Source of the DNA: an uncultured Candidatus Saccharibacteria bacterium
GTDB taxonomy: Bacteria > Patescibacteriota > UBA1384 > XYA2-FULL-43-10 > 1-14-0-10-43-13
DNA length: 32,000 nt
Reading direction: 5' to 3'
Assembly: GCA_964543385.1 (NCBI GenBank)
Contig: CAZIYE010000001.1
Span: forward strand, 330,001 to 362,000
Shown here: piece after piece, positions 1 through 32,000 of the stretch
Numbering within the stretch: position 1 is the stretch's first letter
Layout: each line of letters begins with the position of its first letter
The notes under the pieces: generated by a model
Database searches by the model: none
Told to the model about the DNA's origin: nothing
The model's input: only the letters and a program-made list of their open reading frames with translations
Made by a program: the position numbers and the translations under genes

Positions 1-374
1 TTGTATAACTCCTTAACTTTCGGAACAAACTCCCGTAAAAATATTATATCGGCCATAACTCTATCTGTTCTACTCCGTATATCCATATAGGCAATGCCGT
101 CTTCCGCCCTTAAAGCAACTTTAGCCATCTCTTCACGAAGATCTAACGAAAAATCACTCAATTTTTTATGGATCTCTCTAAAGCTTTGGCTGGCTTTATC
201 TTCTCCGTTTAAAAGGTCAGGATCAGATTCTATCATAGTCAATGTACAATGCCGTCCATATGCTATCATGGGCTTTAAATTATTATAAAGAGTGATCTCG
301 TCTAGCAATCTTTTAACTTCGGCCGAAATCTCTTCTGGACTAAGATATTCTTCTCCATTCTCTATTTCTGACAT
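1..374 (-). CDS. hypothetical protein, N-terminal 124 codons only (continues beyond window start)
   Basis: My reverse-complement read from ATG 374..372 gives MSEIENGEEYLSPEEISAEVKRLLDEITLYNNLKPMIAYGRHCTLTMIESDPDLLNGEDKASQSFREIHKKLSDFSLDLREEMAKVALRAEDGIAYMDIRSRTDRVMADIIFLREFVPKVKELY with no stop down to position 3. It is absent from the ORF track because it has no in-window stop. Its start overlaps the upstream stop as TGATG (376..372). No family recognised. Confidence 0.5.
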   Translation of the reverse strand, partial: MSEIENGEEYLSPEEISAEVKRLLDEITLYNNLKPMIAYGRHCTLTMIESDPDLLNGEDKASQSFREIHKKLSDFSLDLREEMAKVALRAEDGIAYMDIRSRTDRVMADIIFLREFVPKVKELY

Positions 375-910
375 CAGATTGCCTTTGTATATTCTAATAA
401 CTTGTTAGCTGCTGCTGACAATTCAATATTTGATATTTGATACTCATTTTCATGGGCTATTTGGTTCCTGACCTTGTGCCCCTGCCATATTTCATTATAC
501 AAATTTTGGTTGACCGATGACTGAGCCTCCCTCAACCTATCTGCAAAAGTTTCCCCACTATAGCCTTGTGCTTTTAGCACATAGTCGACCAATTTATCAG
601 CTTCTATCACTAAATGTTTCAACTCTATTTCACTATTCGTATTTAGCATTGATTCAATCTGGTGTCTCTTCGTAACTACATAGTTTCGATCTTCCAGGCT
701 CATACCGACCTTATTGACACCAAATTTAATGCCTTTAAAAGGTAAGGAAACGAGCCACCATAAAGCCTTGAATAGACCAATAACTATTATCTCCAGAATG
801 GTCTGCTGATTCTGATTCCTCTTACCTTTATAATTTTGATTATAAGACATATTCTGACTTTTCTCGTTACTGTCATCTCGAGCTTGTGCGAGAGATCCCA
901 TGTGCTCCAT
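374..910 (-). CDS. single-pass membrane protein with C-terminal HEPN-like (DUF4145-like) helical domain
   Basis: ORF 374..922. The track start at 922 is GTG. The ATG at 910 is preceded by AAGGTGA (925..919) at about 8 nt, so I prefer 910. TM helix TILEIIVIGLFKALWWLVSLPF. The C-terminus EADKLVDYVLKAQGY..ETFADRL..WQGHKVRNQIAHE contains R-NQIA-H, which fits the HEPN Rx4-6H motif. Confidence 0.6.
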   Translation of the reverse strand: MEHMGSLAQARDDSNEKSQNMSYNQNYKGKRNQNQQTILEIIVIGLFKALWWLVSLPFKGIKFGVNKVGMSLEDRNYVVTKRHQIESMLNTNSEIELKHLVIEADKLVDYVLKAQGYSGETFADRLREAQSSVNQNLYNEIWQGHKVRNQIAHENEYQISNIELSAAANKLLEYTKAI

Positions 911-968
911 GAAATTTCTCACCTTTGGTTCGAAATGACAATCAATTAATAACTAAATTATAATAAAA

Positions 969-1706
969 TTATTTAATCTCAATTGAATTAATCAAAACTG
1001 GGTTAAGCGGTTTATCCTGATCATCTGCTGGAACCTCAGAAATCGCTTTCACGATATCAAGACCTTTGGTCACTTTCCCGAAAACCGTATGTTTGCCATC
1101 GAGATGAGGCTGTGCTTTCTCTGTCACAATGAAAAACTGGCTTCCATTAGTATCTGGTCCAGAATTAGCCATTGCTAGTGATCCTACTTCCATCTTGTGC
1201 GAGCTTAATTTCCTATCATAATTGTATCCAGTCTTCTCAAGATCCAGTACCTGACTTTCAGATAAACCTAAACTCTCAGGATTTATCTCATCCGCAAAAT
1301 AACCACCAAAAGCACTCTCGCCTCCAGTACCATCTCCGCTAGGATCACCACCCTGAATCATAAAGCCTTTAATAACTCTGTGCCAAGTTAGTTTGTCGTA
1401 GTAGCCTCTTTGAGACAGTTTGCTAAAATTATCAACTGTTTGCGGTGCATCATTATTATATAATTCTACCTCTACATCCCCCATCGATGTATGTATGATT
1501 GCTTGATCTCCCATGACTATTTCATCCTTTCTTATAAATGGAAAAGCTATTATTAGCAAAAGACAGATTGTGTACACCCAGACATCAATTTTCTTCCAAA
1601 AATTTGCAAATGGATTTTTTTCTACCTCAATTCTTCTGACAAAATCCTTCCGCTCTTTTTCAACCATGTCTCTTTTTTCTCTTTTGACCTTTGCTCTTTT
1701 TCCCAT
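969..1706 (-). CDS. cyclophilin-type peptidyl-prolyl cis-trans isomerase with N-terminal membrane anchor
   Basis: HRVIKGFMIQGGDPSGDGTGGES and SLAMANSGPDTNGSQFFI cyclophilin signatures; N-terminal basic stretch followed by TM helix VWVYTICLLLIIAFPF. Confidence 0.9.
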   Translation of the reverse strand: MGKRAKVKREKRDMVEKERKDFVRRIEVEKNPFANFWKKIDVWVYTICLLLIIAFPFIRKDEIVMGDQAIIHTSMGDVEVELYNNDAPQTVDNFSKLSQRGYYDKLTWHRVIKGFMIQGGDPSGDGTGGESAFGGYFADEINPESLGLSESQVLDLEKTGYNYDRKLSSHKMEVGSLAMANSGPDTNGSQFFIVTEKAQPHLDGKHTVFGKVTKGLDIVKAISEVPADDQDKPLNPVLINSIEIK

Positions 1707-1731
1707 ATCTAACCTTATATTTATAAAATAA

Positions 1732-3237
1732 TTAGTTTATCTTTGGTTTCTTTAGATGATGATTAGTTGACTTTTGAAATGCATAACCGATATTAAACAA
1801 AGTCTGCTCCCCCCACATTGGACCGATCAGCTGCATACCGACAGGCAAATCCTTTCCTTCTCTCTGTACGAAGCCCGCAGGGATACTCATCGCCGGTAAT
1901 CCTGCTGGATTTGCAGGCACGGTCAATATATCTGATAAATACATGCTCAAAGGATCATTTGTCTTTTCGCCAACTTTGAAAGCTGGAACTGGCGATACAG
2001 GGGCGACCAATACATCTATTTCTTTAAAGACCTTGTCAAACTCTTCTTTTATCAGGGTTCTGACTTTCTGAGCCTTTTTGTAATATGCATCATAATAACC
2101 AGCCGAAAGAACATAACTCCCGAGCATTATCCGTCTTTTTGCTTCATCGCCAAAGCCAAGAGCCCGAGATTTTTCATAAACTTGCTCTAACCCTCCTTTA
2201 AAATGTTCATCTTCCAGAACAGAAAGGCCGTAATGAATTCCATCATATCGTGCAAGATTTGAACTTACTTCTGCTGGCATTAAAATATAATAAACAGCAA
2301 GTGCAAAATGAGCCATTGGCAGTGAAACGTCACGAATGATTGCTCCAAGTTCTTCTAACTCTTTGATCGCATTTCTTACCATCTTCTCGACCTCTGAATC
2401 TAAACCATCCCCAAAGAATTCTTTTGGTATACCTATCTTCAGGCCCTTAATGTCTGACTTTAAATTTTGAGAGTAGTCTGGTGTTTCCTTTATAGAACTC
2501 GTTGAATCATGGCTATCATAACCAGAGATATATTTAAGTAGTATTGCAGCATCTTCAACCGTCTTTGTCATGGGCCCTGCCTGATCAAGCGAAGAAGCCA
2601 TCGCAATAGTGCCATATCGAGAAACACGACCATATGTAGGCTTAAAACCAGTAATCGAACAGTGGCTAGCTGGTTGTCTTATTGAACCACCAGTATCTGT
2701 TCCAATAGCAGCAATACAAAGATCAGCCGCAACTGCCGCTGCTGAACCGCCGGATGACCCCCCAGGTATTCTGTTTGTGTCCCAAGGATTTCGAGTAGTA
2801 GAATTAAATTCGGTAGCAGTATTGTAAGCTGAAGTTTCAGTAGATGATCCCATCGCAAACTGATCTAGATTTGTCTTGCCAATAAGTACAGCACCCGCTT
2901 CCCATAGTTTTCTTGTTACGCAAGACTCATAAATAGGAACATAGTTTTCTAATATTTTAGAAGCGGCAGTCGTCTTAACACCTTTTGTCAGAAATAAATC
3001 CTTGACCGCAATTGGAATACCATCAATTTCGCTTAGTGTTTTGCTATTTTTACGACGCTCATCGGAAGCTTTAGCCATCTCTAAGGCTTTTTCCTTGCAA
3101 AGTGTTATATATGAGCCAACCTTTGGCTCAACCTCTTCAATACGCTCAAAAATACTTGAGATCAGCTCAATAGCAGTAATCTCACCTTTAGCGAGTTTCT
3201 CAGAAGCTTCTTTTATTGTAAGTGAATATAATTCCAT
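1732..3237 (-). CDS. gatA: Asp/Glu-tRNA amidotransferase subunit A
   Basis: 501 aa, amidase signature GGSSGGSAAAVAA, KDLF..KG motif, full-length GatA-like architecture, downstream of gatC. Confidence 0.95.
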   Translation of the reverse strand: MELYSLTIKEASEKLAKGEITAIELISSIFERIEEVEPKVGSYITLCKEKALEMAKASDERRKNSKTLSEIDGIPIAVKDLFLTKGVKTTAASKILENYVPIYESCVTRKLWEAGAVLIGKTNLDQFAMGSSTETSAYNTATEFNSTTRNPWDTNRIPGGSSGGSAAAVAADLCIAAIGTDTGGSIRQPASHCSITGFKPTYGRVSRYGTIAMASSLDQAGPMTKTVEDAAILLKYISGYDSHDSTSSIKETPDYSQNLKSDIKGLKIGIPKEFFGDGLDSEVEKMVRNAIKELEELGAIIRDVSLPMAHFALAVYYILMPAEVSSNLARYDGIHYGLSVLEDEHFKGGLEQVYEKSRALGFGDEAKRRIMLGSYVLSAGYYDAYYKKAQKVRTLIKEEFDKVFKEIDVLVAPVSPVPAFKVGEKTNDPLSMYLSDILTVPANPAGLPAMSIPAGFVQREGKDLPVGMQLIGPMWGEQTLFNIGYAFQKSTNHHLKKPKIN

Positions 3238-3378
3238 GACTTTGTCATCCTCGGAACAGGCGAAGCCATGACCCGGGGATCCAGTTTACTAAATTTTTTA
3301 AATAGACTCCTGATCTCAAGCTTTCAGGCTGCCCGCAATCCAGTAACTTATGCAGGCGGGCCTAGAATGACATCTTTT
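3238..3378 (-). other. GC-enriched structured spacer between gatC and gatA (regulatory RNA element or miniature insertion)
   Basis: 141 nt where gatC-gatA are normally adjacent. Terminal 9-bp inverted repeat TGTCATCCT (3243-3251) / AGAATGACA (3364-3372), 8/9 complementary; the mismatch is G-U in RNA. Internal GC hairpin at 3326-3363 (AGGC+CCGC / GCGG+GCCT with a 3-nt bulge). Confidence 0.3.
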
Positions 3379-3672
3379 TTACTCAAATACCCCAGGCACC
3401 ACAAAACTGCCGTCTTTAAATTCTGGTGCATTCTTGGCAATATCGTCATGCGATATACCAGATTCTATTACCTCGTCTTCTCTATAAATATTTTCAAGAC
3501 CTGTAATATTTGCTGTTGGCAAAACACTGTCAGTATTAACCTGACTTAGCTGTTCAACATATGCCAAAACAGAGGAAAGCTGCTCGCTATAGAGCTCTTT
3601 CTCTTCTCCTGTCAATGATAGTTTAGAAAGTTTTGCAATATGCTCAACTTCATCAATACTTAGTTTGGCCAT
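3379..3672 (-). CDS. gatC: Asp/Glu-tRNA amidotransferase subunit C
   Basis: MAKLSIDEVEHIAKLSKLSLTGEEKELYSEQLSSVLAYVEQL matches the canonical GatC N-terminus, so ATG 3672 is preferred over the longer ORF start at 3708. Confidence 0.85.
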   Translation of the reverse strand: MAKLSIDEVEHIAKLSKLSLTGEEKELYSEQLSSVLAYVEQLSQVNTDSVLPTANITGLENIYREDEVIESGISHDDIAKNAPEFKDGSFVVPGVFE

Positions 3673-3738
3673 AAAAAAAGCGTTAATATTACATCCAAAT
3701 CCTAACATTAACGCTCACAAAGTTCAACTGCAATATCC

Positions 3739-4599
3739 CTATGTGTCTTTCTCACTTTTAATATCATCCTTACCGCCCAGAAAAAGTCCTCTGTTTATCT
3801 CCGTATTTGGAATATTTACGATCTGCAATCTTTTTCCCGTTCGACCATGAATTAAAGTATAAACTGCCATTCTTATCCCACTAGGGATAAAGAAAAAGAG
3901 ATATTTAAATAATGCAAGGAATGTCCACCTGTCATACATGGGCTGTGTCTGATGATGCCTTAGGGCAGCATGCAATTGTGCAGCTGTTTTGCCCTCAAAA
4001 AGCGTATAACCCTTGCCTATAGCCTCTACAATATGAGCATCACTCGATCCTGTTTCCCCCCGAAATAATAATGTTCTATTAACAAAACCAGCTCTAAGAT
4101 TCTCCTCTTCTAATGTCGGAGTAGCATTCACAATTTCAATAGCATCAAGATTTTCCTTTTCTTTCATGAGAGTGACCAGCCCAATACCGTCAAGAGTAGC
4201 ATAATGAGGATGACGAATTCTGACATGTTGGAAAGGATGGGCCGCAATCGAAATTCCTCCCTGTTCTTTGATTTTCTTTAAAGCCAAATGGGCACTAATA
4301 TTTGCTGGGATTTTTTCTGTTAAGAAAAGGCCAACTATATGTCCCTCTTTGCAAGTCACCTCTTCGCCGACTATTAATTCGAATCGGTATTTTTTCCTTT
4401 TCATCACTTCAACGGCCTCTAAGGCGCCATCAATCTTATCGTGGTCCGTAATAGCAATAACATCCAGATCAGTTTTGTTCTCAACATAATCTAGTATCTC
4501 TTCTACCGTCGGCCTTCCATCAGAATGATTAGAATGAATATGCAAATCAGCCTTACCTAGATGAGCTAGTTCTTCAATTTTGTGTATTCCGTGCTTCAT
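3739..4599 (-). CDS. PHP-domain metal-dependent phosphoesterase with C-terminal hydrophobic segment
   Basis: ADLHIHSNHSDG, ITDHD and AAHP PHP motifs; C-terminal WTFLALFKYLFFFIPSGIRMAVYTLI. Confidence 0.85.
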   Translation of the reverse strand: MKHGIHKIEELAHLGKADLHIHSNHSDGRPTVEEILDYVENKTDLDVIAITDHDKIDGALEAVEVMKRKKYRFELIVGEEVTCKEGHIVGLFLTEKIPANISAHLALKKIKEQGGISIAAHPFQHVRIRHPHYATLDGIGLVTLMKEKENLDAIEIVNATPTLEEENLRAGFVNRTLLFRGETGSSDAHIVEAIGKGYTLFEGKTAAQLHAALRHHQTQPMYDRWTFLALFKYLFFFIPSGIRMAVYTLIHGRTGKRLQIVNIPNTEINRGLFLGGKDDIKSEKDT

Positions 4600-4605
4600 T
4601 ATTGC

Positions 4606-6662
<2,057 letters not shown>

Positions 6663-6693
6663 TAGAAAAAGAACTCTCATAAAGTCACGATTT

Positions 6694-6722
6694 GAACGGA
6701 ATTAGAGCATTTAATTCTGTTC
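6694..6722. promoter_or_regulatory. 10-bp inverted repeat in the ligA/DHH divergent intergenic region (candidate operator)
   Basis: GAACGGAATT (6694-6703), 9 nt, AATTCTGTTC (6713-6722), 9/10 complementary. The right arm sits where the -35 of the plus-strand promoter would be. Confidence 0.35.
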
Positions 6723-6737
6723 AGTATTTATCGTTTC

Positions 6738-6746
6738 TGTTATAAA
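6738..6746 (+). promoter_or_regulatory. putative extended -10 promoter of the DHH gene, leaderless geometry
   Basis: TGtTATAAA (6738-6746), then 6 nt (taagat) and ATG 6753. No SD. Confidence 0.45.
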
Positions 6747-6752
6747 TAAGAT

Positions 6753-7676
6753 ATGAAAGAAAATTTGATTATTACAAGTTATGATGGACCTGATCTCGAT
6801 GGTACTGCCTCTGCAATAGCCTATTCAGAATTACTATGTGAAAATGGACAGTTTGCAATGCCCATACTAACAGGTCAACCACATCCTGAAGTTAAATACA
6901 TTCTTGAACGCCTCCACATAGACTATCCTACCGGAAATATTGATTCAGAATCAAAGATTATATTAGTTGATACAAGCGATCTACCTGGACTTTCCAGATC
7001 AATAAACCCCGAAAAGGTGGTAGAGATAATTGATCACCGCAAAGTATCAGATGAAAATGCTTTCAAGAATGCAAAAAAACAAATTGAATTAGTGGGGGCG
7101 GCAGCCACCCTCATTACTGAGAAGTTTTACGATCAGAAAATAAAACCGACAGAAATTTCGGCTATTTTGCTTTATAGAGGAATGATTTCAAATACCTTGA
7201 ATTTCCAATCTGCAAGCACTACAAAAAGAGATCTAGACATGGCGAATTGGTTATCAAATATTGCGGAAATTCCAACCGATTTAGCTAAAGAAATGTTTGA
7301 TGCCAAAACAAAAGCTATCCTTCAAAATCTCGAGAAAAATCTTGAAGATGATCTTAAAATACAAAATTGCGATAATACTTCAGTTGGAATAGCACAATTA
7401 GAACTAGCAAGTTCAGCCACAATTCTTAGTTGTCTGGCCCAAATAAATAGCGCTCTTTTGACAATCAAAAGAAAGTTATCTTTGGATGATATTTTCCTAA
7501 CAGTTGTAGATATTAATGAAAAATTTAATTTAATTATCGCCCCAGAAGAAAAGATTCATTCTGTTCTCGAGAAATCTCTCCATATAACATTCAAAGACGG
7601 TTATGCTGTTCGACCAGGCCTTATCTTACAAAAAGAAATAATTCCACTAATAAAGGAACTTTATGACAGAAGTTAA
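6753..7676 (+). CDS. DHH/DHHA2-family phosphoesterase, family II inorganic pyrophosphatase-like
   Basis: 307 aa. N-terminal SYDGPDLDGTASAIAY (DxD motif), LVDTSD, IIDHRK in the DHH position. Length and layout resemble family II PPase, but the first His and second DHH His are replaced (Y, R). Confidence 0.75.
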   Translation: MKENLIITSYDGPDLDGTASAIAYSELLCENGQFAMPILTGQPHPEVKYILERLHIDYPTGNIDSESKIILVDTSDLPGLSRSINPEKVVEIIDHRKVSDENAFKNAKKQIELVGAAATLITEKFYDQKIKPTEISAILLYRGMISNTLNFQSASTTKRDLDMANWLSNIAEIPTDLAKEMFDAKTKAILQNLEKNLEDDLKIQNCDNTSVGIAQLELASSATILSCLAQINSALLTIKRKLSLDDIFLTVVDINEKFNLIIAPEEKIHSVLEKSLHITFKDGYAVRPGLILQKEIIPLIKELYDRS

Positions 7677-8307
7677 GATATTGCTTGAAGGGTACACTAA
7701 CGCCGACAAGAAAAATGCCGACGAAGAAGAGAGCACTAGATGTACTAGTACTCTAATTAGAAGCGATAATATGATTATTATTTCCGATCCTGGAGTCTTA
7801 ACCAGTCAGCAGATAATGATTGATGCTTTGGCTAAAGAGAATTTAACCGTCAATGATATTACCCACGTTTTTATCACGCACTCCCACATGGATCACTACC
7901 GAAATATTGGCATGTTCCCAACAGCCAAAGCTATTGATTATTGGGGTATCTGGTATGAAGATAAAATCGATGATTTACCAGAGAAATTGAATAACGATAT
8001 TTCTGTTGTTAATACCCCGGGCCATAATTACGATAACTTAACTATGATTGTCAAAACAGACAATGGTAAAATTGCCATTGTCGGAGACCTCTGGTGGAGC
8101 GAAAGAGGTCCAGAAATTGATCCCTATGCATCAGATATGATTGAACTAAAAAAGTCTCGTACAAAGATATTAGAACTCGCCGGCTATATAATTCCCGGAC
8201 ATGGCAAAATGTTTAAAATAGTTTTAAAATTCCCCAGAGGCCTAAAAGGCCCTGGGGAGGATGCCACCAAACAAACAGTACGAAAAAAAGTACCAGTACT
8301 ACTATAA
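7663..8307 (+). CDS. MBL-fold metallo-hydrolase
   Basis: HxHxDH motif THSHMDHYRN, later TPGHN and IPGHG. Overlaps the DHH gene by 14 nt. Confidence 0.8.
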   Translation: MTEVKILLEGYTNADKKNADEEESTRCTSTLIRSDNMIIISDPGVLTSQQIMIDALAKENLTVNDITHVFITHSHMDHYRNIGMFPTAKAIDYWGIWYEDKIDDLPEKLNNDISVVNTPGHNYDNLTMIVKTDNGKIAIVGDLWWSERGPEIDPYASDMIELKKSRTKILELAGYIIPGHGKMFKIVLKFPRGLKGPGEDATKQTVRKKVPVLL

Positions 8308-8461
8308 GAAATACGAGTACTGAAATAAAAATTCTCCACTGTAAATCTGGCGTGATCGGATTGCCGCGTTTTGTAGTAGCCTTAATCCCGAAGAAAAACA
8401 CAAGCAGGGCAATCACGAGACCCGCTGCAAGCGGTATTGCTAACAAAACAAGAGTATTCAT
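8213..8461 (-). CDS. small two-TM membrane protein (82 aa)
   Basis: Two clear hydrophobic helices. Strong SD AAGGGGGAGAG (8478..8468) upstream of ATG 8461. Follows htpX on the same strand. Its last 95 nt overlap the convergent MBL ORF. Confidence 0.5.
   Translation of the reverse strand: MNTLVLLAIPLAAGLVIALLVFFFGIKATTKRGNPITPDLQWRIFISVLVFLIVVLVLFFVLFVWWHPPQGLLGLWGILKLF
8232..8257 (-). terminator. GC-rich hairpin, likely terminator of the htpX/small-TM transcript, possibly bidirectional
   Basis: CCCCAGAGGCC (8232-8242), loop TAAAA, GGCCCTGGGG (8248-8257): 10 bp with one bulge. On the minus strand it is followed by AATTTTAAAACTATTTT. Confidence 0.5.
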
Positions 8462-8534
8462 CTATCACTCTCCCCCTTCTGCAATGTGATAGTACTATAA
8501 ATTAATTAGGTCATTATGTCAATAGAAAAATGGT

Positions 8535-9446
8535 CTAGAGACTCATGTCTCGCAAAACTTTAATCCGCTCCTTTATTGGCGGATGAGTTGCAAATATTTT
8601 AGTAAAAAAAGATTGGTCTTTTTCTCCACCCTCACTACCTAAAGGATTAGAAATATATAAATGAGCAGTAGCAGAACTCGCATGCTCGATTGGTTCTTTA
8701 GATCTGGAAATTTTTTCTAAGGCAGCAGCAAGCCCTTCTGGATATCTTGTTAACAAAGCTCCGTCAGCATCTGCGAGGAATTCTCTTTTTCGAGATATCG
8801 CCAGTTGAATCAACATGGCAACTATTGGCGCCAAAACTGCTGCTACTATCGCCAAGATAGCCATCAGCTGGCCACTATCATTTCGATCATCTCTGCTACG
8901 TCCGAATCCAAAAATACGAGACCTTAAGAATAGGTCTGAGACAACGGCGATAATACCAACAAGTATAGCCGTAATTGTCATCAAACGAATATCATAATTG
9001 CCAACATGAGACATTTCATGTGCTATAACACCCTGAAGCTCATTTTTGCTCAATTGCTGCAGTAAGCCAGATGTCACAGCGATTGAAGCATGTTTCGGGT
9101 CTCGCCCAGTGGCAAAAGCATTTGGAACTGGTTCGGAAATAACATAGATCTTTGGCATCGGCAGTCCAGAAGTTATCGCGATATTTTCGACAATATTCCA
9201 AAGCTCCTGATTATCTTTTTTTACAATCTCTTGCGCTCCTGATGTGGCCAAAATAATTTTGTCACCCGAATAATAACCCACCAAGGACTGAGTTATTGCA
9301 ATTATAATTGCAATAATCAATATTAGAGGAGAATTATAATTATAAGAAAAGAACCATCCCAACCCAATAACAATAACCACGAATAAGAAAACCAGCAAAA
9401 AGCTCCTTCTTTTGTTTGAATCAGCTTGTACCCAAAGATTTTTCAT
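8535..9446 (-). CDS. htpX: M48-family zinc metalloprotease HtpX
   Basis: HEMSHV (HExxH), four TM segments, C-terminal ATHPPIKERI typical of HtpX. Confidence 0.9.
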   Translation of the reverse strand: MKNLWVQADSNKRRSFLLVFLFVVIVIGLGWFFSYNYNSPLILIIAIIIAITQSLVGYYSGDKIILATSGAQEIVKKDNQELWNIVENIAITSGLPMPKIYVISEPVPNAFATGRDPKHASIAVTSGLLQQLSKNELQGVIAHEMSHVGNYDIRLMTITAILVGIIAVVSDLFLRSRIFGFGRSRDDRNDSGQLMAILAIVAAVLAPIVAMLIQLAISRKREFLADADGALLTRYPEGLAAALEKISRSKEPIEHASSATAHLYISNPLGSEGGEKDQSFFTKIFATHPPIKERIKVLRDMSL

Positions 9447-9534
9447 ATTACAAATCTAGACTATATAAATAGATTAAACAAGAACTATGCATATCAAAAA
9501 AACAAAAAAGAACTAAGAACTTATCGTGGAACAA

Positions 9535-9894
9535 CTATTTAGCAAATTTGCCAATAAAAGGTAATGGTCTTTCATGACCAGTCGCTACATTTATTATGCC
9601 GACAACAAAACAAACAAGAATGAAGAGTGCAAACAGTATTGGCAGAATTGAGACATAAAATGTAAAGAAAAAAACAACCGTAACAATCAATAGTGCTATC
9701 CCCTGACGAACATGAAATTGCACAAAACTACTTTTCTTGCAGAAAAAAAGAGGTATGAGTAGCAGAACATTAAAATATGCTAATAACGCACAGATTGTCA
9801 GTCCGTTGAATTTTCTTAAATTAAATTTCGACCAATCAAGATTTCTAATCTTAATTTTTGGAACATTGATTGTCGATAAAGGTAATTTGCCCAT
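9535..9894 (-). CDS. small integral membrane protein, DUF4870-like (tentative)
   Basis: LLIPLFFCKKSSFVQFHVRQGIALLIVTVVFF resembles the DUF4870 pattern. SD AGGAAA lies 4-5 nt before ATG 9894. Confidence 0.55.
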   Translation of the reverse strand: MGKLPLSTINVPKIKIRNLDWSKFNLRKFNGLTICALLAYFNVLLLIPLFFCKKSSFVQFHVRQGIALLIVTVVFFFTFYVSILPILFALFILVCFVVGIINVATGHERPLPFIGKFAK

Positions 9895-9912
9895 TTGTTT
9901 CCTACTATTTAG

Positions 9913-10470
9913 TTATTTACTGAAGTCAACTTTGACTGGTTCTTTTGCAGCGACTTCTTCAAGCTCAAACAAATCACGTTTTTTAAAGCCAAACATATTT
10001 GCAAATATGTTAGTTGGAAAAGTTTGAACAGCAATATTCATTTCACGAACATTTGAGTTATAAAACCTTCTCGACGCTTGTATTTTATCTTCAGTATCAG
10101 TAAGATCAGCCTGTAATTGCGCAAAATTTTGATTTGCCTTAAGATCTGGATATGCCTCAGCAACAGCAAAGATCGATTTAAGTGCACCTTCTATCTGGTT
10201 CTCAGCCTTCGCCTTGTCGCCAACACTTTGAGCGCCTAGTGCCTCCGCTCTTGCTCTTGTCACATTCTCAAAAGCTTCTTTCTCATGCTTTGCATAACCT
10301 TTTACTGTTTCTACAAGATTAGGAATTAGATCATATCGACGCTTCAGTTGAACATCAATATCACTCCACGCCTCATCTGTCCTCACATTCAATTTAACAA
10401 GATTATTATAGATTGCGATGACTGCTATGGCCAAAACTGCTACTATAGCGATGACTATCCAAACTAACAT
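9913..10470 (-). CDS. lemA: LemA family membrane protein
   Basis: N-terminal TM, then YNNLVKLNVRTDEAWSDIDVQLKRRYDLIPNLVETVKGYAKHEKE and RRFYNSNVREMN, which are diagnostic LemA blocks. SD GGAGAA upstream. Confidence 0.92.
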   Translation of the reverse strand: MLVWIVIAIVAVLAIAVIAIYNNLVKLNVRTDEAWSDIDVQLKRRYDLIPNLVETVKGYAKHEKEAFENVTRARAEALGAQSVGDKAKAENQIEGALKSIFAVAEAYPDLKANQNFAQLQADLTDTEDKIQASRRFYNSNVREMNIAVQTFPTNIFANMFGFKKRDLFELEEVAAKEPVKVDFSK

Positions 10471-10530
10471 AGTTTCTCCATTCTGTTTGTTTAATACAAA
10501 TTTAAAAGTTCAATGAACTACTCGATCATA

Positions 10531-13134
10531 CTAATTATTATATAGGAAGTAAAGACTGATATTATCAATCATCTTAAGAGCAGGATCAAGCGTATTTTCC
10601 AATTTGCTACTCAAATAATATGATTTGCCATCCATACTCTTATAGCCATAAAACCATCCTTCTGCAGTTTTGGGATCTTTTGGTAAAGCCAAAATATAAT
10701 TTGGGATCAAAACACTCGAAACAGAGTTTGACTCAATGCCAAGATTTACAGGTGATTTCGATAAAGGATATTTGCCATATTTTGATTTATAAGATTCTAA
10801 AGCGTTCTTAATAGTTAAGAGATCATTTTTCCTCTGTTCATCATTTTTAGCAATTAGAGCATCGGCAGCAGCTTTCTCGGCAGCAGCTTTAGCTGCTTCT
10901 GACTCTGTCCCCTGACTGTTATTGACCTCACCATTCTCCTCAATAGTCTCCTCGTTGGAGCCAAAAGGAGCAGGGTCTGTAATAATTTCTAGAGAGTCTG
11001 GCTTTTCGAAATCCTCTATCTGTCCAAAACTGTCGAACTTCAAAGACAAATCCAATGATGTAATCGAACTAGAAGTGGCTGGAGTGATCTTCAATTCTAT
11101 TTTTCTAATAAGTTTGTCCTTTATGCCAATCCAGACATGTCCGGTAATCGACGAGATAGCCTCTGATGTAATTCCAATACCAGATAAAGCATCTCCAATT
11201 TCGATATCATCAATCTGGTAATCATAGCATCTGGTTTTGCCGATCTTTTCGTTACCTACCTTTTTTCCCCTTATTGATGACTGGCTCCAATCGCCAGCCC
11301 AGAACTCTTCAAAAATATTTTTTTCTTCAAGTCCTGATAAATTATATTCAAGCCATTTTCCATCTTCGGCACTATCGCTGAACTTAATTTTGTCACTTTT
11401 AACCCAAAGCTTACCTAGACTATTTTTCAATGAAATCTCTGAAATTCCAGCTTTGTCGACTAGCAATCTGATGTCGCTGCCATCATCACCCACAGCCCCT
11501 TCAACAGCCACGGATAATTCCTTGCTAGTAGTCTGTACACCTTCATAGGAACTATCAAGCTGCTGATCGCTATCGATACTACTGTTGTTACTATCATCTG
11601 CGGTGTCCGAGGTGAGAGAGCTATCTAATGTAGAGTTATCCTCACCAGCATTTCCTTCCAGATCGGTTGAAGTAGAATCAGTCTGCGTATCGGAAGTAAT
11701 TTGACTACTGTCAACCGTAGAATTCTCCTCAGTATCTGGGTCTACTACCACCCACTCTTCCTCCTCTACTGCAAATGTTGCTTTTTCTGGTTTAATATAA
11801 AAAGCCATTTTTGCATTATCAGCATAAGAAACCAAAGGAGTTGATACCGGCGACTGAATAGTTTTATCAATGTTGATCCTGATATCCCCAGTTACCTTGA
11901 AACCAGTCTTTTTTCCCATTACTGAAAGTGTCTGACCAAAGGCTTTCTCGGCATCCCTTGGTAAACCACCCCAGATTATTTCAATACCCAGGGGATTATA
12001 TATCTTTTCAAAACCGATAGATACAATCCCTCTCTCTGTAAGCAAGGTCAATAAAAAGAAAAGTGATAAAACCCCTCCACTAATTAATAGCGGTAATGGC
12101 ATACGCCTTTTCACAGGAGGCTGCCCTAGCATCTGTTCTGCAATATTATCATTTACACTCTGTGCGGGTACTGAATTTTGTACATTTGTCGTTTTATTTC
12201 CTTTATGACTGAACAAAGAAGCGAGTATATTCTTCTTCTCTGGCTTCGGCTGAACGGGATAAATTTGACCTACCGAAGAAGCTTCTGTTGGGCTACCAGC
12301 TACCTGCTGAGGTAATGCTGGTAAAGCTGGCGCAGATTGAGTTTGCATTTGTGAAGCCATAGTCTGTTGTGGCACAGCACTTATGCTTGCCATATTAGAA
12401 ACTACTGAATTGTTTTGCATCGGCGCTGATGGTGTTGGCGTAGCCGCTATTGCAGGCCTAGTAGAAGCAACACTAGCTGGTTGAATGTCCGTAGAAATTG
12501 CTTTTTGACTGGAAAAACTATTGTCAAAAATATCGATATCATCATCAGCAGCAGACGCTATAGTATTTGCGGAAACTGCAGGGGTTGCCATAGGAATAGG
12601 CGTTGGAACATTAGTTGAAGGAACAGATGATAATGGGGAAGTTGTAGCGACATTAGCCTTAGGATTTTGGGTCTGAGAAACATTTTCCGGCTGCCCAGTA
12701 GCCACAGTCTGGGACAGAGATTCAGATTTGATATTGTTTGATTCAGGAACGACTGCTGGCACATCTTCTGCAATATCCAGATCCATTGAACCATTTCTTA
12801 CGCCCTCATCATGATCAGTGGCGTCGATTGCATCTATAGCAAGGTCAGAATCATGAGTAATTAAATTATTATTGTCAACAATATTTAAAGCAGTTTGATT
12901 CTCAATGTTTTGGGGGACAACAAATTTAGGCTCTTCTTTGACTATTGGATTTTGAGTCATCGAGGAACCTGAAAAACCACCAATTTTCTGATCTTTTGGC
13001 GTTTCTTCCGGCAATTCCTCATCCCAGGGACTTAGAGATTTCTTTTTCTGCAATGTACTGTCCTGATTCCCTAAAGATGCCGTTGTCTGGTTTGATCCCA
13101 TCACAACGGGATTATTTGGCTGATCCGAAGCCAC
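10531..13134 (-). CDS. 867-aa single-pass surface protein: disordered N-terminal half, TM, acidic/Ser-Thr-rich ectodomain, C-terminal pilin-like module
   Basis: GTG start at 13134 preceded by AGGAGGGG (13145..13138). TM LPLLISGGVLSLFFLLTLLT at about aa 350-370. The C-terminus AKNDEQRKNDLLTIKNALESYKSKYGKYP...LIPNYILALPKDP...YGYKS.DGKSYYLSSKLE resembles the globular part of type IV pilin/pseudopilin-like proteins. Confidence 0.8.
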   Translation of the reverse strand: MASDQPNNPVVMGSNQTTASLGNQDSTLQKKKSLSPWDEELPEETPKDQKIGGFSGSSMTQNPIVKEEPKFVVPQNIENQTALNIVDNNNLITHDSDLAIDAIDATDHDEGVRNGSMDLDIAEDVPAVVPESNNIKSESLSQTVATGQPENVSQTQNPKANVATTSPLSSVPSTNVPTPIPMATPAVSANTIASAADDDIDIFDNSFSSQKAISTDIQPASVASTRPAIAATPTPSAPMQNNSVVSNMASISAVPQQTMASQMQTQSAPALPALPQQVAGSPTEASSVGQIYPVQPKPEKKNILASLFSHKGNKTTNVQNSVPAQSVNDNIAEQMLGQPPVKRRMPLPLLISGGVLSLFFLLTLLTERGIVSIGFEKIYNPLGIEIIWGGLPRDAEKAFGQTLSVMGKKTGFKVTGDIRINIDKTIQSPVSTPLVSYADNAKMAFYIKPEKATFAVEEEEWVVVDPDTEENSTVDSSQITSDTQTDSTSTDLEGNAGEDNSTLDSSLTSDTADDSNNSSIDSDQQLDSSYEGVQTTSKELSVAVEGAVGDDGSDIRLLVDKAGISEISLKNSLGKLWVKSDKIKFSDSAEDGKWLEYNLSGLEEKNIFEEFWAGDWSQSSIRGKKVGNEKIGKTRCYDYQIDDIEIGDALSGIGITSEAISSITGHVWIGIKDKLIRKIELKITPATSSSITSLDLSLKFDSFGQIEDFEKPDSLEIITDPAPFGSNEETIEENGEVNNSQGTESEAAKAAAEKAAADALIAKNDEQRKNDLLTIKNALESYKSKYGKYPLSKSPVNLGIESNSVSSVLIPNYILALPKDPKTAEGWFYGYKSMDGKSYYLSSKLENTLDPALKMIDNISLYFLYNN

Positions 13135-13137
13135 TGT

Positions 13138-13161
13138 CCCCTCCTATTTTTCTATATTATA
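13138..13161 (-). promoter_or_regulatory. putative -10 (TATAAT) plus SD of the 867-aa gene
   Basis: Consensus TATAAT on the minus strand (13161..13156) lies inside the palindrome TCTATAT-T-ATATAGA (13151-13165). SD AGGAGGGG lies 5 nt before the GTG. Confidence 0.35.
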
Positions 13162-13188
13162 TAGAAATTATTTAGCTTTTTAAAGCTC

Positions 13189-14427
13189 CTATTTGCCGCT
13201 TTTTAAAAACTCTATCGCTCTATTTAGCTGATTATCATCATTTTTATCTTCGCTTGCTTTCAAATCAATATCTGGAGCAATACCTTCACCATTTATAGCA
13301 CGACCATTCGGTGTTAACCATTTTGCAACTGTAATTTTAACTGCCGAGCCGTCAGACAATTCGAGCAATTCCTGTACACTTCCCTTGCCAAAAGTCTTTT
13401 CGCCAATAACTTTAGCCACTTTTCGATCTTGAAGTGCTCCAGCAAATATTTCTGAGGCCGATGCTGACCCATTATTAACCAAGACCACTGTCTTAAAATT
13501 CTTAAGCCTGGACTTTCTTGTAACCTTATATTCCTTTTGCTGGCCGCTTCTGTCTTTTTCCGAAACAACTATTCCACCATCTAGAAAATAACTTGATAAG
13601 TTAACGGCCGATTCTAAATAGCCCCCAGGGTTATTTCTCAAATCGACAACTATACCCTCTGGTTTATCTTTAATCACTTCTGATATGTACTGTTCAAATA
13701 GGCTGTCTGTATCATCACCAAATTGGTTTATTTTGACGACAGAATACTTTCTACCATCAATGTTCTTGGTATCCCACTGAATACTTTTTACAACAATTTT
13801 GTCTCTCTCAACATCAAAAGTAAGCGGGTCATCTTTGCCCTGACGGAAGACTTTAATATTTACTTTTGTGCCTTTTTTACCACGGATTTTATTGATAATT
13901 TCATTGAAATTTATACCTTCGGTTTTAGTGCCGTCAACTTCTATTATTACGTCACCAGATTTCATCCCAGCCTTTTCAGCAGGAGAACCAGAGAGAGGTG
14001 CTACAACTGTCGGTAGATTATCCTTTGAAACCAATTCTACGCCAATACCATCAAACTCCCCCTGAATGTCTTCACGGAACCTTTTATTGTCTTCTGGGGA
14101 GAAGAAAACGGTATAAGGATCGTCAACAGACGATAGCATGCCGGCGATAGAGCCATAAATCATCTTCTTACTCTCAGGATCAGAGACAGATTTCTGTTTA
14201 AGTTTATTCCAGGCTTCCCAATAAAGAGAAAAATCAAGGTTATCGGGCTTTCCAACTTCAATATTTTTAACTTCTTTCGGACCAACTCCCAAGCCGACAG
14301 ATTTGCCTTTTTGGCCAAGTGAATATCCAAAAGAAAAGACAAAATAGAAAGCAACAAGCGCCAAGAAGAGAAAAATCAATCTCCCAGCAGGAGATTTCTT
14401 TGATTTATTGTGTGAATAAAAACTCAT
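13189..14427 (-). CDS. ctpA: S41-family carboxy-terminal processing peptidase with PDZ domain
   Basis: N-terminal TM anchor, PDZ block GSPAEKAGMKSGDVIIEVDG, catalytic blocks NNGSASASEIFAGALQD and TFGKGSVQ. Confidence 0.92.
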   Translation of the reverse strand: MSFYSHNKSKKSPAGRLIFLFLALVAFYFVFSFGYSLGQKGKSVGLGVGPKEVKNIEVGKPDNLDFSLYWEAWNKLKQKSVSDPESKKMIYGSIAGMLSSVDDPYTVFFSPEDNKRFREDIQGEFDGIGVELVSKDNLPTVVAPLSGSPAEKAGMKSGDVIIEVDGTKTEGINFNEIINKIRGKKGTKVNIKVFRQGKDDPLTFDVERDKIVVKSIQWDTKNIDGRKYSVVKINQFGDDTDSLFEQYISEVIKDKPEGIVVDLRNNPGGYLESAVNLSSYFLDGGIVVSEKDRSGQQKEYKVTRKSRLKNFKTVVLVNNGSASASEIFAGALQDRKVAKVIGEKTFGKGSVQELLELSDGSAVKITVAKWLTPNGRAINGEGIAPDIDLKASEDKNDDNQLNRAIEFLKSGK

Positions 14428-14433
14428 AAGTTT

Positions 14434-14442
14434 ATGTTAGCA
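14434..14442 (-). promoter_or_regulatory. putative extended -10 promoter of ctpA, leaderless geometry
   Basis: On the minus strand: TGcTAACAT (14442..14434), then 6 nt (aaactt) and ATG 14427. No SD. Confidence 0.4.
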
Positions 14443-14527
14443 GAAACACAATCAAACTTAAATGCATTTTTTACCGCATTATTAAGCATAGTCTGCTTAG
14501 AAAATATTAGATTGATATTTGCTATAT

Positions 14528-15760
14528 TTATGGTCTAACAGTTTTAATAGAGATTATATCACTAAAACGATAGCCCCTGCCCTGAGCTGGGTCATGCATG
14601 TAATACGTATTACCAGACCTACTTTTTATAACTATAAAATGGTCAGATCCGTCAACGTTTGGATGAACTTTAAAATTATCTAGTCGAACGCTGGCAATCA
14701 CCGGATAGCCATTGTCTAATTCACTGTTTAGAGTTCCCCTATCTACACGCTGCAAAGGACCAAGCTTTATTCCAAGTCCAGGGGAATTGAAACCCATTAG
14801 ATATCCACCGCTATTAAAAATACCAACTCTCGTAGCAATATCAGTATTAGTTGTACGATGATTATAATAACTCGCCATCATAGCCAGAGAGGTAATATAG
14901 CAACCATAATTATGAATGTTTACATTCGAATAAGGGCTGCCCCCAAGTCTGGTATAATTCCCAAGCTGAGTCTGATACCAACTAGAATCAATAGAGGGAA
15001 GGACATCACCACCCTGAAATCTTACTCCGCCGGTATAAGCTGCCGATAATTGGGCAGCCATCTCGTCGATTTTCCTTTTCAATTCAGTTTCTTGGGTCTT
15101 CAAAGTACCCAAAGTATTTGTGGTGTCAGTTAGAAGCCTATTTTTAAAGGACTTTTTATCCTCAAGCTCGTTTTGTTGATCCTGCTGATCCTGTCTTAAG
15201 CCATTTAATATTTGTAGTTGGGTAGATTGCTCATCTTTTTGCTTGGAAAGGTCGTCTCTGATCCCTTGAATTCTCTCTGTATTTATTTGAATCTGCTGTC
15301 TTAGAGACTCATAGTACTGTTGTTTATCCATAACCTCCGAAAGACTATCTGCTCCGACAATGGCCTCCAGTAGTCCGCTTTCACCCTCCATATACCAAGA
15401 AGCCAATATCTGGCTCATCTTTTCCTGTTCGTGATCAAGATTACTTTGCTCATCCATAATCTTTTTCTCTAAAGCAGAAATACTCTTGTTAGTATCCGAT
15501 ATTTGACTTTGTGTCTGTCCGATCGCGTTTTCTGTTTGATCGATTTGATTATCGACAATAGCAACTTGAGTCTTCAGTTCTTCTGCTTGTTTTTGCTTTG
15601 TTGTCGCCTGTTGTTTTGTGGCATCCAACTTATTCTTCAAAGCATTGAGTTCGGCAGTACTAGCGGCATAAGAAAATGTTACTGGCATGCCAATAGTAGA
15701 AAACAATAGTCCCAGAATAATTGCAAACTTTATTATTTTGTATTTAGAAATATCCATCAT
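14528..15760 (-). CDS. secreted coiled-coil protein with C-terminal C39-like (papain-fold) cysteine peptidase domain; candidate FtsEX-associated cell-wall hydrolase
   Basis: Signal/anchor IIKFAIILGLLFSTIGMPVTFSYA. About 230 aa of Q/E/K-rich heptad-like coiled coil. C-terminal NYGCYITSLAMMASYY ... GYPVIASV ... GSDHFIVIKS..YYMHDP is a Cys...His...Asp pattern like Peptidase_C39_2. Lies directly downstream of ftsX. Confidence 0.75.
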   Translation of the reverse strand: MMDISKYKIIKFAIILGLLFSTIGMPVTFSYAASTAELNALKNKLDATKQQATTKQKQAEELKTQVAIVDNQIDQTENAIGQTQSQISDTNKSISALEKKIMDEQSNLDHEQEKMSQILASWYMEGESGLLEAIVGADSLSEVMDKQQYYESLRQQIQINTERIQGIRDDLSKQKDEQSTQLQILNGLRQDQQDQQNELEDKKSFKNRLLTDTTNTLGTLKTQETELKRKIDEMAAQLSAAYTGGVRFQGGDVLPSIDSSWYQTQLGNYTRLGGSPYSNVNIHNYGCYITSLAMMASYYNHRTTNTDIATRVGIFNSGGYLMGFNSPGLGIKLGPLQRVDRGTLNSELDNGYPVIASVRLDNFKVHPNVDGSDHFIVIKSRSGNTYYMHDPAQGRGYRFSDIISIKTVRP

Positions 15761-15766
15761 AGTTTT

Positions 15767-15775
15767 ATTATACCA
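15767..15775 (-). promoter_or_regulatory. consensus extended -10 promoter of the coiled-coil peptidase gene, leaderless geometry
   Basis: On the minus strand: TGgTATAAT (15775..15767), then 6 nt (aaaact) and ATG 15760. No SD. Confidence 0.55.
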
Positions 15776-15788
15776 TGGCTATCAAGAG

Positions 15789-16697
15789 CTATTTCAAATG
15801 TCTTCTCACAGCGAATAAAGAACATCCTATACCTAGAATCAAACCGACAAAAAGCTGAACACCGATGATCATGCCGAAATTTAAACCGGCCGAAACAGAA
15901 TTCACGCCTCCGACCCCCAGATACTGTTCTGTCACAGGCAACAACAAACGAAAGGCCGTAAACATGATTAACGAAGAAATAATTGAAGCCAAAATTCCAT
16001 AACTTATGCCCTCAACTATAAATGGTCCTTGGACATGCCAATCAGAGGCACCAACAAGTTTCATTATCTCTATCTCGTCAGAACGAGCATAGATAGTCAG
16101 TCTTATTGTATTGTAAATAATCAATACAGCGATAAGAACAAAAATCGATGATAGTATCCACCCTGTATATTTAACAAACTGCGTAATTTTGACCAAACGA
16201 TCAACCAAATCTTTGTTTTTGCGATAACTAATATCCCTAATCAAAGGTTTATAATCTGCAGCGCTCAAAAATTGATTAACACTCTCAAGGTTCTCCGGAC
16301 TGTCGGTCTTTATTTCTAAGCTTCTCGGCAAAGGGTTAAATGTCTCAGAAATCGCGCCGCTAATCTTATCATCGCCACTACTCATCTTGCGCCATTTTTC
16401 AAGAGCCTTCTCCTTGGAAATATAATCGACTGTCTTTATATCAGACCTAGATAATAAGGTATTTTGGATAGAAAAAATCTGATCCTTGGAAGTTGTTTCG
16501 TTAAAATATACAGAAATATCAACCTTTTCCTTAAGCGATGTGCTTGTTCTATCTATGACTACCAACAGACTAACAAAAAAAGAAATAGTAAACAGGGTCA
16601 ATACCATGATTAAAGTAGCTGCCAGAGAGAGCCAGCGGTTTCGCCACAATGATATGACCGAAGTCTTTAAAATTCTGTGAATTGATGTCAAAAACAT
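15789..16697 (-). CDS. ftsX: cell division ABC transporter permease-like protein FtsX
   Basis: 302 aa with the FtsX topology: TM1, a large extracellular loop, then three C-terminal TMs. Immediately downstream of ftsE. Confidence 0.9.
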   Translation of the reverse strand: MFLTSIHRILKTSVISLWRNRWLSLAATLIMVLTLFTISFFVSLLVVIDRTSTSLKEKVDISVYFNETTSKDQIFSIQNTLLSRSDIKTVDYISKEKALEKWRKMSSGDDKISGAISETFNPLPRSLEIKTDSPENLESVNQFLSAADYKPLIRDISYRKNKDLVDRLVKITQFVKYTGWILSSIFVLIAVLIIYNTIRLTIYARSDEIEIMKLVGASDWHVQGPFIVEGISYGILASIISSLIMFTAFRLLLPVTEQYLGVGGVNSVSAGLNFGMIIGVQLFVGLILGIGCSLFAVRRHLK

Positions 16698-16736
16698 AGT
16701 ATATTTTATAAGATTAAAAGATGTAAAATGAGCGAA

Positions 16737-17513
16737 CTAAAGTATATATTTCCCTTTTTCCTGATCCGAAACTATCTTGCCGTCCCTCAATGTCACTACC
16801 CTTCTTTGCAAAGTATCAACGACCTCTTTATCATGGGTCGCCAATAGAACTATCGTTCCCTGTTTATTAATTTTAAACAGTAATTCTATAATTTCCCAAG
16901 TAGATACTGGGTCGAGATTACCTGTTGGCTCATCAGCAATCAAAAGTTTAGGGTTATGAACCAAAGCTCTCGCGATAGAAACTCTCTGCTTTTCCCCGCC
17001 AGATAATTCCTCTGAGAAAGCAAATGCACGATTGGTTAAGCCGACTAAATCAATTATTTTTGGCACCTTGTCAGCAATTTCTTCATTTGTAGCATCAGAA
17101 ACTTCTAAGGCAAAAGCAATATTTTCATAAACAGTCTTTTTTGGCAGAATCTTGAAATCTTGAAAAATAACCCCGACTTTTCGTCTATAAAATGGCAATT
17201 CTTTTTTCTTCAACTTGGATATATCTCTGCTCGCTACAGCAATTTTGCCGCTTGTCGGCGATTCTTCGCAAGTCAAAAGTTTTATGAGAGTCGATTTTCC
17301 TGCTCCTGAAGGCCCTACCAATGATATGAATTCCCCCATTTTTATACTCAAAGAAATATTCAAAACAGCGCCAACATTTCCAGGATAAATTTTGGAAACA
17401 TCGCTAAACTCTATAATAACATCATCGCCCTTTGTGGAAGCACTCTGACTTTGAATCGAGTTTTTGATAGAGTCTTTGTTTTTTTCTTTTTGTTTTAAAT
17501 CTATATCGCTCAT
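16737..17513 (-). CDS. ftsE: cell division ATP-binding protein FtsE (about 30-aa polar N-terminal extension)
   Basis: Walker A GPSGAGKST, signature LSGGEKQRVSIARAL, Walker B LLIADEPTGNLD, FtsE-typical length after the extension. Confidence 0.93.
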   Translation of the reverse strand: MSDIDLKQKEKNKDSIKNSIQSQSASTKGDDVIIEFSDVSKIYPGNVGAVLNISLSIKMGEFISLVGPSGAGKSTLIKLLTCEESPTSGKIAVASRDISKLKKKELPFYRRKVGVIFQDFKILPKKTVYENIAFALEVSDATNEEIADKVPKIIDLVGLTNRAFAFSEELSGGEKQRVSIARALVHNPKLLIADEPTGNLDPVSTWEIIELLFKINKQGTIVLLATHDKEVVDTLQRRVVTLRDGKIVSDQEKGKYIL

Positions 17514-17540
17514 ATATTTTTATAACTTATTAGTTATATT

Positions 17541-19103
17541 CTATATCATAGCAACGCTTAAGTCCATTCCAGTCATTTCTTTCGGCTGCTTGAGATCCAA
17601 ATTTGCAATAATCGACGGAGCAATGTCAGCTAGTACACCTATAGGAGTACCAACCGCGTATTGGATATAGTCATCTGTCGAATAAGCAATGTCAACAGGA
17701 GTAAAAGGATTCTTCGTAAAATCAAGAAAGACAAAGGGAACTGGATTAGTAGTATGCTCTTTGTTCGGTTGTTTAGTCAGTTCGTCAACCATTACATCAC
17801 AATTGCCATGATCTGCAGTGATGAAAGCTTTATAACCTTTCTCAGAAGCGAGAGCCATAATCTCTCCAAGACAGCCATCGACGCTTTCGCAAGCTTTCAC
17901 AGCTGCATCCATTATTCCGGTATGACCCACCATGTCACCATTTGCATAGTTAACTATGATGAATTCATGGTCTTCACTTATAGCTTTTCTAACAGCTTCC
18001 GTAACTTCTGGTGCAGACATTGCTGGAATTTTATCATAAGAAACCTTTTTCGAAGGAACTACTTTGTCTGTCTCCTGTTTAAGCAACTCTTCATTACCAG
18101 CCTTGATAAAATAAGTCACATGAGCATATTTTTCTGTTTCTGCTGTATGAAATTGCCTTAATCCAGCATCAGCGACTATATCAGAAAGAGTATTCTTCAA
18201 ATCTACAGGCGGAAAAATAATACCAGCCTTCTGGCCCTTCTCATATTCAGTCATGGTTATTATTAATAAATTAGCAGGCAAGCCAACCGATTCTTTGCCA
18301 TAAAACATATCAAGCATCTGTCGTGCACGATCGCTACGATGATTAAAAAATATTACCGAATCACCTGATTGTATTGGAGCTCCCCCGTCAATTACCGATG
18401 GCTCAAAATTTTCATCACTTTTACCTTTTTTGTAATTATCGTCAATTGCCTCTTTGAAGCTACCGTACTGATCACCTGTACCACTTATAAATAAACCGAA
18501 GGCCTTCTTCTGACGATCCCAATTGTTATCACGATCCATGGCATAATAACGGCCGACCAAATCAACAATTCTTCCGCAATATTTATTTGTAGCTTCTTCC
18601 AGCTGAGAGAGAAATGTCATGGCCTCATTTGACCCAGTATCGCGACCATCTAAAATGGCATGAATAAACACCTTCGAGAGATCATTTTGCTTTGCGTATT
18701 CCAAAAGCGATATAAGATGGCGAATATGAGAATGAACTCCACCATCTGATACCAAACCAATTAGATGCAAAGCCTTATCTTCTTTTTTAGTTTTAGAAAC
18801 TATATCTTTTAAAATAGGGTTTTGGAAAAAATCACCATTTTCGATCGCCTGATCTATTCTAGGAAGATTTTCCCAAACCACCCTGCCCGAGCCGATATTA
18901 AGATGACCCACTTCTGAATTGCCTGGTTCGCCAGCATTCAACCCAACTTCCAATCCCGAAGCCATGAGAGAAGTTTTTGGATAAGAAGAATAGATATAAT
19001 CCATTATTGGTGTTTTCGCCGTCAATGGAGCATTACCATGCTCATTCGGTGATAATCCCCAGCCGTCAAGGATAGTTAAAATTACTTTATTGTTTGCCGA
19101 CAC
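17541..19103 (-). CDS. gpmI: 2,3-bisphosphoglycerate-independent phosphoglycerate mutase
   Basis: 520 aa, ILDGWG, NSEVGHLNIG (catalytic Ser), SDGGVHSH, ITADHGN. GTG start at 19103 with AAAGG upstream. Confidence 0.95.
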   Translation of the reverse strand: MSANNKVILTILDGWGLSPNEHGNAPLTAKTPIMDYIYSSYPKTSLMASGLEVGLNAGEPGNSEVGHLNIGSGRVVWENLPRIDQAIENGDFFQNPILKDIVSKTKKEDKALHLIGLVSDGGVHSHIRHLISLLEYAKQNDLSKVFIHAILDGRDTGSNEAMTFLSQLEEATNKYCGRIVDLVGRYYAMDRDNNWDRQKKAFGLFISGTGDQYGSFKEAIDDNYKKGKSDENFEPSVIDGGAPIQSGDSVIFFNHRSDRARQMLDMFYGKESVGLPANLLIITMTEYEKGQKAGIIFPPVDLKNTLSDIVADAGLRQFHTAETEKYAHVTYFIKAGNEELLKQETDKVVPSKKVSYDKIPAMSAPEVTEAVRKAISEDHEFIIVNYANGDMVGHTGIMDAAVKACESVDGCLGEIMALASEKGYKAFITADHGNCDVMVDELTKQPNKEHTTNPVPFVFLDFTKNPFTPVDIAYSTDDYIQYAVGTPIGVLADIAPSIIANLDLKQPKEMTGMDLSVAMI

Positions 19104-19170
19104 AAGAAACCTTTCGATTAATAATCGCTTTTTGTATTATACCATCAATGGGAACATTCGGACCAGAAGA

Positions 19171-19725
19171 CTACTCTTTCGCTGGTTTTTCTTTTCGAAC
19201 TGCTGAGAGTATAAAAAACATTCCTGCAACAATTAAAATTAGGGGCCACAAATTGAATGAGTAGTAATTTAATATGAGAAACAATATACCAACACCAGTT
19301 AAAATATTCGCCGGCATCAAAATTCCCCGATCTTTCTTATATCCCGCTAGATATTTGGCGTAAAAAGATAAGCCCACTATAAACGGATATATCGGCCAAA
19401 GTTTATCTGAGTCATCCCATCCAGAAAAAGCCTGAAAATAAAAAAAGGAAGAAAGAAGTACAAGAATAGTTCCAGGGATCATAATCCCGGAAGTTTTTTC
19501 TTTGTTTTGAGAAAAAATATAGTAAATTATAAATGATATTCCAGGAGCCAAGAGAAATGTCGGCCATAAATTTCCGAAATCAACACCTAAACGCGGCAGA
19601 AGAAATAATATTCCCAGAACTATCAAGATCACACCGGGGATAATACCCCCATATTCTTTTTTGGATGTATTGTTCTCCGATTTTTCTTCGGCTTCCTGTT
19701 CATTATTTTGCTTTTCTTTGATCAT
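19171..19725 (-). CDS. polytopic membrane protein of unknown function
   Basis: Five or six hydrophobic helices. Acidic/lysine N-terminus. Strong SD AAAGGAGAAGA directly before ATG 19725. Confidence 0.7.
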   Translation of the reverse strand: MIKEKQNNEQEAEEKSENNTSKKEYGGIIPGVILIVLGILFLLPRLGVDFGNLWPTFLLAPGISFIIYYIFSQNKEKTSGIMIPGTILVLLSSFFYFQAFSGWDDSDKLWPIYPFIVGLSFYAKYLAGYKKDRGILMPANILTGVGILFLILNYYSFNLWPLILIVAGMFFILSAVRKEKPAKE

Positions 19726-19803
19726 TCTTCTCCTTTAAAATATTTTCGATGATACCTTTTGATCTAATAATTTCTTCATCTCTATTTGACAGCTCAAATA
19801 TTA

Positions 19804-19812
19804 TTTTACCAT
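19804..19812 (-). promoter_or_regulatory. putative extended -10 promoter for the 19725 membrane protein gene
   Basis: On the minus strand: TGgTAAAAT (19812..19804), with TTGCCA a few nt upstream. About 70-nt leader with SD. Confidence 0.35.
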
Positions 19813-19898
19813 TAAAATTTGGCAAAATCTCTGTGAAAATATTTTTGTAAAGTTTAAACCAAACTGGATAATATTTGCATACTCTAGAATTGTAGAAC

Positions 19899-20624
19899 TT
19901 ATTTTCCTTTTTCCCAAGTTACAGATGAGAGTAACGGCCCATAAAGATCATCGCTCATCGAGATTTTCAAATTTTTAATCTCCTGCTTAGTAGGACTATC
20001 TGAAGCAAATTTTACAAATGGTAAATCTTTTATCAAAACCATCGGCGTTATCTCATTGCCCTCCCCCATCACCAAGACCGCAGCGACAGCAAGAGCATCT
20101 GCATGATTTGCTTGCGTATATTTCAACTTCCGGCCGAAGATATCAGGCTGCTGCCGATAATCCTTTAGGGCAGCAAAACCTGCATGCGCTATCGCTATTC
20201 CAGTTACCCCATACCTCAACGGCGAAGTTTTACTATCAGTTATTATCACCCCAAAATTCTTTAAGGAGCATTTATTGGCAATATATTCACGGATTATTTT
20301 TGCACTAGTAAAAGGATCTTTCGGCCAGAGAATGAAATGTTCATCACTATTTGATTCATCAATTCCCGCCGAAGGAATCAATATATTATTTTTTATAGTC
20401 AGAACAAAAGGAGAATCAGAATCGATATATAGATCAGCTTCTTGTTTTATTAACTCATCTTTAGGCTCTTGGTTGCTACGAATATTACCCTCGAAGATGG
20501 ACACTATCTTCGAAGTAATTGCCAAAATACTTCCTTCTTCTATATCAGCAAGATATTTGTCCAAGAAGGGCTCAAGAAGGGCATATTCCTTGACTACACT
20601 AGTTTTGATCTGTGTAACTATCAT
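19899..20624 (-). CDS. CofE-like gamma-glutamyl ligase family protein (F420-0:L-glutamate ligase fold)
   Basis: LAITSKIVSIFEGN, PSAGIDESNS and GVIITDSKTSPLRYGVTGIAIAHAGF match conserved CofE-family blocks. Confidence 0.8.
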   Translation of the reverse strand: MIVTQIKTSVVKEYALLEPFLDKYLADIEEGSILAITSKIVSIFEGNIRSNQEPKDELIKQEADLYIDSDSPFVLTIKNNILIPSAGIDESNSDEHFILWPKDPFTSAKIIREYIANKCSLKNFGVIITDSKTSPLRYGVTGIAIAHAGFAALKDYRQQPDIFGRKLKYTQANHADALAVAAVLVMGEGNEITPMVLIKDLPFVKFASDSPTKQEIKNLKISMSDDLYGPLLSSVTWEKGK

Positions 20625-21270
20625 CTTTTTTCTTAAGCCAACTTACTCCAAGATATGTAAATGGTGTGCCGAAAACTGACATTGTACATTTTAGCAGCCA
20701 ATATGGCAGCACTAAACTAGCGATAAAAGCATAGTTATTCGCGAACGATTTATCAAGAGCATAAAACGCTAGAGTAATAAAAATTGTTGTATCTAAAAAC
20801 TGGGAAATGAAGTTAGACAGATTGTTACGAAGCCATAGTTTGCTTTTGCCAAGCTTTTCTCTGATTTTTGCAAAAATAAAGACATCAGTAAATTCCGCTA
20901 TGATAAATGCCGTGAGACTAGCTAACGAAAATCTGATAGAAATTGCAAAGATAGTATCGTACGCCTTTTCATTCGGCAAAAATCTAGTGGACGGCGGCAG
21001 AATTGTGGCAAGAGTTGTAAATAAAATTAAAAGCACAATAATGACAAGACTAGATCTGATCACACCTTTTGCTCTCGCCTTGCCGAAAACCTCCACAATG
21101 ATGTCATTTATTGTGAAAACCAAAGGCATAAGAAAAATAGCCACACTGGCATTTAGCCGGTATGATCCAATATTGAATAGATAGAACGTTTTGCCACCCA
21201 TCAGCTCAGCAGCGACGATACAGAAGATATAGATTGCAATCAAAAGGTCAAACTTTTTTATTTTAAACAT
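20599..21270 (-). CDS. yhhQ: queuosine-precursor transporter, VUT/YhhQ family
   Basis: Six-TM protein with WLRNNLSNFISQFLDTTIFITLAFY and DIIVEVFG blocks typical of YhhQ/DUF165. Overlaps the next gene by 26 nt. Confidence 0.85.
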   Translation of the reverse strand: MFKIKKFDLLIAIYIFCIVAAELMGGKTFYLFNIGSYRLNASVAIFLMPLVFTINDIIVEVFGKARAKGVIRSSLVIIVLLILFTTLATILPPSTRFLPNEKAYDTIFAISIRFSLASLTAFIIAEFTDVFIFAKIREKLGKSKLWLRNNLSNFISQFLDTTIFITLAFYALDKSFANNYAFIASLVLPYWLLKCTMSVFGTPFTYLGVSWLKKKDDSYTDQN

Positions 21271-21322
21271 AAGTCTCCAAAAACTTTATTAGATTTATTA
21301 TTCCTCCTAAAAGTTTTGAATG

Positions 21323-21331
21323 CTTATATCA
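21323..21331 (-). promoter_or_regulatory. putative extended -10 promoter of yhhQ
   Basis: On the minus strand: TGaTATAAG (21331..21323). SD GGAG lies 4-5 nt before ATG 21270. Confidence 0.35.
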
Positions 21332-21350
21332 TAGTTTGTCCTTTTCTAAT

Positions 21351-22268
21351 TTATTTGAGATTGATTACCACTATATCAGGCCTCGCGCCAAAACGAAAGG
21401 GGAAATAACTCCCTCCAATTCCCTTGGATACAATCATCTCTGTCCCCCTTTTTTCAAATTTTCCGAAACGATACTTTGCTCCATATTCAGACGGAATAAT
21501 CGGATACCAGCCAAAAATACCAACTTGTCCCCCATGCAAATGTCCGGCAAACATAAGATCAATTCTATCTGAATCTAGATTCTCGAAGTAATCAGGGTTG
21601 TGCGAGACAAGCATAACAAAATCGCTTTTCTGCGTGTCACTAATTGTTGATTCTAGATTCTGATCCCGATAGTAGAGATCCCCCACTCCACCGATCTTGA
21701 TCCTTGCGTCTCCATGGCTCAACCAAAAAGATTTATTCTCAACAGATCGCATCTTAAATTGGGAAATATCGGCATTATCGGAAAAAGAAATGATTTTTTC
21801 TTTCTCAAGCTCAGCAATAATTTTAGGTCTGGTAAAAACCCAACGGTCATGATTACCAAATGTCACATAAATTCCGTCTTTTGACCTGAGCTTTGCCAAT
21901 TTTTGAAAACATTCGACGACTTTATTAGGATCACGATCTGCAAAATCGCCGCCGATAATGATGATGTCTGGATTTTCAGAATTTACCTTTTCAACTAATT
22001 TATCTAGACCAATATTTTTGACCCCGTAATGAATATCTGAGAAAAACACGATCCTTTTTCCTATAAATTCCTTGGGAATTTGCGTTGAATTGATTTGATA
22101 ATCTTTTACCTCGACCTGCATGGGCTCGACAAAATACGAATACAAAAGGAAAATAACAGGTAAAGAAATTATAGCTCCCCACCAAATCCATTTTAAGTTT
22201 TGTTTCCGTTTTCTATTTACCACAGCATTTCTTATATTTTTTTCCACTTCCACATGGACATAGATCAT
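21351..22268 (-). CDS. membrane-anchored calcineurin-like metallophosphoesterase
   Basis: FFSDIHYG, GGDFAD, GNHD and GHLHGGQ motifs; N-terminal TM WIWWGAIISLPVIFLLYSYF. The start is uncertain. The track start 22364 would overlap secA by 152 nt. ATG 22268 (56-nt overlap) and GTG 22223 (11-nt overlap) are both possible. Confidence 0.8.
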   Translation of the reverse strand: MIYVHVEVEKNIRNAVVNRKRKQNLKWIWWGAIISLPVIFLLYSYFVEPMQVEVKDYQINSTQIPKEFIGKRIVFFSDIHYGVKNIGLDKLVEKVNSENPDIIIIGGDFADRDPNKVVECFQKLAKLRSKDGIYVTFGNHDRWVFTRPKIIAELEKEKIISFSDNADISQFKMRSVENKSFWLSHGDARIKIGGVGDLYYRDQNLESTISDTQKSDFVMLVSHNPDYFENLDSDRIDLMFAGHLHGGQVGIFGWYPIIPSEYGAKYRFGKFEKRGTEMIVSKGIGGSYFPFRFGARPDIVVINLK

Positions 22269-24966
22269 TGCGACCAACTTTTGAACTATTTTTGACCTGC
22301 GACTTTGGTCCGCTCGAGGCAGATTCCTGCATCCGATCATAAACTGTTTTGCCTTTTTCAACAATTTTGGTAGTTACGCTATTTTCCTGCAGTTTGCGTT
22401 CTTGAGATACTGCCATCATTTTTTGAGCCACAGCTAGATCTTCTTTTTCATGCTCAAATCCGCCCAGTTCATCAACATCTGGCTGAGTATATTCAACATT
22501 TTTCGGCAAAACAGGCTTCGATTCTTTTTCCACCTTAACTTCCAGCTTAAAAATCATCTTGGCCACATTTGCTTCGATATTTTTCAAAAGCATCTGGAAC
22601 AAACTATAGGCTTCCTGCTTATACTCCACCAAAGGATCACGCTGGCCATAACCACGCAAGCCGATACCAGTACGCAGTTCATCCATCGTTGTCAGGTGCT
22701 CAACCCAAAGCATGTCGATATTTCTTAAATAGACCGACTTCTCAATTTGTCTCATGACCTCGCTGCCAAACTTTTTTTCTCGCTGATCATAAAGTTTGCC
22801 CGCAAAATCAACCATCTCTTTCAATTCTGGCAAAACTACATCACCAAATATGGCTTTTAGCTCACCTTTTATCTTTTCGTCGTCGCCATAATGAAGTTGC
22901 GAGGTGTTATTTATCTCGTCTTCAATAATACTTAATATTTCTTCCTTAAGGCTAACCGACTCGTTTGGAACTTCTAATTCAGAATCTATTTGGTAATTAT
23001 TGTCTGCTTCTTGATTCTCGGTCTCTAATATTCGTCGTCTTTTCTTGTAAATAACCTCTCTGTGCTTATTCATTACATCGTCATATTCGACCAAATGTTT
23101 TCGAATATCGAAATTATATCCCTCAACCCGCTTTTGAGCCGACTCAATTGAACGAGAAATCATTTTATTCTCAATCGGCATATCATCAGGGAGACCAAGA
23201 GAATCCATTAGATTTCTCAATCTTTCACCGCCAAAAATACGCATAAGATCGTCATCCATTGAAACAAAAAATTGCGATGATCCTGGATCCCCTTGGCGAC
23301 CTGCACGACCACGAAGCTGATTATCAATTCTACGCGCCTCATGACGACCGGTACCCAAAACATGCAAACCGCCTAATTCCCTAACCCCTTCCCCTAATTT
23401 GATGTCAGTACCACGCCCAGCCATATTTGTTGCTACAGTCACAGCGTTCTTAAGACCTGCTCTTACAATTATCTTTGCCTCTTTCTCATGATGCTTCGCA
23501 TTCAATACCTCATGTTTGACCCCAGCCTTTTTAAGCCTTTTTGAGAGAAGTTCATTTTTAGCCACTGAAACAGTACCTATGAGGATCGGCTGACCCGTTG
23601 CATTTCTGTCTTTAACTTCCTGAATAATTGCCTCAATTTTCGCGTCTTCACTCTTATAGATTCTATCCGCAAGATCCTTCCTACTTACAGATTTATTCGT
23701 TGGTATTTCCACTACGTCAAGCTTGTAGATTTTATAAAATTCCTCGGCCTCTGTTGCAGCCGTACCGGTCATACCAGCAAGCTTGTTATACATTCTAAAT
23801 AAATTCTGAAATGAAATAGTTGCCAAAGTCTGAGATTCATTTTTAACCTCAACATCTTCTTTTGCTTCAATTGCTTGATGTAAACCCTCAGAATATCTCC
23901 TACCAACCATCAGACGACCAGTAAATTCATCAACAATAATAATCTCACCATCACGCACTACATAATCACGATCTTTCTTAAACAATGCATGAGCCTTCAA
24001 CGCCTGCTCGAGATGATGAACTTTTACGAAGCCACCAGCCTCATAAATGTTCTCAATGTGCAGCATCTTTTCCATCTCTTTTATGCCTTTATCTGTCAGA
24101 TTGACTGCTTTGTCCTTTTCGTCAACGATATAATCATCTCCCTGTTTCAAACGAGGCACAAGTACGGAGAATTGCTGGTACATACTTGCCGATTCCTCGG
24201 CTGGCGCTGAGATAATCAAAGGGGTCCTTGCTTCATCAATCAAAATCGAGTCAACCTCATCTACAATAGCAAAATTCAATTCTCGCTGAGAACAATGTTC
24301 CAGGCTCGGAGCCATATTGTCACGAAGATAATCAAAACCAAACTCATTGTTCGTACCATAAGTGACATCACAAGCATATGATTCTTTTCGAGTACAAGGC
24401 TCCAGATTCAAACCCTCACACTCTGAATAGTGTTTATAGCTATGTTTTTTAGCAAATCTATATGTTTCTTGGTTACTTTGGATTACTCCTGTAGAAAGAC
24501 CAAGAAAATCAAATACTTCGCCCATACCCTCACCCTGATGCTTTGAGAGATAGTCGTTGACCGTCACTAAATGAACGCCCCTGCCACTAAGTGCATTTAA
24601 GTAGAGAGGCAAAGTAGCGACAATGGTTTTACCTTCACCGGTTTTCATCTCAGCAATTTTTCCCTCATGTAAAACCAAGCCACCGATCAGCTGAACATCA
24701 AAATGACGCTCACCCCATACTCGGCGCATAGCTTCTCTCATAACGGCAAAAGCCTCAGGCGTAATTTCTTCTATTATCGCTTGCTCTTTTACGGAATCAC
24801 CTTTGGCTGTAATAAATTTTTCTTTAAGCTCTGAGGTCTTTGCTTTTAGCTGATCGTCAGAAAGTTTTTTTAAGACTTCCTCAAATTGATTTATTCTATC
24901 TACCTGTTTTTGCAGCTGTGAAATTACCTTTTTGCTTGGATTGTATAGGAGGTCAATAATTGACAT
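22213..24966 (-). CDS. secA: preprotein translocase ATPase SecA
   Basis: 917 aa, MKTGEGKT Walker A, DEVDSILIDEARTPLIIS, C-terminal zinc-binding CPCGSGKKYKKCCG. Confidence 0.97.
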   Translation of the reverse strand: MSIIDLLYNPSKKVISQLQKQVDRINQFEEVLKKLSDDQLKAKTSELKEKFITAKGDSVKEQAIIEEITPEAFAVMREAMRRVWGERHFDVQLIGGLVLHEGKIAEMKTGEGKTIVATLPLYLNALSGRGVHLVTVNDYLSKHQGEGMGEVFDFLGLSTGVIQSNQETYRFAKKHSYKHYSECEGLNLEPCTRKESYACDVTYGTNNEFGFDYLRDNMAPSLEHCSQRELNFAIVDEVDSILIDEARTPLIISAPAEESASMYQQFSVLVPRLKQGDDYIVDEKDKAVNLTDKGIKEMEKMLHIENIYEAGGFVKVHHLEQALKAHALFKKDRDYVVRDGEIIIVDEFTGRLMVGRRYSEGLHQAIEAKEDVEVKNESQTLATISFQNLFRMYNKLAGMTGTAATEAEEFYKIYKLDVVEIPTNKSVSRKDLADRIYKSEDAKIEAIIQEVKDRNATGQPILIGTVSVAKNELLSKRLKKAGVKHEVLNAKHHEKEAKIIVRAGLKNAVTVATNMAGRGTDIKLGEGVRELGGLHVLGTGRHEARRIDNQLRGRAGRQGDPGSSQFFVSMDDDLMRIFGGERLRNLMDSLGLPDDMPIENKMISRSIESAQKRVEGYNFDIRKHLVEYDDVMNKHREVIYKKRRRILETENQEADNNYQIDSELEVPNESVSLKEEILSIIEDEINNTSQLHYGDDEKIKGELKAIFGDVVLPELKEMVDFAGKLYDQREKKFGSEVMRQIEKSVYLRNIDMLWVEHLTTMDELRTGIGLRGYGQRDPLVEYKQEAYSLFQMLLKNIEANVAKMIFKLEVKVEKESKPVLPKNVEYTQPDVDELGGFEHEKEDLAVAQKMMAVSQERKLQENSVTTKIVEKGKTVYDRMQESASSGPKSQVKNSSKVGRNDLCPCGSGKKYKKCCGK

Positions 24967-25014
24967 GTTTATTCCATTATTAAATTAAAAAACATTAAAT
25001 CCCCGTCGAATTAG

Positions 25015-25058
25015 GGAATTGCCAATTCCAATGTATCATTTAAGCAAGCCGAGTTCAA
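25015..25058 (-). promoter_or_regulatory. putative secA promoter with abutting 15-nt palindrome (candidate operator)
   Basis: On the minus strand: TTGAAC (25058..25053), a 17-nt spacer ending in TGa, and TACATT (25035..25030). It is followed immediately by the palindrome GGAATTG-G-CAATTCC (25029..25015). Confidence 0.4.
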
Positions 25059-25102
25059 TCAAGGAAACATAAAAATGCTTTACGCCTTGCATTTTCTACA
25101 TG

Positions 25103-25471
25103 CTATTTTTTGATTCTTAAGGCCTTTAAAAAACGATTTACTGCTTTTTCTGAACCTTCATGAGCCTTATCGATTTGTTTCTTATGAAACCGCTGCATCT
25201 GTCGCTCAAAAGATTTATATGCAAAAGCAAACGCTCTCATCAATCTATCATCGACTTCACGAACGAATAATTTCTCATGGTTAAATGTTGCCGAAAGCTC
25301 AACAGCCTGGTCTACACCACCTTTTTCTGCACTTGTTTCGTCACGAAGATAAATATCGAGAGTCATCGGTTCATTCTTTAAATATCTCTTCAGTTTCATT
25401 AGCTTTTTCTCTATCAGAGACTTCTGACTCGCAGTAATCACGATGTCCTTGATATGAAATTCTACTTTCAT
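25103..25471 (-). CDS. hpf: ribosome hibernation promoting factor (short HPF/RaiA family)
   Basis: 122 aa. MKVEFHIKDIVITASQKSLIEKKLMKLKRYL fits the sigma-54-modulation/HPF N-terminal pattern. SD AAAGGAGAG before ATG 25471. Confidence 0.8.
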   Translation of the reverse strand: MKVEFHIKDIVITASQKSLIEKKLMKLKRYLKNEPMTLDIYLRDETSAEKGGVDQAVELSATFNHEKLFVREVDDRLMRAFAFAYKSFERQMQRFHKKQIDKAHEGSEKAVNRFLKALRIKK

Positions 25472-25501
25472 ATACTCTCCTTTATTAATTGCCTTAAGAT
25501 T

Positions 25502-25510
25502 ATTCTAACA
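25502..25510 (-). promoter_or_regulatory. putative extended -10 promoter of hpf
   Basis: On the minus strand: TGtTAGAAT (25510..25502), about 24-nt leader containing the SD. Confidence 0.35.
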
Positions 25511-25540
25511 CTCATAGTAAATATTAAAAGAGAACAAATG

Positions 25541-25600
25541 AAAAACCGCCCGGCGTGTACGTAAACGTACTCGTCGAGCGGCGGAACCCCTCCGCGGGGT
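25541..25600 (-). terminator. compound GC-rich hairpins plus T-run ending the GC-rich cassette
   Basis: ACCCC/GGGGT (25586-25600). CCGCC (25546-25550) pairs with GGCGG (25580-25584), enclosing GTACG-TAAA-CGTAC (25557-25570). On the minus strand this is followed by TTTTT (25545..25541). Confidence 0.5.
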
Positions 25601-25604
25601 CAAT

Positions 25605-25934
25605 CTAATCATGGTCGTCGGCCTTGGGGGGCATTGCGGAAATCACGTTCAATACGATAGTGATGGTGACACCAACTATCGCAGTGGCCAGAATCCACAG
25701 AGCACCCTTCCACTCCAGACCTGGAGTGGAACCAGACCTGTACCATGAGTCGATGAATAATTTGCCGACCTGTCCCCCAGAGAAGAGGGCCAGCAAAGTA
25801 CCCACGAGGCGGAAAAAGTTGAACCGAGCCCAACCTCGGCGAACCTCCACCTGCATAGCGAAGATCAGGAAGATCAACGCCGCGACCAGCCACCACAACG
25901 GAGGCCAGGTCAGAACCTGTGAGAATATTACCAT
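25605..25934 (-). CDS. Trp-rich three-TM small membrane protein (109 aa) of foreign base composition, no family recognised
   Basis: Part of ORF 25605..25988. The internal ATG 25934 is preceded by GAGGTGATC (25946..25938), so I prefer it. G/C-ending codon usage is coherent in this frame. Three hydrophobic helices and 7 Trp. Confidence 0.6.
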   Translation of the reverse strand: MVIFSQVLTWPPLWWLVAALIFLIFAMQVEVRRGWARFNFFRLVGTLLALFSGGQVGKLFIDSWYRSGSTPGLEWKGALWILATAIVGVTITIVLNVISAMPPKADDHD

Positions 25935-26071
25935 TACGATCACCTCATAGCATTTTTGCCAGCAAAGTATCCAGCTTTTGCCGGACATTGTTTAATATAC
26001 AATCACTTTTTACTTGTTTTGTCAATACAATTATTAACCACAATGCATATCCGGACTCGTTTATATTAAAG

Positions 26072-26099
26072 AAAAAGACTGCTAGTTGGCAGTCTTTTT
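26072..26099 (-). terminator. rho-independent terminator after serS (symmetric A/T runs, could act in both directions)
   Basis: AAAAAGACTGC (26072-26082), loop TAGTTG, GCAGTCTTTTT (26089-26099). On the minus strand the hairpin is followed by TTTTTCTTT. Confidence 0.75.
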
Positions 26100-26116
26100 C
26101 TTTAATATAGAGTAGT

Positions 26117-27373
26117 TCAACGTTTTATTTCTTTAAACCCAGTATATTTATGTAAAACCTCAGGTATTTTGATCGATCCGTCTTTTTGCTGGCAATTCTC
26201 CAAGATAGCAATCAATGGTCTTTCGGAAAAAGCAGTGCCGTTAAGAGTATGAACGTACTCAATTTTTCCACTCTTATCCTTGAAACGGATATTTAGCCTT
26301 CTTGATTGGAAGTCAGTGCAGTTCGAACAAGAATGAGTCTCACGATATTTGTCCTCGCTAGGCATCCATACTTCGATATCAAACTTCTTAGATGCAGGAG
26401 CGCCTAAGTCACCCGCACAGATATTCACTACCTGATATGGCAAGCCAAGACCTTGCATCAATTTCTCTTCAAGAGAAACAAGGTATTCATGTTCTTTTTC
26501 TGAATCTTCCGGCTTGGTGAAGGAAAACATCTCAGCTTTATTGAACTGGTGAGCTCGTAAAATTCCTCTGACGTCCTTACCATGGCTGCCTGCCTCGCGT
26601 CTAAAACATGTTGAGATACCTACATAACGCAATGGCAAACTTTTTTCCGGCAATATCTCATCCATATGGTATCCGGCAAGAGGCTGTTCGGCAGTACCAG
26701 CTAGATATAAATCATCTTGATTCTTGTAAATTTCATCCTCGCCACCAGGAATATAGCCCGCACCTTCCATAACTTTTCGATTCAACATGACCGGTGGAAT
26801 AATTGGAATAAATCCCTCAGCCACGAGAGTGTCTAATGCGTAACGAAATATAGACAACTCAAGCACAACCATTTCTCTTTTCAAGAAATAAAATCTTGAG
26901 GCTGCTATTTTTGTCGCTCTTTCTGTATCAAATAAATCAAGTTTTTCAGCTAGCTCAATATTATCAAGCGGCTTGAAATCAAATTTATTTGGCTCTCCCC
27001 ATTTTCTATTAGTGGTATTATCCTTATCAGATTCACCGTCGATAACATCAGAAGCAGGTGGATTTGGAATAGCCAACATTACTTTTTTGTATTCTAGATT
27101 AGCTTTTTCTAGTTCTGGTTTGAGTTCCTTAACTTTCTCAGAAATAGTACTTGCTTCCTTGATAGAATCAATCTTCTGCTGACCATGAAACATTGCGATC
27201 TCTTTGGAAAGCTTATTCAGCTCACTCTGATTGTCCTCTAGCTTGGAAATAAGATCACGTCTTCGCTGATCAAGATTAATTGCATCATCAATCAGAGCAG
27301 GCTCAGCCCCTTTTCTGGCTATCCTTTTCTTAATATCATCGGCATTTTCTCTGATGTACTTTATGTCTAGCAT
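26117..27373 (-). CDS. serS: seryl-tRNA synthetase
   Basis: 418 aa, N-terminal coiled-coil arm, class II motif 2 TCFRREAGSHGKDVRGILRAHQF, motif 3 GTAFSERPLIAILEN. Starts 4 nt after the lysS stop. Confidence 0.96.
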   Translation of the reverse strand: MLDIKYIRENADDIKKRIARKGAEPALIDDAINLDQRRRDLISKLEDNQSELNKLSKEIAMFHGQQKIDSIKEASTISEKVKELKPELEKANLEYKKVMLAIPNPPASDVIDGESDKDNTTNRKWGEPNKFDFKPLDNIELAEKLDLFDTERATKIAASRFYFLKREMVVLELSIFRYALDTLVAEGFIPIIPPVMLNRKVMEGAGYIPGGEDEIYKNQDDLYLAGTAEQPLAGYHMDEILPEKSLPLRYVGISTCFRREAGSHGKDVRGILRAHQFNKAEMFSFTKPEDSEKEHEYLVSLEEKLMQGLGLPYQVVNICAGDLGAPASKKFDIEVWMPSEDKYRETHSCSNCTDFQSRRLNIRFKDKSGKIEYVHTLNGTAFSERPLIAILENCQQKDGSIKIPEVLHKYTGFKEIKR

Positions 27374-27377
27374 GGCT

Positions 27378-32000: not shown

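Follow-up and report, generated by a model that had tools for sequence, protein, structure and literature searches.

A rare small membrane-protein cassette of high GC content between serS and hpf in related Patescibacteria

The interval between serS and hpf in the window analysed in this study (the whole stretch of 32,000 nt) is occupied, from approximately 25536 to 26116, by a complete monocistronic unit encoding a small protein whose family is very rare, undescribed, old and tied to a single site. The explanation that best fits the observations as a whole, and which is probably correct though well short of certain, is that this is a native accessory gene cassette confined to one clade of Patescibacteria, with G/C-ending codons kept for the folding of its mRNA and an accessory envelope protein as its product. 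The high GC and GC3 of the cassette are a property of the cassette itself, recurring in most alleles despite saturated synonymous sites, and the cassette is dispensable, with sister lineages lacking the gene. The features of the region are listed in Table 1.

Table 1. Features of the cassette and its flanks, with positions in the window.
Feature	Position	Strand	Details
serS (seryl-tRNA synthetase), left anchor	26117..27373	-	Pfam Seryl_tRNA_N and tRNA-synt_2b
serS terminator hairpin, left end of cassette	26055..26116	-	Inverted repeat with 28-nt arms, core AAAAAGACTGC...GCAGTCTTTTT
Cassette promoter	25994..26025	-	-35 TTGACA 26025-26020, 17-nt spacer, TG-extended -10 TTGTAT 26002-25997
5'-UTR hairpin	25958..25984	-	CCGGCAAAAG...CUUUGCUGG, read from sequence
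Shine-Dalgarno sequence	25938..25946	-	GAGGTGATC, 3 nt ahead of ATG 25934
109-aa ORF, predicted three-helix membrane protein	25605..25934	-	Motifs AxQxx[VIM]R, GGxxGK, DxWY...APxxEW[KR]GALWI; GC 0.545
Palindrome/local RNA hairpin	25708..25731	-	11+11 nt, TTCCACTCCAG/CTGGAGTGGAA, codons for S-T-P-G-L-E-W-K
First 3'-UTR hairpin	25585..25601	-	GACCCC-GCGGA-GGGGUU; 6 pairs, invariant in 3 sequences
Intrinsic terminator, right end of cassette	25541..25584	-	Nested hairpin 25546-25584 (15 pairs) and T5 run 25541-25545
hpf promoter and leader, outside cassette	25472..25540	-	TG-extended -10 TGTTAGAAT, Shine-Dalgarno AAGGAGAG
hpf (ribosome hibernation factor, S30AE family), right anchor	25103..25471	-	Pfam PF02482, E 1.9e-8

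The unit runs in the order serS terminator, sigma-70 promoter, 5'-UTR hairpin, strong Shine-Dalgarno sequence, ORF and double-hairpin terminator. The original prediction, made from the sequence alone, had described a self-contained unit, and the serS terminator, the strong Shine-Dalgarno sequence and the two hairpins with a T5 run after the stop codon were all found as it proposed. Its promoter needs one correction: the -35 element stands, but the proposed -10, TATATT (25999-25994), lies at 20-nt spacing and fits worse than TTGTAT, the alignment with a close relative placing the -10 at 17-nt spacing with TG upstream. A TTGAC[AT]-17-TAnnAT promoter is located 88–97 nt before the ORF start in the related loci L001, L084, L087, L088, L090 and L092, and L083 has TTGACA-17-TAAAAC. 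The ORF is preceded by a GGAGG-type Shine-Dalgarno sequence in all homologues, and because an upstream ATG at 25988, in frame in the window, does not keep that frame in L001, the start is placed at 25934. In L001 and L088 a hairpin with changed bases can be read at the equivalent position of the 5'-UTR. The serS terminator is missing from the cassette-free L003, L005, L007, L008 and L099; weak matches to OrzO-P, STnc370 and mir models, far below gathering scores, all fall on this terminator in the window.

At the other end, two pairs of the terminator hairpin are changed on both sides in L093 and two more on one side, all of them still paired, and the 3' arm GCCGGGCGGTTTTT is common to L084 and L090 too; covariation is limited to the terminator and the 3'-UTR hairpins. 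The hpf promoter and leader are 92.5% identical to those of L001, compared with 45–70% for neutral spacers, and the TTCTCTTTTAA...TGTTAGAAT portion is also present in the non-carrier L099. The concern that the arrangement might be an assembly chimera can be set aside, as the same contig occurs in three samples and the same arrangement in the independent assemblies L001 and L093. An exact-hpf look-up for further alleles in the population of the window returned the same arrangement only, in three contigs.

Two repeats within the cassette had been pointed out, a palindrome and a direct repeat, the latter as a feature acting at the DNA level. The 20-nt palindrome is present, and is in fact longer than described (Table 1), but it is not conserved as a DNA feature; read by eye, 11 of its 11 pairs can form in L093 and 10 of 11 in L001, each including two G-U pairs, a pairing that works on the sense strand only. 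Similarly, the 9-nt direct repeat CCAGACCTG exists in the window, but the pair of copies is lost in L001 and L093, and neither it nor a 16-nt near-repeat shared by the 5'-UTR and the ORF, which is likewise not retained in these two, was accepted as a functional DNA element.

The cassette is the sole GC island of the window. Over 300-nt segments GC reaches a maximum of 0.567 (start 25551), 5.4 sd out from the values elsewhere (mean 0.384, sd 0.034, maximum 0.467), and the six 60-nt lines from 25561 to 25920, counted by hand in the original prediction at 48–60% GC, were measured at 0.50–0.62. The GC3 of the ORF is 0.66–0.67, compared with 0.25–0.40 in the other long ORFs of the window (n = 24); its amino acids and the codon usage of the window would lead to an expected GC3 of 0.377 and GC of 0.44, against 0.67 and 0.545 observed. 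The composition is thus as alien to the genome as had been claimed. Of the G/C-ending codons named at that time, CTG (7/14 Leu), TTC (7/8) and ATC (5/9) are indeed enriched, as are GAC and AAC, but GGC is not (1/9, with GGT at 6/9). The GC3 excess recurs in other alleles (0.81 vs. 0.50, 0.74 vs. 0.5, 0.71 vs. 0.46), with little excess in L084 (0.39) and L087 (0.64 vs. 0.6).

The pattern of substitution identifies the small ORF as protein-coding. This follows from a peak of substitutions at codon position 3 (26/11/9 at positions 3/1/2 between the window and L001), an in-frame 3-nt indel in the same comparison and the turnover of synonymous codons at residues that are invariant across lineages. 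The dN/dS of the ORF between the window and L001 is 0.18, and among seven distant lineages nucleotide identity at positions 1/2/3 is 0.485/0.60/0.304. In all lineages the ORF is retained at 102–124 aa, the three hydrophobic helices included. A 108-aa plus-strand ORF (25624-25950) was considered as an overlapping antisense gene and rejected, since sense position 3 is saturated among alleles and no second frame is therefore constrained.

The product has 109 residues, three hydrophobic helices and seven Trp, as originally described, with three of the seven Trp conserved across the family. The helices span residues 12–32, 35–66 and 73–100 in the structure model. Loop 1 has a net charge of +3, loop 2 is approximately neutral and the C-terminus is acidic, and by the positive-inside rule the N-terminus is predicted to lie outside and the C-terminus inside. 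The best-conserved stretch is the predicted outer loop together with the start of helix 3 (DxWY...APxxEW[KR]GALWI).

The family comprises approximately eight clusters among 1.84 billion cluster representatives; a full HMMER search gave eight matches, one of them spurious, and a word-index search two. No match above chance was obtained for the small protein in Pfam, PHROGs, NCBIfam, PADLOC or PDB sequences, and Foldseek comparison of the model with PDB and BFVD gave only E values > 0.1; DUF3093 at E 0.058 and FliQ at E 0.31 were among the chance-level matches of these searches. A known protein family or fold was accordingly rejected, and the profile, sequence and structure libraries agree with the earlier statement that no family could be recognised. 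There is no homologue in the 185,579 GTDB species genomes, and a phage origin was rejected, no relative being present among the IMG/VR viral contigs. In a full-text search of the literature, neither the family nor such a locus in CPR bacteria was found described.

All carrier loci with readable flanks adjoin serS and/or sit just upstream of hpf in related Patescibacteria, and wherever a carrier locus extends far enough, the gene that follows the small ORF immediately downstream is hpf. The lysS-serS-hpf-secA synteny is retained in L003–L008, L083 and L099, and hpf relatives of the clade are labelled Berkelbacteria at 56–60% identity. Distant relatives carrying the gene at the serS-hpf site (L083, L084–86 and L087–L092) have hpf sequences that are 60–75% identical, with small-protein alleles that are 28–48% identical and saturated at synonymous sites (position-3 identity 0.30). 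In the non-carriers L003, L005, L007 and L008, the gap between serS and hpf is only 10–20 nt, and in L099 it is 95 nt. In the comparison of presence and absence proposed at the outset, the nearest relative at species level, L003, has no cassette and a gap of 17 nt. Carriers and non-carriers are interleaved in the hpf tree.

These observations bear directly on the original interpretation, in which a small membrane-protein gene had recently been acquired from a higher-GC donor, for example from the host on which a CPR cell lives as an epibiont, and had yet to ameliorate. The GC3 of 0.67 against 0.25–0.40, the self-contained unit and its absence from L003 would all agree with this. However, homologues were found only in related Patescibacteria, at serS and/or hpf wherever flanks are readable, with none elsewhere among the cluster representatives, the GTDB species genomes or the viral contigs, and the gene occurs in no genome of matching composition. 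Homologues at the same site with the same elevated GC had been named as the observation that would point instead to an old gene, and distant relatives do carry same-site homologues, usually with a GC3 excess of the same kind. Since synonymous sites are saturated between alleles, most of which still exceed the GC3 of their own genome, incomplete amelioration cannot account for the GC excess, and a recent import is considered very improbable. Mobility signatures are also absent: the window contains no tRNA, there are no flanking repeats at the cassette and the neighbours are housekeeping genes. The cassette resembles compositional ORFan islets in being an outlier in GC and codon usage (GC3 0.67, peak 5.4 sd out), in its own regulatory signals and in being missing from a sister genome, but differs from them in that its anomaly has outlasted saturation of the divergence, at a fixed locus in one clade, and in that neither a donor from outside nor a mobility gene, a tRNA target or a flanking repeat was found.

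The description of a plug-in cassette nevertheless holds in part: whilst it is not a recent import from outside, the gene is absent in sister lineages and its alleles are exchanged horizontally between relatives. The upstream flanks of L090 and L084 are 99.6% identical over 458 nt and the downstream flanks of L098 and L084 are 100% identical over 564 nt, yet the tract of approximately 413 nt between these near-identical flanks is unalignable save for one 40-nt stretch at 80%. The two alleles, from one groundwater population, share 48% amino-acid identity, with a position-3 identity of 0.32, and were found together in assemblies ERZ909592 and ERZ27254744, although the two-allele case could represent two very close strains rather than a recombining population. 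In a further comparison, hpf is 88% identical between L087 and L088 and the small proteins only 28%. L088 and L092 have approximately 98% of the left flank in common with different cassette types; in trees of few taxa and proteins of approximately 100–120 aa, the type in L092 groups with those of L087 and L083, despite a left flank that matches L088. The swapping of divergent alleles between near-identical flanks implies that homologous recombination takes place by way of the conserved sides at serS and hpf. Judged on the anatomy of the locus, other sources of variation were rejected, namely a diversity-generating retroelement (indels are present, and the differences between alleles affect every codon position with no specificity for adenine), an integron cassette (no integrase and no attC-like core) and silent-copy gene conversion (one copy per locus).

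The sense mRNA is predicted to fold far beyond what the protein sequence and codon usage require. Relative to synonymous-codon shuffles, the folding z of the window ORF is -4.8, and the other family alleles have values of -6.2, -2.5, -3.5, -0.7 (L087), -1.9, -2.7 and -2.4, giving a family mean of approximately -2.6, compared with a mean of -0.28 (sd 0.90, minimum -2.39) for 88 control segments (Mann-Whitney p = 5e-5). For the region 25535-25945, which extends from the Shine-Dalgarno sequence to past the terminator, hairpins included, the dinucleotide-shuffle z is -5.5. In seven of eight lineages the excess is greater for the sense than for the antisense strand, and position-3 GC is 0.75 at paired and 0.48 at unpaired positions. 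The synonymous sites of the small ORF are also about half as diverged as those of the neighbouring genes (pS 0.34–0.39, against 0.63–0.69 for hpf and 0.73 for secA; Fisher p = 6e-4 and 3e-3), although this low divergence could reflect spread of the cassette among the lineages of the window, L001 and L093 after the genomes split rather than selection on the RNA.

A common fold of the ORF across distant alleles was not found when the MFE pairs of each lineage were carried through the codon alignment, with shifted partners as controls: transferred pairs hold at 0.46–0.52, and shifted controls at 0.36–0.48. A family-wide RNA fold within the ORF was rejected, as RNAalifold keeps only pairs of invariant Pro/Gly codon bases. 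Between the window and L001, 14–16 predicted pairs are broken and 13–15 kept through a change. With no shared fold, any selection at the RNA level would act on compactness in general, and this would be more difficult to prove.

GC islands in AT-rich genomes are a classic signature of structured RNAs, and the island might thus be a structured non-coding RNA, for example one similar to the raiA motif, with an accidental ORF that is merely GC-rich and free of stops. The GC island in an AT-rich genome, the z values of -5.5 and -4.8, the position upstream of hpf/raiA and the three overlapping ORFs of at least 95 aa inside the island fit such an RNA. The three-base periodicity of substitutions, the in-frame indel, the synonymous-codon turnover at conserved residues, the ORF with three hydrophobic helices in all lineages and the missing common fold of distant alleles all speak against it, and this explanation is considered very improbable. 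Rfam gave no match at gathering score in the whole window and, at E <= 10 inside 25541-25934, a single 29-nt chance match; known RNAs (tmRNA, RNase P, 6S, SRP, raiA motif) were rejected, Rfam and ARAGORN being empty in the island. Covariation without protein conservation was not observed either, substitutions being codon-periodic. The cassette is like the raiA motif RNA, and like other structured RNAs of high GC in AT-rich genomes, in being a folding GC-rich island directly upstream of hpf/raiA, but differs from them in having no covariance-model match, an apparently translated ORF and no common fold.

It is also conceivable, if unlikely, that this is an ordinary, fast-drifting accessory membrane-protein gene, with codons set by translational selection linked to high expression, or by GC-biased gene conversion where recombination is frequent, and folding as a functionless by-product. 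C-ending two-fold codons are preferred in highly expressed genes of AT-rich bacteria, and TTC, AAC, GAC, TAC and ATC are all preferred in the small ORF, the promoter and Shine-Dalgarno sequence are both consensus, and the locus clearly recombines. However, the G-ending CTG, CAG, GAG and AAG and the CGN codons are enriched too, and the shuffles used as the reference for folding preserve codon usage, so that the excess cannot arise from composition. With regard to biased conversion, the alleles are too divergent for the heteroduplex required, and the spacers at this recombination hot spot are AT-rich, with no rise in GC.

Under the favoured explanation of a native cassette, selection for an mRNA that is compact and stable would maintain the G/C-ending codons, which would be no signature of a donor. 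Such an mRNA would have a long half-life and/or limit ribosome access. The protein may be an accessory envelope factor under frequency-dependent selection, and an immunity- or exclusion-type protein acting against a membrane-targeting toxin or phage would fit best, because ancient alleles co-exist and the gene shows a presence/absence pattern. This is the weakest step of the explanation. No partner gene, toxin or phage protein, is known, and the exposed loop is conserved whilst the helices vary, the reverse of the simplest expectation for diversifying selection at the surface.

A more far-reaching version, which is speculative and for which the chances are modest, is that the cassette is a new self/non-self or protection module of CPR bacteria, made up of a single small membrane protein, with a functional mRNA and ancient co-existing alleles at a recombination hot spot. 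Selection would then favour a GC-rich and compact mRNA against the AT-rich background of the genome, for instance because the message is very long-lived and is translated when ribosomes leave hpf-mediated hibernation, or because the RNA has a dual function. If true, it would be a rare case of persistent selection at synonymous sites mimicking foreign composition.

A selfish cassette resembling a type I toxin, in which a membrane-damaging protein is encoded by a long-lived, folded and poorly translated mRNA of an addiction module, could explain some of the same features, but is rather improbable. As in hok, tisB, fst and txpA, the protein is small and hydrophobic, the mRNA is predicted to be heavily structured (z -4.8; family p = 5e-5) and is probably stable, with a 5'-UTR hairpin and a structured 3' end, and the stand-alone unit is patchy among close relatives and shows allele turnover. 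Type I toxins are usually <60 aa with one helix. The small protein goes well beyond this in size and complexity, having 109 aa (102–124 aa in the family), three helices and a loop with a conserved motif; the gene is single-copy and always at one site, and the strong Shine-Dalgarno sequence and consensus promoter point to expression rather than silencing. The eight cassettes share no antisense promoter-like site in a consensus scan, which cannot exclude one. No model of the PADLOC anti-phage defence library matches the small protein.

The cassette is a counter-example to the use of GC or codon deviation as proof of recent foreign origin, the anomaly here being old, recurrent and tied to the gene. 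It also adds an undescribed and extremely rare family of small membrane proteins to the CPR bacteria, in which, to our knowledge, envelope and host-interaction biology is largely unknown. The presence of two ancient alleles in one natural population singles the gene out as one on which selection acts strongly. Folding beyond codon usage, sense-strand specificity and halved synonymous divergence combine here into a testable case of selection on a whole mRNA in a reduced genome. Additionally, where it is present the cassette parts hpf from serS transcriptionally, so that the control of ribosome hibernation may differ between genomes with and without it.

Among known proteins, class I holins (lambda S type) and the immunity proteins of E1-type pore-forming colicins resemble the small protein in having approximately 100–115 aa and three TM helices. 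By prediction it falls within the size and topology of class I holins (95–130 aa, three TM, N-out/C-in), and it resembles the colicin immunity proteins in its polymorphism. It differs from both in that no phage, endolysin or colicin gene is nearby, the context being housekeeping at all loci with no lysis cassette, in matching no holin family and nothing in PHROGs, Pfam or BFVD, in its absence from viral contigs, in lacking a conserved dual start and in a C-terminus that is acidic rather than basic.

Exchangeable loci between core genes are known from the pneumococcal pherotype and bacteriocin-immunity regions, the staphylococcal agr specificity groups and defence hot spots. The cassette differs from such recombination-exchanged loci in being a single tiny gene without a toxin, peptide, kinase or nuclease partner, in belonging to no known family, in its CPR hosts and in that all of its alleles are homologous rather than unrelated systems. 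It is like them in its sharp borders, its presence or absence among relatives, its atypical composition and its divergent insert, with ancient alleles co-existing between near-identical flanks in one population.

The serS-hpf intergenic region of the window (~645 nt) contains the sole GC island of the 32 kb, with a peak of 0.567 GC in 300-nt windows against 0.384 ± 0.034 (maximum 0.467) elsewhere. Within it, the cassette's small ORF has a GC3 of 0.67, compared with 0.25–0.40 in the 24 other long ORFs. Recoding the small protein with the codon usage of the window gives an expected GC3 of 0.377 and GC of 0.44, against 0.67 and 0.545 observed, so about one third of the GC excess stems from amino-acid composition and the remainder from codon choice. 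The original prediction described this region accurately save for four details: the palindrome is present but is 11+11 nt long at 25708–25731, the preference for G/C-ending codons does not extend to GGC, the better candidate for the −10 element paired with TTGACA is TTGTAT, at a spacing of 17 nt, and the 9-nt direct repeat is not kept in close relatives.

Coordinates of features in the serS-hpf region of the window and of the 3′-UTR stem-loop of distant carrier loci
Feature	Position	Strand	Remarks
serS	26117–27373	minus	Pfam
serS terminator	26055–26116	minus	inverted repeat
Cassette −35	26025–26020	minus	TTGACA
5′-UTR hairpin	25958–25984	minus	
SD	3 nt ahead of ATG 25934	minus	GAGGTGATC
Small ORF	start ATG 25934, end 25605	minus	109 codons
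Two hairpins and T5 run	25541–25601	minus	3′ of small ORF
hpf	25103–25471	minus	Pfam
3′-UTR stem-loop	L083 8354–8400; L087 470–516; L092 897–938		nested apical hairpin, loop AAGGA/AAGA, then AACAC

Several further elements were observed here. A 16-nt near-repeat links the 5′-UTR hairpin (25958–25973, GCCAGCAAAGTATCCA) with ORF codons 44–49 (25789–25804, GCCAGCAAAGTACCCA); it is weaker in the close relative L001 and probably arose by chance. Two terminator-like hairpins lie within the small ORF on the minus strand, at 25823–25840 and 25878–25900. The former (GCCGAG-GTTGGG-CTCGGT) is followed by TCAACTTTTT and is a possible internal attenuator; L001 keeps the hairpin with an interrupted T-run. 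The best promoter-like match of the region, TTGATA-16-TATACT (10/12, 25449–25476, plus strand), lies antisense over the hpf start and is directed into the cassette; it consists of conserved hpf codons, and L001 has a poorer match (TATGCT).

As a GC island in an AT-rich genome, the region first raised the suspicion of a structured RNA. Its very strong folding also agrees with a non-coding RNA, but direct tests contradict this explanation, making it extremely improbable, and neither Rfam nor ARAGORN returned a match within the island. Between the window and L001, which have identical synteny and 83% amino-acid identity, substitutions number 26/11/9 at codon positions 3/1/2, the single indel of the small ORF is 3 nt and keeps the frame, and dN/dS is 0.18. 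Among seven distant lineages, codon positions 1, 2, and 3 have nucleotide identities of 0.485, 0.60, and 0.304, and each invariant residue is encoded by several synonymous codons (e.g., Arg by CGC, AGG, or CGA). Judged from sequence comparison, the evidence for translation of the small ORF is strong. Translation is assigned to ATG 25934, since the in-frame ATG farther upstream (25988) does not share the reading frame in L001, which leaves a 127-aa version unsupported. Start calls also appear to be in error in two distant carriers: in L083 the start is probably ATG 7977 behind GGAGG, 8 codons 5′ of the called start, and in P0005, the protein of L092 (~554), the first ~25 residues are spurious, the real start being a GTG after GAGGAGG.

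An AlphaFold model built from an 8-sequence alignment (pLDDT 76) has three long helices at residues 12–32, 35–66, and 73–100. In most members loop 1 carries a positive net charge and loop 2 is approximately neutral, and an N-terminus-out, C-terminus-in topology is therefore predicted. Family motifs are AxQxx[VIM]R following helix 1, GGxxGK within helix 2, and DxWY...APxxEW[KR]GALWI, which covers loop 2 and the beginning of helix 3; conservation is highest in loop 2 and helix 3, and lowest in helix 2 and the termini. The family is rare. A word-indexed search of 5.8 billion proteins recovered a single relative besides the window protein itself, full HMMER against 1.84 billion cluster representatives gave eight matches, including one spurious repeat protein, and a JGI metagenome scan added one partial sequence (L093). 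A profile search found no additional members, there was no homologue in GTDB species genomes or IMG/VR contigs, and no match in Pfam, PHROG, NCBIfam, PADLOC, PDB sequences, or Foldseek (PDB, BFVD).

In all carrier loci with readable flanks, the small gene lies 3′ of serS and directly 5′ of hpf as far as the contigs extend; L083 has the full order mreB-mreC-PBP2-greA-lysS-serS-[gene]-hpf-secA, which the short contigs of L084 to L092 match over the part that they cover. The carrier lineages are Patescibacteria with hpf 60–75% identical to that of the window (hpf relatives at 56–60% identity are labeled Candidatus Berkelbacteria), and their small proteins are 28–48% identical, with third positions saturated. 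As synonymous sites have fully turned over between alleles, the GC3 excess must be maintained rather than inherited from a donor. The object is thus as real and unusual as originally perceived, but the history assigned to it, recent transfer from a higher-GC donor, is wrong: homologues occupy the same locus in distant relatives, an outcome that the original prediction had itself named as refuting such a transfer, and the GC3 excess recurs there. A foreign high-GC origin is contradicted by direct tests and is very improbable.

Folding of the small ORF against synonymous shuffles, and third-position GC, by lineage
Lineage	Folding z	Small-ORF GC3	Flanking-gene GC3
Window	−4.8		
L001	−6.2		
L083	−2.5	0.81	0.50
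L084	−3.5	0.39	0.38–0.46, no excess
L087	−0.7	0.64	about 0.6, little excess
L088	−1.9	0.74	about 0.5
L090	−2.7	0.52	0.44
L092	−2.4	0.71	0.46

The GC island folds more stably than its dinucleotide shuffles (z −5.5 sense, −4.35 antisense). Shuffling synonymous codons within each ORF, which keeps protein and codon usage and so separates structure from composition, gave the z values tabulated, whereas 88 control segments, each 330 nt long and taken from other genes in the window, L083, and L084, had a mean of −0.28 (sd 0.90, minimum −2.39; Mann-Whitney p = 5e-5 when compared with seven independent lineages). Codon bias through high expression or biased gene conversion would leave this folding beyond codon usage unexplained, and is an unlikely source of the anomaly. 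Folding is much stronger for the sense than for the antisense strand (e.g., −142 vs −107 kcal/mol), and the sense strand has the more extreme z in 7/8 lineages, as expected if transcript G-U pairs matter. Third-position GC is 0.75 at paired and 0.48 at unpaired sites of the MFE fold, which is suggestive only, as folding algorithms favor G-C pairs. The window and L001 each fold to −182 kcal/mol, with 14–16 of their pairs broken, alongside 2–3 compensatory changes and 11–12 one-sided changes that keep pairing, and no fold is common to distant alleles; the signal is therefore one of general compactness, not of a specific RNA architecture. Synonymous divergence supports it independently: pS of the small ORF is 0.34–0.39 (window vs L001 or L093), against 0.63–0.69 for hpf and 0.73 for secA (Fisher p = 6e-4 and 3e-3), which means either that synonymous sites are constrained or that the cassette spread more recently among the three lineages.

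The UTRs, too, appear structured and conserved in kind, with a consensus promoter that each lineage has at −88 to −97, 5′-UTR hairpins across homologues, and compensatory changes in the terminator. In the 3′-UTR stem-loop of the L083/L087/L092 cassette type, 9/15 pairs have changed on both sides and still pair; the window allele has a different first hairpin in its place (25585–25601).

Species-level relatives keep lysS-serS-hpf-secA without the small gene. In L003, the sister lineage to the window clade (89% SerS identity), the serS-hpf spacer is 17 nt; in other non-carriers it is 10–20 nt (L005, L007, L008), 95 nt (L099), 110 nt (L006), and 265 nt (L004). The last is occupied by a G-rich tandem array (6254–6388; 21-nt unit GTAGAGTGGGGAACGTAGAAC, 7-nt sub-period GGAACGT, about 6.5 copies, then a terminator), which may represent a different occupant of this hot spot or a scar left there; similar GTAGAA-rich sequence lies directly 3′ of the serS stop in L084. 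Carriers and non-carriers interleave in the hpf tree. L099 and the window have an identical hpf promoter (TTCTCTTTTAA...TGTTAGAAT), which places the right edge of the cassette at ~25536. The spacer from cassette terminator to hpf (25472–25540) is 92.5% identical to that of L001 (other spacers of the pair, 45–70%), through either strong constraint on the hpf promoter/leader or co-transfer with the cassette. Elsewhere in this gene order, the window LysS (27378–29297) has 639 aa and a C-terminal DUF2000 domain, whereas LysS of relatives at the same position has 457–504 aa without it; this appears to be a lineage-specific domain fusion.

Within one groundwater project, small-protein alleles P0004 and P0006 occur on the same background, each recovered in 2–3 independent assemblies and both co-occurring in ERZ909592 (L085 and L097) and ERZ27254744 (L086 and L098). 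L090 and L084 are 99.6% identical over 458 nt upstream, ending 3–5 nt 5′ of the ATG, and L098 and L084 are 100% identical over 564 nt downstream, from the terminator 3′ arm through the whole of hpf; the intervening ~413 nt are unalignable save for 40 nt over the EWKGALWI codons that match at 80%. The alleles share 48% protein identity and a position-3 identity of 0.32, and their contigs break at a shared motif. Two other pairs agree with this pattern: between L087 and L088, hpf is 88% identical but the small proteins are only 28% identical and the UTR types differ, and between L088 and L092 the left flank is about 98% identical although the cassettes are of different types. Most simply, homologous recombination in the conserved flanks would swap the whole cassette, or its ORF-terminator part, a process that involves no recombinase or mobility gene. 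In L088 (~120–200) and L092 (~350–455), another gene's terminator and then a ~100-nt serS 3′-end remnant (...TGFKEIKR*) lie 5′ of the cassette, the remnant in L092 having an internal stop. In these loci serS has thus been rearranged away with the cassette-hpf link kept. The serS terminator of L084/L090 (CGCCGCTCCGG...CCGGGGCGGTTTTTATTTG, L084 ~1340–1385, with a CCCCGG...CGGGGGG hairpin 5′ of it) closely resembles the window cassette 3′ end (25536–25584, CCGCCGCTCGACG...GCCGGGCGGTTTTTCATTTG, with GACCCC...GGGGTT 5′ of it), and may have been left by the 3′ end of an older cassette copy located upstream of the current one.

The small gene of the cassette is translated, restricted to one clade and specific to one site; the unit is dispensable and exchangeable and has no outside donor, and the GC and folding anomaly is a property of the cassette itself. 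The G/C-ending codons are likely kept for the compact, probably long-lived mRNA that they yield. A toxin-like addiction module would fit the mRNA and the patchy presence, but not the protein size or the absence of a conserved antisense promoter, and is quite unlikely. The protein could be an accessory envelope factor of the immunity or exclusion type under frequency-dependent selection, a weak suggestion given that the exposed loop is the conserved part and there is no known partner gene.

Polymorphic accessory loci between core genes, and small membrane proteins with structured mRNAs, are already known kinds. What is new is the protein family and its confinement to a single site within one clade of CPR bacteria, together with ancient alleles that coexist on identical backgrounds and a lasting anomaly of GC3 and folding, apparently under selection, that mimics foreign DNA.
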